IMG/VR virus record: IMGVR_UViG_3300047472_000449
Length of the DNA: 64,000 nt
Direction: 5' to 3' (one strand)
DNA from: a virus
Of the stretch, positions 1 to 64,000 are shown piece after piece. Every line of letters begins with the position of its first letter. Positions within the stretch are counted from its first letter, which is position 1. Made by a program: the position numbers and the translations under genes. The notes beneath the pieces were generated by a model that worked only from the letters and a program-made list of their open reading frames with translations, did no database searches and was not told where the DNA came from.

Positions 1-147
1 TTCAGGAAACTTTCTGGCAAATACCTTTACCACTGAATTGGGCTTCACTTCTGGGTGTTTGCTTGTCTCCGCGTCGGCAGCGGCAAAAGACGTTGCTGAC
101 AGGGTTAACAATAACGCTGCCAGGGCGGCGCTGTTGAGCGTTCTCAT
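1..147 (-). CDS. secreted protein, N-terminal part (runs off window edge)
   Basis: ATG at 147 preceded by AGAGG; MRTLNSAALAALLLTLSATSFAAA is a signal-peptide pattern; no stop before position 1. Confidence 0.7.
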   Translation of the reverse strand, partial: MRTLNSAALAALLLTLSATSFAAADAETSKHPEVKPNSVVKVFARKFPE

Positions 148-263
148 GTTCAAAAGCCTCTCTATATTTTCATCAATAATATATTCAGCTTCTGGTCTCT
201 GGCAAGCTGTTGCATGACTTTTGCTCTTGATGCATTTAATCGAACAAATAATTGTCAAATGTA

Positions 264-292
264 TTGACATGACCGCGACGCCTCGCTATACT
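264..292 (+). promoter_or_regulatory. sigma70 promoter of peptide-RNA unit A
   Basis: TTGACA(264-269)-17 nt-TATACT(287-292). Confidence 0.85.
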
Positions 293-328
293 TACCCCAT
301 CGAAACGAGATTCTTGGAGAATTTCAGA

Positions 329-478
329 ATGTTCAACATCATGCTGATCGGCATGACACTCTGCGAGGCGCGTCCCGAAACGCGTAATCGAGAAACAGGT
401 GTTGTCATGACCGGCGCCATAACCGTCGGCGCCAAGGTGCGCTCACTGAGAGAGCGATTACTGCTCGGGGCGGCTTAG
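329..478 (+). CDS. 49-aa leader peptide, unit A
   Basis: GGAGA SD at 316-320; MFNIMLIGMT...VGAKVRSLRERLLLGAA aligns with the peptides at 1838 and 2145. Confidence 0.65.
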   Translation: MFNIMLIGMTLCEARPETRNRETGVVMTGAITVGAKVRSLRERLLLGAA

Positions 479-758
479 TTTTCGGGAACTGCCGCCCCGC
501 CCAAAACCCCAACCTCAGACTAATTATCATGGAACAGTTGCACTGGCTGTCGCTCGGAACGGTGGGATCATTTCGGATCACATTGGTGCCGGTTTACTCC
601 GCTGATAAGGCGGAAGGTAGCGCGATCAGAATGCCAGTGCGAACGGTATGCGTACCTTTCCGGGGAAGAACCGGATGCTTGGGCGGGTGGCGAGAGCGCC
701 GTCCGCCCCGATGATGTAAGCAAAAGCCCCCGCTCGGTAACCGACTGGGGGCTTTTGT
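466..758 (+). ncRNA. putative structured RNA, unit A
   Basis: long-range helix GCACTGGC(540-547)/GCCAGTGC(633-640), GGTA-TGCG-TACC hairpin, TCCGG-GGAAGAA-CCGGA hairpin; motifs shared with units B and C. Confidence 0.6.
721..758 (+). terminator. intrinsic terminator, unit A
   Basis: CAAAAGCCCCC...GGGGGCTTTTGTG; same architecture as 2418-2456. Confidence 0.85.
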
Positions 759-794
759 GATTTCCAACTCTTAGAAATGTGAAGGGATCTGCGA

Positions 795-1529
795 ATGATT
801 AAATGCGTGCGGGTAGCGTTGGTTTGCTTGGGTGCAGCCGTTATTTCAGGGTGTTATAGCGGTGGAATTAACACTGCATCAACCCAGGCAGGCGTTGATT
901 TCGAAAGACAGGAGGCGCAGCTCGCGAAGCAGCGTCAAGAGGCTGTGGCGGCTTATCGCTCAAAGTTCTCCTACTTGGCCTACAGCTACACCGTTCGACT
1001 GTACAAGACTGAGCTGAAGGCGGACGGCACGCGTGTGAAGAGCGGTCAGCCGATTAAGGAGTTTTCGGTGTCGGCCAATGGTGGTGAAATTGCGAGTTTC
1101 CATTTTGACGATTATAAGCCGACTGCTGACGACAAGCCGTTGGCCGATAATGAATTGCAGTACGTGGGTCAAAATAACCATGGCGCTCAGTATGATCTGA
1201 CGCCAGAGGCCCAGGTAAAACGCCCAGGCTCTATTGAGCTTAATGTTGATCCAAATTTGGCCTATGCCAGAGGGCGGGTGTATGTGTCGTTTAAAACTAA
1301 ACGTGTCGTAGGGGTGACCAAGGCAACGAATTTCCCCCAGCTTATGACTGGCAACTCTAATGTCACAGTGGGTAATGTCCTGCTTACTCTTCAGCCAAAA
1401 GACGGATCGGACTCACTTCGCGAAAGCAAAAAAGATTTTGTTGTCGATGCATTTTTTGTTGAGTTCGGCGTGACGGCGTTGGGTAAGCTCAAGCCTGAAG
1501 ATGTGCCGAGCGCCATTCCCAAGGGTTAA
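795..1529 (+). CDS. hypothetical lipoprotein
   Basis: 244 aa ORF; hydrophobic N-terminus ending in lipobox-like ISGC. Confidence 0.75.
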   Translation: MIKCVRVALVCLGAAVISGCYSGGINTASTQAGVDFERQEAQLAKQRQEAVAAYRSKFSYLAYSYTVRLYKTELKADGTRVKSGQPIKEFSVSANGGEIASFHFDDYKPTADDKPLADNELQYVGQNNHGAQYDLTPEAQVKRPGSIELNVDPNLAYARGRVYVSFKTKRVVGVTKATNFPQLMTGNSNVTVGNVLLTLQPKDGSDSLRESKKDFVVDAFFVEFGVTALGKLKPEDVPSAIPKG

Positions 1530-1533
1530 TGAG

Positions 1534-1752
1534 ATGATCACGGTTCTCGGTCTGCTGATGGTTGTACTGGCGTTCTGTCTGCTGTTGGCTTACCTCCAGA
1601 GCCACTTGTGGCATGGTATGCCAACCGCAATCGCCTGCGTTGCCTTCTTTGTAGTAAGTGTGATTGTGCTGGTGTACGGTCTGGAGCATGAAACCCGAGG
1701 CGGTCTTTACTACCAACAAGATCACCCGGCTGCACAGGTTGACAAGAAATAG
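1534..1752 (+). CDS. small membrane protein
   Basis: MITVLGLLMVVLAFCLLLAYL; two hydrophobic stretches; starts just after the upstream stop. Confidence 0.65.
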   Translation: MITVLGLLMVVLAFCLLLAYLQSHLWHGMPTAIACVAFFVVSVIVLVYGLEHETRGGLYYQQDHPAAQVDKK

Positions 1753-1772
1753 CAAAATATTTGTCATTACCA

Positions 1773-1801
1773 TTGACATCGATGTTTTGTCTGCCTATAA
1801 T
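1773..1801 (+). promoter_or_regulatory. sigma70 promoter of units B and C
   Basis: perfect TTGACA-17 nt-TATAAT. Confidence 0.9.
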
Positions 1802-1837
1802 AAGCCCATCAGAACGACATTCACGGAGATTCACAGA

Positions 1838-1957
1838 ATGTTCCAGATCCACACCTTCGGCGGCATCGCCGAGCATGCTGACGCGAGAGCGTCGTCCCTG
1901 ATCGGGCGACTGAGTTACGGGGTGGTGCGCCATCCCGCCAGAAAAACCGCAAAGTAG
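1838..1957 (+). CDS. 39-aa leader peptide, unit B
   Basis: CACGGAGA SD; MFQIHTFGGIAEHADARASSLIGRLSYGVVRHPARKTAK, homologous to peptide C. Confidence 0.65.
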   Translation: MFQIHTFGGIAEHADARASSLIGRLSYGVVRHPARKTAK

Positions 1958-2115
1958 CGGGGCTATACCTTCCGGCATAGAGGGAAGGCGCTCGGGCCGA
2001 CGAGAGAATATCGGTCTTGGTAAGCTGCCACTGATCGCACAGTGGAGCCATTAAGCGGCCAGAGTGCCACGGAGGACGGTTTGCGAGCCCAGTCGGGGAA
2101 GAGCCGATGTTTCAT
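1918..2115 (+). ncRNA. putative structured RNA, unit B
   Basis: hairpins CCTTCC/GGAAGG, CCGA/TCGG, CCACTG/CAGTGG, GTCGG-GGAAGAG-CCGAT; 26 nt identical to unit C (1989-2014 vs 2294-2319). Confidence 0.7.
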
Positions 2116-2144
2116 CCCCTAACGACATTCACGGAGAAGCCGAG

Positions 2145-2234
2145 ATGTTCAAGGTTCAGTTGTTCGGTATGACCGAACATGTAGACGCCAAGGCGTCGAA
2201 ATTCATCCAGCGACTGATGTGCGGGGCGGTCTAA
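2145..2234 (+). CDS. 29-aa leader peptide, unit C
   Basis: CACGGAGA SD; MFKVQLFGMTEHVDAKASKFIQRLMCGAV (below the ORF-track size cutoff). Confidence 0.65.
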   Translation: MFKVQLFGMTEHVDAKASKFIQRLMCGAV

Positions 2235-2456
2235 GCGCCGTCCCGCCAACAAGTCCACAGGGGTGGCGCTATTCTCCCGGCGTAGAGGGGGGACGCTCGG
2301 GCCGACGAGAGAATATCGGCTCTGGAAAGCTACCGCTGACGCTCAGCGGAACCATCAAGCGGCCAGGGTGCCACAGGAGACGGTTTGCGTACCTAGACTG
2401 AGGAAGTGTCAGTCAAACAAAAGCCCCGCACCGGACTCCGATGTGGGGCTTTTGTG
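2222..2456 (+). ncRNA. putative structured RNA, unit C
   Basis: tandem copy of unit B at a 308-nt period with compensatory changes (CCGCTG/CAGCGG; GACTGA-GGAAGTG-TCAGTC). Confidence 0.7.
2418..2456 (+). terminator. intrinsic (probably bidirectional) terminator
   Basis: CAAAAGCCCC...GGGGCTTTTGTG between convergent units. Confidence 0.85.
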
Positions 2457-2468
2457 TTTTCGTCATAT

Positions 2469-2864
2469 TCAATTCGTCACAGGCACGCCGGATGATCGTT
2501 TTTTCTTGAGCAGATCGCTTTGCAGGATGTCTTTTGACAACAAAATGGCCCAGACCATGATCAGTACCAGGGGCACACCGGCTGCAATCGGCAGAAGCGT
2601 TTTGATGAGCGCCACTACGCTTTCGTTTGGCGTGTATTCAAAGTACATCGCGGCGCCAATACTGATGACTGATAGCGACGGTATCAGCACCAGCAGCCAC
2701 ACTCCGAAAGTCAACAGCGATGCCCTCTTAGCGAATAGGTTCATCAATTGGTTTTCTGTGAATTCTTTGTTATTTACTGTCATATATGAATACTTGTTTT
2801 CGATTTGGCTAACTGCGCCAATTAAAGTGAAACAACCGGAGTAGCATAAATCAAGCCGATACAA
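2469..2864 (-). CDS. hypothetical membrane protein
   Basis: two transmembrane-like segments; true start may be the downstream MTVNNK. Confidence 0.65.
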   Translation of the reverse strand: MYRLDLCYSGCFTLIGAVSQIENKYSYMTVNNKEFTENQLMNLFAKRASLLTFGVWLLVLIPSLSVISIGAAMYFEYTPNESVVALIKTLLPIAAGVPLVLIMVWAILLSKDILQSDLLKKKRSSGVPVTN

Positions 2865-3190
2865 ATAAGACTGAGTGCTTCAATCAAACACAAAATACCC
2901 ATTTGAGTTAGTGCGATTGCCTTTGCAACGATATGAAAATCATCTGACATTAAGGTATTGGGAAAAATTAGCCCGCTGATACCTGTAAATAGGGCCACCC
3001 CTTGTATTATGAGCGACACCAAAAATATGTCACCTAGAAACATGTCCTCGAAAACGAGACGCCTGATCAGCATGAATCCTAATAGAAAGAAGGAGATTGC
3101 TACTACGGTTAGGGACATGCCTTTCAATAAAGTGCGCCGAAGTTCATTTGTCTCATCAAATTGACCATGATGGCTATCGGGATGTTTCAT
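2822..3190 (-). CDS. hypothetical membrane protein
   Basis: three hydrophobic segments; AT-richer DNA. Confidence 0.65.
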   Translation of the reverse strand: MKHPDSHHGQFDETNELRRTLLKGMSLTVVAISFFLLGFMLIRRLVFEDMFLGDIFLVSLIIQGVALFTGISGLIFPNTLMSDDFHIVAKAIALTQMGILCLIEALSLICIGLIYATPVVSL

Positions 3191-3231
3191 AATTTATGCC
3201 TAATGATTGTCTTTCGATTAATTTGTTTTTC

Positions 3232-3660
3232 TCAAATGATTGTTAGTCTATCGGCTTCTCTAATATCACCACATATATAACAAGCCCCCATAACTATCGG
3301 GAGTATCGCTACCGGCCATAGCCATGTGAAAGGAATCATGATGATGGCGAGAACTGTGACCCCGCATCCCATCAAATAAGAGGTTGTGCGAACTTTTTCT
3401 CGATCCTGAGCGTTTGGTGGTGTATTAATGGACGAAACCAAACCGACGAATCCCGCGACCCCTAATGCTCCAGGGACAAGGGTTATCATTACACCGATAA
3501 AGCTTAATTCATTGGGGATCATCGTTCCGAACAGCAGGATCGAGATAATCGACAGTGCCAAAAGAGGTGCTGCGCTGATGACAGTAATGATGGAAAAAAC
3601 TTTCCATAAGATACTGGTGGTTTGTGGAGTTTTTAAATCGGAAGAGGTTATTTCCTGCAT
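3232..3660 (-). CDS. hypothetical membrane protein
   Basis: four hydrophobic segments. Confidence 0.7.
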   Translation of the reverse strand: MQEITSSDLKTPQTTSILWKVFSIITVISAAPLLALSIISILLFGTMIPNELSFIGVMITLVPGALGVAGFVGLVSSINTPPNAQDREKVRTTSYLMGCGVTVLAIIMIPFTWLWPVAILPIVMGACYICGDIREADRLTII

Positions 3661-3726
3661 GTTTAATTACCCTGATGATTACCTTAAATCATACAGGACA
3701 ACAAACAAACTTTCATTTAAATTATA

Positions 3727-4386
3727 TTAACCGGCTACACGGATTGACAGGTTGTATCGTAGATTTCCGGTCAGCGGATGATTGCCGTCCTTGATCGGGG
3801 CAATACCATGATAACGCATGCGGTCTGGGCCTCCCCAGACCACCACGTCGCCGTGCAGCAGCGTAACCCGTTCCACTGGGTCGTCGCGGTGATTACCACC
3901 CAACAGGAACGTCGCAGGGAGCCCCAGTGAAACAGACACCACCGGCTGGAGAAACTCGCGCTCATCAGAGTCCTGGTGCAAACCAAGCTTCGCTTCTGGC
4001 GCGTAGCGATTAATGATGCAGCTATCTGGAGCAAAACCTTTAAACCCTGCTTTGGCTGCTGCCTCCACGGCCAGAGAGTAAAACAGGTCAGGCATTGAGG
4101 GCCACGGCTGCTGGTTTTTCGGATCGAGGGCGCCGTAGTGGTACTCTTCATGAAGCCCAGAAATCCAGCCCAGATCACCGCAATTGGTCATCGCCACCGA
4201 CATCTCAAAACCATTGGGCGTGACCATATGGCGAAACGCGGCTTGGGCCTCGACGCCTTTAATCAACTGGATCAACTGCTGTTCGTGTTTGCAGACAAAG
4301 CCACGAAAAATAAACGTCGCCTCACCGTATTGTTCAATGGTTTCAATCGGGGCCGAGCCGCCGAACAGATCGTCTGTGAACATCAT
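3727..4386 (-). CDS. alkB: alpha-ketoglutarate-dependent dioxygenase AlkB (alkylation repair)
   Basis: MSVAMTNCG, CIINRYAPEAKLGLHQDSDE (HxD), DVVVWGGPDRMRYHGI and RYNLSIR match the AlkB pattern. Confidence 0.93.
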   Translation of the reverse strand: MMFTDDLFGGSAPIETIEQYGEATFIFRGFVCKHEQQLIQLIKGVEAQAAFRHMVTPNGFEMSVAMTNCGDLGWISGLHEEYHYGALDPKNQQPWPSMPDLFYSLAVEAAAKAGFKGFAPDSCIINRYAPEAKLGLHQDSDEREFLQPVVSVSLGLPATFLLGGNHRDDPVERVTLLHGDVVVWGGPDRMRYHGIAPIKDGNHPLTGNLRYNLSIRVAG

Positions 4387-4829
4387 GCTTCAGCTGCCTT
4401 CCAGCCCAGGGGGCGGTACTGATTCAGGTGCTTGTCATGGAGGCTTACGATTTTCTTGAGGCGCTCCAGCAGGTCATCCGCAATAAGCCCTTTCTCAAGC
4501 CGTCCCAGGTAATCCACAAAACGAAGAAGTCCTTTCGGATTGAGCAGATCATGTTCTTCCAGATGGGAGGCTATAGCGCGTCCGAAGATCTCTGGGCTGG
4601 CCAAGTAGGCGCAGATGCCAAACACGATGATGTGTGGATGGTCTTGAAGCCGTGCAGGCCTGCGCAAAGGTCGGTTCAACGAGCTGCGATAAAGGTCACG
4701 CAGGGCAACCTTCATCTCTGCCTTGGTGGACTCAGGGATGTCCAGTCGAGCCAGATCCCACTCGTAATGCAATATCCAGTCACGAGCGCGACCTTGCCAG
4801 TATTCGTACCTGAAGAACTCGACGGTCAT
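4383..4829 (-). CDS. hypothetical protein
   Basis: 148 aa ORF coupled to alkB. Confidence 0.7.
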   Translation of the reverse strand: MTVEFFRYEYWQGRARDWILHYEWDLARLDIPESTKAEMKVALRDLYRSSLNRPLRRPARLQDHPHIIVFGICAYLASPEIFGRAIASHLEEHDLLNPKGLLRFVDYLGRLEKGLIADDLLERLKKIVSLHDKHLNQYRPLGWKAAEA

Positions 4830-4835
4830 GGCTCG

Positions 4836-5462
4836 TTACTCTGCCACTTGTTCCGCTGGCACGCCAGCGAAGGTGCCAGCGGGTTCTTGCGGTGCGGCCT
4901 CACACATCCGGGTTTCCACGTGGCTGTCATCTTCTTCAAAGAGGTAGCACGGGCGTGCTGTGATCGGGTGGAAGCAGTAGCCTTTGACCGTGTTGGTGCG
5001 CAGTGTGGACTTGAACGGCAAGGCGGTTTGTTTGACCACCTTGGAGCCGATGGCTGCGTACAGATGCGGGTTGGTGAAGACGCTGATCGACACTGGCTGG
5101 ATCTGCATGTCTTTCACAGCTTCTTTCTGGGCATCCATGGTAATCAGATGTTCCAGATTGTCGGTGCCGTGGTTGAGATCAATCGACTTCTCAGCGGCCT
5201 CGGAGTAGGTGTTGAACAGCTCGACCATGCGCTTGAGACGATCCTGAAGCAAATCACCACGGCGGCGCTCTTCAATGGCCAGCGCTTGCTGCTGGTGGTA
5301 GCCCTCTTCCAGCGCCAGCACGGTGTCGCAAAGCGCGGTGACGCCGCTGGTCAGTACCGGGTCAACTGCGGCTGCCTGTTGAATGCTTGGCAGCGACAGG
5401 CGCAGGTCTTTGAGCATTTTGCCGATCTTGTCAGCGCGGTTGGCTTTACTGGCTTTGCTCAT
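4836..5462 (-). CDS. hypothetical protein (coiled-coil N-terminal half)
   Basis: 208 aa ORF in the same operon. Confidence 0.7.
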   Translation of the reverse strand: MSKASKANRADKIGKMLKDLRLSLPSIQQAAAVDPVLTSGVTALCDTVLALEEGYHQQQALAIEERRRGDLLQDRLKRMVELFNTYSEAAEKSIDLNHGTDNLEHLITMDAQKEAVKDMQIQPVSISVFTNPHLYAAIGSKVVKQTALPFKSTLRTNTVKGYCFHPITARPCYLFEEDDSHVETRMCEAAPQEPAGTFAGVPAEQVAE

Positions 5463-5752
5463 TGCGAGTCTCCGTTTTTGGCTGCGCTTGCAGTCGGCGC
5501 TTTATATTCGATGTGCGGGAACGACCAGCCGTGGCTGGGGTTCTCGTTCCAGCCCACGGCCTTGTTGTTTTTCAGAACAACCCAGGAGTGGACGTTTTTT
5601 GCAGCGCCGGGCCAGCGCTGCTTGAAGCCTTCAAATTCCTGAACCACTTCCACGTCCGCCCATTTGCGGGAGTAGGTGCGGTCGTATTCACATCCCATGA
5701 ATTCAGGGGGCATTACGTCTCTGAGCGTTTTGATTTTTGGTGCGTCACTCAT
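5459..5752 (-). CDS. phage/plasmid-type hypothetical protein
   Basis: WPG..KNVHSWVVL.N..AVGWNENPSHGWSFP; first gene after promoter TTGACT(5804-5809)/TATAAT. Confidence 0.75.
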   Translation of the reverse strand: MSDAPKIKTLRDVMPPEFMGCEYDRTYSRKWADVEVVQEFEGFKQRWPGAAKNVHSWVVLKNNKAVGWNENPSHGWSFPHIEYKAPTASAAKNGDSQ

Positions 5753-5828
5753 TTTCGAACCCTGCCCGTTTTAGTTCTGTGATTATAACAAAATGACAGT
5801 AAAAGTCAACAGGAATGACTGCCTTGCC

Positions 5829-6518
5829 TCAGGCCACCTTACGGCTGGCGGCGGTCACGAATCGCTCGCTGTCAGGGAATACGTTGTAAAATTTGACTCG
5901 GTTTTCAGGGTTTCTAATTTCGGCGCCGATCAGCTCTTTGGGGTATTTTACGGATTGCTTGATGTCGTTTAATTTAATGCTTTCAGAATAAGTTGCTAGA
6001 AAATCGGTGATGCTTAAGTTGAATGAGCTGTCGCCATAATTGCCCAAGGCTTTTGAGTTCCAGCCCGAGACATCGGCATAGGGTACGTAGTCGATGATGA
6101 AGGCTCTGGAGGAATACTTGGGACAGATGACACATAAATAACCGTCGCAATTGCCTGATAAATCCTTGTGTTTTGAGCCGTTGATGGCGAAGTAGCGCTT
6201 GTTGTCTTCACAGTCGAACGTTTTGACATCCAGGGACAGGTTGCGCTGGGAGATCCTGAGGTCGGCGCCGAGCTTCCCTCCCCCGCCTTCCGGCCTGAAC
6301 ATGCCCTTGATCGTCTCGTTGCGTTCCTGTTGCGTCAATACGCCTCTGAGGTACTTCATGGCAAGGATCTCGGAGATACTGCCCATGAGATCGACGTGGA
6401 TATTCTTGTCGTTGCCCCTGTCGCGTTTTCCGTTTCGGATGGAATCGTTGCTTCGTCTTCGTGCTTCGCCCAACAATGCCGCAAAAGCCCAATCTGTCGT
6501 ACTAATGTCTATAAACAT
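5829..6518 (-). CDS. PD-(D/E)xK restriction-endonuclease-like protein
   Basis: E..A helix (ISEILAMKYL) followed by GADLRI...SLDVKT; AT-richer than neighbours. Confidence 0.55.
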   Translation of the reverse strand: MFIDISTTDWAFAALLGEARRRSNDSIRNGKRDRGNDKNIHVDLMGSISEILAMKYLRGVLTQQERNETIKGMFRPEGGGGKLGADLRISQRNLSLDVKTFDCEDNKRYFAINGSKHKDLSGNCDGYLCVICPKYSSRAFIIDYVPYADVSGWNSKALGNYGDSSFNLSITDFLATYSESIKLNDIKQSVKYPKELIGAEIRNPENRVKFYNVFPDSERFVTAASRKVA

Positions 6519-6632
6519 ACTCGCCTCGATAATTTCACATATAATATCAGCGAAATTATCGAGACTGCAATTTTGTCACTTCAAATAAAAAACCACCCCT
6601 CAGGGTGGTTTCTTGTTGGCTAGCATCGGGCC

Positions 6633-7082
6633 TTATTCGGCGTCTTTGAACGCTAGAATGTCCTGCTCCAGCAGATCCTCGCAGAGGTGCTTGGTAGCCA
6701 AGCGCAAGGCAGAAGCCTTCACGCTCATTGCGGTGGCAGCATTGTTGCTCTTGGTCTTTGGGGTGTAGAGCATGGAAGTGCTGATCGAGGAGCCGTTTTT
6801 CAGCTTGTAGGTGACTGTCACCTTTTCCTCGCTGTACTTCACTTCGGCATTCAGAGCGGCCAGAACCATCTGGGTGTCGGCGGTGTTTTTCCAGGGCGCG
6901 AATTCAACCGGGCATTGGCCGTGCATCCCTTCATACGACAAGAAGGCCTGAATGTGGTCTTCAGCGACCAAATTGTACGGTCGCTCCAGGCCGATCAGTT
7001 CCGCAACGACCTTCGTAACGGCATGCACCGTAGTGGTTTTCATGATAAAGACTGTGCTGTTCATTTTCTGCTCACAAACCAA
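6633..7082 (-). CDS. hypothetical protein
   Basis: 149 aa ORF followed by a hairpin terminator at about 6588-6615. Confidence 0.7.
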   Translation of the reverse strand: MVCEQKMNSTVFIMKTTTVHAVTKVVAELIGLERPYNLVAEDHIQAFLSYEGMHGQCPVEFAPWKNTADTQMVLAALNAEVKYSEEKVTVTYKLKNGSSISTSMLYTPKTKSNNAATAMSVKASALRLATKHLCEDLLEQDILAFKDAE

Positions 7083-7121
7083 TTTTTAAGGGGTGGGGCC
7101 AGCTTTCTGGCCCCGGCCTGA

Positions 7122-7505
7122 TCAGGCGTAATCTTCGGCGTCAAAGCCTTCCATCACGGCGTTGAAGCCATCGGCGTCGCCTTCGGAAAGCGTCCAGTTG
7201 GCGATCATGTCGGTGTTGTTGGATGGGATCAGCTTCACGCCGTGGGAGTTTTGTTCGGCGTCCATGAAGGTCACGTCCGAGTAACCGAGGTCGTGGATCA
7301 GCTCCATGGCGTCTTTGGCGGTGTGGGCGGGCCAGTCATCACCGTCGCAGCTCACCTGCTCGACCATCCAGCCACGCTCATTCAGGTAATCGAGCAGGTT
7401 GGCGGAGATTCGGCGTTGCAGCACCATGCTTGGGGACAGCTTACGGCCTTTGTCGATGTCCAGGGTTGGAACAACTACGGATTGGGTTGCGCTCATGTCT
7501 GTCAT
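7122..7505 (-). CDS. hypothetical acidic protein
   Basis: 127 aa ORF with SD AAGGA; promoter TTGCCA-17-TATACT upstream. Confidence 0.75.
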   Translation of the reverse strand: MTDMSATQSVVVPTLDIDKGRKLSPSMVLQRRISANLLDYLNERGWMVEQVSCDGDDWPAHTAKDAMELIHDLGYSDVTFMDAEQNSHGVKLIPSNNTDMIANWTLSEGDADGFNAVMEGFDAEDYA

Positions 7506-7641
7506 CCTTTGCTTGATGTCTGTTTGATGTGGCCAGTATACCCATCAATTGTCAGTATGGCAAACATTATTTTGTTAATTTATCAAAACACTTCATCCTC
7601 AGGACGAGGCGCCTGAAGGTCGTGAACTTATGTAAATGGCA

Positions 7642-7860
7642 TTGACAAAAACACCCAGAATCGGTATATTTAAGTCATCGTGAAAACTGTTCTTTTCGCA
7701 CCGGTATTCTCCGGCGCATCTCACTGCTTCATTTCATTATTGGCCTTTGCAAAGCGAGCGTTAATGCTTTCGGCGCTTTCTGACTCAAAAAGCCCTCGCA
7801 CAAACGGGCTTATGGGCTTATTTGATCGGTAGCGCGCAAGCACCCTGGACACAAAATCAT
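7642..7860 (+). ncRNA. promoter-driven gene-free transcript or orphan leader
   Basis: TTGACA(7642-7647)-17-TATATT faces a hairpin-rich stretch with no SD-led ORF; the next gene is convergent. Confidence 0.35.
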
Positions 7861-7916
7861 CTTTGCGTCCAAGGCCTATGAATTTCAAAAATCTGCCCAT
7901 CCAATCCTTCCAGTCG

Positions 7917-8426
7917 TTAACGCGGAAGCTGTTCGATCAAGTAATCCATCAGGTCGATCTCGTGCATCCTTTCAACCCAGGCGCCAAAGTTCTCATTGAG
8001 GTAATTGAGAAATGGTTTATAGCTCTGTTGCCAAAACTCCACCAGCACGTATTGCTGCGAATCACATTGCAAGAACGCGCCAGCTTTGACCCGCAACTGG
8101 TAGTCCAGATCGGTCGTCAGGTTGGCAGTCACACTTTTGCGAACAAAGGCGCGTACCACCGGGTCTGGATCGCGCAGCTCCAGTGCTGTCATGCCGTGGC
8201 CTGACGTGGACATCCGAAAGGCGACCGGGGTCAGGGACTCCAGGTCATCGCCATAACCTACATGACCGTAGCGCTGATAGACCCATTGGCCGTCTTTTTC
8301 CGTCAGGCGAACGACACCGAATTCCTTATGGATGGCGTGCTCGCCCTCTTTGACCGGAATAAGACCATCATTGAGATCGCTGGGTTTTACAGTAAAACCA
8401 GCAATGCCTTTGACCAATACGCCCAT
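7917..8426 (-). CDS. hypothetical protein
   Basis: 169 aa ORF, last gene of the minus-strand operon. Confidence 0.7.
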   Translation of the reverse strand: MGVLVKGIAGFTVKPSDLNDGLIPVKEGEHAIHKEFGVVRLTEKDGQWVYQRYGHVGYGDDLESLTPVAFRMSTSGHGMTALELRDPDPVVRAFVRKSVTANLTTDLDYQLRVKAGAFLQCDSQQYVLVEFWQQSYKPFLNYLNENFGAWVERMHEIDLMDYLIEQLPR

Positions 8427-8438
8427 GAGAAAATGTCC

Positions 8439-8801
8439 TTATGATGCTTCGTTTTGTTGGTTGTCAGTGTACTCACCCGCACGCCGATTGTCAATGTAGA
8501 AAACACTAAACACGGTGTACAGCCAAAACCCAATACCCATCGCAAAGCCAAGGTTGTAGAAAAACCCAGAATTGGACGCGGCATAAACGGTGGTTTCTGC
8601 GAAAAGGTTGGAGATCAACGCGCAGACAGACACCAGTCCATCGGTCAGGCCGTTAAAAAAACCGAGCTTGTAGCCGAAGTCGCCCTCGCCATAAACACTC
8701 GGTTTGAAGTCATTTGCCCAATGGTACAGGTACAAGACTGGCACCAGCAGTGCGAGAGTACCGAGCAGGAGCAGAATTTTGTGTTTTACGGTGGTGATCA
8801 T
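8439..8801 (-). CDS. membrane protein
   Basis: hydrophobic segments; YAASNSGFFYNLGFAMG. Confidence 0.7.
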   Translation of the reverse strand: MITTVKHKILLLLGTLALLVPVLYLYHWANDFKPSVYGEGDFGYKLGFFNGLTDGLVSVCALISNLFAETTVYAASNSGFFYNLGFAMGIGFWLYTVFSVFYIDNRRAGEYTDNQQNEAS

Positions 8802-9361
8802 GGTGTGCCCAGGGACTTGTTGGCGTGGTCGGTAATAGTGCGCAGTTGCTCATCGGTATAGCCCAGGCGGCTGAGGTCTACGGGTTTGTTCCACGCAGTT
8901 TTGCGTTGTCTGAAGCTCTGTCGCTCGCATGCCCACTCTACCGGCACTTTGTAGCCAAGCATTCGCGACAAGCGACGACGGACTGAGCTGATGTCGTAGG
9001 CAAAATTGCGGTACTTGCCCCTCACGTTGCCGAACAACGCTTCGTCTTCGACCTCCAGTACGTAGTTGTACTGAAGGATGAGTCGCCCGCCTTTGCGCTT
9101 TTGGTAGGTTAGCCATTCATGGGGTGTTACTGGATCGGTCTTACCCGGTATCCAGCCGTTTAGAACATACGGGTATAGGGGCGTCAAAAGCCCTTTACTT
9201 TCCCAGTACGCCTTCACTTTGAGAATGACCAGTCGTGCCTTGGCCTGTCGGAAGTTCTTTCGAAACTCCGGCAGGATCTGGATATGGTTGTGTTTGAAGT
9301 GGTGCATGGCCCAGCCGGGATGCGCTCCGCTGAATTCACACAGCTTGTCGAAACCGGCCAT
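8798..9361 (-). CDS. hypothetical protein, paralog of 9361-9873
   Basis: NHIQILPEFRKNFRQAKARLV; TAATG overlap with the upstream stop. Confidence 0.8.
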   Translation of the reverse strand: MAGFDKLCEFSGAHPGWAMHHFKHNHIQILPEFRKNFRQAKARLVILKVKAYWESKGLLTPLYPYVLNGWIPGKTDPVTPHEWLTYQKRKGGRLILQYNYVLEVEDEALFGNVRGKYRNFAYDISSVRRRLSRMLGYKVPVEWACERQSFRQRKTAWNKPVDLSRLGYTDEQLRTITDHANKSLGTP

Positions 9362-9873
9362 TACTGCACGACTTCTTCTGGGATAGGCTTGGCCCACGCC
9401 GTTTTGCGTGTTTTGAAATTCAGACGATCACACTCCCGCTCAACCTTGATCTTGTAACCTAGCATCCGCGACAAGCGACGGCGAACATCGCTGATATTGC
9501 AAGACCAGTTGAGGTACTTCCCTTTTACTTGCCCAAGCAGTGCTGGATCTTCAACAATGAGGGTGTAAGTGTAATCGAGCACGAGGCGATGCTTCTTTTC
9601 TTTCTCGCGTTCGAGATACTCGTGCGGGGTCATGGTGACCGGTTCGCCGGTTTTGCCGCTAACCCAGCCCTCCAGATCATATGGGGACGGCGACATTGTA
9701 GCGCCGCGCATATCGAGAAGTGGCTCAATTTTATTGATCACCAAGCGAGCTTTAGCGCCGCGAAATTTCTTGCGATGCTCGGGCATGATCTGGATGTGAT
9801 TGCGCTTGTAGCGATACATATCGCGACCAGGGTATTCTTCGCTGAATTCGCAAACTGTTTCGATGCCAGACAT
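9361..9873 (-). CDS. hypothetical protein, paralog of 8798-9361
   Basis: NHIQIMPEHRKKFRGAKARLV; promoter TTGACA(9928-9933)/TATAAT upstream. Confidence 0.8.
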   Translation of the reverse strand: MSGIETVCEFSEEYPGRDMYRYKRNHIQIMPEHRKKFRGAKARLVINKIEPLLDMRGATMSPSPYDLEGWVSGKTGEPVTMTPHEYLEREKEKKHRLVLDYTYTLIVEDPALLGQVKGKYLNWSCNISDVRRRLSRMLGYKIKVERECDRLNFKTRKTAWAKPIPEEVVQ

Positions 9874-10073
9874 GCTATTTGTCCTGAATTGTCAATTTGG
9901 CGAATATTATACATCAAAGCCCAGCAGTGTCAATGCCAAAAACACTTTAAGGGATGATGATGAGGCGGTATATCCTAATCAGCCTGGGCGCCTTCGCATC
10001 TCCACAAGCGAGCGCGTGGAGTGCGGTATTGAATCAATAGCAGACTGATCAATGGGGGCCTGTGTCGCCTTGT

Positions 10074-10451
10074 TCATTTGTCGGCTTTGCCCATTTGCAG
10101 GTATAGCGCCAGCCTTGGAGCCACCTCACTGTTCGTCGAGTAGCCATCGCAAATGAACTTCTCGCCTTCCGCAACAAAAAAGGTGTAGCCCTGGTCATCG
10201 CAAAAATCAGCAGAAAGGTAGTGCCCGGTCTGCTGGCATTGCCAAGTGACGGCAATCGAACCATCGCCACCCATCGTCAGGCTTGGCTCTTCGAATTGAG
10301 CGGCCTCGATGTTGACCAAAAAGGCTAGTACGCCTTTACCGGCATCAGGTGAGGCAGGGAGGCCACCGCAGCCATCCCAGTTCTCTTTTTCATCCAGGAA
10401 AGTCTGGAGCCGGTTATGGCTGTAGGTGAATTGAGTGGTTGTGGTGGTCAT
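10074..10451 (-). CDS. hypothetical protein (NWDG motif), paralog of 10448-10876
   Basis: FLDEKENWDGCGG...EPSLTMGGDGSIAVTW. Confidence 0.8.
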   Translation of the reverse strand: MTTTTTQFTYSHNRLQTFLDEKENWDGCGGLPASPDAGKGVLAFLVNIEAAQFEEPSLTMGGDGSIAVTWQCQQTGHYLSADFCDDQGYTFFVAEGEKFICDGYSTNSEVAPRLALYLQMGKADK

Positions 10452-10876
10452 GGCGTGTGCTCGCTAGGGGATGCTGTCGTTCGACAATGCTGATTCAGGG
10501 TCGATTGAAGTTCTGGGGCGAGATCGGTAGTCGCGCAGTGCCCCATGCTAACGGCCTTCTGATCGACTGTCGCGACAAACGTATAGCCGTCCGCGTCACA
10601 GAAATCCGCTGTGATGTAGTAATCATCGCTGATCCAGACCACGGCGACAGTGCCGTCAGCGCCCATGGCGAGGCCGGGTTCTTTAATGCCCTGCGCCTCA
10701 AGGTTCAATAGAAACGCCGTCACGGCCTCCCCCACGACTACTGAGGCGGCTTTCGCGCCAAAGCCGTCCCAGTTGTCGGACTCATTGAGGAATGTGGTCA
10801 GTCGAGCGTGTGCGCGCTTAAACGTGGTTGATGTTTTTGGGCTCAAAATCCTACTTCCTTGTGTCTTGAGTATCAA
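10448..10876 (-). CDS. hypothetical protein (NWDG motif), paralog of 10074-10451
   Basis: FLNESDNWDGFGA...EPGLAMGADGTVAVVW. Confidence 0.8.
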   Translation of the reverse strand: MILKTQGSRILSPKTSTTFKRAHARLTTFLNESDNWDGFGAKAASVVVGEAVTAFLLNLEAQGIKEPGLAMGADGTVAVVWISDDYYITADFCDADGYTFVATVDQKAVSMGHCATTDLAPELQSTLNQHCRTTASPSEHTP

Positions 10877-11162
10877 AGTACCAAAGTACGTGAGCGATTT
10901 TCACCAGTCCTGCCGCGAAAACAAAACGAAAACCGCATGTCCACCAGAATACAAAGGGATTAGCTTCCCTGGAATACAGTTTCGCCGGGCCTCCACGATT
11001 GGCGATGGAGACTTCGCCTGTCCAGCAGCCATGCAGACCGGCCAGCAGAAACATGACCGCAGCCATCGCGATGACTACCAGAACCATCGTTGCTGTGGCT
11101 GAGCGCTTTGTTCTACCTCGCTGATTGGCAGGGCGCCTAAGTTGCCGCTGCTGGCGTTTCAC
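10851..11162 (-). CDS. small membrane protein
   Basis: basic N-terminus and two hydrophobic segments. Confidence 0.65.
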   Translation of the reverse strand: MKRQQRQLRRPANQRGRTKRSATATMVLVVIAMAAVMFLLAGLHGCWTGEVSIANRGGPAKLYSREANPFVFWWTCGFRFVFAAGLVKIAHVLWYFDTQDTRK

Positions 11163-11506
11163 GCCGCTGTAACCGCTTTGTTTGCCTTGATCTGCTTTAC
11201 GAGGTGCTCAGTGTCGCCATGCAGCACTTCGGCAATGTATTTTTTCAGCCCATCAGGCAGCGTTTCCCAGGCAACCACAAACGATTTTTCAGCAATTGTG
11301 AGGGTGATTGGCTTAATTGGATACCGGCCCCACTCGTAATCGGTATTCCACATGATCTCAAATGAGCCAATGCGTGGCTTTCCGGTTGAGCCAAAGCCCA
11401 AGACCTTGGCAAATCGCAATGGCGCCATTTGGCTGCTGGTGCCTGGGATAATTAGCCAATCGCCTTCGCTGATCAGTTTGCCTGTAATATCGTGATTCTT
11501 CGACAC
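11159..11506 (-). CDS. hypothetical protein, paralog of 12151-12501
   Basis: DITGKLISEGDWLIIPG. Confidence 0.8.
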   Translation of the reverse strand: MSKNHDITGKLISEGDWLIIPGTSSQMAPLRFAKVLGFGSTGKPRIGSFEIMWNTDYEWGRYPIKPITLTIAEKSFVVAWETLPDGLKKYIAEVLHGDTEHLVKQIKANKAVTAA

Positions 11507-11569
11507 AACCCTGCTCCATATTTTGTTTGCTCAACATTAGCACAGATATTAAGCCGATAAATCATTCGC

Positions 11570-12121
11570 TCAAGGATTCAATCGTCGAATCCGCTCTTCG
11601 ATGAGGTACAGATCGTCCTCGTTGTCGAATTGCTGATCGATTGCCTTGGCCTTGCGTTGTTCCTCCAAAAACTCTTGTGCGAACTGCTCTTGGCACTGAA
11701 GTTCAGTCGGCACCGTGGCCAGTTCGCCATAATGGCTTCGCACCAGCAGTGCCAAGACTGCGAGGTGTGGATTGAGTGCCTGTGCGCTGAACGAGCCGTC
11801 GAAAAACCGAGCTTCCCATAGGTTGCCCGCTTCGTCCAGCGGCATGACGCCAACCTTGTACTTGAGCACCATCTCATGCATGAAATCGTGATGATGCACG
11901 GGTTGCCAGCGAAGGTTTTCCCCAGAGTAGCTATCCCAGCGCTTGGTGCTTTCGATGATGACTTCTTTATAGCCATCGTAGATTTCGACCTGAATCGGTT
12001 CGCCCACAACTTGAGCCACTGCCCAGTTGAATGCCAGATCAGAAAGTTCATTCACCGCTACGGTCACGGTGTGGTGTGGATTGAAGGTGATTTCTTTCTG
12101 TTCGTCTTCTACGAAGAGCAT
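11570..12121 (-). CDS. phage NinX-like (DUF2591-type) protein
   Basis: VAVNELSDLAFNWAVAQVVG N-terminal motif; C-terminal HLAVLALLVRSHYGE..VP. Confidence 0.6.
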   Translation of the reverse strand: MLFVEDEQKEITFNPHHTVTVAVNELSDLAFNWAVAQVVGEPIQVEIYDGYKEVIIESTKRWDSYSGENLRWQPVHHHDFMHEMVLKYKVGVMPLDEAGNLWEARFFDGSFSAQALNPHLAVLALLVRSHYGELATVPTELQCQEQFAQEFLEEQRKAKAIDQQFDNEDDLYLIEERIRRLNP

Positions 12122-12150
12122 GGCTGCGAATCCTGTAATTCAAATTGACA

Positions 12151-12501
12151 TTAAGCGACTTTTTTTGATCGTTTCTTCGTTTTAGGAGCGATTCCAACAT
12201 CGCCACCGAATGCTGTGTCGATGAGTTCAATCAGTCCCTTGGGCAAGGTGGATTGCGCAATGAGCCATGTTTTGGCTGGGATCATCAATGTGGTTGGCCT
12301 GTCCGGGGACTGCACCCAATGTCCGTAACTAGTCTGGAAGGTTTGCACCTTAGGCCAGCCCTGTGGGGTCATGCCCACAACTTTTCCCCAGCGGATAGGG
12401 GTCATGCCGCCGCCACTGGCGGGGATAACCAGCCAGTCTCCTTCGTTGATGACTTCGCCGGTAATGTCGTAATTCTTCGATGGATCGAATGCCTGTTTCA
12501 T
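12151..12501 (-). CDS. hypothetical protein, paralog of 11159-11506
   Basis: DITGEVINEGDWLVIPA. Confidence 0.8.
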   Translation of the reverse strand: MKQAFDPSKNYDITGEVINEGDWLVIPASGGGMTPIRWGKVVGMTPQGWPKVQTFQTSYGHWVQSPDRPTTLMIPAKTWLIAQSTLPKGLIELIDTAFGGDVGIAPKTKKRSKKVA

Positions 12502-12698
12502 AGGTTATTCCGCTATTAAGTGAGCGCCTGAAGATAGAATGGCTGAAGCGGCGCCTATTGTGTTTGTGATATTAACCAGACTGACGGATAATGTCAATCA
12601 CAATGACTCCTTCTGATCATTTGTTATTGGTCTGTTTCCTTGCTTTTAATTGACTTTTTCGGTTTTTGTTGTTACATTATTTGCCAAATTATAGGGAA

Positions 12699-14228
12699 AT
12701 GATCATGCACGAATTCAAATGTGTTTCACTTAAGCGCAAAGGCTCCAAGGTGATCATTTCCTTGCGCGCTCCTTTTTTGCTCAAAAGCCACTGCCTGATT
12801 TTTTGGTATCTGGATTCGCTGGTCAAAATGTACGGAGGAAAAGGCTTCGGTATGGCGTTCTGTCCTGACACCCAGGCCATTTACGACGACTATGCAGCCG
12901 AGGCCGCTCAGATTGAAAGCGAATTCACGGTAGGTCAGCGCCTGCTGTTTGATGGCGTCATGAAAGACATTGGTGGCCCGGCAACTGGCGATGTGGATGG
13001 TAACTGGCCACAGCTTGAGTTGTTGCACGAGGTTATCAAGACCGAGCGTTTTGAGGGTGATAATGCACATAAGCTTCGCTACACCGCTCGTAATGGCTAT
13101 GACCGCAATCTTCGCATTCTTACCATGAAAGACGACTTGGTGACCTTGTACGGGCCTGATGTGACGGCCAGCGTCATGTCAGCACTGCGTGAAGCCTACA
13201 AGCGTGATGGCAAAAAGAACATTCACACCAATGGCCTGACACATGTCGGTATGCGGGCGGGGTTCTCAAAAGAATTGTTTCTTTACTCCAAGCTGGAGCG
13301 TGCTTTTAACGACGAGATTCAAAAGCAGGATGAGGTGTGGATCAAAGATAACTTCAAGGTAATCGTAGCGGTTGTTCGCTATTTTGAAAAGATTGCCCGA
13401 CTGGAAAAAGTGTCTCCGCGCATTGAGCCTAAGCCGCCTGTTCAACTGCTGTTTCTGGCTGACCCGTTCTCGCGCAAGCTTCCGGACAGTGCTTATTTGG
13501 AAGAATACGAAGCGGCTCAGGCCGCAGGTATTCCTTGTTCTTTGATTTCTTATGAGAGCATTGACGAGGGAGGTGTCTTCAGGCCTTTCCCTGCCCTTTT
13601 GCCAGATTTGCCGGTGGTGTATCGCGGCTGGATGTTGTCGTTTGACAAATACAAGCGCCTTTACCAATTGATTATTGGCTCCAAGCGAGTCCTTCTAACT
13701 GATCCAGGTCGTTACTTGGAATGCCATCATCTGCCTCGGTGGTATCACTCCGTCTCGGACTTGACGCCTGACACCTTGATTCTAAAGGAGGGCGATGATT
13801 TCAAAGAAGCCTTGTCTGACAAGCCTTGGGCTCAATACTTCGTCAAGGATTACGTGAAGTCCCTGACCACTGGACGTGGTTCAGTGGCGAAAAACGCTGA
13901 TGAGGTACGTGAGATCGTCAACCTGATTAAAGAATATCGGGATGAGATCGAGGGTGGCGTCTGCATTCGTGAGTTCGAGGATTTCGTCCCGGCAACCGAA
14001 GAGCGCTATTTCGTATATCAGGGCCGCGCCTATGGCAGAGATGGGTTGGTGCCAGATATCGTTCGGGAGGTCGCCTGTCGCATTCCGGTGCCCTTCTATT
14101 CCGTGGACATCGTGATGAACAGCGCAGGCAAACACCGGTTGGTCGAATTGGGTGATGGTCAAGTGTCTGACCTCAAACATTGGCCCATCAACACCTTTAT
14201 CAATATTTTCAAGGCAACCACAGCATGA
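12699..14228 (+). CDS. two-domain protein with C-terminal ATP-grasp domain (R2K/DUF4343 type)
   Basis: YRGWML...YFVKDYVKS...GGVCIREFE...EERYFV...FYSVDIV...RLVELGDGQVSDLK. Confidence 0.8.
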   Translation: MIMHEFKCVSLKRKGSKVIISLRAPFLLKSHCLIFWYLDSLVKMYGGKGFGMAFCPDTQAIYDDYAAEAAQIESEFTVGQRLLFDGVMKDIGGPATGDVDGNWPQLELLHEVIKTERFEGDNAHKLRYTARNGYDRNLRILTMKDDLVTLYGPDVTASVMSALREAYKRDGKKNIHTNGLTHVGMRAGFSKELFLYSKLERAFNDEIQKQDEVWIKDNFKVIVAVVRYFEKIARLEKVSPRIEPKPPVQLLFLADPFSRKLPDSAYLEEYEAAQAAGIPCSLISYESIDEGGVFRPFPALLPDLPVVYRGWMLSFDKYKRLYQLIIGSKRVLLTDPGRYLECHHLPRWYHSVSDLTPDTLILKEGDDFKEALSDKPWAQYFVKDYVKSLTTGRGSVAKNADEVREIVNLIKEYRDEIEGGVCIREFEDFVPATEERYFVYQGRAYGRDGLVPDIVREVACRIPVPFYSVDIVMNSAGKHRLVELGDGQVSDLKHWPINTFINIFKATTA

Positions 14229-15406
14229 AGATCATCTACTCCGATCACCCGATTCCATCGGAAATAACCAAGTCTTTGTTCTTGGCTGGCCCTTCGCCTC
14301 GCGAGAAATCCGTGATCGATTGGCGCCTTGAAGCCGTGTCCTTGCTCAAGGCAATGAACTTTGACGGTGAGGTGTTTATTCCGATCCCTGAGGCCCGGTT
14401 TGCTGGCGGCGAAGATCAGGCTGACTGGACGTATGACAATCAGGTCGAGTGGGAGTGTAAGGCGCGGAACGTCGCAGATCAGATCCTGTTCTGGATTCCG
14501 CGAGACATCAAAAACGGCATGCCAGGGTTCACCACCAACATTGAATTTGGCGAAGACCTGGGTTCCGGGAAAATCGTTTACGGTCGCCCGCCTGCCGCTG
14601 AAAAATGCCGCTATCTGGATAAGCGCATCGAAGGCCTTGGGCTGGCGGTACACGATACGTTGGAGTCTGTGCTTGCCTGCGCCATTGGCGCGCTCGGCAA
14701 AGGCGCTCTGCGTTGCCAGGGCGAGGTTAACGTCCCCCTGTTCATCTGGAATACAGTGTCCTTTCAGGTCTGGTACGACAACCTGAAGCAGGCCGGTAAT
14801 CGCCTCGACGGCGCTCACCTGTTGCACCATTTCCGCTTGCCCAACGGGAAAGTGTTGAGTTTTAACTTGGCAGTGAACATCTGGGTCGCCGCTGAGCAGC
14901 GACACAAGAGCAACGAATTCATCATCTCGCGCCCTGATGTTTCGGTTGTCGTCGCGTACTACCAGGAAAACGTCAACGTGCCGCGCAAGCAAGTGGTGTT
15001 GATCAAGGAGTTTCGCAGCACCGTCAACAGCCCCGGTGGCTACGTCTACGAGCTTCCGGGTGGCAGCGCCGTGGAAAATCCGGACGTTGACCTAGCTGGA
15101 CTGGTGAACGCCCAGCATGAGCTGCATGAAGAAACCGGTATCCTGATCGACGACATGCGGCGCTTTGAATACGTCGGCCTAAAACAACTGACCGCCACAC
15201 AGTCCACGCACCGGGCACAGGTCTATCGCGTGGCGCTGACCCAGGCGGAATATGAATCGCTGGCGCGCAGTGCTGCCGAAGGCCATGAATTTGGTGTTGA
15301 GGGTGACGGTGAGCGCACTTCGGTTCATGTGGTGGATCTCATCGATCTTGACCGTTATGCGCTGGATTTCTCAATGATCGGCATTATCCACACGGCGCTT
15401 AAATAG
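14225..15406 (+). CDS. nucleoside 2-deoxyribosyltransferase-like / NUDIX hydrolase fusion
   Basis: SLFLAGPSPR...QVEWE...ILFWIPR...TTNIEFG (NDT-like) and YELPGGS...AQHELHEETG (NUDIX box); ATGA overlap with the ATP-grasp gene. Confidence 0.85.
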   Translation: MKIIYSDHPIPSEITKSLFLAGPSPREKSVIDWRLEAVSLLKAMNFDGEVFIPIPEARFAGGEDQADWTYDNQVEWECKARNVADQILFWIPRDIKNGMPGFTTNIEFGEDLGSGKIVYGRPPAAEKCRYLDKRIEGLGLAVHDTLESVLACAIGALGKGALRCQGEVNVPLFIWNTVSFQVWYDNLKQAGNRLDGAHLLHHFRLPNGKVLSFNLAVNIWVAAEQRHKSNEFIISRPDVSVVVAYYQENVNVPRKQVVLIKEFRSTVNSPGGYVYELPGGSAVENPDVDLAGLVNAQHELHEETGILIDDMRRFEYVGLKQLTATQSTHRAQVYRVALTQAEYESLARSAAEGHEFGVEGDGERTSVHVVDLIDLDRYALDFSMIGIIHTALK

Positions 15407-15414
15407 GAGGCTTC

Positions 15415-15636
15415 ATGTCAGAATGGATTAGAGTCAAGAGTCGTTATCCCGAGTACGAGGTGCCTGTGCTATGCAGGCTCAAGCACTGGTTCAAAGGCAC
15501 GATTCTAGAGGAGCGACTGATTCGGGTTGATGAAAGCGATTGCACGTGGAGAACAGTCGGTGATCGCTGTGAAGTCAGTTATGACTGGGATGTCATTGAG
15601 TGGCTTGAAACAGAGGTCAGCTCAGTTCCGAGCTGA
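15415..15636 (+). CDS. phage-type DUF551-like protein
   Basis: MSEWIRVKSRYPE...VIEW; AGGAGG SD. Confidence 0.6.
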   Translation: MSEWIRVKSRYPEYEVPVLCRLKHWFKGTILEERLIRVDESDCTWRTVGDRCEVSYDWDVIEWLETEVSSVPS

Positions 15637-15650
15637 CCTTTTCAGAGGGG

Positions 15651-16049
15651 TCAGTGAGGGAAGCGATTGTTCCTGTACGCTTCAAGCAGGACGGTCAACG
15701 TCCAGCTTTCCTCGCGACCCAGTGCAATGCTTTTGCCGATCAGTTCCATGTCGCTTTCAATCAGTTCGGCGATTTCATCTGAGTGAGGTTTGGAGATTCC
15801 CCCTGCGCGCAGGTGGGAGAACGAGGCCATAAACGCTTTCTCCACCGTTCTGTAGATCATGCTGAGTTCAACCAACGGAAATCGACAGGTCAATGGATCT
15901 GTTGTCTGAATGGCCTCCCACTCGCGATCCCATTGCTCCTTGAACGGGCTGCTATGCCGCGCTTTGAGCAACGTCTCCGCGTCCAGCTCTCTCAAAAAGC
16001 TGAAGTAGCGAGGGGTGAAGATCATCGCATTAAACTCAGTCAGCATCAT
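15651..16049 (-). CDS. hypothetical protein
   Basis: 132 aa ORF. Confidence 0.65.
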   Translation of the reverse strand: MMLTEFNAMIFTPRYFSFLRELDAETLLKARHSSPFKEQWDREWEAIQTTDPLTCRFPLVELSMIYRTVEKAFMASFSHLRAGGISKPHSDEIAELIESDMELIGKSIALGREESWTLTVLLEAYRNNRFPH

Positions 16050-16132
16050 GTCAGCGAAACCTTTCTTGCTTCCAATTTGATGCTTATTATATTAATCTTT
16101 CGTGTAATTGTCCATATAATAGGTGATTTTTC

Positions 16133-16387
16133 ATGCAAAAACAGACAGGCATCAGAGCCATGACCCTTACACTTCTACTCGGGGCGAGTGGGATCGCGCA
16201 AGCAGGCCAAGGGTTGTATACGGTCAATTGTGCGCCGAATAACATTGCTTATTGGGTCTTCTTCAGCACTAGCTGGGGGCATGACGTAAAGTTTACGAGC
16301 GGATTGGCGGTCGATAAAGAGGGTAAGCCATTGTCCTGTGAAGAAGCCAGAAAACTCGCTGATGAGGCAAAGCGCTCACGACAATAG
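16133..16387 (+). CDS. small secreted protein
   Basis: signal peptide ending GIAQA; two Cys. Confidence 0.7.
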   Translation: MQKQTGIRAMTLTLLLGASGIAQAGQGLYTVNCAPNNIAYWVFFSTSWGHDVKFTSGLAVDKEGKPLSCEEARKLADEAKRSRQ

Positions 16388-16455
16388 TTTTTATCATTGA
16401 CACTTTGGCGTTTTCTCGTTAAACTGGCCCCCTACGTTCAAAGAGACTCCGCATC

Positions 16456-16803
16456 ATGGAACAGACGATTGCCACCCGCTACGAGATTCTTCGCAACCTG
16501 ACCCCGGACAGTCTGAAAAAGATTGATCTGGCAGAAGAGCCGCTGCGGGTTGTCACCTTGATGAACGAAGCGCGGTTTCTTGAGCGTGACGGCGCCCTGA
16601 TTCACCAGTCCACGGTATTCTTCGATGATCGTGGCCATGATTGGCAGTGGGAAAACGGCAAGCTGCGCTACTTTGCGCGGGCGACGGTTTGTGATGTTCT
16701 GGTCGTTTACGAAGAGCAAGTCGTTGAGCGTGAGCCGGAAATGAATTTCTGTCCTCATTGCGGCGTCAAGCTGGCGGAAAACCCAGGCCACGCCTGTCGC
16801 TAA
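16456..16803 (+). CDS. hypothetical protein with C-terminal zinc ribbon
   Basis: MNFCPHCGVKL; promoter TTGACA(16397-16402) upstream. Confidence 0.7.
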   Translation: MEQTIATRYEILRNLTPDSLKKIDLAEEPLRVVTLMNEARFLERDGALIHQSTVFFDDRGHDWQWENGKLRYFARATVCDVLVVYEEQVVEREPEMNFCPHCGVKLAENPGHACR

Positions 16804-16835
16804 CATCCCGTTCAATCCTCTTGTGGGGGCGCAAA

Positions 16836-17822
16836 ATGTCGTATTCCAAAGAACAGCTGCTGGTTGCCATCGACTACATTTACCGTCAGAAACGCTCCTT
16901 CAGTGTGAAGGTCATGGCAGAAAATGCCGGTGTGCCTGTGGACTTGATGGAAGCCGTGGTGGAGGCGCTGCCGCAGATCTCCTGCGCCAAACTGGACTGC
17001 ACGCCAGCCGGTAGGATCAAAAACTTCAAAATGACTTATCGTGCTGAGGGTTTTGTTTTCCTTACCCAAAGCCGCGTATGGTGCAATGGTGTTGTAACGG
17101 AATCGGCTGGTAAAGGTTGGTTCGTCAACAGTAAGTACGCCGAGCATCTTCAGACTTACCGTGATCGTGCGGCCCAAGAAGGTCTGCGATTTTATGAAGA
17201 TCTGAAGCTTGAGGTGATTGCTCAAGAGGTGTTCTTCAGGCTTTATCCTGACCAAGTGCCTAAAATCGAAGTGGTCGTGGTTGAGCACGAATTCCCGCAC
17301 CTGATTGATTTTCCTGACACGTTGGCCAGGGTGCAGGATCTGTCTGGTATTGTGGTGGCGCTGGAGCAGAAAATCGCTCATCTGGAGGCCACAGACAAGG
17401 CAAATAAGGAGACGTATGAGCGCGAATACCGTGAGGCTGAATCGGGTCGCCGGGTGAAAAAAGTGCCATACCTCGTACAAACTGGCACCGAACGACAGTT
17501 TTCTCACACGAGAGTCGAGACCTGTGACTTTTGGGGTCAAGCAGGTCAGTCGGAAGATGTTTACAGCAATAACCCTGTTTATGAAACTCGCCACCGCACA
17601 GAGCGTGATTATCCCAAAGAGCCTGACTACCACCGGGAAGAGATCCGCTCGCTAAGCCAGGATCTGACCCGTGCCCAGCGCGAATTCAGGTGGCTGAACG
17701 ACAGTCCGTCAGGCTACCAAAAAGATGCTACAGAGCGGCGCAAACAAGAACAATTGCGCAGCGACTACCAGAAAGAGCAGCGAGAACTTGACGCAAAATA
17801 CAAAAAACTGGGGATGATCTAA
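16836..17822 (+). CDS. hypothetical protein (HTH-like N-terminus, coiled coils)
   Basis: long ORF, probable start MSYSKEQ. Confidence 0.75.
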   Translation: MSYSKEQLLVAIDYIYRQKRSFSVKVMAENAGVPVDLMEAVVEALPQISCAKLDCTPAGRIKNFKMTYRAEGFVFLTQSRVWCNGVVTESAGKGWFVNSKYAEHLQTYRDRAAQEGLRFYEDLKLEVIAQEVFFRLYPDQVPKIEVVVVEHEFPHLIDFPDTLARVQDLSGIVVALEQKIAHLEATDKANKETYEREYREAESGRRVKKVPYLVQTGTERQFSHTRVETCDFWGQAGQSEDVYSNNPVYETRHRTERDYPKEPDYHREEIRSLSQDLTRAQREFRWLNDSPSGYQKDATERRKQEQLRSDYQKEQRELDAKYKKLGMI

Positions 17823-17878
17823 CGGTTTGGTTTTGACGTGCTTACGTCAGCAGGGGCGCCTTTCGGCGCCCTTTTGCA

Positions 17879-18139
17879 TTATGGGATAAAGGCGACGGCG
17901 TTCAGGTGGGTGGCCTGGAAGGACGGGGTGGAAAGCGCGATTTCCAGCAGGATGTTCTCGGCCATGTTGCTATCAGGCCCATCATTTTTGTCCATCTGAT
18001 CCAAAATGACCGTAGCGTTCATCTGTTCCAGTTCTTTCCTGCTTTCTGCCCAAATCGCCGAGGCTTGCTCATCGGTCAAATCCAGTTCGCAATGCGAGTG
18101 GATGATGTCTTTGATGATTTGTTTGTGCGTCATTCCCAT
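17879..18139 (-). CDS. hypothetical protein
   Basis: 86 aa; LTDEQASAIWAESR shared with 33614-34255. Confidence 0.65.
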   Translation of the reverse strand: MGMTHKQIIKDIIHSHCELDLTDEQASAIWAESRKELEQMNATVILDQMDKNDGPDSNMAENILLEIALSTPSFQATHLNAVAFIP

Positions 18140-18367
18140 TTCCTTAGTCAGCTATCGTTTAGATATTCATTGTAACAAATTTACACACATTTCCAATATA
18201 TTATTGATAAATATCCCTTGATCAGCTCGCGCCGCAGTTGATTCCTATTTAGTGATGGCATCGATAATGGCATCACTGTCACCGTTTTTGGGGTCAGCGA
18301 CATTGACTTATAATTTAATTATGGGTATAGTTGTCATCAAATTAGTTGGGCCTGAAAAGGATTCCAG

Positions 18368-19141
18368 ATGAAGGCGTTTCGCATTGTTTTTGTAAGCCCC
18401 GTGCCGCATCAGGCTGATGCGGTGAAGGTTGATCAGTACATCGTGATGGCGCGAGAAGCCCATAATGCCCTGGCGCTACTCAAACGCCCTGCGGCACCCT
18501 ACCGGGCCTATGCCTTGCTGTTGGTCGATCCCATCGTCGGCGATCCTACCAGCACGCCGACTGCGGTAATCTCCGTTGAGGCGTTCGTTGCTCATCTGGT
18601 GAGCCAGCAGGAGCGCCCTGATCGCTATCGTTTCCTTGAGGCCAGTGAGCAGACGTTCTCTTTGCCCAAAATAGGCATCGACTACCTTGATGATGTACCA
18701 ACACCACTGGCTCCAGGAAAGCACGTTCATATTTTTCTGGAAGACCTTCATCGCTGGACGTGGGGCGGGAAAGTCATTGACCTGCAAAAGCTTGAGCAAG
18801 AGCACGAATACATCAGGTTTAGCGCCGTGAAAGCCTGCATCAGCAGCGAACCGGCCTGGATGGATGGTCGAGAATCAGGCTTTATCTACACTCGCCCAAC
18901 TGCTGAAGGCTTGGAGAGTGCATTTGTTGATTTGATCATCTACTTGGCGCCTGCTGAAGAGTACACCCAGGCCTACAGAGCCATCAGGGGCCTGCTGAAC
19001 GAGCTTCAGGATCACCCTATTGGCGCCATGATCTGGAAGACTGTGACCATCAACAAGATCGACAGCACTGAGGTTGAGTCCATCGTGGTTCGCACTCGAA
19101 TTGATTACGATGAATTCATGAAAGAACAGCGTCGTCGTTGA
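18368..19141 (+). CDS. hypothetical protein
   Basis: 257 aa ORF; promoter TTGACT(18303-18308) upstream. Confidence 0.75.
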   Translation: MKAFRIVFVSPVPHQADAVKVDQYIVMAREAHNALALLKRPAAPYRAYALLLVDPIVGDPTSTPTAVISVEAFVAHLVSQQERPDRYRFLEASEQTFSLPKIGIDYLDDVPTPLAPGKHVHIFLEDLHRWTWGGKVIDLQKLEQEHEYIRFSAVKACISSEPAWMDGRESGFIYTRPTAEGLESAFVDLIIYLAPAEEYTQAYRAIRGLLNELQDHPIGAMIWKTVTINKIDSTEVESIVVRTRIDYDEFMKEQRRR

Positions 19142-19178
19142 GAATCACCTCAGCATGCACATGACATGCTGAGGCGAC

Positions 19179-19628
19179 TTATTCCGCGAACTTGAGCAGC
19201 ATCACCAGCGGATGAATCCCGGAATCGACAAAGCCTGCCTTGAGATAAAACTGGCGGGCTTTTTCGTCTATGGCATGCGCCAGCAGCGCGGCAAAGCCCA
19301 TTGAGCTTGCGGCAATCTGAGCGCGCACCACCGCTTCACTCAGCAGGACTCTCCCAAGCCCCTGCCCTTGTGCCGACTGGCACACGGCCAGACGTTTCAG
19401 GACGATCACAGGCACTACCTTCGCGCCTTTGTACACGCAGCCCTGCGCCAGCGTATAAAAACCGGTTACTTCATCTCCAGTGCTCAACACGGACGTTCTG
19501 TCTGTCCGGTTCAGCTGCGACAAAAATCCGTGATTGATGAGCCACGAGTCAATCACCGGGCAGCCAGAATCAAAAGCTTCGACCCGGTGATGGGCTTCGA
19601 TGGGTGAAGGCGGTGCAATAGCGCTCAT
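19179..19628 (-). CDS. GNAT acetyltransferase toxin (TacT/AtaT family)
   Basis: FDSG...IDSWL, VPVIVLKRLAV.QSAQGQGLGRVLL, HAIDEKARQFYLKAGF; directly downstream of a DUF1778 gene. Confidence 0.85.
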   Translation of the reverse strand: MSAIAPPSPIEAHHRVEAFDSGCPVIDSWLINHGFLSQLNRTDRTSVLSTGDEVTGFYTLAQGCVYKGAKVVPVIVLKRLAVCQSAQGQGLGRVLLSEAVVRAQIAASSMGFAALLAHAIDEKARQFYLKAGFVDSGIHPLVMLLKFAE

Positions 19629-19630
19629 GT

Positions 19631-19900
19631 TCACGCTGTGGCCCACGGTTTTGGACGGGCCAGGAGCGATTGCAAGGCGGTATTGGTGGCCATTGGGTTG
19701 CTGTCCAGAGCCTGTTCAAACGCCGCCATGGCATCGTCATCAACCAGGAAATGGCACTGATCCAGGATGGTGTCGCGGGCTTCCCGGCACGCCACATCCA
19801 GCATGAATTCGGAGCGGTTCTGATTGCGAATTTGCGCGGCGCGGTCGATCAGGTCGCGTTGTTCGGACGATGCCCGAATATTGATCATTGGTGTTTTCAT
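19631..19900 (-). CDS. DUF1778 (TacA/AtaR family) RHH antitoxin
   Basis: INIRASSEQRDLIDRAA...NRSEFML...AFEQALD...ALQSLLARPKPW. Confidence 0.9.
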   Translation of the reverse strand: MKTPMINIRASSEQRDLIDRAAQIRNQNRSEFMLDVACREARDTILDQCHFLVDDDAMAAFEQALDSNPMATNTALQSLLARPKPWATA

Positions 19901-20023
19901 TTTTAACTGTCCATACGTTGTGTGTACAGGGATGATAGTGATCTGTATGTACACTGTCAATACAAAAAGCCAATGACCGTGACAGTCATTGGCTTTTTAG
20001 AAAAGCGATTGCCGATTAGGGCA

Positions 20024-20578
20024 TTAGAACAGCAGGTTCGCCCGGCGCTCATTCAACTCTGCTGTCATCTTTGTGATCTCGTGTTGAAGCTTGCTCCGCT
20101 CTTTGAGTAGATAGACGCAGCGGGCGTGATTGGACAGGCCAGTGTTGACGTGGGTGCGAAGCTTGTCCCGCAAAAACAATTCCATACTGTGTTCGTCGTA
20201 GTCCGGAGCGCCAACGCGCTTGGCCAAGTCATCGAAATCAGGAAAGAAAATATCTTGCGCATCGGTCACAAGCATATCCAGCGGATGCTCAAAATTCTTG
20301 TTCTGGATCTCGATCTCAGGAAACACTCCCGTCTCGACATAACGCCCCTTGAGCAGCGGTTTGCCTTCGAGGTGCGACAGTTGCAGCTCGGTGTACAGCG
20401 ATTCGCCGGGTACAAGCGTCTTGCCATCCAGCTCGCTGAGAATGACCTCGTTGAAGTTTCCTCCAAGGCCTTTGTCGTATGGAAAATCGAACGTCAATGA
20501 ACTGCCTTTGCGGGTGAACATCAGGATGGCCAAAAAGCCATAGTTGCGTGACATCAGCAAGCCGTATTCATATTCCAT
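20024..20578 (-). CDS. hypothetical protein, paralog of 20627-21259
   Basis: YGLLMSRNYGFLAILMFTR; C-terminal coiled coil. Confidence 0.8.
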   Translation of the reverse strand: MEYEYGLLMSRNYGFLAILMFTRKGSSLTFDFPYDKGLGGNFNEVILSELDGKTLVPGESLYTELQLSHLEGKPLLKGRYVETGVFPEIEIQNKNFEHPLDMLVTDAQDIFFPDFDDLAKRVGAPDYDEHSMELFLRDKLRTHVNTGLSNHARCVYLLKERSKLQHEITKMTAELNERRANLLF

Positions 20579-20626
20579 GGTTTCGTCCCTGAGTGGGTGG
20601 TTGATTGGGTTGGTTCCAAAAGATCG

Positions 20627-21259
20627 TCAGAACAGTGGTTGGGACAAGGCTTCCAAACGTTGATTTATGCGTTTCAATTCGCACTCCAGGTCACGCTTTG
20701 AAGATCGCAGATCGCTCATGGTGCGAAAAGCACTGAAGCCGTGCTGAAGGTCACGCCGCAGAGTGGCCACAACAAAAGTGCTCAACACGCGATAATCGGC
20801 ATTCATCGTGCGTGCCAGGGCAAGAAAGTTTGGGATGAAAATATCCTGGGCGTCGGAAATCAAAACGGCGCCATTATCCTCTTCAGCAGATTCATCGACA
20901 AACTCATCATCGTCATCGTCGTCATCTTTAACATACGGTGGCGGCAAGAGAATGTCAGGCAGTTTACCGGTGCTGGCGAAAAGGCCTTCCAGACGCGGAT
21001 TGCCGTCTGTGTGTCTCAGAGCAAGGTTCTGGTGAGGCGACTCAACGATATCGAATGATTTGCCTTGCATGTAGGCGTTGACGGTATCCAGCACGCTCTT
21101 TGGGTGGTAGAGGGGCATCGGCCATACGTTGCTTTCCGCGCAGGCTGGGTTGGAAGCGTCGTCCATCCCTTCGAAATGCAGCTTGCCGTCTTGACGACGA
21201 GTAAACATCAACAGGCCAATAAAGCCGTATTGGCGCGACATCAGAAGTCCGTAGATCAT
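20627..21259 (-). CDS. hypothetical protein, paralog of 20024-20578
   Basis: YGLLMSRQYGFIGLLMFTR; acidic DDDDDDDE insert. Confidence 0.8.
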   Translation of the reverse strand: MIYGLLMSRQYGFIGLLMFTRRQDGKLHFEGMDDASNPACAESNVWPMPLYHPKSVLDTVNAYMQGKSFDIVESPHQNLALRHTDGNPRLEGLFASTGKLPDILLPPPYVKDDDDDDDEFVDESAEEDNGAVLISDAQDIFIPNFLALARTMNADYRVLSTFVVATLRRDLQHGFSAFRTMSDLRSSKRDLECELKRINQRLEALSQPLF

Positions 21260-21357
21260 GCTTTATTGCCCTGTTTCAGGTACTTGGTTTTGGGTGCAAA
21301 AACGCAAACCCTACGAGCCGAATCTGGGGTATTGAATGACTGTCGGCTGAGGGTTTC

Positions 21358-21420
21358 AGTATAACAATTTTCGCCGCCGGTGTCAATGCAATTGACTCTG
21401 ACGTACTTGAACACTATAAT
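21358..21420. promoter_or_regulatory. back-to-back divergent sigma70 promoters
   Basis: minus: TTGACA(21381-21386)-17-TATACT; plus: TTGACT(21392-21397)-17-TATAAT. Confidence 0.85.
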
Positions 21421-21445
21421 GGATTCACTTAACAGGAGTTCATCC

Positions 21446-21841
21446 ATGAGCAATCGAAAATCTGCCAGCCAACTGCGACGAGAGTGGTGGATGCTGTGCA
21501 TTCGTGAGCAACTGCATGGCCGTCGAATTAACGTCGCTGGCCAAATGTATATGGATGATGACCTGCGCCGCTTGATCGCCAGTGGCGCGGTAACGTTGCA
21601 CCGTGTCAAGGCGGGATCTGGCCGACAAACAATGGTTAAGGTCGCCGATGGGCAGCCCAATCCTCCCGGCGACATTATTTGTCCGGATTGCAAACGCGGT
21701 AGCGATGCGAGCTATGCCGTTGAGCATAAGGTCGGTTGCGCCATTGGCCATCAGTACCCAGGCTCTGTTCGCTACCGTGACGCAGTGGAATCGTTTTTCA
21801 AGAAGGCTCCAAAGATCCTGTCAGCCAGTCACCGGGACTGA
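21446..21841 (+). CDS. wHTH-like + Cx2Cx11Hx3C zinc-finger protein, copy 1
   Basis: MSNRKSASQLRREWWMLCIRE...CPDCKR...HKVGC. Confidence 0.8.
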   Translation: MSNRKSASQLRREWWMLCIREQLHGRRINVAGQMYMDDDLRRLIASGAVTLHRVKAGSGRQTMVKVADGQPNPPGDIICPDCKRGSDASYAVEHKVGCAIGHQYPGSVRYRDAVESFFKKAPKILSASHRD

Positions 21842-22098
21842 TCTCCTCTTTTCTTGAAAAAGCCCTGAAGAAACGACTTGGCCCATTCCAGTCCTTGCTC
21901 ACTGAACGGATGGTCATCGTCAAATTGAACGATCAGCTTAAGTCCACTGTATGCGGGCATTGTATGAAAATCGTCATCTCCATTTCGTTGCTCATCAATG
22001 TACTGTTCAGCATCAAACCCCAGTCGATGAAAAAGATGGATTAGTGTTGCTCTGTCTTCTTCCAGTGTCTTGACGCGTTCTTCTAAATTCTCTGCCAT
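21829..22098 (-). CDS. hypothetical protein
   Basis: MAENLEERVKTLEEDR. Confidence 0.65.
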   Translation of the reverse strand: MAENLEERVKTLEEDRATLIHLFHRLGFDAEQYIDEQRNGDDDFHTMPAYSGLKLIVQFDDDHPFSEQGLEWAKSFLQGFFKKRGDQSR

Positions 22099-22289
22099 AT
22101 GGATCTCCAAATTCAGAAGACAGAATAACAAACCCTGCTTATAATATGGATTATATATTTCCGTTAACTCCGGTATTCCTCCATGAGCGATTAAGTGAAC
22201 CGAATTCGCTCATGTATTTGGGGTGGGATTAAGGCAGTTCTGATGGTTGGTATTAACTTTAATTGCAGGATTGAAAGGCGGGATCGATT

Positions 22290-22538
22290 ATGGATTGGGT
22301 TGCGTATACACTAATGCTACTAGTTTTTATTGTATTGATGATTTGTTTGCTAGCATGCTTTTTTTATCGAAATAACAAAAGACGCTTGAATAGGCTGTTG
22401 TTAGTGATGGCTTTTTTGGAAGTCGTTTTTATCGCCCTGTGCTTTTATTTTCCACCACCAGTGGCCGATGGTAGCAATGACGAAATCCATTTCGACTACT
22501 GCCAGTCTCACTGTGAAGTAAACACTGATCGTTTTTAG
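22290..22538 (+). CDS. small membrane protein
   Basis: two TM-like segments; AT-rich DNA. Confidence 0.6.
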   Translation: MDWVAYTLMLLVFIVLMICLLACFFYRNNKRRLNRLLLVMAFLEVVFIALCFYFPPPVADGSNDEIHFDYCQSHCEVNTDRF

Positions 22539-22688
22539 TCGCAACAATTAGGATTTATCAAAACGGTGCAGAAATTTGTTGAATGCCAAGACTCTGCATA
22601 GCCGTATTTCATACGGAAAGTGGCCAGGGGGTTGTTCTGCTCTCTCGCAGCCTTGGTGTGGCCCGTTTTACCGGGCCATCGTTCCGGA

Positions 22689-23294
22689 TTAGGCCGTCTT
22701 GATGTGCTTGAACTCTTCGAAGCGGTAGATCACCCAGCCAAGGTGTACCTCGACTTCGATGATGAATTCAAAGTCATAACCCGCCTCCATTTCACCCTCT
22801 TTGTTACGGTGCATGACCACGATTACGCCGTCCGGTGACAGGGTGACGTATAGGCCGTCCGTGATACGAACCACGCCTGCGGTGTCGGCGGTTGGCTCAA
22901 CAAAGCTTTCAACAACAAAGCCTTTAAAGAGCAGGCGCTCCGCAATAGCCTGTGCAGTCACAGGCGGAAGCTTGGCAATGGTGCCGTAAGTCACGAAGCA
23001 CTCAGCATGAACGGTCGGAAACGTCTCGATCATCTTTTTGCCTTGCATGTGCTTCAGGATGGCACGCACGTCGCGCCAGTCCTTGATATTCATCTGCTCT
23101 TCAATCGCAGTGGAAATTTCTTTCCAGTGCTTTGGGCTGTCGGTGATGATGGTGTTCAGGAGGGCGAGGCACTGTTGCTGATCGGCTGCTTTCATGTGGC
23201 ACCGTATTTCGTTGTTTAGGGTTTCATAATAGTAAAATTCGCTGATTTTGTCAATGTCAAAAACTATGGTGCCGGGCAGTATTGTCATTGACAT
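22689..23294 (-). CDS. hypothetical protein
   Basis: 201 aa ORF. Confidence 0.7.
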   Translation of the reverse strand: MSMTILPGTIVFDIDKISEFYYYETLNNEIRCHMKAADQQQCLALLNTIITDSPKHWKEISTAIEEQMNIKDWRDVRAILKHMQGKKMIETFPTVHAECFVTYGTIAKLPPVTAQAIAERLLFKGFVVESFVEPTADTAGVVRITDGLYVTLSPDGVIVVMHRNKEGEMEAGYDFEFIIEVEVHLGWVIYRFEEFKHIKTA

Positions 23295-23349
23295 TTACTG
23301 CCGGTTCCGTCATACTGAACGCCTTGATTGCAACGATGAGTTCGTCACC

Positions 23350-23577
23350 ATGAAAATTCAAATGACCACCGATGCTGGTTGTGCTCGCGGCGTTCTGGCC
23401 CACCAGTGGTTTAAGTCACTGGAGGAATCCAGGGATTACTGCAAGCTGGTGGTGCAGAAGACTTTCAGTGCGGTGCGGAAAAAGTCGATGCTGGCGAAAC
23501 TTGAGGCTTGTGACAGCCCTCAGGCGCTGACTAATGCCATGACCGGACTAACCCGCTACAGTTTCCATCAGGTCTAA
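23350..23577 (+). CDS. hypothetical protein
   Basis: probable start MKIQMTTD after promoter TTGACA-17-CATACT. Confidence 0.55.
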   Translation: MKIQMTTDAGCARGVLAHQWFKSLEESRDYCKLVVQKTFSAVRKKSMLAKLEACDSPQALTNAMTGLTRYSFHQV

Positions 23578-23599
23578 TCCACAACTCCAGGTGGCCACC

Positions 23600-23995
23600 A
23601 TGAGCAATCGAAAATCGAATAGCCAAAAGCGACGGGAGTGGTGGCTGCTGTGCATTCGCGAGCGACCAGAAGGCCGTGACATCAACCGCAGCCATTGCAT
23701 GCGCCGGGATGACACCTTGAATCAGTTGATCAAGGAAGGGGTTGTTACGCTCTTTCGTCGCACCCAGTCTTCGGGTTACGCCCTCACCCGCTACAGCTGC
23801 GTCAAGATGACCGATGGCTCGGTGAATCCGCCCGGCCACGTGGTCTGCCCAGACTGCAAGCGCTCCGGCGTTCGTACCAATGACATTAGACACAAAATCA
23901 ATTGCTGCCTGACCCGCAATGCGTGGTCGCCAGTGGCCTTCGGCATCAAGGCCAATCGTGGCCCCAAACAGCTCTCGGCCACCCATCTGGATTAA
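23600..23995 (+). CDS. wHTH-like + Cx2Cx11Hx3C zinc-finger protein, copy 2
   Basis: MSNRKSNSQKRREWWLLCIRE...CPDCKR...HKINC. Confidence 0.8.
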   Translation: MSNRKSNSQKRREWWLLCIRERPEGRDINRSHCMRRDDTLNQLIKEGVVTLFRRTQSSGYALTRYSCVKMTDGSVNPPGHVVCPDCKRSGVRTNDIRHKINCCLTRNAWSPVAFGIKANRGPKQLSATHLD

Positions 23996-24005
23996 GGTTC
24001 AAGCA

Positions 24006-24389
24006 ATGAGCGCACCAAAAGCAGTAAGTCAGCGGCTGATCGGCGTGGAGGCGGAGGTGCTTGAGATGGCCCTTCTGCAACTGGACGACGGCCCTCCTGA
24101 AACCAGGGCGTATGTCGTGGAGCGGCTGCGTCAGGCGCTGAACCTGTCGATTCCAGCTGAAGCCGACCATAGAACCGTTGAGGGAATGGCGCGTGCTGGT
24201 TGGCAGGTTGGCTGTGGAGCCTCGCACAACGGCCTTTGGACTATGCAGCGCGCTCGCCTTCCTTTTGAGTTTGAGAACAAACGGCACTGGTGTACACATA
24301 CCTTTCCTGAGTTGGTGGAAATCGCTGAAGGCTACGATTGGGGGCCGCGTGTCCTTGAGCCATTCGCTCATAAGAGAAGTGATCACTAG
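24006..24389 (+). CDS. hypothetical protein
   Basis: probable start MSAPKAVSQRL. Confidence 0.65.
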   Translation: MSAPKAVSQRLIGVEAEVLEMALLQLDDGPPETRAYVVERLRQALNLSIPAEADHRTVEGMARAGWQVGCGASHNGLWTMQRARLPFEFENKRHWCTHTFPELVEIAEGYDWGPRVLEPFAHKRSDH

Positions 24390-24471
24390 GCATAAATGGC
24401 TTATTATAGTCATCCGGATTGACATAATATCTGTTTAATGGTAATATTATTCAATCAAATGGAGAACCGCC

Positions 24472-24720
24472 ATGTCACTGACCGTCTCGCCTGTGTCCGC
24501 CTACAGTGCTCAGCACTCGGGTAATCGTCAGGCTGCTCCTGCTCAGAAAGCTGCTCAGCCTGCTGAAGCGCTGGCGTTTCAACAAGTCCTGGAGATGGCA
24601 ATGCTCGGCGTGAACCCTGCGGCCTTTGGTGGACCTTCGGTTCAGGCCAAGGCTGTTGAAAAGGCCAAGCCCTTGATTAACGCGCCGACTCCGGCGTCTG
24701 GCTCACGTGGTTACTACTAA
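24472..24720 (+). CDS. small Ala/Pro/Gln-rich protein
   Basis: GGAGA SD; own promoter TTGACA(24419-24424). Confidence 0.7.
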   Translation: MSLTVSPVSAYSAQHSGNRQAAPAQKAAQPAEALAFQQVLEMAMLGVNPAAFGGPSVQAKAVEKAKPLINAPTPASGSRGYY

Positions 24721-24758
24721 TCAGCTTGTTCATCCTCTTAATTTCGAGAAAAATAAGA

Positions 24759-25073
24759 ATGCTCCTGGAAAAATCCTCACCGGTCTTTTTGGCCGCTTTT
24801 GTATTTTTGTCCGGTTGTGCGACTAACTGTTCGCCGGTCATATTGGATCAGGAAATTGTGGAGGTTCATTTCACAATGCATTATCCCGAAAGCTCCAGCA
24901 AGGACTCGTGCCTGGGTGTTACCGAGCGAGTTTTCAGGTTTTCAGATTTTTATGATGCGCAGGGCGTTGAGGTGCATATCCCTCCAGTTGGGTACATTAT
25001 CAAACCTGAAGTTCCCTGTGAGGTTGATTCTCGGACTTTTAATGCGGCGATTGTTCCGATTGATTTTCCCTAG
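24759..25073 (+). CDS. lipoprotein, FTMH-YP family copy 1
   Basis: lipobox LSGC; FTMHYPESSSKDSC...CEVDSR. Confidence 0.75.
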   Translation: MLLEKSSPVFLAAFVFLSGCATNCSPVILDQEIVEVHFTMHYPESSSKDSCLGVTERVFRFSDFYDAQGVEVHIPPVGYIIKPEVPCEVDSRTFNAAIVPIDFP

Positions 25074-25127
25074 AGCTAGCGGGTTCCTGGCTGGATCTTT
25101 GCTCTATAAATTGTCTATCAGGAAATT

Positions 25128-25448
25128 ATGTCAATGAAGCAAATTACACTTGTCGTTTCTTTGGTAGCCAGCTTCGCAGTGGTGTCGGGTTGCTCCATTG
25201 GTTTCACGAGTAAAACAACAGAAGATCTTCAGTTCACCATGCATCGTTATCCGGCCAGCGCCGGTAAAGACGACGCCTGTGTTCATGTTAGGCAGCGCCT
25301 GTTGAGCATTGAGGAATCTGTCGATGGCAGTGGTTCGAAGCTCGTTTGGCCCAAACTCCAGAACATCGTGAGCACTGGTGCGGCTTGTCAGTCGGACTCG
25401 CGCCCTTTCGATCCAAACATTGTTCCGCCTGCGTATTACCTGCTTTGA
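25128..25448 (+). CDS. lipoprotein, FTMH-YP family copy 2
   Basis: lipobox VSGC; FTMHRYPASAGKDDAC...CQSDSR. Confidence 0.8.
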   Translation: MSMKQITLVVSLVASFAVVSGCSIGFTSKTTEDLQFTMHRYPASAGKDDACVHVRQRLLSIEESVDGSGSKLVWPKLQNIVSTGAACQSDSRPFDPNIVPPAYYLL

Positions 25449-25527
25449 TTCCAGCTCGGTGCCTGTCGTTATGGCTGGGCGCCGGTTTGTCGTTTTTTAA
25501 ACTCATTCCATTATTCAGAGAAAATCC

Positions 25528-25860
25528 ATGTCCTTGAAAAATTCTGCACTGATTGTTTTGTTGGGTGGCACTGCTCTTTTGGCCGCTCTGTCGGGCTGCT
25601 CGACACCTGTGAATCAAGCAGAACAGAAGCAAAACCATGACATCGAATTCACCATGCACCGTTACCCGGCTAACGCCGGTAAAGACGAGTGCGTGCATGT
25701 CACCAAGCGCCTCATGAGTCTTGCTGAATACCACCCGCTGCATGGCAGTGCGAGCCTGATCACACCGGAATTCGCTTACATCTTCAAGCGGGCGCCTTGC
25801 CAGATCGACTCGCTGCCGCTGGATTCGACGCTTGTACCCTACAACCTGCAAGTGCTTTGA
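25528..25860 (+). CDS. lipoprotein, FTMH-YP family copy 3
   Basis: lipobox LSGC; FTMHRYPANAGKDEC...CQIDS. Confidence 0.8.
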   Translation: MSLKNSALIVLLGGTALLAALSGCSTPVNQAEQKQNHDIEFTMHRYPANAGKDECVHVTKRLMSLAEYHPLHGSASLITPEFAYIFKRAPCQIDSLPLDSTLVPYNLQVL

Positions 25861-25869
25861 GGGCAAACC

Positions 25870-26241
25870 ATGAGTGATGCCAACACTGTCGGCGTGAAGC
25901 CTTACGGCTACGTCAATCCTAAAGGCTGCGGCCACACGTCCACGATCAAACCAGAGGCGGAAGGTGATTACACCCAGCCCGTCTTTACCCAGGTCGATGA
26001 TACGTCTGCTGAGCTGGCGCGTTACAAGCGTCTGTACGACCTTGAGTTGGCCCGCGCCATCAAGGCTGAGGGGGAGCTGATGGCGTTGACGTGGGCACAA
26101 GTCAACTGTGATGAAACACGCAAGCTGGCGTTGGTGATGGAAAAGGCCCGCTCCATTCTTTGTTCTGGTCAGTTCGATGAACTGGATGAATATCTGGAGC
26201 AGCTGGGTGTGATTGATGGCGCCGTCGAAACGTCAGTGTGA
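25870..26241 (+). CDS. phage-type hypothetical protein
   Basis: 123 aa ORF with SD. Confidence 0.7.
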   Translation: MSDANTVGVKPYGYVNPKGCGHTSTIKPEAEGDYTQPVFTQVDDTSAELARYKRLYDLELARAIKAEGELMALTWAQVNCDETRKLALVMEKARSILCSGQFDELDEYLEQLGVIDGAVETSV

Positions 26242-26299
26242 TTGACATTGGCGGCAACATTGGCTATAATCCACTCAACTTCAAGAAGGATCTTTCTCC

Positions 26300-26986
26300 A
26301 TGACCGAGCGCTTGCTGTCTCCACTGTCCACCCTGCATGAATGCGCCAAGCGTTTGCGCGCTGTGGCAAAAGATGAGTTCGGTCTGACCGTTTCCCGTGA
26401 TGACGTGCTGAAGGCATTGTTGTCCAGTCATAACGTCAGCACCGAGGCGCAGTACAAGCAAAAGCTGGATATCCAGGGTTTGGAACGCATTCAGCCTTCC
26501 TGCAATGGGATGAACCCCATTGAAGAGATCACGCACCTGATGAAAGAAGCGCTGCGCAACGCGCTGGCCGTGGAATCGCCGACCAGTATGGTGTTGATGG
26601 AATACATCCACCGTTTCTCGCAGCGTAAAACGACCTTCAATTTTTTCTGGGAAATGGATGATTCAGGGCTGACCGCCGCACTCAATGCGGTGATGATCGG
26701 CTTGGCGGATCAACGCTTGATGGAAGTCGCAAAGACAGTCAATCAGCATGCTTACGAATTCGACGAAGAGGATTTGTCTGCAAGCGAGTATTGGGGCAAG
26801 GCGGTTAATTATGCCGTGCTCTCGTTCGAGATGAGCCTGAACATGGCGTTGAGCCGCAAGCGTCAAACCAAGCAGCTGCTGGAGTTTTACAGTGAGCACG
26901 CTGTGACTGATCTGATTCGCTCGCGCCAATACCATGCGGCGGTTGAGCATGCCGTGGTCAACCTCGATTGGTTTTGCGGTCCTTGA
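26300..26986 (+). CDS. hypothetical protein
   Basis: 228 aa; perfect promoter TTGACA(26242-26247)-17-TATAAT. Confidence 0.75.
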   Translation: MTERLLSPLSTLHECAKRLRAVAKDEFGLTVSRDDVLKALLSSHNVSTEAQYKQKLDIQGLERIQPSCNGMNPIEEITHLMKEALRNALAVESPTSMVLMEYIHRFSQRKTTFNFFWEMDDSGLTAALNAVMIGLADQRLMEVAKTVNQHAYEFDEEDLSASEYWGKAVNYAVLSFEMSLNMALSRKRQTKQLLEFYSEHAVTDLIRSRQYHAAVEHAVVNLDWFCGP

Positions 26987-27002
26987 TTGGCCGGGAGTCA
27001 TC

Positions 27003-27449
27003 ATGAGCAACCGAAAAACTGCCCGTCAGCTGCGCCGTGAATGGTGGCTTCTGTGTATCCGTGAGCGCCCCGAGGGGCGCTTGATCAATTGTCAGGGCGG
27101 CATGGTCATGGACGACGACTTGCGCTACCTGATTGATGAGGGTGTAGTCGGTATCAAACGCCTTGTGGCGCACGGCATGCGCAAATTCACTATGGTGTTC
27201 CTCAAGGACGGTTCAACTAATCCGGTCGGTCCGGTGGTTTGCCCCTGCTGCAAGCGGATGCATTACCAAACCAAGGGCTTGATTCATAAGATGTCCTGCG
27301 TTGTGCCTAATAGCTACAATTCGGGCGCTTACCAGGGCATCGCCCTAGAGCGCTGCAAAAGGGACATGGGGCCGCTCAGTTACGTGTCATGGACTGGTGT
27401 GAACGAGCAAAGCGAGCGCTATATCGTTCCTGGTCGAGTCATTTACTGA
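27003..27449 (+). CDS. wHTH-like + Cx2Cx11Hx3C zinc-finger protein, copy 3
   Basis: MSNRKTARQLRREWWLLCIRE...CPCCKR...HKMSC. Confidence 0.8.
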   Translation: MSNRKTARQLRREWWLLCIRERPEGRLINCQGGMVMDDDLRYLIDEGVVGIKRLVAHGMRKFTMVFLKDGSTNPVGPVVCPCCKRMHYQTKGLIHKMSCVVPNSYNSGAYQGIALERCKRDMGPLSYVSWTGVNEQSERYIVPGRVIY

Positions 27450-27465
27450 TCCAGGGTCGCGATCA

Positions 27466-27545
27466 CAAAACCCGGCAAATTGCCGGGTTTTTTATTGGCG
27501 AGTGTTTTTTCAGCGACCCGTTAGCGGTCGATCTTCCGGGTCGCT
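27466..27545. terminator. two strong hairpins between convergent genes
   Basis: AAAACCCGGC/GCCGGGTTTT and CAGCGACCCG/CGGGTCGCTG. Confidence 0.7.
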
Positions 27546-27617
27546 GGCAATAAAAATCCCCTAAGCGACTTCTCCGACAGCGCGGATCAGCCGATAGGGG
27601 CCATGCTTATGCGATGG

Positions 27618-28385
27618 TTACTCCGGAAAAACAGCCTTTCGAATCAGCATGTCGATGAAGATGTAGCGCGACTGAAGTCCGCGAAGGTGTCGAGGCAGGT
27701 CGTCGATTATGCCCTCAGCCAATGCTTTTGCTGCCTTTTCCGCGCTGTCGTTGCGCTGTTCAGCCAGCAGCTGCGGCGCCATTTCCTTCAATGCTTCGAA
27801 GCGTGGATCGGCGAACACGATAGTCCACATTTGCGCCCGTTTTTCGCGGGAATACGGCGAAATCAGCCAATGGGCCAATGCATTTGGGTTGATCGAACTT
27901 ACTCGCTTCGATACATCCAGCAAGTCCCCATCGGCAGAAGCCAGTAGCTTGTAGACCAGAGCCAATGCCCCGGCAATAGGCGTCACATCACTCTCGACAT
28001 ACGTCGGGTCATCGCGATACAACGAGCGTATGTAGGCACCATGGGTCTGCCAAAGGGCCGAGTTTTGCACATAGGCCTCTTTGGCGTCCTGATCATCCAG
28101 GGCAGCCCTGATCTGCTCATCAGTCTTTCGGTAATCGTTGATCAGCGTTGGCGTCCAATCCACATTTTTCTTGCTGCGCTCGTGAAGCACGGCATTGGGC
28201 GGATTGAGCGACAGGCGAATTTCGGCGTGGCAGAGCGTGTCGCGAAAGCGATGAACGCCCGGCTTGATTTCCTGCATGTAATGCATGTTTTCAGAAACGC
28301 GCCCAGGCTGAAAGCCGTGCTGTGTCTGGCATGCCGATTGTAGCGCCTCAAACAGCGAGTTGACGTGATCTGTGTCCATACTCAT
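27618..28385 (-). CDS. hypothetical protein
   Basis: 255 aa ORF. Confidence 0.75.
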   Translation of the reverse strand: MSMDTDHVNSLFEALQSACQTQHGFQPGRVSENMHYMQEIKPGVHRFRDTLCHAEIRLSLNPPNAVLHERSKKNVDWTPTLINDYRKTDEQIRAALDDQDAKEAYVQNSALWQTHGAYIRSLYRDDPTYVESDVTPIAGALALVYKLLASADGDLLDVSKRVSSINPNALAHWLISPYSREKRAQMWTIVFADPRFEALKEMAPQLLAEQRNDSAEKAAKALAEGIIDDLPRHLRGLQSRYIFIDMLIRKAVFPE

Positions 28386-28415
28386 GCCCTGCCCTTGTAA
28401 TTGATGAGAAGCAGA

Positions 28416-28670
28416 TTACTTGACCCTGAACTGTTCAGTCCAGGTTTGCACACTGCCGCCACAGTCCATCACCTCTTTGACCCGACTGCCGCAGATGGCA
28501 ATGCCGAATTCGCGAATCCAGTTGATTCCCAGCTGGGCCATGTCCATCTGGCGAGTCAGTTCCGCTTTTGGTGGCGTTTTCTTCGCCGCCAGATCACTTA
28601 CCGTGGCCAGGGTGCAGTCCGTCAGGTAGTAGAGCGCGTCTTGCGCGGTGCGAACGTTGTGTCTGTGCAT
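28416..28670 (-). CDS. hypothetical protein
   Basis: probable start MHRHNVRTAQDALYYLTDCTLATV; promoter TTGACA-17-CATAAT upstream. Confidence 0.7.
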   Translation of the reverse strand: MHRHNVRTAQDALYYLTDCTLATVSDLAAKKTPPKAELTRQMDMAQLGINWIREFGIAICGSRVKEVMDCGGSVQTWTEQFRVK

Positions 28671-28862
28671 GAAGATTCCAGGGCAAATGGCCCGAAGAGC
28701 AGTTGTTATGATGGGATTATTATGGCCATGCGATGCAAATTTGTCAATGATGCAAACCAGCAAAGAACTCCGTTCATCGGCAATCAGAATGTTTTTGGTA
28801 TTGACAATTGAGCAGGAGTTGGTCATACTGAGCGCCTACTTCAGAACATCGAGATTCAGACC

Positions 28863-29075
28863 ATGGCTAATCAAGCGCCTCTGTACGTTGAGCAAATCAA
28901 TACCTCGCTGCTCTCGGTCGGCACGCTGTTCAAAGACCTTGAAAAAGCGTCCAGCGCCCTGAGTGCTGCCGATGTTGATGAGGCGAAAGCCCTGTTGAAT
29001 CACGTGCGCAACCTCAAGTGTGAGCTGGCCAGCCTTGAAAGCCTGCTCTCCAGTCGAATTCACGAGGAAGAGTAA
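28863..29075 (+). CDS. small helical protein
   Basis: promoter TTGACA(28801-28806)-17-CATACT. Confidence 0.65.
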   Translation: MANQAPLYVEQINTSLLSVGTLFKDLEKASSALSAADVDEAKALLNHVRNLKCELASLESLLSSRIHEEE

Positions 29076-29237
29076 CCACCGCTGGCCACCTTCCATTGAA
29101 AATGGGTTACGGCCACAAGCGACACTGATGCAACAGTTACCAGCAATGACCCGGCGCAGTCCGGGTTTTGTTGTATTCAAAACAAAAAGACAAGTTCCAT
29201 CCTTTCGGTATATAATTTGCCGAAAAGGAGCCACTTG

Positions 29238-29993
29238 ATGTCACAAACTATTGATCATGATGCCTTATTGGATTACTTGCCTTCCGAGGTTTCCAAGCAA
29301 GACCCTTATTTCTATAATCCGTTTGACTTGCCACTGCCTGACTCTGGTTTATACAAGGCAGAAGAGAAAGTCGCCTCTATTATCGAGAAAATCCAGCCAA
29401 TTACCGAGCCGGTTGAAATTACTCGGTTCGATGACAAGCATCTGGTCGTCAAGATTGGGCTGCACACGGCGGTGCTCAATAAAAGCGATTTTCATCAAGG
29501 GGTGGCTTGCGAATTGGGTACAAGCACCTTGGGAGACTACACGGTAGTAACGGTCAGCGGAAACTTCGTCAAACGGTCTGACTATCAGGCAAATAGCAAT
29601 CTGGTCTTGGCATTCTCCCAGGCCGAGCACGCTGAGCAATTTAAAAACGACTTGTTGCTCGCGTACCTTGGCGGTGAAAGCCTGGAGGGGCTTACTAATC
29701 CGTCCTCGGTCGAAACTTACAGGAATAGGCCGTCTCGACCTCTTGTGGATTGGCATTACGCGAGTTTGGTTATAGGAAGTGTTATCACAGGAATTGTTAT
29801 TTCATCAGTCCTTATTGCGCTGGCAGGAACAACTAAGCCTGTGTCTGCTGAATATGATGGCCCGACCATCGAAACGATAACAAAACTGCGAGAAATGACC
29901 GATGGGCCAAGGCTTCAATTGCAGGACCGTCCAGCCCAGGATGCTGGGTTGTTCGAGCCGCCAGCCGAAGAGCCGGAACCGGAGTTGAGATAA
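29238..29993 (+). CDS. membrane-anchored protein, paralog of 32538-33575
   Basis: FYNPFDLP...IEKIQPITEPVEIT; C-terminal TM segment. Confidence 0.75.
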   Translation: MSQTIDHDALLDYLPSEVSKQDPYFYNPFDLPLPDSGLYKAEEKVASIIEKIQPITEPVEITRFDDKHLVVKIGLHTAVLNKSDFHQGVACELGTSTLGDYTVVTVSGNFVKRSDYQANSNLVLAFSQAEHAEQFKNDLLLAYLGGESLEGLTNPSSVETYRNRPSRPLVDWHYASLVIGSVITGIVISSVLIALAGTTKPVSAEYDGPTIETITKLREMTDGPRLQLQDRPAQDAGLFEPPAEEPEPELR

Positions 29994-30027
29994 ACAAAAA
30001 TCCCCTTGTGAAGGGGATTTTTTGTGA

Positions 30028-30741
30028 TCAGGGTGTCAACAAATCAGAAAGGTTGAAGGCTTTGCGCTCTTTGAGACGCGGTGCTTCAGGCTTACCCACA
30101 CCGCTGAACTCTGCGATTTCACTGTACAGGCCTGAATTGTTGACATACGTCTTTTCATCGACCCGTACAACATCCCCGGTAACTACTCCTTTGTGTTCGC
30201 TGACCGCTTGCAGTGTTTTTTGAAGATCAAATGTATTGGGCGCTTCGATGCTGGCTCCTTTTTGGTAGTAGCCTTGGCTGTCCAGCGTTTTAACGGCGTC
30301 CGCATTACCGGCTTTAGCTTTCCACACAAGATCTTGATCAGGCGCCATTTCGTCGAGCTTATAAATGTCTACTGTCTTGCTGTACAAGGTGGGCAACGCA
30401 AACTCGAACTCATTCTTAATCGAGATTCCATGATTGATGCAGTGTTCGCGAACGGCGGTTACCTGCTCCATCAGGGACAGCACTGGTGCGCTGGCTTCCT
30501 GACGAATGTATGGCATGTTCAAGTTCCCGGAGATCAAGCGCCGAGCGATAGAAACTTCGGCAGGCTCATCCTTGTTATTGATCGATCCAATGTACTGAGG
30601 CTGATCGGAATCCAGTGTTGATGAAAGGATAAATCGTATAGAAGGTCTGTTATGACCATCTTGGCCAATCAGCTCTGTTCTGGCCAATCCAGACTCAATT
30701 GCGCCTTTGACTAATTCAAGTATTTGTTTTGTGGGGCTCAT
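30028..30741 (-). CDS. hypothetical protein, paralog of 44269-45087
   Basis: EPAEVSIARRLISGNLN. Confidence 0.8.
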   Translation of the reverse strand: MSPTKQILELVKGAIESGLARTELIGQDGHNRPSIRFILSSTLDSDQPQYIGSINNKDEPAEVSIARRLISGNLNMPYIRQEASAPVLSLMEQVTAVREHCINHGISIKNEFEFALPTLYSKTVDIYKLDEMAPDQDLVWKAKAGNADAVKTLDSQGYYQKGASIEAPNTFDLQKTLQAVSEHKGVVTGDVVRVDEKTYVNNSGLYSEIAEFSGVGKPEAPRLKERKAFNLSDLLTP

Positions 30742-30882
30742 CTTTTACTCCCTGTGTTTTATCTATTATAGCATTTTTGGAAGTCACTAAATTAATGGTA
30801 GACCCTTCTCATTGAGAAAACACCATTGACAAAATCTGTTATTCTGAGTATAATACATACCATCAGATAATGGAGTATTCCA

Positions 30883-31191
30883 ATGCCCTTCCCTCCGGTT
30901 GCACAAGCGCTATTTGATCAAATGGGTGGTCGTCGTTTGACTGCCAAGGCCGGTGCTCTGTTCTGCGCTATCAGAGGTGGCATGGGTCTGATGATCGAAT
31001 TGCCGCCCGAAACCAGCAACGGTGTGAAGGGCGTTGAGATTGTCCTGGATAAACGGACTGATGCCTATGATGTGGTTTTCAGGAAGTACCTCGCCGATGG
31101 TGCGCAAGATCCCATTTGCGAGACCGACATCCACGTCGATAACCTCCAGGCACTTTTCACTCGCCACACAGGGCTTGCTATCCCGCTCTGA
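30883..31191 (+). CDS. phage/plasmid-type hypothetical protein
   Basis: AQALFDQMGGRRL...TDAYDVVF; perfect promoter TTGACA(30826-30831)-17-TATAAT. Confidence 0.75.
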   Translation: MPFPPVAQALFDQMGGRRLTAKAGALFCAIRGGMGLMIELPPETSNGVKGVEIVLDKRTDAYDVVFRKYLADGAQDPICETDIHVDNLQALFTRHTGLAIPL

Positions 31192-31256
31192 GCGCTCCCT
31201 TTGGTGCAAAGACTGAAGACAGGGCGAGGTTGGCCCTTCGCCCTGTCTTCAGGCCA

Positions 31257-31544
31257 TCAAGCCGGTGTTGGCTCAGGCGTGGTGACCGGTTGCTCAATCG
31301 GCGGATAGGCTGCAAGCCGCTCATTTATAGCCGCCCCGCTCTTTCCACCTAAGTGCTCCTTAATCATTTCCTGATAGTTTTGAACACCCACTTCTTCGGC
31401 AATGTGCTCTGCCTCAGCGCTCGGTGTCCCAGCGGCTTTCAGCATCCGTTGCAGGGCGAATGCCCCTCGGATACCGACTGATCCAACGTGCTGAATGCCG
31501 TTGATCATCCCTTGTGCATCGTCTTTATCGCTCATGTTCATCAC
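31257..31544 (-). CDS. hypothetical protein
   Basis: 95 aa ORF. Confidence 0.55.
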   Translation of the reverse strand: MMNMSDKDDAQGMINGIQHVGSVGIRGAFALQRMLKAAGTPSAEAEHIAEEVGVQNYQEMIKEHLGGKSGAAINERLAAYPPIEQPVTTPEPTPA

Positions 31545-31695
31545 CAGCTGTTGACGTGTGAGGGTGGCTCAACCCAAGACTCTGACCGCAGCCGTGGGCG
31601 CCACCTACGGTTCTATCAGAACCGTTTGTCGCCAGCAACCCACCCCGCCAGACTGTCGTCTGAATTGGCCAGCAGGTGCTTGGGCTTCCTCCTGC

Positions 31696-31926
31696 CTATG
31701 CCGCGAGTTCATTCGCTCGTTGATTCAGGGCGGCTTTTGCTTCCAGCACCCATTGTTCGGACTCAACCATATCCAGTCGCTTGTCCAGGCTGGCCAACTC
31801 AATGATCCCGGCGATGCGTGAAAACTTCAGCGTCGCCATTACCTGTGATTGTGCCTTCTGGATCTCTTGGATGTGGCGCTCGATCAGTGCGTAGATCTGA
31901 TCTTTGTTTAATGGGTGCTCACTCAT
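31696..31926 (-). CDS. small coiled-coil protein
   Basis: 76 aa ORF with GGAG SD. Confidence 0.65.
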   Translation of the reverse strand: MSEHPLNKDQIYALIERHIQEIQKAQSQVMATLKFSRIAGIIELASLDKRLDMVESEQWVLEAKAALNQRANELAA

Positions 31927-31998
31927 GCCGCTTGCTCCAGGAATTAATGATGATCGGCTAGCGCCGCCCTATGACCTTTTTATCGAGTCATCCCATAA

Positions 31999-32400
31999 TT
32001 AGGCATGGCTGACTTTTGCATCAATAACGAGCTTGGCGTCTTCTTCTACCTCGTTTTCGATCAGGACATAGTTGTCCGTAACGAGATAGTCTCGGTCGGC
32101 TAGGCAGTTAAAGGGATCAATCAGGTAGGCTCCATGGCCGATCCAGCCAAAGGATTGTTTGCCATCCGTGGTATTGAACCACATGATTTTCCCGAGGCTG
32201 CCAGTACCCTTTTTGATCGCTTTGAGCAGCACGAGCGCCTCAGCTGACACACCAAGGTGCTCTTTGGTGTTGTGGATCACCTGCCCAATAGTGTTCGGAG
32301 TGTCCAGGGAGGTGGTCACTTCCCCCTCAATCGAGTGGTCGGCAAGGAGTTTTATCGCGAGAATGCCTTTGTATGCGGTAACGGTGGCATGAAGAGTCAT
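31999..32400 (-). CDS. hypothetical protein
   Basis: 133 aa ORF. Confidence 0.7.
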   Translation of the reverse strand: MTLHATVTAYKGILAIKLLADHSIEGEVTTSLDTPNTIGQVIHNTKEHLGVSAEALVLLKAIKKGTGSLGKIMWFNTTDGKQSFGWIGHGAYLIDPFNCLADRDYLVTDNYVLIENEVEEDAKLVIDAKVSHA

Positions 32401-32537
32401 TTATTTAACCTTGGCAATCTGACTGATTTAACCTTCAAATAATATCCTTTTTCCATCATTGTGTCAACCACAGTGTCAAATAAGTGCTGGATTAACGGGG
32501 GCTTACCACTTTATAATTTCAAGAAAAAAGGTGAGCC

Positions 32538-33575
32538 ATGAGCGAAAAAAACACCCCTGAGCAGCCGCAACCACTTGAGGCTTTTGATAAGTTTGAATCA
32601 GCGCACGCATCAACAGCAGTTGGTGCTTTAAGTGTGTTGAATGTGATTCACCCTACTGTCCCTGGTGATGATGACTCAGATAGTAGTGATCAACTTGATG
32701 ATGACGATTGGGACTACAGTAGTACAGATGAAGCCCCGGCGCCTCCAAGTGCTTTTGTGGACTCGTATGCTCGATACGAAGATGAAAGCTCGGCCAGTGC
32801 AGAACGGGCCTTAAAATCGCCGCACCCACACCTGCTGCAACTCGATCAGGATCTTATCGATCTGCTTGAAGAGGACTTGCCTACCTTTGCGCATGGTCAA
32901 AGTAGAGCGTTTGGTTTCAACACGTATTCAGCCCAACAAGAAAAACCGTCAGCTGAGTCGCCAGAAGTTGTGGAGAAACAGGATCTCAATTTCTACAACC
33001 CCTTCCGGCTGCCGGAGCCCGAGCGCCGCTATTTAAACGAGGACGACAATATTCGTTCGATTGTGTCCAGGGTTCAACCATTGACCGAGCCGGTTAAAGT
33101 AACGGCGATGTGTTCCAGTCATGTGTCCATCGCTATTGGCGACTACACGACTGTGCTTAAAAAGGAGAACTATGGCAGCGGACAAATGCTGACCATTGGA
33201 ATCAAAGAGCTGGAGGAATTCGTCATGGTGAAGATCAGCGGAAGCCTGATGGGTGGGCGCACCGTGGATCACGGCATTACCAACTCGGAATCTTCAGTGC
33301 TGTGTTTTGCCACCAAAGAGCTGGCCAAGCAGTTCAAGCGCGATTTGATCTGTGCGTATTCCGGCGTAGTGTCCCAGGCAGAAGACGATCCTGATTTTTG
33401 GCTGGGCTTGAGTGACGAAGAGTATGTGTCGGCGGTTCAGAATACGCGCACCCCAACCAACCGCCTGAAGATTGCTCGCAACATTGGGTTGGCGGTGGTG
33501 CTAGTGCCGGTAGGAATCTTTGTCGCTTCGTTTGCCGTGATTTATGGCGCGACGCTGGCCAAGTCCATGTTCTGA
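32538..33575 (+). CDS. membrane-anchored protein with acidic N-terminal extension, paralog of 29238-29993
   Basis: FYNPFRLP...VSRVQPLTEPVKVT; C-terminal TM segment. Confidence 0.8.
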   Translation: MSEKNTPEQPQPLEAFDKFESAHASTAVGALSVLNVIHPTVPGDDDSDSSDQLDDDDWDYSSTDEAPAPPSAFVDSYARYEDESSASAERALKSPHPHLLQLDQDLIDLLEEDLPTFAHGQSRAFGFNTYSAQQEKPSAESPEVVEKQDLNFYNPFRLPEPERRYLNEDDNIRSIVSRVQPLTEPVKVTAMCSSHVSIAIGDYTTVLKKENYGSGQMLTIGIKELEEFVMVKISGSLMGGRTVDHGITNSESSVLCFATKELAKQFKRDLICAYSGVVSQAEDDPDFWLGLSDEEYVSAVQNTRTPTNRLKIARNIGLAVVLVPVGIFVASFAVIYGATLAKSMF

Positions 33576-33613
33576 AGACGCCTCGGTCTGAGGCGTCTTT
33601 GGGGCGCCCTGAG

Positions 33614-34255
33614 CTATGCAAGGAGGGCGTAACCACGCTTTGTAATGGTGGTGGCGATCCGAGCGAGAAAAATTACGTTCGTACTCGCGCTATCACCGTT
33701 GCAGGGCCATTCCATTTCAGCCATGGTTTGGCTGATGGCATCCAGCAGTTGCTCGCGAATCGCAGTATCCAGTGATCCGGAGACAGCTGATTCGATTTCC
33801 CGGACGGTCAGGAAGTTTTGTTGACCGATCATAAGCTCTCGGCATTCGCGCCAAAGTGTTACGGCCTGTTCGTCAGTCAGATTCAGGGCGAGCAGTTTGG
33901 CACAGAGCTTTTTCACGCACAGGCTGGCGTACTCTTCAGGTTTATCCATGAGGAAATACAGCTGATGCTCGAACATCGACAGCCAATTGATGCCTTCGTG
34001 CCAGTTCCATTTGCCGGAGAAGGGGTTGAGCCGGTCGCCCAGGTTGGCGCCTTTGGCTTTTTCAACGTCTTCAAAGCGGCAGGCGATCCAGCCATCTTTG
34101 ATGCCAATGGAAAGGATGCCGATATTGGTATTCAGCTGATATTCGTCTGGGTGGTTGGGAACCTCGGTTGCGCCCATTCCTAGAGCGATTCTTTCAACGT
34201 CGTATTTGAATTCCTGAATCTGTTTTTTGGTCATTTTGGCCATGGTTGGCGGCAT
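33614..34255 (-). CDS. phage-type hypothetical protein
   Basis: RLNPFSGKWNWH; LTDEQAVTLWRECR. Confidence 0.75.
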   Translation of the reverse strand: MPPTMAKMTKKQIQEFKYDVERIALGMGATEVPNHPDEYQLNTNIGILSIGIKDGWIACRFEDVEKAKGANLGDRLNPFSGKWNWHEGINWLSMFEHQLYFLMDKPEEYASLCVKKLCAKLLALNLTDEQAVTLWRECRELMIGQQNFLTVREIESAVSGSLDTAIREQLLDAISQTMAEMEWPCNGDSASTNVIFLARIATTITKRGYALLA

Positions 34256-34305
34256 CCTGTTTTGTAAAAGTATTTTGATCGATGATGGTGTTTGAAGGAA
34301 GCAAC

Positions 34306-34497
34306 TCAGCTGGCGTAGGCTGTTTTTCCATTTACTAGCCGAACACCCCCGCCTCCGCAGAGAATTTCGGCGGCATGATCGTAGCCCAGACGCGTCTCTA
34401 CTCCGTCTATCAGCGTGATCGGCTCTACCTCGGAGTGGCGTTCTTGCAGCAAAACCTTGCCGATCCTCCGCCCGCGTTGACGTTTATTGGTGTTCAC
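34306..34497 (-). CDS. small hypothetical protein
   Basis: GTG start after AAGGA. Confidence 0.45.
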   Translation of the reverse strand: MNTNKRQRGRRIGKVLLQERHSEVEPITLIDGVETRLGYDHAAEILCGGGGVRLVNGKTAYAS

Positions 34498-34510
34498 ATC
34501 AGATCCTTTT

Positions 34511-34765
34511 TTAACGATGAGGGCGAACGAGATGGAGGGCAATCCTCGACAGGTTGGCCTGTGGGCTGTTAGGCCCTTTGCGCCAGCTGTACCAATTTCG
34601 ATCACACACGCCCACTAGCTGGTTGTCTTCATCCCAATGCAAGTCCATATCCCCGGCCAGCCATGATCGATGACACTGAGATCGGGCTATCAGTTTGCGC
34701 ATACTGCGTGGCAGCATAACGCCCTTGTAGCCCAGAAGGTAAAAACGGAAAGCCAAACTGATCAT
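34511..34765 (-). CDS. small hypothetical protein
   Basis: MISLAFRFYLLGYKG; follows the upstream stop. Confidence 0.55.
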   Translation of the reverse strand: MISLAFRFYLLGYKGVMLPRSMRKLIARSQCHRSWLAGDMDLHWDEDNQLVGVCDRNWYSWRKGPNSPQANLSRIALHLVRPHR

Positions 34766-34769
34766 CACG

Positions 34770-34991
34770 TCAGTCCTTTTGACGAAGTTTGACATGCATT
34801 CTTGTGATGGCCGCACCGATGGCCATCCAGCTGATCGCGACACAGGCGTTGCGTGTAACGCTGTCAGGCTCGCTGTTGACCAGGGAAATGATCAACGCTG
34901 CCAATAGGAGCAAAAACAGATCCCCGCGACAGGTCAGCATGAATCGATCTGCCAGTGAGTAGAGCTTGGTCGTGGCGGTGATTTTTGTCAT
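34770..34991 (-). CDS. small membrane protein
   Basis: two TM-like segments; perfect promoter TTGACA(35080-35085)-17-TATAAT upstream. Confidence 0.65.
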   Translation of the reverse strand: MTKITATTKLYSLADRFMLTCRGDLFLLLLAALIISLVNSEPDSVTRNACVAISWMAIGAAITRMHVKLRQKD

Positions 34992-35316
34992 GGCGCAGTC
35001 CTTAGGGGTGCTTGGCGATGCCGCGCACTGGCGTCAGCATCACTCATCATCATTCAATTATAGTAAGATCCGCAGCATTTGTCAATATGAAAAACATTAG
35101 TCATCAGATTTAGTCGGCATCACTGATCATTAATTATTATTGATTAATTGTGAAATGGTCCGAGGTTTCAAATTTAAATTTGAATTATACCGAGACCCTT
35201 GCTTTATTTTGTTATTAATCATTTATAATCAATTTAACCATGGCCCGTTCACTCATAAGTCTCAGTGCTCGCTATGACGTGTAGATAATAAACAATAAAT
35301 ATTTGAGTGCAATGAA

Positions 35317-36747
35317 ATGACCAAATTAAGATCCGTACTTGCCTTAACGGTTCTGGTGTCAGCCGGAGCTGCTAACGCAGGAGATTTTCGTTACAACTAC
35401 ACCCTTGTCAGTTCCGAGGTGCCTCCTAACTGGACGCAGGCTGACCCTGCTTATGGCAATTGGGTTGATGTCGGCAATATCTACGGCTGTTCGAACTGGT
35501 CGCCCTATACCTCTACTGTTGGTAAGGGCCTGACATTTGAACAGATCGCGACAAATTGCAGCCAAAACCAGACACGCACTGTCCAGCCGCAAATCAAAAA
35601 CAATGTAACCGGCGAGATTAAAGCCGAGGGCGCGATGGGCTCCGAAGATCGAGCCATTATTGTGTCCGATCATCGTGATGCCATTGGCACCCTTGAGAAC
35701 TGGCTGGGGTTTGATCCGACTTTCACCAGTTGGGTGGACACTAATGCGCTATACGGCTGTTCGGCATGGTCTCCAGATCCGGCGATTTACAACCAAAACA
35801 AAGACTTCGTACAGACATCATTGACCTGTAAAACAGATCAGGAGCGTTTTCGTCAGGAGCGCGAGCAGGAGAAATTCACCCAAGAGATTCGCAATGACGG
35901 ATTGCCAATCAAGGAGAATCAAACCCTTTCTGGACAATCAGCAGACAGGGCCTACTCCATCACTTTCGGGGCTTGGGCTGACTCAGGTGCGCTTTATGGT
36001 TGCAGCAACTGGTCGCCTGACCCAGCCACACAGAATCTTGGGCTGACGTTCACTCAAACGGCCACTGATTGCAGTGTTAATCAGCGTCGCGACCGTTTTG
36101 AGGCTTATATCGACCACAAAACAAAAGCGACAGTGAACTTGGTCAGCACAACTGCTACTCAAGTGGTGACGCGTTCATCCACGCGAAGTGCCACTGGCAC
36201 CAAAGAGACTTGGGCGGCAACCACCTCTGTTTATTCAGCCTGGGCCAATTCCTCGGGACTATACAGTTGCGGTGCATATTCGCCTGACCCAAGCGCATAC
36301 ACGGCTGCCACTCAGTTTAACCAGACTGCTTATTGCTACGTGAATCAAAGTCGTACGCGTCAAGATCGTCAAGTTGAAGTCAACAGCGGCGCCATTAGAA
36401 ACGTAGGTGGCCCCGTTGCTGAAGGACAAACCATTGGTGGTCAGCCATCTGTACGTACGTATCTTCAGGATTACTCGGCTTGGGGATGGGGTGCTTTTTA
36501 TAGTTGTGGTGCATGGTCACCAGATCCATCGACCGTCAGTAATGGTTCAGCTTTCACCCAGACTCAGTATTGCTATAGAAATCTGACTCGTGGTGCGGCT
36601 GGCTATATTTACAATGGCGGCTGGGTCGCTGATCCGGCCAATCCTTATCGTGTTGAAACTCAGGTTTATAGTGGTCAACCTAACTATCAAACTGCTTATG
36701 GTACTAAAAATCCATGTGGCACTCGTTGCCAAGGCGGTGGCGGCTAA
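35317..36747 (+). CDS. secreted Trp/Cys-repeat protein (five thrombospondin-1-like repeats), adhesin-like
   Basis: signal peptide; five W-x(5-7)-Y-[GS]-C-x2-[WY]SP...F-x-Q...C...Q-x-R repeats. Confidence 0.8.
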   Translation: MTKLRSVLALTVLVSAGAANAGDFRYNYTLVSSEVPPNWTQADPAYGNWVDVGNIYGCSNWSPYTSTVGKGLTFEQIATNCSQNQTRTVQPQIKNNVTGEIKAEGAMGSEDRAIIVSDHRDAIGTLENWLGFDPTFTSWVDTNALYGCSAWSPDPAIYNQNKDFVQTSLTCKTDQERFRQEREQEKFTQEIRNDGLPIKENQTLSGQSADRAYSITFGAWADSGALYGCSNWSPDPATQNLGLTFTQTATDCSVNQRRDRFEAYIDHKTKATVNLVSTTATQVVTRSSTRSATGTKETWAATTSVYSAWANSSGLYSCGAYSPDPSAYTAATQFNQTAYCYVNQSRTRQDRQVEVNSGAIRNVGGPVAEGQTIGGQPSVRTYLQDYSAWGWGAFYSCGAWSPDPSTVSNGSAFTQTQYCYRNLTRGAAGYIYNGGWVADPANPYRVETQVYSGQPNYQTAYGTKNPCGTRCQGGGG

Positions 36748-36770
36748 TCGCTATTGAGTTAAATTTCAGC

Positions 36771-36796
36771 AAATGCCACCTTTCGGGTGGCATTTT
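36771..36796 (+). terminator. intrinsic terminator
   Basis: AAATGCCACC-TTTCG-GGTGGCATTTT; near copy at 37928-37948. Confidence 0.8.
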
Positions 36797-36965
36797 ATTT
36801 TGCGCTTGATTAAACGATTAACCTATTAATTATATGGCTTTACCATTCGTTACATGAAATATATTTATATTATGGTTTATACTCAATTAAAAGAAGTCGT
36901 GTGTTTCGAGAGAAACTGTCTTGGCATTGCTCACGATTAACAAACTAGGTGTGGGAGAAGTGTGA

Positions 36966-37895
36966 ATGAAAAGATTGTGCTCTATTATTGCTTTGAGCGT
37001 GCTGACCGCTTCTGGTGCCTTGCACGCCGGTACGTTTGAATACAACTACGGTCTACGAGGCTCAAAGACTTCTGTCTCTCCGCCTCCAGCGCAGTCAGAA
37101 TGGGTCGCAGCGACGCCGTTGTATGGTGATTGGGCAAACTCCAACAGTCTATATGGATGCTCTAACTGGTCGCCAAGTGCTGCCAGTAAAGAAGACGCCA
37201 CTCTGTGGTTGTCGCAGTCAGCCACTGATTGTACCGCTGATCAAACCCGCACACGTCAGGATCGAGAGGAAAACAAGTCCACTGGAGAGATCCGTAATAA
37301 GGGTGAGCCAACAACAGAAACTCAGCAAATAACCGGACAATCATCCTTGCGTACCTATGTCATACAGGTGGCATGGGCAGATGTTGGCCCTCAATACGAT
37401 TGCACATGGTCGCCACTGGCTTCTGACTATCCGGTTGGCGAGCAATTTAGCCAAACGGGAACCGGCTGCAAGCTTAATCAAACTGCGTCCCGTCAAGAGT
37501 TTTATCAAGATCCTGTGACCACTGAATGGGTAACTGTATCCTCTACTCAGGTAAATAGAACGTTAACTGGCCAACGCTCATATAGAGCAATTACGGGAAC
37601 TAACGAATTTTTCGTTAGCTCGTTATCGCCAAGCCCCTCCGTTATATCTGGCGGCGCTACAAGCACTGTGACGGCGGTCGTTATGGGTACAAATGGCAAG
37701 CTGGCTCAAGAAAACTCGCAAAGTGTTTACTTCACAACCAGTCAGGGCTGGCTATCTGAAGACAATGTTGCTGTTGGTGCTAATGGACAAGCCAGTACTG
37801 TTTTAAACTGCTCGGGATGCTCGGGTGATATCACTGTAACGGCAGTGTCGCAGAACGGCGTAGAGGCATCTACAACCATAAGGGCCGTTCCATAA
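36966..37895 (+). CDS. secreted protein: two Trp/Cys repeats + C-terminal Ig-like domain
   Basis: signal peptide; YGCSNWSP; C-terminal STVTAVVMGTNG...V.FTTSQG.LS...NGQASTVL (invasin/Big-1-like). Confidence 0.8.
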   Translation: MKRLCSIIALSVLTASGALHAGTFEYNYGLRGSKTSVSPPPAQSEWVAATPLYGDWANSNSLYGCSNWSPSAASKEDATLWLSQSATDCTADQTRTRQDREENKSTGEIRNKGEPTTETQQITGQSSLRTYVIQVAWADVGPQYDCTWSPLASDYPVGEQFSQTGTGCKLNQTASRQEFYQDPVTTEWVTVSSTQVNRTLTGQRSYRAITGTNEFFVSSLSPSPSVISGGATSTVTAVVMGTNGKLAQENSQSVYFTTSQGWLSEDNVAVGANGQASTVLNCSGCSGDITVTAVSQNGVEASTTIRAVP

Positions 37896-38129
37896 TAGCG
37901 GAGTTTTTAATTTCAGACCCGTTAGTCAAATGCCACCTTGGGTGGCATATTATTTGACTTGTTTTTCTAATAAACAGGCCATTCATCTATAAATCGGGTG
38001 GAATATCTCTCCCATAATGAAAATTATTAATCTTATGCTTTATACTACATAGAAGATATCGTGTAGTCGTAAGAGAAAGTCTTGTTGTCGTTATACACGA
38101 ATAATAAATAATAATGGAGGAACGTGTTA

Positions 38130-39062
38130 ATGAAAAGATTGCGCTCTATGATTGCTTTAAGTGTGTTGTTGGCGGCTGGCGGGCTTCACGCCGAAACTTA
38201 TGAATTTAATTACAATCTTCGAGGTGAGAGGGTTGCCATTTCACCCCCTGTTCAGTCAGATTGGGTTGCAACCTCACCTCTATATGGTGATTGGGTTGAT
38301 GTAAACAGCGTCTACGGTTGTTCCAACTGGTCGCCGAGTGCTGCTGATGCAACCGCGACTACGACCTTCACACAGAAGGCTACTGATTGCAGAACTGATA
38401 AAACGCGTACGCGCCAGGATCGTGAAGAAAACACGGGAACCGGGGAAATCCGCAACAAAGGTGATGCGGTATCAGAAACACAGAAATTAACAGGGCAAAC
38501 TGCCTCACGTACCTATGGTGTCATGTTCTATGGCTGGACGGATGTCGGTACTTATTACGATTGCGCTTGGGCGCCATTGACTTCTGAATATCCGATTGGT
38601 GAAGTGTTTACTCAAAGCGGCACTGGATGCAAACTTGATCAAACCACAACCCGTATGGACTATTATCAGGATCATATAACGGGAGAGTATGTCGTTGTTT
38701 CTCAAGTGCCCGTAAATAGAACATTAGCTAACCAGCGTACGTGGAAAAATGCCCAAGGAACGAAGGACTACTTTGTTAGTTCGTTGTCTGCCAGCTCTTC
38801 GGTAATTCCTGTTGGAGGTAAAACCACCATCACAGCGGTCATCATGGATACAAATGGCAAGCTATCGGAAGCTGGATCAGCCATTTCACTCACTACGAAC
38901 ATGGGAATCTTGTCTGATAACTACCCTACCATTGATGCTAATGGGCAGGCCGTCGCCGAATTGGCATGTGACTTTTGCACTGTGGGTAATGCCGTCATCA
39001 GTGCAACCGCTCAGAATGGTGTAACGGTGAGCACCAATGTAAGAGTTATTCCCAGCGAATAA
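38130..39062 (+). CDS. secreted protein: two Trp/Cys repeats + C-terminal Ig-like domain
   Basis: colinear paralog of 36966-37895; GGAGG SD. Confidence 0.8.
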   Translation: MKRLRSMIALSVLLAAGGLHAETYEFNYNLRGERVAISPPVQSDWVATSPLYGDWVDVNSVYGCSNWSPSAADATATTTFTQKATDCRTDKTRTRQDREENTGTGEIRNKGDAVSETQKLTGQTASRTYGVMFYGWTDVGTYYDCAWAPLTSEYPIGEVFTQSGTGCKLDQTTTRMDYYQDHITGEYVVVSQVPVNRTLANQRTWKNAQGTKDYFVSSLSASSSVIPVGGKTTITAVIMDTNGKLSEAGSAISLTTNMGILSDNYPTIDANGQAVAELACDFCTVGNAVISATAQNGVTVSTNVRVIPSE

Positions 39063-39166
39063 GCAGTAACACTTTAGGGTCGCCTCAAAAGCTACCCTAT
39101 CGGAAGGGGCCAGCCGGGTTCTCGCTCTCTGCTTGTTGTCCCCACTCTAGTATTTCGGCCCTCAAT

Positions 39167-39198
39167 GAAAAAACCAAGCATCAATGCTTGGTTTTTTT
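39167..39198. terminator. bidirectional terminator
   Basis: AAAAAACCAAGC-ATCAAT-GCTTGGTTTTTT. Confidence 0.8.
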
Positions 39199-39213
39199 GT
39201 GTCGGCGAGGGGA

Positions 39214-39372
39214 TTAGCGGTTACGCAGTTCCCAATCCAGGTTCGCCGGGCGGGTCGCGGTGACCGAAGGCGACTTGGCTTCAGCGGTGGCCGAGGTTTT
39301 CACAGCTTCACCTGCCATCGCAACGGCGGACAGGGACATTGCCACAACAACAGCCAGTACGGTACGTTTCAT
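39214..39372 (-). CDS. 52-aa secreted peptide
   Basis: MKRTVLAVVVAMSLSAVAMA signal peptide, GGAG SD, own promoter TTGACA(39427-39432)-17-CATAAT. Confidence 0.7.
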   Translation of the reverse strand: MKRTVLAVVVAMSLSAVAMAGEAVKTSATAEAKSPSVTATRPANLDWELRNR

Positions 39373-39456
39373 GTGAAGCTCCATCTGTTTGGTTGATGTG
39401 TTCATTATGACAAGACCCCTCAGTAATGTCAATGCTATTTACACTAAATTGTTTGG

Positions 39457-39999
39457 TTAACCTGCATGCTGGGTCAAAAACAACGCTCTGGACTTGATGG
39501 CAGCGCGCACAATAGCATGCGCCACATCGCCGTAATCGCCGCCAAAGTATTCTTGAACGACCTGATGGGAAGGAAGGCGCTTCCAGGCACTGCCATCTGC
39601 AAAATCCAGATTGATCTTCAGGCTGCTCAGCAGGCGATAGAGATCCCCCTCATCGGTCAGCGGATTCCACAGCCAGCCGAAACCGCCGTCGCGCATCCGG
39701 TGACTGCTGACGCCTTTGCACGCGGGTTTTGAAAAGTGAGGGTGATCATCATGGACGTAGATGCCGATGCCGTGTTGATGATCCCACCATGTGCCGCCGA
39801 GCGGCCCCACACCGTTGACCATCACACCGTCCTCAATGCCACAGGCACGCGTGGCCATCTCCAGCAACTCGCGATCCGTGAAGGACTCCAGGTCGAGGTT
39901 GGCCGATGCCATCAGGGGGCGATTGGGACACGGCAGGTTTCCAGAGCCCAGGTGCTTCTCTCCGCAGGCCATGCAGGTGTATCCATTCCACGCATTCAT
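39457..39999 (-). CDS. phage-type hypothetical protein
   Basis: TDRELLEMATRACG...WNPLTDEGDLYRL...AIVRAA. Confidence 0.7.
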   Translation of the reverse strand: MNAWNGYTCMACGEKHLGSGNLPCPNRPLMASANLDLESFTDRELLEMATRACGIEDGVMVNGVGPLGGTWWDHQHGIGIYVHDDHPHFSKPACKGVSSHRMRDGGFGWLWNPLTDEGDLYRLLSSLKINLDFADGSAWKRLPSHQVVQEYFGGDYGDVAHAIVRAAIKSRALFLTQHAG

Positions 40000-40025
40000 G
40001 CTCTAGTGTCCTTTATGTGATGGGT

Positions 40026-40502
40026 TCACGCGCACATGGCAACGATGGGCGCTGGCTGGTTGATCGGGGCGTTCTCGATCATGTTGGCAAGCTCGAACAT
40101 CCGGCGCAGGATCGTCGTGGTGAGCTTGTTGGCCTTGGCCTCGGTCAGCGGCGTGTGTGCTGTGCAGTAGTTCTTGAATGCACTGGCCGTGGTGTCGTAA
40201 TAGCCCTTGCCTTCCAGCACCAAGATGCGATCCGTCTGCTTGTTGGCTGCCCATGCTGTCACGATAATCTGGGTGCTGAGAACGGATTCAGAAGTGAGAA
40301 AAATCTCCAGTTCAATGCTCCAGCTTTTCTCGCCGTCGTCACAAATGTCGGTGCCAATGCAGTAGGACTTGTCACTTTGACTGTAGTGATGAATATTGAA
40401 TTCTGTGAAAAAATAGCGCACGCCAAGATTTTCGATCAGGTGTTCCATGCGCGGCGCAAAGCCTTGGGTTTGTTGTGAGTCCTGCAATTTAAGTGCTCGC
40501 AA
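40026..40502 (-). CDS. hypothetical protein
   Basis: 158 aa ORF; start may be MEHLIENLG. Confidence 0.65.
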   Translation of the reverse strand: MRALKLQDSQQTQGFAPRMEHLIENLGVRYFFTEFNIHHYSQSDKSYCIGTDICDDGEKSWSIELEIFLTSESVLSTQIIVTAWAANKQTDRILVLEGKGYYDTTASAFKNYCTAHTPLTEAKANKLTTTILRRMFELANMIENAPINQPAPIVAMCA

Positions 40503-40553
40503 TTAAGGGGTCAAAAAATGATCCCCGGCATCGGCCAGGGATCAGGTGTTGGG

Positions 40554-40982
40554 TTAAAGGGTTGCATTGATCTGTTCGAGGCGCACTGCCACGGCGATCA
40601 TTTCCTTGAGCAGCGTGATCGCAGCGAAGGCGTTGGCATCTGGAACCTCCCACAGCTTGCAATGCTCGATGAACAAGGCGACGGCTTTCTCTTCAGCGTA
40701 GCCATGTTCGTAAACTACCTGCTTCTCGGTAACACCGACATCATCCTGCAAAAATTCCAGGGCGATGGAGTAAAACAGTCTTGATTTCGAATCGCGCATG
40801 TCGATATACAGCGTCAGCTCTACAGCATCAGGGCCTTCTGCCTCAGGGTCGGTTGACGCCATCGTTGCGACCGGCCCGGTAATGTCGTAACCATCACCCA
40901 TGTCCATGTGCTGCAAATTCGGCAGCACTTGATCGAGGTTAAGAGGTTTGATTGCAGCTTGAAACGCTTGTTGCATGTCCAT
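40554..40982 (-). CDS. hypothetical acidic protein
   Basis: 142 aa ORF. Confidence 0.7.
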   Translation of the reverse strand: MDMQQAFQAAIKPLNLDQVLPNLQHMDMGDGYDITGPVATMASTDPEAEGPDAVELTLYIDMRDSKSRLFYSIALEFLQDDVGVTEKQVVYEHGYAEEKAVALFIEHCKLWEVPDANAFAAITLLKEMIAVAVRLEQINATL

Positions 40983-41010
40983 GGCGAACTCACTTCATTT
41001 CGGGTAAAGA

Positions 41011-41328
41011 TTAGTTGTTGGCTTCTTGCGCTTTTTCACGTGCCAACAGCGCATTCCAGGCAGGCAATGTCCACGGGACAGATCCCTCTTGCATACGCTC
41101 ACGTTCGGTGAGTTCTGCGTACGGTTTACGGCCTTCTAGCTTGCGCCATTTAGCGTCGATGTCAGCCATATGGCCATCAAGAGTTTCCTGACCCGGCATT
41201 TTCATGACGGTTTTTTTGGAATGGTATAGCTCCCACCCCTGAGTCCCGTCCATGATCCAGCAAGGAGGAACCTCAGTGCCGAGGTAGCTGCGTTTGCAGC
41301 CATTATATCGTACTCTGGACATCTGCAT
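41011..41328 (-). CDS. hypothetical protein
   Basis: 105 aa ORF with GAGG SD. Confidence 0.65.
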   Translation of the reverse strand: MQMSRVRYNGCKRSYLGTEVPPCWIMDGTQGWELYHSKKTVMKMPGQETLDGHMADIDAKWRKLEGRKPYAELTERERMQEGSVPWTLPAWNALLAREKAQEANN

Positions 41329-41403
41329 TCCTCACGCGGCAAGGAGACAATAATATCTATATATTAAATATTTGTCAATTACAGTTTACTTGCCATCGGT
41401 CGA

Positions 41404-42570
41404 TCAATCTTGGCCAAACAAGTCTCGGGTGAAGGTCTTGTCGATCACATCGGCAATCTCGGCGGTAGCACGATTGGCCACGATCACGTCTGCGCGGCGT
41501 TTGAAGTCAGACAGATCCGTCAGTATCGTGGCATCGCAAAAGCTGTCCCCGCTGATTGTGGGCTCGTACACGATCACCTCCACTCCTTTGGCTTGCAGTT
41601 GCTTCATGACACCTTGGACGGAGGACGCACGGATGTTGTCCGAGCCCGATTTCATCACCAGACGATAAATCCCGACAACCTTGGGGTTGAGCTTCAGAAT
41701 GGATTCGGCAATAAAATCCATGCGTGTTGTGTTGGAGTCAACAATGGCGCGAATCAGGTTGTTCGGCACGCTGGAGTAGTTGGCCAACAATTGTTTGGTG
41801 TCTTTTGGCAGGCAGTAGCCGCCGTAGCCGAACGAGGGGTTGCAGTAATGATTGCCGATGCGCGGATCGAGCCCGACGCCCTCAATGATTGCCCGCGAGT
41901 CCAAGCCATGCATGGCCGCGTAAGTATCCAGCTCATTGAAGTAGGCGATACGCATGGCCAGGAACGTATTGGAGAACAACTTGATCGCTTCAGCTTCTGT
42001 CGGAGGGGTCAATAGCACCTCCACGTCAGCTTTCAGCGCCCCTTCCAACATTAGTTTGGCAAAGGCCTGCCCCAGCGCTGTCGTGTCGCCAACGACAATC
42101 CGCGAGGGATGGAGGTTGTCGTACAGGGCTCGGCCTTCGCGCAGAAACTCGGGGCTGAAGAGGATGTTCTGGCGCTGGAAGCGCTGGCGCATCCGCTCGG
42201 TAAAGCCGACCGGCACCGTGGATTTGATCACAACGATGGCATTGGGTTGAATGGCCATGACATCGCTAATGACTGACTCGACGGTATCGGTATTGAAGAA
42301 ATTGGTGTCAGGGTCGTAATCCGTGGGCGTGGCCACAATGACAAACTCTGCGCCGTCGTAAGCATCGTACTTGTCGAGCGTAGCCCGCAGCTTCAGATCT
42401 TTGGTGTCCAGATACTCATCCAATTCTGGGTCAACCACAACAGAGCGACGTTCATTGAGCGCCTGCACCCGCTCAGGGGCGATGTCGAGTGCAACCACCT
42501 GATTGTGCTGAGCCAGAAGAACCGCATTGGACAGACCCACATACCCGGTGCCGACAACTACAATCTTCAT
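41404..42570 (-). CDS. ugd: UDP-glucose 6-dehydrogenase
   Basis: [14 protein letters not shown] (Rossmann), [18 protein letters not shown], catalytic [10 protein letters not shown]; 388 aa. Confidence 0.96.
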
Positions 42571-42600
42571 GTGAACCCCAGCTGAGTTTTGAATTGTCTG

Positions 42601-42997
42601 AAAAGACATAAGGCCGATCCCTCGAAAGAAATCGGCCTTATGTTGCAAGAAGAACACAACAGCTTCCCGCACACACCGTTCTGCTGACTTGGAGGCGGCT
42701 ATTTCAAGGATGACTCCACCCGTCCTGGCGAACGTGCTTCAAAGTCTCGCCGCTATCCTAAACACCGCATCAGCAGATTGTGTTAGGCAACTACGTCCCT
42801 CTGTGGTTGCGGCCAGTCGGCGATGACTGCGACGCGTTTTACCTCATCGGGTGGCCGAAGCTCCCGTGGAACCACAGTGGCATAGATGCCACTGGCGTTT
42901 TTTGCTCGGCTTCGAGAGTGCCTAATTCTCTCCACCGAGGCTTTTTTGAGTTTCGCCCCGCGTCGGCTTGGCGCACTCTAAGGACTCAAGGTCAGTG
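42601..42997 (-). ncRNA. about 400-nt structured RNA or ugd leader
   Basis: promoter TTGACT(43026-43031)-17-TATACT(43003-43008); no credible ORF; many hairpins; ends in CATAAGGCCGAT/ATCGGCCTTATG-TCTTTT terminator 30 nt before the ugd ATG. Confidence 0.6.
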
Positions 42998-43064
42998 GCC
43001 TCAGTATAATAAGACCTCTTCAATCAGTCAACAGAAAAAACATCGTGTATGGGCCAGAAACCCT

Positions 43065-43538
43065 TTAATTAATGGTAAATCCTGCTTCCGCCAACGCCGC
43101 CATGGCTTGTTCAATTTTCTGACGTTCAACAGCCTGGGCCTCGGGTTTAATTCCCAGCAGGTAGATCAGCGGGTCGCTGGTCAGGTTCTCTGGTCGAGGG
43201 TCGAAGAACGAATCGTTGCAGAACACAGCAATGTGGCGTTTGTCGAGATCAACAACGTAGCACCATGTGTGCGTGTCGGTTTCCGTATTGGGGAGTGCAT
43301 CCTTGCTCATCAAATCCCAGGCCGTATTGTCCGCACGCACCGCGTCACTGTAGCTTCTGAAGTGGAGGTACTGAAGGCTGTGGAAGTTGTGATCCAGGCC
43401 ATGTTCCTTGCCCGCACCGCCCGTGGTGATCCAGTGCGCGAGGATGCTCAGAACGTGTGTCGGATAGCCATCGCTGCGCTGGGTAGTCGAGATCACTTCG
43501 CTGTTGTTGATGATCTGAATGGATGCAGGCGTTCCCAT
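43065..43538 (-). CDS. phage-type hypothetical protein (DGYP motif)
   Basis: MGTPASI...QRSDGYP...WCYVVDLD. Confidence 0.75.
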   Translation of the reverse strand: MGTPASIQIINNSEVISTTQRSDGYPTHVLSILAHWITTGGAGKEHGLDHNFHSLQYLHFRSYSDAVRADNTAWDLMSKDALPNTETDTHTWCYVVDLDKRHIAVFCNDSFFDPRPENLTSDPLIYLLGIKPEAQAVERQKIEQAMAALAEAGFTIN

Positions 43539-43625
43539 GGTTCAATCCTCTGAATTCGGCAGGGTGGAGCATGAATCGAAGGTGCTCAGTATAACGACGC
43601 CGACATAAATAGTCAATGTAATTTA

Positions 43626-44057
43626 CTATTTTTGGGCGGTTTTGGAGGCTTTTGTAGAACTCTCTTGCCATTGCAATCTGAGTTCGTCCCAGGCTTTCCG
43701 GGTGAAGCTTTCTGGCACCCTCCGTTGGGTCATGATGCACTGTAGCTGCCAGTCGGATAGGTTTTCACGCTCTTTCTTGTTCGGGTATTTGCGCTTCGAG
43801 GGATTGAGCGCGTTGTTGTAGTAATCGACGCGATCCTGAAGCGACAGTTCATGAAAATCGTCGTCGATTCCTTCGGAAAACCCTTTAAGGGCTTCGGTTT
43901 GAATCTCGTTGGGATACTGTTTAAAGATTCTAATGGCTTCACCAAACAATTTCATTCGCTCGGTAGAGCCCGCGTGCCAAGGCTCGTGTGCGGGCGCCCG
44001 GTTGAAACGCTCTAGAATAAGATCTAGCGCTTGTTGATCTGCGGCTGAAATCTGCAT
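43626..44057 (-). CDS. hypothetical protein
   Basis: 143 aa ORF. Confidence 0.7.
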   Translation of the reverse strand: MQISAADQQALDLILERFNRAPAHEPWHAGSTERMKLFGEAIRIFKQYPNEIQTEALKGFSEGIDDDFHELSLQDRVDYYNNALNPSKRKYPNKKERENLSDWQLQCIMTQRRVPESFTRKAWDELRLQWQESSTKASKTAQK

Positions 44058-44268
44058 GGATTTTCCTTTTTTGATCGAGCGTGTTTTTTGGGCAAGGATT
44101 TTTTGTGGTCATTCCACTCGGGGCATCCTGCCTGTTAGGCACTCAGCGGCTTTTAGACCAATAAAGAAACGTATTATATCGCCATCATGGATTTTGTCAA
44201 CATGACTGTCATTCAGCCCATAGCGTAAGGCGTCATGTGCTATAATTGATGGAAATAGAGGGATTTTC

Positions 44269-45087
44269 ATGAAGCAAATTCAAGAAGTGATTCGACTGGT
44301 ACGTGAATGCCTGGACAGTGGTTTTGCCACAACAGAGCTGGGTAAAAATTCCATGTATCAAGATTATGTTCGGTTCCATGTCGGCGACAACGCGCAGTAT
44401 GTCGCTGATGTCGCGGGTAAGGAGCCTGTAGAAATAAGCATTGCTCGACGTTTGATGCAGGGCAACCTGAATCTGGCCTTCGTTGCGCAGGATCAGTCTG
44501 TAGCGCCGCAGGTGCTTGCGATGCTCAAGGAGGTCGAAGGATTGACTCGTGAAGTCGGCTTCGACTTTGGCAAGCATGGTGCGGATCTGGCATTTGCTCA
44601 TGTCATTCCTGAGCTGTACACCAAGGAGGTTTTGGTGTTCCAGAACACCATCGTCATCACGGCAGACGATGTTACAACGTCCTATTTCGATCCTGAAAAA
44701 TTGGATAAAAAGGTGATGTTGGCGATGAATGCCGCTTATACCAACGAGGCCATGTTGGAACTGGATGCCTTGGGTGCTTATCGCCCTGTTATGAAGCTGA
44801 CAGTGCCCGATCTTTTTGACCCGGTTGACACCCTTCAGGCGATAAGACGCACTGAGTTCAGGGGTGTTGGAGAGCTGGCAGACTATGGCAAGGTGGAGTT
44901 GCTTGAGGGGATTGATCCAGCCACTGTAAAGCTAATCGGAGACTCGGCGGTATTACGCTTGGACGGCAAGGATTACCGGGCCGTTTGGGATCAAGTCCAG
45001 GTGATAGAGGGCTTCAAGGGCGAGCCTGCTGTTGAGCCTAAGCTTGAGCAGAAGCGCTCGATCACTTCGGATGGCCCTAGCTTCTGA
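44269..45087 (+). CDS. hypothetical protein, paralog of 30028-30741
   Basis: EPVEISIARRLMQGNLN. Confidence 0.8.
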   Translation: MKQIQEVIRLVRECLDSGFATTELGKNSMYQDYVRFHVGDNAQYVADVAGKEPVEISIARRLMQGNLNLAFVAQDQSVAPQVLAMLKEVEGLTREVGFDFGKHGADLAFAHVIPELYTKEVLVFQNTIVITADDVTTSYFDPEKLDKKVMLAMNAAYTNEAMLELDALGAYRPVMKLTVPDLFDPVDTLQAIRRTEFRGVGELADYGKVELLEGIDPATVKLIGDSAVLRLDGKDYRAVWDQVQVIEGFKGEPAVEPKLEQKRSITSDGPSF

Positions 45088-45154
45088 TCGTCTGAATTGA
45101 GGCTGGCCATTAGTCAGCCATATTGACATTTTACAGTGGTGTTGTTATCATGTT

Positions 45155-45550
45155 GTGATTGAAGCGCAGATCTCTCTCCGCAGAAAACTCCACGACACTA
45201 TCGGTAGCCTCATGAGTCTCGAACAAAAACTCAACGAAATTCAGCAGTACATGCGTTCCTCTGTCTATTTTCCTGACCAGGATATGCTGGGTGATTTGGC
45301 GCCTGATGCTCCGCAAACGCGTGTGTGCATTGTCAGAAGTCTGAATAAAACCTTGGCGGCAGTGCTGGATTGTTGCAAGGCTGGCGCCTACGACGAAAAC
45401 GATGTTTACACGCATATGACTAAAGCACTGAACGACCTGGACGACGAATATCCAGGCTGCAACATCCATAACAAGCGCCTGTACGTTCAGGTCTCGATGT
45501 TTTTCGGGGTCAATTATGACGTGGATTGGATGGACATTATGCCCGGCTAA
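45155..45550 (+). CDS. hypothetical protein
   Basis: 131 aa; promoter TTGACA(45123-45128) upstream. Confidence 0.65.
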   Translation: MIEAQISLRRKLHDTIGSLMSLEQKLNEIQQYMRSSVYFPDQDMLGDLAPDAPQTRVCIVRSLNKTLAAVLDCCKAGAYDENDVYTHMTKALNDLDDEYPGCNIHNKRLYVQVSMFFGVNYDVDWMDIMPG

Positions 45551-45630
45551 GGTTGGCCATTCCGGGCGTTCATTTGATTGAGTACAGCGAAAAGTTACAC
45601 AGCTGTGTAACTTTTTTCTCGACTCGACCC

Positions 45631-46215
45631 TTACTCCATTCGCCCTTTCAGCGCCTTGGTCATCAAATGCACGGCGTAGCCGTCATCCGGGTATTGCTTC
45701 TGGTGCTCCCGGATTACTTTCTTGGCTTGCTCGTGACGACCGTAGCGCAGCAAGACTTCAACTTCTCCTGCCATCTTTTCAGTTTGCAACTCTCGAATGC
45801 GTTGCAGCATACGCACGCCATGTGGGTTATCTGGATGGCTGAGAAGAAAGACATTCACCATGCCTCTGGCAGCCGGATAATGACCGTGCAGCACGTGCAG
45901 GCTGGCTTGATGGAGGCCATCTGGAAGAGTGTCCTGTGCCCTACCCGCCGCATTCACTTTATTTAGCCTTGCCAGCAGCTCCAGGGCCTCGGTGTGATTG
46001 GGGTGTTCCAATAGATAGGCGTCGATCACCTGTCGCGCCAGATCGTCTTGTCCCATGTCCAGGTACACCTCAGCTTCCGCCAACGACGGCCCCAGCAATT
46101 CGAGGGTTTGCTCGGAATGGTCAACGTGCGTTGGACGAGATCGCGGCTGGAATAGGCGGCTGATCGAACCCAGGACTTTGGTGGGTAGTTTGAAGAGGCT
46201 GGAGAGAAAGCGCAT
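45631..46215 (-). CDS. TPR-repeat protein with FimV-like repeats
   Basis: LAEAEVYLDMGQDDLARQVI, LHQASLHVLHGHYPAARGMV, EVEVLLRYGRHEQAKKVI. Confidence 0.65.
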   Translation of the reverse strand: MRFLSSLFKLPTKVLGSISRLFQPRSRPTHVDHSEQTLELLGPSLAEAEVYLDMGQDDLARQVIDAYLLEHPNHTEALELLARLNKVNAAGRAQDTLPDGLHQASLHVLHGHYPAARGMVNVFLLSHPDNPHGVRMLQRIRELQTEKMAGEVEVLLRYGRHEQAKKVIREHQKQYPDDGYAVHLMTKALKGRME

Positions 46216-46310
46216 GACATCATCCCTTCTTTGGAGCCAAAACGAAAAACCAGTTGTGCTCATGCGATCATGGGCGACAACTGGCTTGCAAGGCTCTGTG
46301 GTGAATCTGA

Positions 46311-46586
46311 TTAGGCGTTGAGTGCCGACTTCAGAGTCTTGCCCACAGTGATCGTGACCGACTTTTTGGCTTCGATCTGGATCTCTGCGCCGGTTTTCGG
46401 GTTGCGACCTGTGCGAGCTGGGGAGTCCTTCGGTTTGAAGGAAACAAAGCCCTGCATTTTCACCTCATCACCATTTTTGACGGTTTCGGTGACGGTGGCC
46501 GCAAATTGCTTAAGCACTTCCTGTACGGTTTTTTGCGGAACGCCGGTTTCTTCAGCAATGGCTTTAATCAGTTCTGGCAGATGCAT
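46311..46586 (-). CDS. hup: HU family DNA-binding protein
   Basis: ELIKAIAEETG...GFVSF...ARTGRNPKTGAEIQI. Confidence 0.93.
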   Translation of the reverse strand: MHLPELIKAIAEETGVPQKTVQEVLKQFAATVTETVKNGDEVKMQGFVSFKPKDSPARTGRNPKTGAEIQIEAKKSVTITVGKTLKSALNA

Positions 46587-46773
46587 GTTTAATTCCCTAT
46601 AAATAAAATCTATGTAACATTTAATATAGCATTAAATACTGCTGTGTCAATTGTATTTTGTCACTTTGTTGGGCTCGTTTACAATTAGTAAACAATTAGC
46701 GATTATTTGAGTTTGTTGTTCTGCGGGAAGATGTAGTGCATAAGGAGGTGATTGGCCTCCTTATGCGTCCAGA

Positions 46774-47181
46774 CTACAAGTAGTACCACCAGCACGGCTT
46801 CTTGTCCCGAAGCAGTAGCATTTCATCCCAGCGATCCCACTGCAAGGCCCGAAACATGGACTGCTTGTGGTGACAGCGAATGAATCTACGCCACTGCCAA
46901 AGGGAGTACGAGGTGATCTGATAAGGGCTGTATTCTTTGCATCCAAACCGATTCGTTCGTTTATCACTGTGATACCGGGCGGTGAACCAAGTGGCGTAGC
47001 GTTCGTAGGTCGGATGACTTCCCGTGAAGCGCGTAAACCGTTTGGCATCGTGGTACTCGTAATAAGCGAGCGGATCGAATGGGTTGCCAGCAGCCACCCT
47101 GTCCTGCATCTGAGAAAACTGATCCTCAGAGCCAAAGTAAGGGTTGGACTTCAACTTTTTGCGGCGATATGTTCTTGACAC
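46774..47181 (-). CDS. basic hypothetical protein
   Basis: MSRTYRRKK; aromatic-rich. Confidence 0.7.
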   Translation of the reverse strand: MSRTYRRKKLKSNPYFGSEDQFSQMQDRVAAGNPFDPLAYYEYHDAKRFTRFTGSHPTYERYATWFTARYHSDKRTNRFGCKEYSPYQITSYSLWQWRRFIRCHHKQSMFRALQWDRWDEMLLLRDKKPCWWYYL

Positions 47182-47275
47182 ATTTAGCTCCTGGTTAAGG
47201 TTGCTTAATGTGGTGCAATAGCCGCGTAGTAGTTTCGGTTCATTGATTCTTTTTTCCGTAGAAAAGTGCTTGTTA

Positions 47276-48004
47276 TTACTTCGCGCCAGTGACGTGGCGG
47301 ATGGCTCGCCACGTTTCCAGGCCGCGAGTTTTCAGTTTTTCGATTTCTTCAGGGCCAAAATGCGGCACCGGCCCATTCAGCCAGTCCATGAAAGTTCTGG
47401 TCTTGTCGCCCAGGAAAACGGTGTTCGGTTGATAAGGCAGTACTTCAAGCAGTCGGCGATACAGCGGTCTGGAGTGAGAGATAACAACGATCAGCTTGAG
47501 CTGATGATCAGGCTCAATCATTTGCTGGGCAATGTACTCACCCAGCGCACCTGCGTACTCTTCAGACAGGCCGATGTCCGGTTCGTCGAGCACCAGCACC
47601 GAGGGCGAGTCATCCTGCTTGCAGGATCTGAGGCCCATCAGGACGGCACTGACGCTATTAACCCCGGTGCTGGAGTCTGACTCATCGCCAAACACCATTG
47701 CTCGTTCGAAACCGGAAGTGGTTCGATTGGTCATCGACACGACGCGCTTACCAAAGCCGCATTTTTTAGCAGCGGTTGCAGCCACACTGGCCATAATGGA
47801 CTTGCCGCTGGCATTGATGCCAGCGATCAGCATGACGGGAATGTTGTCGCCGACCATTTGAACAGTGCGCTGAAGCGGTGGGTTGTCTTCAGGCTCATCA
47901 TCACAAAAGATCATCATGTTTTGAAGGGAATTTTGAATCTCACCGTTCAGTGTAGGCAGGTCCAATTGGGTGATCTGTTCTTTATTACTGTCGGTCATGG
48001 TCAT
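47276..48004 (-). CDS. solo ABC-type P-loop ATPase
   Basis: Walker A AGINASGKS; Walker B/D-loop VLVLDEPDIGLS; H-loop IVVISHS. Confidence 0.8.
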   Translation of the reverse strand: MTMTDSNKEQITQLDLPTLNGEIQNSLQNMMIFCDDEPEDNPPLQRTVQMVGDNIPVMLIAGINASGKSIMASVAATAAKKCGFGKRVVSMTNRTTSGFERAMVFGDESDSSTGVNSVSAVLMGLRSCKQDDSPSVLVLDEPDIGLSEEYAGALGEYIAQQMIEPDHQLKLIVVISHSRPLYRRLLEVLPYQPNTVFLGDKTRTFMDWLNGPVPHFGPEEIEKLKTRGLETWRAIRHVTGAK

Positions 48005-48107
48005 TGTCCGTAGAATATTGTGCCATTGTAGTTAACAAACCGTTCATTGTCAACCATAGTGACACGCAAATCACCTTACGCGATGCGTAAGAATTGCCCA
48101 GCGGGGG

Positions 48108-48482
48108 CTAGTTCAGTACCTTCCCCACAATCCCGATTTCCATCAGCAGACCAATAATCTGACTTTGTTCCCATGAAAGATCGGCGAACACGGTTTTGTT
48201 CTCGGAACTGACGCCCTGCTGAAGCGTCACCCCCACACCGTCTTTTTTAATGACATAACTGATACGACCGAAGCGCTCAGACCGGCTTGTGACGACGCAG
48301 GCTGGGCTGTAATCCTTGAGTCGGGCAATCCAGCCACTCGAATCAGGATGGTCCTGGCTGCGCATGAAAACGGTGACTTCAGTGTTTGTCATAGGCAAAG
48401 AGGAATTGATTTGACTCATGAACGGCTCCGCCAGGGGACAGCAGGTTTGGGCAACAGCGAAATCACTGTTGGACTTGTACAC
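48108..48482 (-). CDS. hypothetical protein
   Basis: 124 aa ORF. Confidence 0.55.
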   Translation of the reverse strand: MYKSNSDFAVAQTCCPLAEPFMSQINSSLPMTNTEVTVFMRSQDHPDSSGWIARLKDYSPACVVTSRSERFGRISYVIKKDGVGVTLQQGVSSENKTVFADLSWEQSQIIGLLMEIGIVGKVLN

Positions 48483-48543
48483 TGTCGGTTGTCATCGGTA
48501 ATGAACGTAAGGCGCCCATCTGAGCGCCTAATGATTGTTGCGA

Positions 48544-48942
48544 TTACTCGACCAGAAACTCGGTCAGCGTTGCGGCGGCATGCCACTGCGCATAGGCGAG
48601 CTGTTTTTCGACAGGGGCATGTTCAACCTGCGCCCAGCCATTGTTGAAGTCGAAACGGTAATTGCCCTTGGCGCGCTCGGCCTTGAGGTCAAGCCAATCA
48701 ATCACCGCTTGGCGGCTGAAGCGCCCTTCACGCGGTATTACGCCGTCGTTGAGATCAAAGGACAGGTCTTTGGTCAGGCTCATCCAGCCGTAGTCCAGCA
48801 TCACCGGTACAGGCTTGTCCCGTACTTGGCTGGTGCCGTTGCCGGTATCGAAGCCATTTTTCTTGACCATGCTGGCAACGTAGTTGTCACAGTACGCGAT
48901 CAGAGCCTTTTTGCTGAAGCGAGCGCCGTCGAAGATAAGCAT
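48544..48942 (-). CDS. hypothetical protein, GFD/E family copy 1
   Basis: ARFSKKALIAYC...KKNGFDTGNGTSQV; perfect promoter at 48970-48998. Confidence 0.75.
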   Translation of the reverse strand: MLIFDGARFSKKALIAYCDNYVASMVKKNGFDTGNGTSQVRDKPVPVMLDYGWMSLTKDLSFDLNDGVIPREGRFSRQAVIDWLDLKAERAKGNYRFDFNNGWAQVEHAPVEKQLAYAQWHAAATLTEFLVE

Positions 48943-49136
48943 GATTTTGTCTCTCGATCTGAAGTGTCTATTATAGGCAGGCGCAATCACAATGTCAATA
49001 CCAGTGACATTGCGAGACGCAGCCTTCAGGTGATATTTGCCTAGGATAAAGGCAGGCGTAAGAACTGATTTGTGAGTTCAATCAGTTCGTTTAGGAGGGC
49101 TCAGAAGGTGAACGAGAAGCCAGGGCTTTTCTTGAT

Positions 49137-49400
49137 TCAATCAAGGTGCTTTTTGCCTAAAAGGCCTGAGCCAAGCTCATTTGTAATAGGTGATGCCTCT
49201 TGTCCGGCGCACTGCGATTTGAGTGCAAACCAAATTCCGCCGAACGTCCCTACACACAGCAAGGCAATCCCTCCCACAATTAGAAGCCAGCTTATTGGAG
49301 CCACGAAGAAAAATATCACAGCAATGACACAGATGAAGGAGTACAAAAAACCTCCAACTTTTTTAGTGATAGCGGAAAATTTATTCTTTAATAATTGCAT
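49137..49400 (-). CDS. small membrane protein
   Basis: two TM-like segments. Confidence 0.6.
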   Translation of the reverse strand: MQLLKNKFSAITKKVGGFLYSFICVIAVIFFFVAPISWLLIVGGIALLCVGTFGGIWFALKSQCAGQEASPITNELGSGLLGKKHLD

Positions 49401-49811
49401 TTAGGCAATCCTCATTATTCTTGTGTAAAATCACGGCGTGGGTATCGAAACAGGAGCCCAGAAAAGAATTCTATCATTACATCTGACCTTATTAATACAG
49501 TTTTGTGATTACAATAAAATAACGCTGACCTTTATTTATCCATTACTCCATTACAAAAAAGACATCAACCGGTACTGGCTGGCTGGCTGTCTTTTGTTGT
49601 TGCCCAGCATGGGCGCAATCTTGTGGAAGAAGGCCATGCGGTACGCTGACCACGGCGAACGACGTGTAGCGCAATTACATGAGGGCGACCGAGTGGGGGG
49701 ATGCGTGAATCGAGCCTGTGATCCAATGGACAAGAACCGGATACACACCGATGCCGACCGGGGTGAGCGAGGAACAAATCGCAAGGCTCTGTATTGACGG
49801 CAAAGAGCAAT

Positions 49812-49843
49812 AAAAAAGGCCTTCACATCGCTGTGAAGGCCTT
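49812..49843 (-). terminator. ssrA terminator
   Basis: AAAGGCCTTCAC/GTGAAGGCCTTTTTT directly after the tmRNA CCA end. Confidence 0.85.
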
Positions 49844-49851
49844 TGTCGTTT

Positions 49852-50240
49852 TGGTGGAGCCGGGGGGATTTGAACCCCCGTCCGTCAGTACTCCGCTGTC
49901 GGTACTACATGCGTAGCCAGATCTATTAAGTTAACCCGTGGCGACCCGATTGGCAGGGTGCGTTGGGCGAGTCGTGTAATGTTTAACTGCTTCGTCCACG
50001 ACGTACTAGGCAGCGATCCTGTTCTATCTGACAATCAGTTCGGGTTTACAGGCATCCCCTAGTGACTGCTGGCACCGAAGTGACCAGAAGTGCATGTCAG
50101 CTGCAATTAAGCAGCGAGAGCAGCACCGAAGGTTTCGTCATTGGCAACTATAAAAGTCGCAACAGTGGATTTACGAGTTCTGTTACCAACTCGGCATGCA
50201 CCTAAAGTTTCGTTACCAGCGTCGAATCCTAATCGGCCCC
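49852..50240 (-). ncRNA. ssrA: tmRNA (389 nt), tag ANDETFGAALAA
   Basis: 5' GGGGCCGATTAGGATTCGAC, 3' GGTTCAAATCCCCCCGGCTCCACCA with G3:U70 pair; tag codons 50145-50107. Confidence 0.97.
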
Positions 50241-50250
50241 AGTGGTTGTT

Positions 50251-50279
50251 ATAATAGTCAAAGTAGATGCCTGTGTCAA
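50251..50279 (-). promoter_or_regulatory. sigma70 promoter of ssrA
   Basis: TTGACA(50274-50279)-17-TATTAT. Confidence 0.8.
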
Positions 50280-50369
50280 CACTTTCTTTAACTTTTACAG
50301 CGTTTTTTGTAATCATTGAGCCGTATGCTACTTGTCACGGGCGCACTATGGGTGCCCAGGCCAGCTGGA

Positions 50370-50669
50370 TCAATCAATCTTGATTGATACTTCAGTTTGG
50401 ATCGACAGCGGCTGATAACGCAGGGCACGGAAAGTCTTTTTCGAATACCCTGCCGAGTTGCTCTTGATCCACTCGATCAACTCGGCTTCGGTGTCAAAGC
50501 CAATCACTCGTGGCTGATGATGCGTTTCCATCGTTGGTTTTGGGTCTGGCGGGCCGTAATCGTCGCCCATGGCGCTGTAAGAGTCGTCATGAATGACAAT
50601 GAATTGAGTCGTTTCCGGAAGCTCCGAAAGACGACAGATCGTCCGGCCACTGCGTTTGCTATTAAACAT
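50370..50669 (-). CDS. hypothetical protein
   Basis: probable start MFNSKRSG after AAGGA. Confidence 0.7.
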   Translation of the reverse strand: MFNSKRSGRTICRLSELPETTQFIVIHDDSYSAMGDDYGPPDPKPTMETHHQPRVIGFDTEAELIEWIKSNSAGYSKKTFRALRYQPLSIQTEVSIKID

Positions 50670-50753
50670 TCTGTTTTCCTTTTTTGATCGGCGTTCCTGA
50701 ATTACTTGGCTGCGCATGGACGTTAAAAGCGTACATGCGCAGCTGGAGTGGAG

Positions 50754-51338
50754 CTAAGGCAGAACCTCATAACCGCGAGCAATGGCTTGTCGCGTAGCTT
50801 CAGCCTTATTCAGCCACTCATGCTTGGAGCCAGTGAACGTCCACCGCTGGTAGTCGATCTTGATGATTTCAACCACCTGGACAGGTGGTTTCTCATCGCT
50901 CGACACATGTGTAAATTTGGCCACCAGCTTTCCATCGACGTTCACCACGTCGAAAAACTCAGGGATAGGCAGGGTGCGCACCTTCCCTTCTGCGTTGCGG
51001 AAAACCACTACGGCGCGCTTGGCAGACTCATCCCAGGCTTCGGTGATCATGGTGCAAAGACCGCCTTCATAATGGCGGTAGACGCCGCCATTGAAGTGAC
51101 GCTCACCCATGGAGTCGATGGCTTGCTGCCACTCGATGACCGTGGAAAACTTCACCGTCACCCCGTGAGAAGGATAGGTCTGTGTGCCAGCACGGAACAC
51201 TTCCGGGTTGTCCCAGTCGCCCGGCTCACCAACGGCATGGAAGCTAAAGTCCATGAAATTGCAAAAGCTGGCGAGGGTTTCGACACTCAGGCCTTCGCAC
51301 GGAATTTCGACCGGCTTATTGCGGTGGCAATCGTACAT
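50754..51338 (-). CDS. hypothetical protein
   Basis: 194 aa ORF with AAGGAG SD. Confidence 0.75.
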   Translation of the reverse strand: MYDCHRNKPVEIPCEGLSVETLASFCNFMDFSFHAVGEPGDWDNPEVFRAGTQTYPSHGVTVKFSTVIEWQQAIDSMGERHFNGGVYRHYEGGLCTMITEAWDESAKRAVVVFRNAEGKVRTLPIPEFFDVVNVDGKLVAKFTHVSSDEKPPVQVVEIIKIDYQRWTFTGSKHEWLNKAEATRQAIARGYEVLP

Positions 51339-51349
51339 AGCTGGCTCCT

Positions 51350-51562
51350 TTAACGTGCTTTTGCGGCATTTCGGATATTGCGCTCAATGCGGCGAGCGCG
51401 TTTTTCTTGGGCCTGGGCATCGCGCAAATTATGGTGGCGCATGCTGTTGGGTGTTTCACCCACAGACTTCAGGAACTCTTGTCCCTTGGTCATCGGCTCC
51501 GGCCATTTATCCTGATGCAGCTTCATGTGCGCTCCTGAATGCCAAAGGCCTGCATTGAGCAC
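51350..51562 (-). CDS. small basic protein
   Basis: probable start MKLHQDK after GGAG. Confidence 0.55.
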   Translation of the reverse strand: MLNAGLWHSGAHMKLHQDKWPEPMTKGQEFLKSVGETPNSMRHHNLRDAQAQEKRARRIERNIRNAAKAR

Positions 51563-51622
51563 TGCCTTGAATGTTTGATTATAATACCTGAATAATTACT
51601 CATTGTCAATGATGCAAACCAT

Positions 51623-52744
51623 TCAGTCGTTGTTGGCTGCCTCAAATTTGGCAATAAGGTCACTGTCTGATTTTTGCGTAAAATGGTCGGCTCTGGGGGT
51701 CGGCAACGTTGCTACAACCTTGTACTCGGCGTTCTGATTGAAATAATCATGAACTGCCTTGTAGAGCGGTAGCGGGCGGTTATCCAGATAGCGGCCTGAC
51801 CAGGAGAACTGGTTTAGCTCAATCACCTGATACCCGGCCTCAGTGTCCGCAACGTCCACCACGTAGGCGATGGGCAGGACATGCTGTTGGACCTGGGCAA
51901 ACGCTTGGGCAAACTCCCGCACGGCTTTGGGCACGGGTAGCGACACATAGTCGGTGTAGCGCGAGACGCTGTGAGCTTCACCGTTGAAGACAAAACAGCG
52001 AAACTCACGCGTTCCGCTGTCACTCAGTTCGTCGCGCTTAATACTCATGACTTCACTGGTGATGAAATCAGTAGTCAGTGGCACGTAGACAGGCGCCTCT
52101 TTGATCATCCCTTCGCGATACGGGCAGAACCAATCAGGTTTCTGGAAGCGCAGGGCATAGGCGTCGTCCGTCGCGACGGCTCCTGTAAAGCGATTAGGGA
52201 TCGATTCAATCGAAACGAACATATCGGCCAGCTCTGAGGGCTCCCGAAAGATGTGGCGCAGGCTGGTTTCGCTGGAGGGGCCTTTATCGGAGCCCTTGAT
52301 GAACAACGGGAGCGTCAGCGCGCCAGTTTGCAGGCGTTCAATAAAATCCGCTTTTTCGACGTAATCGACTTTGCGTGACAGAAAGGTCTCGGCTTGCTCG
52401 ATCACCAGTGGCCAGCGCGCAACGGTCGCGTTGTCCTCAATGCTCAGCAGCGACTCGAACCCGGCCACGGTGGTCACATGCCGGGTGTTGCAACGACGTA
52501 GCACTCGCCACTGGCTGCGATCCAGGGTGTCCAGATCCACGTTACTGTCCAGCACCGCGCCGCTAGGGTCGTAGGCTACGAACGGAATGCGTGTTGAGCG
52601 AAGGCTGTAAGCCTCAAGACCGCGTTCGCGCAGAATGCAGTAGCGCTGGCTTTCATCCACGTCATCGAAATGGTGCGCCGCAATGGCCAGGGCATCGCGG
52701 TATTGACTGAGGTTGGTAAACTCGATGGCAATGATAACGTTCAT
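51623..52744 (-). CDS. ATP-grasp domain protein (R2K/DUF4343 type)
   Basis: LPLFIKG...REFRCFVFNG...SRY...YVVDVADT...VIELNQFSWSGRY. Confidence 0.75.
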   Translation of the reverse strand: MNVIIAIEFTNLSQYRDALAIAAHHFDDVDESQRYCILRERGLEAYSLRSTRIPFVAYDPSGAVLDSNVDLDTLDRSQWRVLRRCNTRHVTTVAGFESLLSIEDNATVARWPLVIEQAETFLSRKVDYVEKADFIERLQTGALTLPLFIKGSDKGPSSETSLRHIFREPSELADMFVSIESIPNRFTGAVATDDAYALRFQKPDWFCPYREGMIKEAPVYVPLTTDFITSEVMSIKRDELSDSGTREFRCFVFNGEAHSVSRYTDYVSLPVPKAVREFAQAFAQVQQHVLPIAYVVDVADTEAGYQVIELNQFSWSGRYLDNRPLPLYKAVHDYFNQNAEYKVVATLPTPRADHFTQKSDSDLIAKFEAANND

Positions 52745-52764
52745 AGGGTTCCTGGCGATGCGAG

Positions 52765-52974
52765 TTAGGCGTAAGACAGCTTGGCTTTAATCCGGCCACG
52801 GGTGGCCTTCTTGAGCTTTGCAGCCCGCTTGCGCTGGCGGATCGTACTGGGGGTCGTCACGTTGTTCAGCCACTCGCGTGGAATTTCCACCCACACTCCC
52901 CGGCGCTTGCGGTAAAACTTCCCATCAATTTCCTTTCGCATTGACGCGTTTCCCGTTTTTAATTCTGGCTGCAA
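52765..52974 (-). CDS. small basic protein
   Basis: KFYRKRRGVWVEIPREW. Confidence 0.6.
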   Translation of the reverse strand: MQPELKTGNASMRKEIDGKFYRKRRGVWVEIPREWLNNVTTPSTIRQRKRAAKLKKATRGRIKAKLSYA

Positions 52975-53223
52975 GATTCAGCAATGATTTCGGCGCCGAC
53001 TTGACGCAGGGTGCGCTCTGCTTCGCTCAGCTGATTGTTGGCAAAATCGACGCTGTAAAGCATGCCGTCGATGCCCCAGAAGCAATGGGCGTAATTAAGG
53101 CCACTGTGAGCGTGCTGAATTCGCTGTTTTCCTGATAGCTGCATGTTGGCGCCCCTCAAGTCTCTGCCCTGCCCCCATTGGCAAGGCTTTTAAAACCAAG
53201 CTGTTGATCTTTAGAACCCAGCT

Positions 53224-53625
53224 TTACCCCAAAAACCGCCAGCTTTTCATCTTGTCGGCTGCTTGCCAGAAGGCAAAGTCCATTTTCACATTGAAATCTT
53301 TGTGCATCACCTGGGCAAACGAACGTTGCGGTTCAAAACCATGCTTTTGCTGGTAATCATCAGCCAAGCTTTTCAGGTAATCCTGCACCGCTTCGATGCT
53401 GAAGCGCCCCTGCGCATTGTAGATCTTGCCTTCATAGGTCAGATCTTTGATGATTTTGCACAACCGGGCGGTGGCGTAGGCTTCCAGGGTGGCGGAGTCC
53501 TCACCGCGCATCTGTTCACAACTCCCAGTGGTGTCAAACAGGTAGCTGCGTTCCAGGCGCTCAACCATGTCAGTGCAGTAGGCAAATCCCATGGCCGCTT
53601 CAGGACGGGCGATGTTGTGCATCAT
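53224..53625 (-). CDS. hypothetical protein, GFD/E family copy 2
   Basis: GRFSIEAVQDYL...QKHGFEPQRSFAQV. Confidence 0.75.
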   Translation of the reverse strand: MMHNIARPEAAMGFAYCTDMVERLERSYLFDTTGSCEQMRGEDSATLEAYATARLCKIIKDLTYEGKIYNAQGRFSIEAVQDYLKSLADDYQQKHGFEPQRSFAQVMHKDFNVKMDFAFWQAADKMKSWRFLG

Positions 53626-53638
53626 GGCGAGACGTTCC

Positions 53639-53887
53639 TTAAGCCGTTACGGCGTTTTGTTCTGCCAGCATCTTGTTGGCGATGGTCGCTGCCAGACGTT
53701 GGTAATGAGTATGGTCGGTGTCGCGAGGTACAGTGCCCCAGTGCAGGATGAATAGATCGCAGGCTTGGCGAATCGGCATATTCATCATCAGGTTATACTG
53801 AGTACGGGCCAAATCATAAAACTTGCGGCACAGTCGTGCTGGTTTTTGATGAGAAGGCATGCCTTTGATCGCGGGGGTGAGGTACAT
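53639..53887 (-). CDS. hypothetical protein
   Basis: 82 aa; promoter TTGACA(53947-53952)-17-TATACT. Confidence 0.65.
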   Translation of the reverse strand: MYLTPAIKGMPSHQKPARLCRKFYDLARTQYNLMMNMPIRQACDLFILHWGTVPRDTDHTHYQRLAATIANKMLAEQNAVTA

Positions 53888-54028
53888 GGCGACATCCTGG
53901 GGTTTTGTTCAACTGATGAGCACAGTATATCGAGCAGTACATCATTTGTCAATGGCATTTACCACAAACAACATTGCCCCGCGTGATTAATTCAGGCGGG
54001 GTGTCGTTGATTGCGTCAGTGGCGTGGA

Positions 54029-54484
54029 TTAAAACCGAGGATCTACCACATTGGTTAGGAACAGTGCGTCTTGGATTTCGCCCTCATGCACAACAATCAA
54101 TTGCCATTGCGCCTGGGCATCCAGCTTTAGCGCTTCTTGCCAATACTCCATGGCCACTGTGAAGGCCAACACTTCGATACTGCAATGCTCCCAGTAATGG
54201 CCATTCTTGTCGCGCACCTGAAAGCCAACGATACCCGGCTGGGCCTCTTCGACCGGAGTTTCGAAGGTCGGTTCATCGAGGTCACCTTCGTGTACGGCGC
54301 ACAGGCGGTACTCATCAGAGCTTTGACTCGCTGCGCGAAAATGATCCAGCGCTGTGGTGTGCTCTAGCACCGCATTGTCTGCCCGATCCGCCCAGCACTC
54401 GCCGCTTTCCGGGCGTTGTACCTGAAAGCCGATGATCCTCGGATAATCGGCGCAGTCCTGAGCGTAGAGGTGGTATTTGTTCAT
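54029..54484 (-). CDS. hypothetical protein made of two tandem repeats of about 65 aa
   Basis: IIGFQV...VHEGDL repeated as IVGFQV...VHEGEI. Confidence 0.75.
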   Translation of the reverse strand: MNKYHLYAQDCADYPRIIGFQVQRPESGECWADRADNAVLEHTTALDHFRAASQSSDEYRLCAVHEGDLDEPTFETPVEEAQPGIVGFQVRDKNGHYWEHCSIEVLAFTVAMEYWQEALKLDAQAQWQLIVVHEGEIQDALFLTNVVDPRF

Positions 54485-54561
54485 GGCGAGAGGGTGTCCT
54501 TGAGTCGTTACAGGGCATCATACAGCCCTAAGGCGCCACGGTGGGCGCCTCGGGTGTTCGA

Positions 54562-55038
54562 TTACTTGGTAAAGGTCTTTTCGTCCATGGAGTACACCAC
54601 GAAGCGTTCATCAAGATCGGTGAGCGCCGGTTTGACATCAGACCATTTCAGCTTTCCGTTCTGACCACCAGGAACCGGCAGATAGATCTTGGTCAGGTTG
54701 AACTTGTCGCACAGTTGTACCAGCTCTCGAACCGACTTCTTGATCAAAGCCAGATCGCTGTTTTCACGCCATTTGTGCTTGGTTGGGAAGGCGACAACAC
54801 GGATCGGCTTCCCTTGGAAGATTTGGGTGCCGAGGTTGAAGACGCGATTGCCGTGTTCGACCAGGAGCTTGCCGAGCTTTACATCAATGTCCTGGAAGGT
54901 GTCACGAGCGAACTTCGCGGTGCCCTGCCCCATGACGGCGAGACCGTCTTTTTTGACTTCGCCATTGGTGGTCACGCAGATCACGTCACGCTCTTCACAG
55001 GTTTTGTACGGGTTACCAACCAGGGTCGAGAATGTCAT
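54562..55038 (-). CDS. phage-type Macro (ADP-ribose-binding/processing)-like protein
   Basis: ICVTTNGEVKKDGLAVMGQGTA...VVAFPTKHKWRENSDLALI...IYLPVPGGQNGKLKW. Confidence 0.75.
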   Translation of the reverse strand: MTFSTLVGNPYKTCEERDVICVTTNGEVKKDGLAVMGQGTAKFARDTFQDIDVKLGKLLVEHGNRVFNLGTQIFQGKPIRVVAFPTKHKWRENSDLALIKKSVRELVQLCDKFNLTKIYLPVPGGQNGKLKWSDVKPALTDLDERFVVYSMDEKTFTK

Positions 55039-55170
55039 GGTATTGTCCTCAATGTGTCAACAGAAAGAGCGTGCCGAGGCTACCGCTCTGTTGCGACGTT
55101 CGCTGATTTCAGCAGAACGCCTTCCTTTGTTCGATGAGGTCATTATACTCAAGCTGGCACCAATTGTCAA

Positions 55171-55899
55171 TCACATTGACTGCAAATTAGTGTCTTCTGC
55201 TGCTGGTATGACGGGCAGTACGTTCATGAAATTAAGCGTCTTGGTCTCGCCACGTCGCACCAGGGTAATGGTGGTGGCTTGATCGTTGGTAACCAGTGAT
55301 TCAACCATCCAATTGAAGTACAGGTGGGCACAGACGGCGTGTAGATCGTCTTTAAACAAGAGTGCCTGGGGGTAACGCGCTTTAATTTCCTTGGCTTCTT
55401 TTTCATAAGCGTACGGACGGTTGATGTATTTCCAGGGTTTAAACTTCGACACATAGATCGGGCTGGCGGGATGACCGTAGGCGACCATGCCCTCATCTGC
55501 CATGCGAAAATCCAGTACATTGAATTTCTTGAACATCATTAATTCAACCACGTTCTCAATGTCGCTTTGCTTGGCCAGAGGAAGTTGCTTGATGGCTTTG
55601 CGCCGACAAAAGCGGGTCTTTGCCTCCACATAAAGAGCCAGTAATGCCATTGCAACGAGCGCCAATACGAATAGCCCAACAATCGGAATAACAATCCAGA
55701 CTGGAAGGAAGAAAAACAATCCTAAAGTTGAGAAAAACAAGCCAAGCATACCCGCGCCTGCGGCCTCCAGTGTTCCCATGTTGTAGATCAACAGTGACAT
55801 TAGGAAAACCGTAATAAGAAATCCGCTGACATGCAGTGAATCTGCAATGCTAAGGCCAAATGTAAAGACAGCTAAGCTTTCGCCGAGAAGAATATCCAT
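55171..55899 (-). CDS. membrane protein, paralog of 55909-56541
   Basis: N-terminal TMs; PYAYEKEA...LYFNWMVESL. Confidence 0.8.
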   Translation of the reverse strand: MDILLGESLAVFTFGLSIADSLHVSGFLITVFLMSLLIYNMGTLEAAGAGMLGLFFSTLGLFFFLPVWIVIPIVGLFVLALVAMALLALYVEAKTRFCRRKAIKQLPLAKQSDIENVVELMMFKKFNVLDFRMADEGMVAYGHPASPIYVSKFKPWKYINRPYAYEKEAKEIKARYPQALLFKDDLHAVCAHLYFNWMVESLVTNDQATTITLVRRGETKTLNFMNVLPVIPAAEDTNLQSM

Positions 55900-55908
55900 G
55901 TAAATTCC

Positions 55909-56541
55909 TTAATGCCATTTAACATTGAATTGAAGTTTCTTTACTTCATTGCGTCTGGTTAAAGTTAGTGTATAGGTGTGTTCATTGGCCTCTAACCCTT
56001 CGATTACCCAATTGAAATACAAGTAACTACACAACATATGCAGTTCCTGGGAGGTAATCAACATCGGATAAGCCATAGCGATGTAGTCGGCCTCCTTTTC
56101 GTAAATATATGGGGTGTTGACCGGTCTCCAAGTTCCTATTGGCGAAAGCATCAGAGGATCTTCGACGGGGCCTTTTACAACGACTCCAGCTTGCATGCGA
56201 AAGTCGGTAAGTTTTTTGCCTTCCTGTATTTGTTTTACTACAGCCTCGATTTCCTCATTGTTGGCTTCTGGAAAATATTGGCTAACCTTGGCACGATCTC
56301 TTTTAGTAATTGCAGTCTCGTATTTTTCACCGATGATAATGGCTAATATCAACAGCCCGATTAGACCAACCAGCACGAGGAGTATCCAGGGTGAGAAGGA
56401 ATAGCAGACTGCCATAAACATGATAACGCTGGCGATCATGCTCCGGCCCTGAACTTCGTTGCTTGGGGATATCTGCGTTATCCACAGGCAGACGACAAAG
56501 ATAAAAATCAGTATTACAGTAAATAAGGTAGAGTCGCTCAA
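55909..56541 (-). CDS. membrane protein, paralog of 55171-55899
   Basis: N-terminal TMs; PYIYEKEA...LYFNWVIEGL. Confidence 0.8.
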   Translation of the reverse strand: MSDSTLFTVILIFIFVVCLWITQISPSNEVQGRSMIASVIMFMAVCYSFSPWILLVLVGLIGLLILAIIIGEKYETAITKRDRAKVSQYFPEANNEEIEAVVKQIQEGKKLTDFRMQAGVVVKGPVEDPLMLSPIGTWRPVNTPYIYEKEADYIAMAYPMLITSQELHMLCSYLYFNWVIEGLEANEHTYTLTLTRRNEVKKLQFNVKWH

Positions 56542-56672
56542 GATACTTCCTCGTTGTGAATGGCTCGACGCTCATTTCAATCAGGAGGAAGTCGGCTTTA
56601 TTGCTTAGATATTCAACCATTAACTGATTATTAATGCAAGACTGCTGTTTTAATTGCAGCCATTGTGTTGCC

Positions 56673-57119
56673 TCAGAGATTTGATAGTGAGGTGGAGGTG
56701 GAGGCAGTTTCAGCTTTGGCTGCTTTTTCTGCTGCCTCTTTCTTGTCGTTATATATGGCAAAACAATATAGACCTATTGTCATGACACTGCCCATCGCCA
56801 GTTGTATCCATTCCGAAGGTAGTGAGGCGGCAATCGCTGCGACAGCTTCTGGTGATACTTTATTGCAAGCAGTAGGTTCGCTGCATTGGTTAACAATACT
56901 TTGCAGAGTGGTTGCTTTACCTATGAATGCTGAAATGATGATCGCCATTGCAAAGACGGGGACTTTGAGGCTTGCAAAATCCTCATTAAAGCCCGACCGG
57001 ATGGTGTTTAGAATAGTCTTGATGTTGCCCATGAGCTGTCTCCAATGCGTATTATTTTTATAGTTATGGAGTTTACCTGAAGTATGCGTAGTTGACTTAA
57101 TATTTATAAACAAAAACAC
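56673..57119 (-). CDS. membrane protein
   Basis: two TM-like segments; start probably MGNIKT. Confidence 0.55.
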   Translation of the reverse strand: MFLFINIKSTTHTSGKLHNYKNNTHWRQLMGNIKTILNTIRSGFNEDFASLKVPVFAMAIIISAFIGKATTLQSIVNQCSEPTACNKVSPEAVAAIAASLPSEWIQLAMGSVMTIGLYCFAIYNDKKEAAEKAAKAETASTSTSLSNL

Positions 57120-57160
57120 CGAATCTTTTTTGGATTCGGTGTTTTCTGTTGCTTTAAGTA

Positions 57161-57952
57161 TTAGAAGGGTATTTCGATTTTTTCGCCGTACAGTTCCACA
57201 TACTCTTCGTCAGTCAGTGGTTGACGGGCGTACCGTCGAGCAGCCAGAGCGACCCATTTCGCCTCACCAGCTTGTGCGGCCTCAGGCTGAAGGCTAAACG
57301 TCAGGCAATTATCGCTCAGATCTATGTCCGTGGCGCCAGTGTGATGATGCAGCCAAAAGAAAAAATTGTTGGACTCAGACAAGCTGTTGCGATCTCTGAT
57401 TCCCTTGCACTCCCAGTCCATCAGCTGGATGGAGAAATCTCGCTTCGTCTCTGTCACTTCGATTTTGGCAAAATCACTGCGCCGGTATTGCACGTCCACC
57501 TTGCTGTTGTTCGGCAACGGCGTGAGCTTCAGTCGATCTTTGGCCGTTGGATCTAGGCGATAGTCAGATCCCAGCAGTTCGTCGATTGCGGCCTCCAGAT
57601 TATGGTAGCCCTCAAACGAAAAGGTGTGCGTTTCCTCGGTGCGGCATTCCTCACCGTCAGAGGCCTCCAGCATCATTTGTACATAATCTTCGTCGTACAT
57701 GAAAACAACTTTGTAACAGTATTGCGTCTCTCCTGGCGCTTGTTTGCCCCGAAGCATGCCGTATTCGCCCAAGGATGGATCAAATTCAAGCAGATCCATA
57801 TCACACAGTCGTTGGGCCAATCGTATAACGTATTTCGGTGGCTTGATCCAGTCAGCTCCGCCGTACCGCTGAAATACGGTTTCTTCATTGTGATTCAGTG
57901 GGCGATGTGGAATCAGCTTCTGGGTCATGGGAGGGGTGCCGCTCTCAGCCAT
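57161..57952 (-). CDS. hypothetical protein sharing its N-terminal domain with 58847-59563
   Basis: LCDMDLLEFDP. Confidence 0.75.
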   Translation of the reverse strand: MAESGTPPMTQKLIPHRPLNHNEETVFQRYGGADWIKPPKYVIRLAQRLCDMDLLEFDPSLGEYGMLRGKQAPGETQYCYKVVFMYDEDYVQMMLEASDGEECRTEETHTFSFEGYHNLEAAIDELLGSDYRLDPTAKDRLKLTPLPNNSKVDVQYRRSDFAKIEVTETKRDFSIQLMDWECKGIRDRNSLSESNNFFFWLHHHTGATDIDLSDNCLTFSLQPEAAQAGEAKWVALAARRYARQPLTDEEYVELYGEKIEIPF

Positions 57953-58053
57953 TTCATTTGTTGGTTATTTTATATAAGAACAGATTTAATGTCAATTAAA
58001 ATGACAAAACCCCGCTTTGAAAGGTGGGGTTTTGTTAATTTTACGGTGGGTCG

Positions 58054-58803
58054 CTAAATAGGGACGCGTAGTTTGATTTGCGCTGCATTCCAGGCCAATG
58101 CTGCCGGATTGGGCTCATCGCCTTCCCGCTGATCCTCTCCGTCATCGAAATCCATGATTTGAGCATTCATGGGAACGTTGGCGATGATTTCCTGCACGAT
58201 GCCGCCGCGCACGCAGACGGCTACTTCAAGAGAGTCCACTTCAGTCACCTGAACTTCGATGCCTGCTTGAACCAGCGCTGCCTGGGCGGCTTGAGACATC
58301 GACGCGGTGCCACCGACGATCAAAACTTTCATGCTCTGCTCCTTTGTTGGGGTTGTGCTGAAGGTGAACAAGTTCGCAACATCACAGATCGCAATCAGCT
58401 GACGCAGGGGGAACCGGAACTCATCAATACGGCTTTGACTGATGAGCCAGTCATTCGCGGAATTTTCGAAAAACCACACACTGTCCTTTTCTTTCATCCC
58501 CTTGCCGTACAGCAGCACGGTATCGGTAACGTTCCCATCGATGCGCTGGACAAACTTTACCTTGCTGGTGAACCGGTCACCGTCTTGGGTGATCTGGTTC
58601 ACCAACAGTCTGAGGAACTGGTGCCCTTGATGCATGTAGCATTCAACCACGAACGACAGTGTGAGGGTGTTCGTGGCCGGATCTGCGACAAGCTCCAGGT
58701 ATGGGCATTTTTCGTCCAATTTTAGCCCGTTAACAAAGGCGCTAAACACAGCTGACTTGGCCAGCAATTCCTTGAGCATCGCAGCATCACCGGTTATTGA
58801 CAT
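58054..58803 (-). CDS. two-domain hypothetical protein
   Basis: C-terminal VAVCVRGGIVQEI...MDFDD motif; promoter TTGACA(58835-58840)-17-TATGAT. Confidence 0.75.
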   Translation of the reverse strand: MSITGDAAMLKELLAKSAVFSAFVNGLKLDEKCPYLELVADPATNTLTLSFVVECYMHQGHQFLRLLVNQITQDGDRFTSKVKFVQRIDGNVTDTVLLYGKGMKEKDSVWFFENSANDWLISQSRIDEFRFPLRQLIAICDVANLFTFSTTPTKEQSMKVLIVGGTASMSQAAQAALVQAGIEVQVTEVDSLEVAVCVRGGIVQEIIANVPMNAQIMDFDDGEDQREGDEPNPAALAWNAAQIKLRVPI

Positions 58804-58846
58804 TGTGAGTTATCATACCTTTCCCAACATCAATTGTCAACTACAT

Positions 58847-59563
58847 TTACGCTGGTACTGGAAAATCCCTGATGCATTCGTTGAGGTATTGGTTAATCAA
58901 GAATACAACAGCTTTGAGCTGCTCAGGATCGTGTTTTCTTAATTTTATAATAATGACGTAATTATTATTACCATTGATATGTGCCGAACTGACACCCGTC
59001 CCTTCTTCAATCATTCGCTCAAGTTCACTCCAGTTTCCAGCCGATCTTCTCTCGTGGAGTGCCATTGCTTGGCGTTGCGTCATCTTAATTTCATATTGAT
59101 AGAGGGATAGCCGTGGTTTCAGATCTGTCCTGAAGTCTTCAAAACGGTAACTGTGTTCAGCGGGGCTATTATTTTCCATGTGCTGAGCTTCAATTTTCAC
59201 CGCTGATCGCTGACAACTATAGTCCGTGGCAAATTGCTGAATGAGCATTCCTTCCACCAGTTTTAGGTCATCGAAGCCTTGGTACGAAACAGTGGTGGTA
59301 AATTCAGCAATTTTGTCATTAGACGGTACAGACAACCTGAAGGCCGCGCAGTAGTTGTTTCTGCCTTCGATGGTTTTGCGCCTTACTTGCCCAGAATGGC
59401 CTGGAAGTGGCTGAAACTCCAATAGGTCTTTGTCGCAGAGAGCTGCAATGGCAGTTTTGTCTGCTGGTTCAAAATCAGTCCAGTCATCATGGCTGTATTT
59501 TTCAAGCGCTTGTTTTTGCTGTTGAGTCAGTCGTGGAGTTTTACTGGGCATCTTGTTTTCCAT
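58847..59563 (-). CDS. hypothetical protein sharing its N-terminal domain with 57161-57952
   Basis: LCDKDLLEFQP. Confidence 0.75.
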   Translation of the reverse strand: MENKMPSKTPRLTQQQKQALEKYSHDDWTDFEPADKTAIAALCDKDLLEFQPLPGHSGQVRRKTIEGRNNYCAAFRLSVPSNDKIAEFTTTVSYQGFDDLKLVEGMLIQQFATDYSCQRSAVKIEAQHMENNSPAEHSYRFEDFRTDLKPRLSLYQYEIKMTQRQAMALHERRSAGNWSELERMIEEGTGVSSAHINGNNNYVIIIKLRKHDPEQLKAVVFLINQYLNECIRDFPVPA

Positions 59564-60479
59564 AATTGTCTGATCTAATTATCGTGAATAGTTTTTGGCG
59601 TTTGCGGTCAAAATAGAACTTTTTGAGAGATTCGCTCAAACTATCGAATGCGTGTCGGTTGTAATTGAATACCCTATCGAAATAGTCGTTGGCTGCATCG
59701 TATTTAAGGCATTTGTGGGCGACTGAGCCCAAACAAAGCTCGGCCATCGCCATGTTCTCAATGTCATCTGTATCCAGTGCGGCTGCCCACATTAGCGCGG
59801 TATCTTTGGCTGAGGCATACGAACCTGACTTATAGTGTGTCCGTGTTAACAGCCCTGACAAGACTGCAAATTGTTCCCAGCCTTCTACAGGCTGTGGTAA
59901 TAACTGTACGGCCTTCTCGGCAATAGTTCTGCTTTCAAAAAAGCGTCCTTGTGCAAAGCAATTCTCAGCTTCGGCAATTAGGCTATCAATCTTTTTATCA
60001 ATGAATGGATATTCTTTAGCTAATACTGATCGGCGAGGCAGCCTTGATTTTCTTTCTGTGTAATAGAAGCGCAGGTATTTGTCATCGCGATGATCGAAGG
60101 GCAGTGTGTGAGAATTAGCGTATACCTGATCAAAGATGGCAAAAGCTCTTTCAACCTCGCCTAGTTCAAAGTGAGTGACCCCTAGGTCAACCAGAATCTT
60201 CTGGCATCTTGCATTGATAGGTAGTTCACTGGCCCGCTGCACCCAGGGTCTGGCAGAAGCAAAATCGCCGAGCTGGAAGAAACTTTTATAAATCGAGCCC
60301 AGTGTGATCATTTCAAACAAGTCGGGATCATCAGAGTCGCCATTCATCGCGGTATTCCATGCATGAATAAAAAGATGAACAGCGTCTTCGTGCTTCCCTT
60401 CAAAGCTCATTTGTGTGGCGACATTGATGTGATTCCAGACATCATGTATCCATAATCGATCAAATTCGGACAAACTCAT
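59541..60479 (-). CDS. TPR protein with two tandem modules
   Basis: LGVTHFELGEVERAFAIF...DDKYLRFY and LGSVAHKCLKYDAANDYF...LKKFYF. Confidence 0.75.
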   Translation of the reverse strand: MSLSEFDRLWIHDVWNHINVATQMSFEGKHEDAVHLFIHAWNTAMNGDSDDPDLFEMITLGSIYKSFFQLGDFASARPWVQRASELPINARCQKILVDLGVTHFELGEVERAFAIFDQVYANSHTLPFDHRDDKYLRFYYTERKSRLPRRSVLAKEYPFIDKKIDSLIAEAENCFAQGRFFESRTIAEKAVQLLPQPVEGWEQFAVLSGLLTRTHYKSGSYASAKDTALMWAAALDTDDIENMAMAELCLGSVAHKCLKYDAANDYFDRVFNYNRHAFDSLSESLKKFYFDRKRQKLFTIIRSDNYGKQDAQ

Positions 60480-60609
60480 TTTTCGACCCTGTAGTTTGTT
60501 GATTATTATCTACAAATTTCCAGTGTTCGTCAAATCCTCACGAAACCACCTTGTCGGTGCGCATAAGCAAAAACGCGAGCACACAGCTCGCGTTTTGGTA
60601 ATCCGCAGT

Positions 60610-61944
60610 TTAGGCGGCGTCTAGACCGCTGCCGTATTTGTTGATGGCCTTATCCATCTCGTTTTGCGACATCTTGATCGCGGCCTTTATGCTCAGATTT
60701 TTATCCGATAGGTATTCGATGTCCTGATAACTGCCCCTGGCTGTCGAGAGAATTTGCTCCTGTACTGGAACTTGGTGAACAGTTCCATTCTCGCCTTGGT
60801 AGGTGCTCACTGACATCAAGAAATCTTGGTCACTGATCAGCGCATACAGCTTGTCTGAGTTGATCGACGTTGGACGAGATTCGATCACCAGGAAGCCGTC
60901 TGTCTGCTTGGTCTGGATGGTGTACACACGTTCCACACACAACCTCACTGCATCGACCCCAAGGGCCTTCAGGTCATCCACGTGCGGCATTTCATTTTGC
61001 GCTATGGGCTTGCCGTTTACGTGTCTCCAGCGCTTCACTTGCTGCCATGAAATCAATATCTCGTGCTCTTTATCGGCAGTCATGACTTTCAGTGGCGTGC
61101 CCTTCTTGAGCTTCAGTATCGTGTCGGCAAATTCAAACGCGTTCTTGGGCTCGTAGAGATCAGTGGCGTTGTAAATGCTCAGCCGAGCATTGATTTCCTT
61201 CAGCTGATCGTTGTGCATGTTTGTACGCCGACTGGCACCATCTTCGAGAACTTTATGCAGATGCTCAGCCGTTCGAATGCCAATCAATGTATTGGGGTAC
61301 ATGGTTGCAACCATCGCCACGGATTTGTCGGGAGCAATGATGGCGGTTGGATAACTTACATCAGGAATGTCGTTATCGTAGAAAATGTTCTTATTGACTT
61401 CGGCTTGATAGCCATCTGGCAGATCGAATACAACGTTTTTGTGCTCGAAAAAATCCGGAAGAGGGTTCAGTTCTGTGTCTTTTAGGGACTCCAATATCGC
61501 GGGGATATTATCCTCTTGCTCAGAGTAGCCCACAATCCCTAAGGTGCCGTCCTCACGCTTGGTTCGAATCATGTAAGGCCCGTACGTTGAGCCAGGATCT
61601 CCGCAGAATTCGCTGATCTTCAGACGGGTGTCCTCTGGCCAAACCAATTCATAACCCCATAAATAATCGTTGTGATTGACACGAAAATTTGGGTCTTCCA
61701 GTGATATCTCACGGAACCAGTTGTTGTTTTTTTTATCAACCATGTACACAGCATCCTGATCGGCGTTTAACTCGGCCTTGCTGATGGTGCGCAGAAGGTT
61801 GGCCCACTTTTCGGACTTTTGCGCGTTGCTGAGTACTTCAGTCATGTTTTCATTGACGGCAAATTCAATATCGCTGAACTCTGCTTTGGCATGGCCGTTA
61901 TTAATGACCCACTTGTCTCCCAGGACACTGGTAATGGTTTTCAT
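60610..61944 (-). CDS. large hypothetical protein
   Basis: 444 aa ORF followed by hairpin AAAACGCGAG/CTCGCGTTTT. Confidence 0.8.
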   Translation of the reverse strand: MKTITSVLGDKWVINNGHAKAEFSDIEFAVNENMTEVLSNAQKSEKWANLLRTISKAELNADQDAVYMVDKKNNNWFREISLEDPNFRVNHNDYLWGYELVWPEDTRLKISEFCGDPGSTYGPYMIRTKREDGTLGIVGYSEQEDNIPAILESLKDTELNPLPDFFEHKNVVFDLPDGYQAEVNKNIFYDNDIPDVSYPTAIIAPDKSVAMVATMYPNTLIGIRTAEHLHKVLEDGASRRTNMHNDQLKEINARLSIYNATDLYEPKNAFEFADTILKLKKGTPLKVMTADKEHEILISWQQVKRWRHVNGKPIAQNEMPHVDDLKALGVDAVRLCVERVYTIQTKQTDGFLVIESRPTSINSDKLYALISDQDFLMSVSTYQGENGTVHQVPVQEQILSTARGSYQDIEYLSDKNLSIKAAIKMSQNEMDKAINKYGSGLDAA

Positions 61945-62065
61945 GGCATATGTCTCTTATTTTTTATTAATTATAGCATATAGCGCCTGTCGGATTCTAA
62001 CCCCCAGCAACCTGACATAAAAAAGCCCGCGTTAACGGGCTTGGTTTGCGAAGCACTAGGACTAG

Positions 62066-62866
62066 TTACTCATCGTTTTCATCGGGCTGTTTATCCTCCG
62101 GGTGTCGGTTCCACAACTTACGCAGTGCGTTGACGGCGTTTTCTTCGCTGCTCTCGCCGTATTGGCCGGTAGCCGAGATTTCACAGCCAGGACAGTCGAT
62201 AATCGCCGCAAAGCTGTTGTGCTCAACCTGATCAAATCGTACATTTTCCGAGGTGATTTCGGCACCACAAAAACGGCATGGCTCAAAGGACTCATCAGGA
62301 AACTTTGCAATAATGCGTGCAGAGTCATCCAGTATTCTTTTGTAGGCTGCTCGAATTTCTTCGGTCGCATTGATGAATAGATCAGCAGGGTCGATAAAAC
62401 CTTGCTGACGCGCTGTGCCGAAGCTCAACGCAATAACAGAGACCAATATTGATGCTTGCTCGGCGCCATCAGCAAACCGCAACTCTTCCTCGCTGGCGAC
62501 AAACAACTCTCCGTCTTCACCCTTCAGCCAATAAAATGGCAGAGTTTCGACATCAAACTGGTAATTGCCATTCTCACTGGTGATGATCGCCTCAACAAAC
62601 GTGGCCGGGCCATTTCGATGGCGATCCATGTCCATGCTTGCCTGGAATGTCAATGGGTGGCCACTCAAGGCTTTGGAGGCCTTGCGGCACATGGAGTACC
62701 AGGACTTGATCAGATCGAAGGTATCATCGGTGATGCGCCAGCCCAGTTCATAGGCTTCAAAATACGGAGAGGACGCCGGGAAGATGTTCTTCTTCGCACT
62801 GCCTCTTTGGCGCTCATGGCGCGCATAGTCGAAGATGTTGTTTTCGAACAGGGTGCTGAAGATCAT
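62066..62866 (-). CDS. hypothetical protein with C-terminal Lar (restriction alleviation)-like zinc ribbon
   Basis: EPCRFCG...IIDCPGCEIS...NAVNALRKLWNR. Confidence 0.6.
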   Translation of the reverse strand: MIFSTLFENNIFDYARHERQRGSAKKNIFPASSPYFEAYELGWRITDDTFDLIKSWYSMCRKASKALSGHPLTFQASMDMDRHRNGPATFVEAIITSENGNYQFDVETLPFYWLKGEDGELFVASEEELRFADGAEQASILVSVIALSFGTARQQGFIDPADLFINATEEIRAAYKRILDDSARIIAKFPDESFEPCRFCGAEITSENVRFDQVEHNSFAAIIDCPGCEISATGQYGESSEENAVNALRKLWNRHPEDKQPDENDE

Positions 62867-63123
62867 CAGGACTCCAAAAGCTCAGGGATCGAATCGTTTT
62901 GATGGTGTCAATTATACGCCGTCACGCACATTTGTCAACTGTATTTACGGTTGTTTGCGTCAAATTATCATCTCCAGAATTTCATAAAGGAGATGATTGC
63001 GCCCATAAAAAACCCCGGCCTAAGCTAGGGTTATTGATGCATCAGCTCTCGATCAACGATCCGGATTCGAACCGGGATGCTCGGTATGTCCGCGCAGCAC
63101 TATGCTGGACGAGCGAAGTAGCA

Positions 63124-63480
63124 TCACGCCTTTGGCGTAAATAGGCCAGCGGGTATCCCGTGCTCAGCATCCAGCTTCTTGATCATCGTCTCGGAGAGTG
63201 CAAGTTCGCCGGAGAGTACAGCCTGGACATCTGCGGCAGAACCAATTTGTGGTTCCAGATCAGCCGGTGTCAGCTTCAGGCGATCCATTTGGAGCTGTAG
63301 CATATACTCCTGAGGCGGCGCTTCAATCGGGAAGTGGATGCTTTCGTAAGCGTGGACGATTTCGACGAGTTGATTCAGCTCTTCGAGTTCTTCACCTTCC
63401 TGAGCGCCAAAGATTTCTTCGACGCGAGCCAGTGCCAACTCGTGCTCTTCGTGATTGTTGATGCTGGTGATCTTGTTCAT
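63124..63480 (-). CDS. higA: HigA-family HTH antitoxin/regulator, no adjacent toxin
   Basis: EEHELALARVEEIF.A.EGEELEEL..LVEIVHAYE.IHFPI...DLEPQIGS...VLSGE..LSETMIKKL...GIP. Confidence 0.8.
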   Translation of the reverse strand: MNKITSINNHEEHELALARVEEIFGAQEGEELEELNQLVEIVHAYESIHFPIEAPPQEYMLQLQMDRLKLTPADLEPQIGSAADVQAVLSGELALSETMIKKLDAEHGIPAGLFTPKA

Positions 63481-63535
63481 GGTTCCCCCTTGATTGATCT
63501 GTATTTTACCCAAATTGGCCAGAGTTGATAAGGCC

Positions 63536-63949
63536 TCAATGCGAGCGCAGATCGATCAGGTCAGGCAGTTGGTAGCGGATCATGTCGCGCACAGCGGCAA
63601 AATACGCAAAACGGCATTGAACCTCAAACGGTTTGTCCTCGACATCTTTGAGCGATGTTTTGGCATCAAAACCGTGCGGCTCGGCATACTCGTGGTACAG
63701 CGCCTTCACGTGCTGGCGCAGGGCCGACTCGATGAAGTAGCCGTTAGGGTTGGCGATTTCACCGCGCTCAGCCTTGGCCTTGAGTTCCTTGTAAAACGAG
63801 TTGGTGCCAAAATTCAGCAACCGGCTCAGCGGCTTGTCGCGCATGCCCTCCCAGGTCTGGGTGGACAGGAAGTAAAACCACACGTGGCTCAACTGTTTGT
63901 CGCAGTGACGATAGAACGCTTTTTGGGAAAACAGGGCGTTAGCGAACAT
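63536..63949 (-). CDS. hypothetical protein, GFD/E family copy 3
   Basis: GYFIESALRQHV...EPHGFDAKTSLKDV. Confidence 0.7.
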   Translation of the reverse strand: MFANALFSQKAFYRHCDKQLSHVWFYFLSTQTWEGMRDKPLSRLLNFGTNSFYKELKAKAERGEIANPNGYFIESALRQHVKALYHEYAEPHGFDAKTSLKDVEDKPFEVQCRFAYFAAVRDMIRYQLPDLIDLRSH

Positions 63950-64000
63950 TGCAACTCCTAGAGGGATAAAACCGTGTGGTTTTTGTTGGGGTTATTGTAT

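Follow-up and report, generated by a model that had tools for sequence, protein, structure and literature searches.

Dual-function small RNAs, such as SgrS/SgrT, RNAIII/delta-haemolysin and SR1/SR1P, combine a short open reading frame (ORF) with a structured RNA in a stand-alone transcript that has its own promoter and terminator. In a 64-kb stretch of DNA (the window, part of a 1.1-Mb element) we found three paralogous units, A, B and C, between positions 264 and 2458, for which a comparable organization is predicted from their anatomy. The units show no sequence or Rfam similarity to the dual-function RNAs. They also differ in that the ORF precedes a multi-helix domain of 200 nt and extends into its first hairpin, and in their occurrence as three paralogues, two of them in tandem. 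Their seed-type complementarity to transcripts of the window is not above chance (12 to 13 complementary 11-mers elsewhere in the window, against an estimated expectation of about 10). The units are best read as structured RNAs with a translated leader that form a new family. The account that we favour, tentatively and short of an even chance, is that they are genes for a previously undescribed structured RNA family of ~300 nt and that their carriers form a small clade of giant, uncultivated mobile elements. Paralogy, conservation, compensatory changes and the anatomy of promoters, terminators and ORFs carry this reading, in which transcription, translation, a partner and action in trans are inferred.

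Other described systems share single features with the units. The his, thr and trp leader attenuators resemble unit A in having a Shine-Dalgarno (SD) sequence, a short ORF, hairpins and an intrinsic terminator before structural genes. CsrB, RsmY and RsmZ share with the units a short hairpin with GGA in its loop (P7, below) and SD-like purine motifs in single strands. The hok/sok-type mRNAs are likewise long, conserved and folded around a small ORF, whose start region may be occluded. The loop of lambda nutL boxB is presumably GAAGA, and P7, a hairpin of 5-6 bp, also contains GAAGA in its loop; lambdoid boxB is bound by the arginine-rich N peptide, and a unit encodes a small basic peptide. We treat this as a lead only, as the P7 loop has 7 nt rather than 5 and the units come with no adjacent boxA, N-like protein or nut-type operon layout. 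As for the guide (omega) RNAs of IscB and TnpB, neither gene lies beside the units and no HEARO match was obtained. An IscB-like gene was seen only at locus L134, which has a homologue of the lipoprotein gene described below and is devoid of units.

Every feature that the original prediction had reported for the units was recovered at its position. The layout common to the units is a conserved 5' head with an SD sequence, an ORF of 29-49 codons and a multi-hairpin domain of ~200 nt, and the parts of the locus are as follows.

253-292, plus strand: promoter of unit A; a palindromic operator-like site (253-269) overlaps the -35 box (264-269); -10 box at 287-292
About 299-762, plus strand: unit A, behind its own promoter, with head with SD, ORF, hairpin domain and terminator
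299-328, plus strand: 5' UTR of unit A, with the 17-nt SD head at 304-320; 100% identical in three diverged relatives
329-478, plus strand: ORF of unit A, 49 codons, with 57 nt inserted in frame that B and C do not have; hairpin P0 at 428-443; 98.7-99.3% identical in relatives
466-675, plus strand: RNA domain of unit A; hairpin P1 at 466-474/491-499, with the stop codon in the P1 loop
682-708, plus strand: GC-rich hairpin specific to A and absent from B and C, followed by the intrinsic terminator at 722-758
795-1529, plus strand: lipoprotein gene, between units A and B
1534-1752, plus strand: gene for a 72-aa membrane protein, between units A and B
1762-1801, plus strand: promoter of unit B; a palindromic site (1762-1778) overlaps the -35 box (1773-1778); -10 box at 1796-1801
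About 1808-2113, plus strand: unit B, behind its own promoter, with head (1813-1829), ORF and hairpin domain
1838-1957, plus strand: ORF of unit B, 39 codons; P0 at 1880-1893
2114-2458, plus strand: unit C, with head (2121-2137), ORF, the same helices as B and a terminator (2419-2456); no promoter
2145-2234, plus strand: ORF of unit C, 29 codons; stop codon in the P1 loop

The 17-nt head followed by ATGTTC occurs exactly three times in the 64 kb (at 304, 1813 and 2121), where shuffled sequences predict no occurrence, and a 25-nt motif of the RNA domain is also present in three copies with none expected. Since this copy number is far above chance, we count three full-length paralogues of the RNA family. 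All three align end to end in MAFFT, so the single shared layout that had been proposed for them holds over their whole length; it does not hold for the complete fold, as A has only part of the B and C structure and no counterpart of helices P1b and P2.

The RNA would form a chain of hairpins, with P0 inside the ORF, P1 over the stop codon and P2 to P7 further downstream, linked by invariant single-stranded segments. The helices were placed by folding as follows.

About 599-613, plus strand: unit A, P5
645-656, plus strand: unit A, UGCG hairpin
659-663/671-675, plus strand: unit A, P7, with loop 664-670
1918-1925/1930-1937, plus strand: unit B, P1
1947-1950/1957-1960, plus strand: unit B, P1b
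1968-1973/1983-1988, plus strand: unit B, P2
1989-1993/2062-2066, plus strand: unit B, P3
1994-2000/2011-2017, plus strand: unit B, P4
2024-2033/2040-2048, plus strand: unit B, P5
2078-2081/2086-2089, plus strand: unit B, P6
2092-2096/2104-2108, plus strand: unit B, P7, with loop 2097-2103
2222-2229/2238-2245, plus strand: unit C, P1
2396-2401/2409-2414, plus strand: unit C, P7, with loop 2402-2408

The GC hairpin over the last codons (P1), the stem differences between B and C and the 26 nt identical in these two units are all present as first described. The same is true of the final hairpin, which has three different stems and a 7-nt loop, GGAAGAR or GGAAGUG. With a truncated fourth copy (D, below) included, the P7 stems number four and are unrelated to one another, and they enclose a single fixed loop of 7 nt, for which L136 and L137 have the variant GGAGGAG. 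Compensatory changes between paralogues were found in P0, P1, P1b, P2, P5 and P7. Across 12 B and C sequences, a model of 49 pairs leaves 93.5% of cells paired, as against 39-48% when the partners are slid. Seven of its pairs are altered on both sides, although nearly all of these double changes separate paralogue types, so that they represent few independent events, and the structure was derived from the same sequences. Two observations support P4: in L133 a G-U pair has become A-U, and the positions facing an invariant GGG vary among pyrimidines only. Minimum free energy z-scores of the units are modest (-1.1 to -2.0; minus strand of B, -1.2). The UGCG-loop hairpin (P6) is present in the units as had been predicted, with the reservation that four of the five A variants in relatives have lost it. 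With P1b and P2 missing from unit A and P6 lost in its relatives, the shared fold is smaller than B and C imply.

Some alternative pairings were also considered. At the junction, the local helix P4 competes with a long-range pairing; changes among orthologs favour P4, and one change fits the alternative. Variants in L133 and L140 contradict a long-range pairing in which the P4 loop region would bind the conserved 3' junction, and a G-to-A change seen in both L136 and L137 contradicts one between the P2 5' strand and an internal purine motif. In C, the P4 loop and the P2 region could also pair over 7 bp, but B does not conserve this match. Two further complementarities bear on the ORF: in B and C, a segment of it is complementary to one strand of P7, and in A and B the folds can be read as letting the 17-nt head pair with the start-codon region.

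The peptides of the original prediction are reproduced by the three ORFs. Both the SD sequence and the AUG are invariant in 17 of 17 copies, with a variable spacer between them. Indels between paralogues measure 57 and 3 nt in the ORF, which keeps the frame, and 1-2 nt in the RNA domain; the stop stays at the same codon of the P1 loop despite an indel in C variants. The possibility that the 3' domain is itself coding was rejected on account of frame-shifting indels and the lack of a common ORF. The peptides are basic and not membrane-spanning (at most a hydrophobic start of 12 residues, in A), and no relatives of them were found among 1.84 billion representative proteins. The dN/dS ratio of the peptide between paralogues is 0.43-0.70, and a hand count of orthologue ORF changes gave about 9 synonymous and 13 non-synonymous. 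The peptide is thus weakly constrained, and the argument for translation comes entirely from the anatomy. Synonymous sites of the ORFs are almost frozen, and the conserved C-terminal residues overlap P0 and P1. We suggest that the ORF is translated, yet that the RNA itself, and not the peptide, would be the main selected product.

The near-perfect sigma-70 promoters that had been reported match the consensus at 12 of 12 positions in B and 11 of 12 in A, each with a 17-nt spacer, and both would carry an element-wide operator. This quality suggests high expression. Many small genes of the element stand under promoters of their own. The terminators of A and C are evident in the folds and partly also in a terminator/promoter scan. 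Transcript A would run from about 299 to 760, from a near-consensus sigma-70 start to an intrinsic terminator, and transcript B-C from about 1808 to 2457, with C co-transcribed with B and a possible cut into two units near 2113-2120; these sizes agree with the ~460 and ~650 nt originally predicted. A consensus scan of the window found no promoter-like site between the terminator of A and the ATG of the lipoprotein gene (795), which implies that the lipoprotein and 72-aa genes are reachable only by read-through of the terminator. The same type of scan found no minus-strand promoter-like site within 297-762 or 1806-2458.

The units occur at 88-100% nucleotide identity in nine syntenic metagenome contigs, of which one, 1.14 Mb long, is identical to the window over this region. 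The B RNA is 98.8-99.4% identical to the window in relatives, as compared with 94-97.5% for the B ORF; the C RNA is 93.9-97.2% identical, and unit A combines an ORF of 99% identity with an RNA domain of 88-89%. For comparison, the lipoprotein gene is 72-80% and the 72-aa gene 79-90% identical (the lipoprotein itself, 56-73% in most relatives), and four-fold sites of five flanking genes are merely 39-84% identical, a neutral divergence of 16-61%. Conservation begins at the -10 box and ends at the terminator. In relatives of unit A the -35 and -10 boxes are kept while the spacer is merely 53-71% identical, and the promoter spacer of unit B is 41-77% identical. That the units remain 88-100% identical while four-fold sites and spacers have diverged argues for strong purifying selection on the transcripts. 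The earlier proposal of selection on the RNA is therefore borne out by this contrast together with the compensatory stems and the fixed loop. Moreover, the C terminator stem has compensatory substitutions in L133 directly beside the frozen domain, which argues against a recent sweep. In L136 the lipoprotein gene is missing, and A, the 72-aa gene, B and C are still present.

Unit A is recovered at full length, at E 5e-8, by a covariance model (R1) for which B and C were the sole sources. The model also identifies copy D, a truncated fourth type, at L142:12496-12590 on the minus strand (E 2.8e-11, 39.7 bits), in a more distant element whose AlkB is 65% identical; the best score in 766 kb of unrelated control DNA was 15.3 bits. 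A DUF6088/AbiEi-like gene follows copy D on the same strand after about 90 nt, with no terminator between. In Rfam 15 no family reached its gathering threshold, and matches with E up to 10 were terminator look-alikes, the best being His_leader (24.3 bits against a threshold of 49) on the terminator only, so the units keep the place outside the named RNA families that had been claimed for them. Megablast and blastn against plasmid and phage collections gave no match to the region or to the first 20 kb. Among four patterns scanned over IMG/VR, three returned nothing and the fourth nine chance matches. A loose pattern run over genome_contigs, which may miss true copies, gave at least 129 loci, and none among the matches listed resembles the units. 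A pattern search of 802 genomes, sampled within the orders to which a Janthinobacterium and a Pseudomonas genome belong, found no occurrence. One metagenome pattern match (L130) lies inside a guaB gene and was set aside as chance, as was a look-alike upstream of a tRNA-Thr gene (L135; a short motif and a GGAAG hairpin loop), which had no nhmmer or covariance-model support even with filters off. A full-text literature search returned nothing relevant to the units.

Two accounts give the ORF or the genes behind it a larger part, and we regard both as unlikely to the same degree. One is a cis-acting leader, in which a translated upstream ORF and a sensor domain set read-through or translation of the genes behind: A would control the lipoprotein/72-aa operon through its terminator and D the AbiEi-like gene, and B and C would be duplicated leaders. 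The order of elements in A is that of a classical attenuator, the operon relies on read-through if no promoter lies between the 722-758 terminator and 795, and D directly precedes its same-strand gene; the positions of D and A upstream of genes are as compatible with a cis-acting leader as with a trans-acting RNA. However, B is followed only by C, and C by a terminator and opposite-strand genes, so that two of the three units, the most conserved ones, have nothing to regulate, and a terminator precedes genes in A only. In the folds we see no antiterminator pairing that rivals the terminator stem, the ORFs lack the runs of regulatory codons of leader attenuators, ~200 nt of conserved structure separate ORF and terminator, and the Rfam His and Thr leader matches are weak (18-24 bits against gathering values of 49-55) and fall on terminators only. 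Unit A is also unchanged in L136 although the lipoprotein gene is gone. The other account regards the units as small-protein genes whose basic peptides of 29-49 aa are effectors, for example modulators of host or defence proteins, with hairpins that stabilize the mRNA or tune translation. Good SD spacing, the invariant AUG, in-frame indels and the held stop position agree with this, as do a dN/dS below 1, annotation of the ORFs by gene callers in several assemblies and an element rich in small genes with promoters of their own. Nevertheless, 0.43-0.70 is weak for an effector, the coincidence with P0 and P1 allows RNA constraint to explain the conserved C-terminal residues, and synonymous sites are nearly frozen. 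Furthermore, 160-200 nt of non-coding sequence are conserved as well as the ORF or better, far beyond the need of a stabilizer, and the search of representative proteins returned no peptide relatives.

The remaining accounts are far less probable. An RsmA/CsrA-type sponge, in which loop GGA motifs titrate a CsrA-family protein, was the leading idea of the original prediction and now seems very improbable. The P7 loop always keeps GGA, even in its GGAGGAG variant, and B, C and D keep A-N-GGA in the single strand before P6 despite neighbouring changes, but GGA is not enriched (9, 6 and 7 in A, B and C, against 9.5, 7.4 and 8.0 expected by composition) and occupies one of about eight loops. Unit A has no internal CACGGAG-type motif, the Rfam models of CsrB, RsmY and RsmZ gave no match, and a six-frame regex scan of the 64-kb window revealed no CsrA-like frame that might supply the cognate protein. 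We give equally little credence to a type I toxin-antitoxin-like locus, in which, as in hok/sok, a small toxic peptide would be encoded by a tightly folded mRNA. Here a small ORF does lie within a highly conserved, heavily folded mRNA, and pairing of the head with the start codon in A and B would hold translation down; however, the peptides are basic and not hydrophobic, the consensus scan found no antisense promoter inside the units, and the many antitoxin RNA families of Rfam gave no match or homology (ohsC merely E 5.8). Least credible is the absence of function, through drifting duplications or a block recently spread by recombination among elements. With one narrow clade known, conservation could in principle be recent, yet its limits at -10 box and terminator contrast with the promoter spacers, and the compensatory changes in the C terminator stem, the gradient within A, which is unlike a single recent transfer, and the diverged fourth type beside a 65% identical AlkB all speak against it, so that this account is largely refuted.

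Returning to the structured RNA family, we propose a mechanism with low confidence. As a stable RNA, the folded 3' domain would bind a protein or the translation machinery, which it would contact by way of its invariant junction and of the P7 loop, fixed in sequence and rich in purines. A ribosome on the ORF would have to melt P0 and P1 and, in B and C, would also cover the segment complementary to P7, and leader translation would thereby set the folding downstream. In unit A, partial read-through of the terminator may also feed the genes for the lipoprotein and the membrane protein. Of the roles suggested originally, that of a 'translation-coupled sensor' or of a 'peptide-RNA effector' may apply. 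A fuller scheme, more doubtful than the cis-acting leader or the small-protein gene, is a self-contained RNA-peptide module: translation of the ORF would remodel its own 3' RNA domain, the basic peptide would possibly bind it, and the resulting particle would have host translation, RNA decay or defence as its target in trans. The frozen nucleotide sequence of both the ORF and the non-coding part would follow from such a dual constraint.

The narrow known distribution of the units limits their impact for now. If they are expressed, they constitute a new structured RNA family under unusually strong constraint (non-coding sequence ~99% identical where neutral sites differ by 16-61%), present in three copies per megabase-scale uncultivated element, and these elements have a tmRNA gene of their own. 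The coupling of translation and folding would be tractable to study in a layout where the translated ORF reaches its end within the first hairpin of the conserved domain. As such elements are almost entirely unannotated, a conserved RNA may provide a handle on their effects on hosts.

The units A (about 299-762), B (about 1808-2113) and C (2114-2458) share one layout, as the original prediction had proposed. The pattern of the 17-nt head plus the first two codons matches only at 304, 1813 and 2121 within 64 kb, another motif, located in the domain downstream, likewise occurs in the three units alone (0 expected in shuffles for both), and the units were aligned from end to end using MAFFT. Each carries a short ORF followed by a domain that was judged non-coding, and a coding role for this 3' domain was rejected.

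ORFs and promoter palindromes of the three units
329-478: ORF of unit A, 49 codons
1838-1957: ORF of unit B, 39 codons
2145-2234: ORF of unit C, 29 codons
253-269: palindrome of the TGTCA-N7-TGACA type at unit A, one arm being the -35 box
1762-1778: palindrome of the same type at unit B, one arm being the -35 box

The near-perfect sigma70 promoters reported for units A and B were recovered (11/12 and 12/12 matches, respectively, both with a 17-nt spacer). Unit C has no promoter and begins 6 nt past the last hairpin of unit B. Units A and C each finish in a long GC stem with a run of U behind it, in agreement with the terminators assigned to them. This layout of promoters and terminators predicts two transcripts, one of about 460 nt for A and one of about 650 nt for B-C, the sizes given originally.

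The window has no match in plasmid, phage or IMG/VR collections. Relatives were therefore traced by protein homology, using homologues of the lipoprotein encoded at 795-1529 and the called unit peptides, and nine metagenome contigs were found to share the window's gene order. All three units are identical in L138, a JGI 3300046522 contig of 1,136,430 bp (positions 747231-753350), of which the window appears to be part. Contigs of other relatives measure 876,603 (L134), 134,772, 52,269 and 41,373 bp. Most proteins in the window have no Pfam or PHROG match; given this and the 1.14-Mb contig, the carrier is a giant, uncultivated and largely unannotated element. The window's AlkB is 96-98% identical in close relatives, and its nearest cellular relatives are betaproteobacterial (55-57% identity).

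Annotated genes of the carrier (the first three within 13 kb of the units)
3727-4386, minus strand: AlkB-type dioxygenase
12666-14228, plus strand: R2K-clade ATP-grasp protein
14180-15406, plus strand: nucleoside 2-deoxyribosyltransferase-like protein
49852-50240, minus strand: complete tmRNA gene with tag peptide ANDETFGAALAA, its neighbouring genes almost all unannotated

The last three residues of the unit A peptide and of one variant of the C peptide are Gly-Ala-Ala, a loose echo of how the tmRNA tag ends. L134 is without any unit and has an IscB-like gene (RRXRR + HNH, 446 aa) at 8253-9593, 1.5 kb from its lipoprotein homologue; the 590-nt gap upstream of this gene (7664-8253) could hold its guide RNA. 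The lipoprotein locus has a more remote relative in L135 (regions of note 80-656 and 1805-1880), where tRNA genes for Ser, Leu, Met and Thr are present. About 470 nt of unannotated GC-rich DNA upstream of its tRNA-Thr gene includes a terminal hairpin with GGAAG in the loop, and a covariance model gives no support to this stretch as a relative of the units.

The strongest result of the analysis is the evidence for selection, for which the window was compared with three diverged relatives and the four-fold sites of five neighbouring genes served as the neutral yardstick. Those sites are only 39-84% identical, the lipoprotein gene 72-80% and the promoter spacers 41-77%, whereas the 5' UTR of unit A is 100% identical, its ORF 98.7-99.3%, and the RNA domains of B, C and A 98.8-99.4%, 93.9-97.2% and 88-89%, respectively. 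The conserved stretch runs from the -10 box to the terminator. From such freezing beside diverged surroundings we conclude that strong purifying selection acts on the nucleotides of the transcribed sequence, synonymous ORF sites among them. A single recent transfer is at odds with the limits of conservation, with the identity gradient within unit A, and with L133, a relative in which compensatory substitutions altered the stem of the C terminator directly beside the frozen domain.

A 49-pair model was built for B and C (P1, P1b, P2, P3, P4, P5, P6 and P7). Although derived from the very sequences used to test it, it gives 93.5% paired cells in B and C, versus 39-48% with slid partners. Both sides have changed in seven pairs (P1, P1b, two in P2, P5, P7 and, as one variant, P4), and P0, a hairpin inside the ORF, has A-U in B and C versus G-C in A; most of the double changes trace to one event each between types of paralogue. 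Variants among orthologues help to decide which of several competing pairings is right: in L133 a G-to-A change turns G-U into A-U in the local helix P4, and the three bases facing an invariant GGG vary among pyrimidines only. Rival long-range pairings are disrupted by variants in four relatives (L133, L136, L137 and L140). The clearest structural element is P7, the last hairpin, in which four unrelated stems surround the same 7-nt purine loop; the two loop changes seen are one in L136 and L137 that makes it more SD-like and a U-to-A in unit C of L136. Single-sequence folds gave modest z-scores. The features that unit A shares are limited to P0, P1, a portion of the P3/P4 region, P5, P7 and the conserved junction, and P6 is lost in its relatives.

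A covariance model trained on B and C alone recovers unit A at full length (E 5e-8 in the window and between 5e-5 and 4e-4 among relatives). It also finds a truncated fourth type, copy D, at the extreme end of the 44-kb contig L142 (39.7 bits, E 2.8e-11); unrelated control DNA of 766 kb gave at most 15.3 bits. The AlkB of this contig is 65% identical to the window's. Copy D retains P5, the P7 loop and the junction; its P7 stem is new, and its P4 has lost 6 nt at the outer end. Known from its 3' half alone, it indicates that the RNA family extends beyond the close clade. About 90 nt downstream of copy D on the same strand lies a DUF6088 gene whose match to AbiEi-like antitoxins is weak; gene and copy D both fall within L142 11986-12590 (minus strand).

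The units matched no Rfam family, as expected from the claim that they belong to no named one. The proposal of an RsmA/CsrA-type sponge gained no support from its defining feature, GGA motifs, which occur at or below expectation. A type I toxin is unlikely because the peptides are not hydrophobic and a consensus scan showed no antisense promoter, and no excess of complementarity was found between the units and other parts of the window.

Serious rivals are that the units act as leaders in cis or through their small proteins. In L136 (587-2077) the lipoprotein gene is missing, and unit A, the gene for a 72-aa membrane protein and units B and C remain in unchanged order. A classical attenuator is unlikely because the ORFs lack codon runs and no genes follow B and C. 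As for the small proteins, several features favour translation: SD and AUG are invariant with a variable spacer between them, paralogue indels measure 57 and 3 nt within the ORF versus 1-2 nt outside, and C variants carry an indel yet keep the stop at its usual codon within the P1 loop. Speaking against a strongly selected peptide are a paralogue dN/dS of 0.43-0.70, the coincidence of conserved C-terminal residues with P0 and P1, and a HMMER search of 1.84 billion representative proteins that returned only the three unit clusters themselves. On the same side is a hand count across orthologues, with about 9 changes that are synonymous and 13 that are non-synonymous. We read the ORF as a probable translated leader, in which the act of translation would outweigh the product.

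Beyond the observed anatomy, conservation and compensatory changes, we infer that two abundant transcripts are made and that each unit forms a stable, folded RNA. Its working parts would be the P7 loop and the invariant single-stranded junction, which most likely bind a protein or the ribosome. Units A and C have their stop codon within the P1 loop, and unit B within the P1b loop. A ribosome on the leader ORF would have to melt P0 and P1 and, as read from the folds of B and C, would also mask a stretch of the ORF able to pair with one of the P7 strands; translation could thereby gate folding of the RNA domain. Unit A would in addition be the sole route of transcription, through its terminator, into the lipoprotein gene and the 72-aa gene. 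This mechanism has low odds of being right, and the statement of an RNA family good odds. A small ORF joined to a structured RNA places the units with dual-function and leader RNAs, from which their architecture and degree of conservation set them apart as unusual. Known so far from only a handful of metagenome contigs, the units are an undescribed RNA family of a general kind that is already known.

Follow-up and report, generated by a model that had tools for sequence, protein, structure and literature searches.

Upstream of the ugd gene on the minus strand of the viral DNA analyzed here (64,000 nt, referred to as the window) lies a stretch without protein-coding genes. This raises the question of whether it gives rise to an independent RNA or to a leader that controls ugd. 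An earlier note on this DNA had considered both a large stand-alone non-coding RNA and a riboswitch or antiterminator gating ugd, and had suggested that the stretch might be a fourth member of a peptide-plus-RNA family located at 264-2456. The window derives from a JGI metagenome contig of 1.136 Mb. Most of its ORFs are without a family; those with one encode R2K ATP-grasp domains, a nucleoside deoxyribosyltransferase-like protein, an AlkB-type oxygenase and TPR proteins. For the upstream 157-aa protein, no relatives were found in viral contigs. The ugd product shares approximately 70% identity with the enzymes of Aeromonas and enterobacteria. The features of the locus are listed in Table 1.

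Table 1. Positions of the features discussed, in coordinates of the window
Feature	Position	Strand	Basis or remark
ugd, UDP-glucose 6-dehydrogenase, 388 aa	41404..42570	(-)	ATG at 42570; all three UDPG_MGDP_dh domains
Predicted non-coding transcript, ~400 nt	42600..42996	(-)	promoter and terminator, no conserved ORF, conservation, covariation
Intrinsic-terminator-like hairpin (42643-42606) with CUUUUC	42600..42643	(-)	17 pairs, -25.8 kcal/mol, 7-8 doubly changed pairs vs L006
Pre-terminator hairpin GCGGGAAG/CUUCUUGC, conserved loop UGUUGUGUU	42645..42670	(-)	3 doubly changed pairs; L006: UCGGGA/UCCCGA
GGUGU, predicted partner ACGCC at 42898-42894	42673..42677	(-)	tentative; one-sided compatible changes only
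Complete free-standing copy of 23S rRNA helices 76-78 (L1 stalk), as judged from the evidence at right	42680..42777	(-)	Rfam LSU match, gap-free alignments, covariation
Three-way-junction domain, closing helix CUGUGGUU/AACCACAG	42801..42877	(-)	almost invariant
Hairpin P3, CAGUGGCA/UGCCACUG	42875..42894	(-)	L006: AGCGU/ACGCU in same place
Hairpin P2, CUCGG/CCGAG enclosing GAGAG/CUCUC	42905..42939	(-)	outer helix 100% paired; inner helix 2 doubly changed pairs
5' hairpin P1, closed by UUGAGU/ACUCAA	42946..42989	(-)	sequence not kept in L006
Sigma-70-type promoter, TTGACT (43031-43026), 17-nt spacer, TATACT (43008-43003)	43003..43031	(-)	consensus 10/12
tmRNA gene	49852-50240	(-)	7 kb upstream of the RNA

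The transcript upstream of ugd

The promoter claimed in the earlier note (TTGACT-17-TATACT) is present, and transcription is predicted to start near position 42996. The promoter sequence does not change across the related copies L002-L005; the more diverged copy L006 harbors a different promoter, located approximately 170 nt further upstream. A scan between this promoter and ugd detected no further one, in agreement with the view that ugd has no promoter of its own. At its 3' end the transcript would run into a hairpin resembling an intrinsic terminator. The note had correctly located this hairpin and its U-tract, which ends 30 nt upstream of the ugd start codon, and described a 12-bp stem followed by UCUUUU; the hairpin found here has 17 bp and is followed by CUUUUC. 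The terminator hairpin of L006 differs in sequence, retains the pairing and has a similar predicted energy (-25.6 kcal/mol). A simple terminator scanner overlooks the hairpin in the window because it seeks short stems that close loops of 3-8 nt.

Several candidates for a coding function were considered. No ORF led by a Shine-Dalgarno (SD) sequence had been noted before, and indeed the short ORFs of the stretch start with GTG or TTG, lack an SD sequence and are lost in L006. A sense ORF of 50 aa and an antisense ORF of 45 aa were both rejected after comparison with L006. The antisense ORF is retained there, but some 14 nucleotide changes result in 11 amino acid changes, which indicates that the constraint is not on a protein. 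A two-codon frame (AUG/GUG-AGG-UAA) was rejected as it lacks an SD sequence. The predicted fold of the region is more stable than that of shuffled versions (z = -3.15).

Conservation and covariation

The ugd-proximal RNA is retained in related megabase-scale metagenomic elements. Near-identical copies were found in other samples (L002, L003), and a copy with 97% identity is located upstream of a ugd gene with 93% identity (L004, L005). A diverged copy (L006, L007) lies on another contig, 0.8-1.06 Mb in size, and is positioned upstream of a ugd gene with 76% identity. A comparison of homologs, which had been proposed in the note, thus places the RNA directly before ugd in both diverged lineages. 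The ugd DNA of the window and of L006 shares 71.9% identity, and only 49.9% at third codon positions, whereas the RNA core (42880-42661) is approximately 88% identical and includes stretches of complete identity. Positions 42820-42801 are 100% and positions 42760-42701 are 93% identical. In the 5' hairpins and the terminator the sequence has diverged in L006 and the pairing is kept.

A hand-built model of 88 base pairs was examined across four homologs, which represent two to three effective lineages. In this model 92.6% of the cells are paired, and 16 pairs are doubly changed, compared to 0-3 in controls with slid partners. Seven of the doubly changed pairs are part of the terminator and three belong to the hairpin just 5' of it. 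A search for conserved structure among homologs, likewise suggested before, was therefore positive. The conservation of the core beyond that of ugd third codon positions, together with the covarying helices, argues for a real structured RNA under selection. Judged from these comparisons, the DNA without ORFs that precedes ugd represents a real, conserved, structured non-coding RNA of approximately 400 nt. This is in line with the earlier proposal of a large structured RNA with a promoter and a terminator of its own.

No match to the leader was obtained in the phage collection or the E. coli collection, nor by scanning IMG/VR with a 19-mer or the genome contig collection with a 20-mer of the leader. 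A scan of metagenome contigs with an 18-mer returned 29 loci, all of which were chance matches to the 18-mer alone, and this collection seems to be without these elements. The bacterial ugd genes that were checked (71-73% identity) are located in ordinary glycosyltransferase clusters and lack the leader.

Likeness of the core to the L1 stalk of 23S rRNA

In the ribosome, the L1 stalk forms the binding site of protein uL1 and a platform that holds the elbow of the E-site tRNA. The earlier note had missed that the conserved core of the ugd-proximal RNA is a copy of this domain, as indicated by the following comparisons. The Rfam model LSU_rRNA_bacteria (RF02541) matches 42777-42680 without gaps at model positions 2122-2219, with 53 bits (cut-off 50 bits) and an E-value of 1.3e-15. 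This match surfaced only with a query of 141 nt; it was lost to speed filters in the Rfam searches with 1 kb and with the whole 64-kb window, which remained silent for this region. A blastn search of the plasmid collection with the leader found 65 nt of the core at unannotated sites in many unrelated bacteria, and one of these sites lies within a gene for 23S rRNA. Gap-free alignments of the leader were obtained with E. coli 23S rRNA (positions 2109-2180; 71% identity) and with the 23S rRNA of the actinobacterium Arthrobacter (83% identity).

All structural elements of the stalk were identified. Helix 76 comprises 15 pairs, helix 77 is formed by GCGGC/GCCGC, and helix 78 consists of 3+8 pairs capped by a GCCA loop. 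T-loop 1 (AGGAUA) and T-loop 2 (UGAAA) are invariant in the window, L004, L006, two rRNAs and nine free copies described below, and all six invariant T-loop residues as defined in PMC3664808 are present in the window stalk. When the rRNA structure was imposed on three leader copies and two rRNAs, 91% of the cells were paired, compared to 34-51% in slid controls, and 19 of 31 pairs were doubly changed. In helix 77, GCGGC/GCCGC corresponds to GGUGG/CCACC of E. coli, equivalent to three double compensatory changes, and the base of helix 78 is formed by GAC/GUC versus GGC/GCC. On the combined evidence of alignment and covariation, the segment 42777-42680 is a complete structural copy of 23S rRNA helices 76-78.

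Differences occur at two positions of potential functional importance. G2112 and A2169 of 23S rRNA stack on the tRNA elbow (PMC5309774), and the 2112:2169 platform is purine:purine in 578 of 591 rRNAs (PMC3664808). At the equivalent of G2112 the window, L004 and L006 harbor a U instead of a purine. L006 additionally contains a C where the rRNAs carry the conserved G at position 2125. The U at 2112 or the C at 2125 of L006 could weaken binding of tRNA or uL1.

The likeness to rRNA is restricted to approximately 72-98 nt. The flanks of the stalk show no LSU match, the adjoining helices 75 and 79 are absent along with the remainder of domain V and of 23S rRNA, and nothing else like 23S or 5S rRNA was detected in the remainder of the 64-kb window. 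As no other rRNA-like sequence occurs in the window and the other conserved domain of the transcript gives no rRNA match, the locus is neither an rRNA gene nor a piece used as rRNA. A piece of a fragmented cellular rRNA was rejected for the same reasons, given the absence of another rRNA-like piece in the 64 kb and flanks that are not rRNA-like.

Architecture of the RNA outside the L1 stalk

On the minus strand the RNA is composed of P1, an A-rich linker, P2, P3, the junction domain, a linker, the L1 stalk, ACGGUGUG, a covarying hairpin and the terminator. In place of P1, L006 harbors a different hairpin upstream of the same A-rich linker. For the segment of P3, RNAalifold also proposed an alternative long-range pairing. 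The junction domain contains a covarying hairpin capped by UUCG, a second hairpin that is invariant (CAGUC-AUCGCC-GACUG) and the unpaired, invariant GAGGUAAAAC; neither an rRNA nor another family matched it in Rfam. The sequence ACGGUGUG positioned 3' of the L1 stalk may pair with the ACGCC at 42898-42894, and the predicted GGUGU/ACGCC pairing (GGCGU with GCGCC in L006) would close a domain holding P3, the junction domain and the L1 stalk.

The helices proposed in the earlier note fared differently. CTCGG/CCGAG with GAGAG/CTCTC, the CAGTGGCA hairpin and CTGTGGTT/AACCACAG were supported, as was TGCTGA/TCAGCA, which corresponds to the base of helix 76. CGGCCA/TGGCCG and CGATGA/TCATCG are not retained in L006, and CCTAACAC/GTGTTTAGG and GGCGA/TCGCC conflict with the rRNA-type fold that is backed by covariation. 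The segment GGACGGGTGGAGTCAT, regarded as an echo of the first unit (unit A) of the 264-2456 family, instead comprises the 3' strand of helix 78 and the linker to T-loop 2 of the L1 stalk.

Free L1 stalks in giant-phage contigs

IMG/VR was scanned with a pattern of the universally conserved L1-stalk residues. True 23S genes, found in the record of Paenibacillus phage Pd_22F, in L046 and probably in L053, were set aside as non-free stalks. At least seven large viral contigs (75-413 kb) contain free L1-stalk heads, in which the likeness to rRNA is limited to approximately 65-80 nt. The contigs with free stalks are L042 (413 kb), L043 (410 kb), L056 (295 kb), L047 (245 kb), L057 (205 kb), L055 (194 kb), L044 and L049 (105 kb) and L054 (75 kb); a further stalk, 94% identical to E. 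coli 23S rRNA, is positioned at the end of the 43-kb contig L045. The phage stalks sit in ORF-free stretches of 0.5-1.1 kb, most of them inside or beside clusters of tRNA genes. Free stalks were provisionally grouped by their position outside any 23S gene and within an ORF-free stretch (at least 0.4 kb), a position that the stalk of the window shares.

Nine free copies were aligned without any rRNA. Helix 77 is 100% paired with covariation in four of its five pairs, and helix 78 is 94% paired with covariation in six of eight, while no variation occurs in the T-loops or at the base of helix 78. This alignment has a covariation score of 0.578; slid partners reach no more than 0.225. A U at the equivalent of position 2112 is common to the window, L006 and L054-L057. 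In L054 the stalk is located between a sigma-70 promoter (11/12) and a terminator approximately 460 nt apart, with a convergent gene downstream, which indicates that it is a stand-alone RNA gene. The phage L1-stalk RNAs are not leaders of any recurrent gene. A blastn comparison of these RNAs with that of the window revealed no similarity beyond the stalk, and thus the analogy may not carry over. The window itself contains no tRNA genes; in L006 the tmRNA gene is located only 1.7 kb upstream of the RNA, suggesting that RNA genes cluster here too.

Possible functions of the RNA

The explanation that we prefer, albeit with slightly less than even confidence, is a stand-alone non-coding RNA that serves as an rRNA decoy for host uL1 and perhaps tRNA, with ugd expressed via read-through of the terminator. 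The RNA, borne by a megabase-scale element of mobile or viral-like nature, would be transcribed from its own sigma-70 promoter and would end at the strong hairpin and U-tract before ugd. Folded like the rRNA stalk, it would capture free host uL1 and possibly dock tRNA, and as a decoy or scaffold it would thereby disturb or exploit host translation and the feedback control of ribosomal proteins. The promoterless ugd would be expressed through partial read-through. Binding of uL1 or tRNA, action in trans and read-through are all steps that we infer. An intact stalk predicts binding of uL1. Expression of a 23S fragment with the L1 site reportedly derepresses the L11 operon in E. coli (Said, Cole and Nomura, 1988). 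For specific binding of uL1, a 55-nt fragment of 23S rRNA is sufficient, and rRNA is bound more tightly than its mRNA mimic (PMC2175363, PMC10931766). As no pairing that competes with the terminator is found in both lineages and the phage relatives are not recurrent leaders, a decoy or scaffold acting in trans is favored. However, several observations do not fit easily. The RNA is located directly before a ugd gene without a detectable promoter in both lineages, which is the layout of a cis-regulatory leader, and it carries a U in place of the elbow-stacking G at the 2112 equivalent. In addition, the second domain (42877-42801), which is even more invariant, is unexplained by action as a decoy, and the phage RNAs show no detectable similarity outside the stalk.

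The layout of the locus also suits attenuation in cis, which we consider unlikely but the strongest of the alternatives. According to this explanation, the L1-stalk mimic in the leader would bind free uL1 or uncharged tRNA and alter formation of the terminator, so that transcription of ugd would follow the state of ribosome assembly or translation, in the way that L4, L20 and L10(L12)4 control their own operons by attenuation. In both lineages the promoter is followed in a row by the rRNA mimic, the strong terminator and the gene, without a second promoter, the adjacency of RNA and ugd is kept though the nearest neighbor genes differ, and transcription attenuation by ribosomal proteins via rRNA mimics is established (PMC1865079, PMC4538822). 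However, the tmRNA gene is also syntenic in both lineages, and therefore the adjacency may simply reflect inherited gene order. Folding the transcript as far as the loop of the terminator revealed no antiterminator pairing that excludes the terminator and is common to the two lineages, window and L006, and an independent covarying hairpin separates the L1 stalk from the terminator. Moreover, the gene to be regulated is not ribosomal, and the phage stalk RNAs of the U2112 type have convergent genes, tRNAs or unrelated ORFs downstream.

A role in the RNA biology of the element itself, instead of sequestration of uL1, appears improbable, more so than attenuation. The stalk RNA might serve as a scaffold for the elbow of tRNA or tmRNA during processing, protection or delivery, or as a binding site for a protein of the element. 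The free stalks inside the tRNA arrays of giant phages and the tmRNA genes upstream of the RNA in both lineages are consistent with such a role, and so is the presence of an invariant second domain that is otherwise unexplained. As a universal dock for the tRNA elbow, the double T-loop recurs in RNase P, T-box leaders and the L1 stalk (PMC3664808). Nevertheless, the elbow-stacking purine is replaced by a U in the window RNA and in L054-L057, and an isolated stalk is without the second contact used by T-box and RNase P RNAs. A Pfam scan of approximately 40 ORFs revealed no Ribosomal_L1 domain and no candidate partner protein.

It is very improbable that the stalk is a functionless relic, i.e. 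a piece of a 23S gene that was captured by recombination and drifts between genes: its best matches are ordinary bacterial 23S genes, but the copy spans exactly one structural domain, the changes in helix 77 relative to E. coli are compensatory, the region is far better conserved between the lineages than the synonymous sites of ugd, and the flanking non-rRNA sequence is equally conserved and covarying. Equally remote is a small-molecule riboswitch for a UDP-glucuronate-related metabolite, or a distant member of the 264-2456 family, as suggested by the length and structure of the leader, its terminator ahead of a metabolic gene and a few short words shared with unit A: no riboswitch family was significant (best match c-di-GMP-II over the L1 stalk, 18.7 bits versus a cut-off of 53.5), 73%-identical bacterial ugd genes lack such a leader, and the covariance model R1 of units A-C, which scores the three units with 113.6-134.5 bits, finds no match in 42600-43031 (E<=10, filters off). 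The units themselves show no likeness to rRNA, and a search of Rfam with unit B gave no meaningful match. Gating of ugd by a riboswitch or antiterminator, as envisaged in the earlier note, is conceivable but gained no positive support, with neither a riboswitch family match nor an antiterminator shared by the lineages, and the RNA was not recovered as a fourth member of the family.

Significance

Giant phages and megabase-scale mobile elements may carry an unrecognized class of large non-coding RNAs that is built around a free L1 stalk and hijacks host translation, with the ugd-proximal RNA as one member; we regard this wider claim as possible, with less confidence than the role as a decoy. 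If true, such hijacking might consist of titration of uL1, leading to derepression of the L11 operon or to ribosomes without L1, or of handling of deacylated tRNA or tmRNA outside the ribosome. Interaction with the host translation machinery through such RNAs appears to be an undescribed strategy of huge mobile elements. Rfam contains no family for the ugd-proximal RNA, and full-text searches of a paper library retrieved no account of an L1 stalk that is free-standing or carried by a phage, nor of an L1-stalk mimic. To our knowledge, mimicry of rRNA is known almost only in the form of short operator sites by which ribosomal proteins control their own mRNAs. Here, a whole rRNA domain is maintained under strong selection within a separate RNA of a huge mobile element. 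If uL1 or tRNA is bound, such RNAs would take over or sense the host ribosome in a novel, RNA-based manner and would provide a testable function for some of the large ORF-free regions of giant phages. Furthermore, routine Rfam scans of long sequences overlook domain-sized mimics of rRNA.

Comparison with known systems

GOLLD and ROOL are large structured non-coding RNAs of phages and prophages that often occur beside tRNA genes. The free L1-stalk RNAs of giant phages resemble them in their location near tRNA genes. We know of no report of an rRNA domain in GOLLD or ROOL, and at Rfam gathering thresholds neither family matched in the window, L042, L044, L045 or L047.

The elbow docks of T-box Stem I and of RNase P (J11/12-J12/13) differ from the module of the window in several respects. 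The T-box family models gave no match on the leader at E<=10, no RNase P model matched, and no specifier loop, T-box sequence or conserved antiterminator was found. The dock of T-box RNAs is convergent, whereas the module of the window is, on the evidence of its alignment, a true homolog of rRNA including helix 78, and ugd is not a gene for an aminoacyl-tRNA or amino acid function.

In the attenuators controlled by ribosomal proteins, such as the S10 leader with L4 in E. coli and the infC leader with L20 or the rplJL leader with L10(L12)4 in B. subtilis, an rRNA-like protein site is likewise followed by an intrinsic terminator before the first gene (PMC1865079, PMC4538822). These attenuators act on their own operon via defined alternative structures, whereas the gene downstream in the window is ugd and no conserved alternative structure was found in the two lineages.

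The sites by which uL1 autoregulates the mRNA of rplK-rplA (L11 operon) are also extra-ribosomal RNAs that imitate the uL1 site of 23S rRNA (PMC10931766, PMC2175363). They are minimal irregular stem-loops with an internal bulge, located before rplK or rplA, and bind uL1 less strongly than rRNA does. The RNA of the window, in contrast, contains the entire stalk with helix 78 and both T-loops, and is positioned upstream of ugd without a linked ribosomal protein gene.

The closest counterpart is the L1 stalk of 23S rRNA itself (RF02541 2122-2219). The secondary structures match position by position, and the window copy shares the AGGAUA and UGAAA T-loops and the GCCA-type loop of helix 78, as well as the conserved U-U pair within helix 76. 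It differs from the ribosomal stalk in that it stands alone in a mobile-element transcript of approximately 400 nt, with a rewritten helix 77 and a U in place of G2112.

Detection and coding content of the L1-stalk RNA region

The LSU rRNA match at window 42680-42777, the core of the L1-stalk RNA that precedes ugd, scored 53 bits, above the gathering score. It was missed in scans of 64 kb and 1 kb and was reported only for a query of 141 nt. Two small reading frames were located in this region (see table). The two-codon frame in the junction domain contains a rare arginine codon, is not preceded by a Shine-Dalgarno (SD) sequence and reads GUG-AGG-UAA in L006, the diverged relative. The GAGGUAAAAC motif itself resembles an SD sequence. 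The antisense ORF is open in both sequences solely because the RNA is conserved, and almost all nucleotide differences between them alter the amino acid.

Positions of RNA and reading-frame features in the window and in related or viral contigs
Feature	Location	Strand	Remarks
AUG-AGG-UAA two-codon frame	window 42845-42853	-	AUG before invariant unpaired GAGGUAAAAC of junction domain
Antisense ORF, 45 aa	window 42689-42826	+	TTG start; open also in L006
Units A-C	window 548-687, 1986-2116, 2291-2418	+	covariance model
tmRNA gene, complete	window 49852-50240	-	185 bits; tag ANDETFGAALAA
tmRNA gene	L006, about 600-1000	+	counterpart of the window's gene
L1-stalk head	L045 1-94	-	terminus of 43-kb viral contig
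Two adjacent RNA modules	L042 3909-4563; L044 337-785 (-); L049-L052		within tRNA arrays
Full-length 23S rRNA gene	L048 363-3270		Paenibacillus phage Pd_22F, MZ092003.1

Units A-C and the nature of the element

Units A-C, to which the L1-stalk RNA had earlier been proposed to be related, are a genuine RNA family with three members. They score 114-135 bits with the covariance model, and each is preceded by a small ORF. No Rfam match was obtained for them, even with the search narrowed to 151 nt, and a fourth copy was not found in the window.

The source contig of the window comprises 1.136 Mb and has a relative of 0.8-1.06 Mb in another sample. Both harbor mainly short ORFs without family, along with R2K ATP-grasp, AlkB-like, NinX-like and HU genes. 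The element encodes its own complete tmRNA; the gene is kept in L006, where the L1-stalk RNA follows just 1.7 kb downstream. The replicon may be a giant phage, a plasmid or another type.

L1 stalks in viral contigs

The record MZ092003.1, deposited as a 'complete phage genome', contains the full-length 23S rRNA gene under annotations of small hypothetical proteins; its presence points to a misassembled record or to the inclusion of host DNA. The stalk head of L045 shares 94% identity with positions 2109-2180 of E. coli 23S rRNA and is preceded by non-rRNA sequence; it may represent an example from an enterobacterial phage or have arisen where unrelated sequences were joined during assembly, since it lies at the end of the contig. 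In the tRNA arrays of 105-413-kb viral contigs, two neighboring RNA modules have terminal stems in common (GGAANCGUACAGCA ... UACGNUUCC, then U's), in which the lineages differ by a compensatory change. The L1 stalk is present in one module and absent from the other, and in L050 this second, stalk-less module occurs without an L1 stalk.
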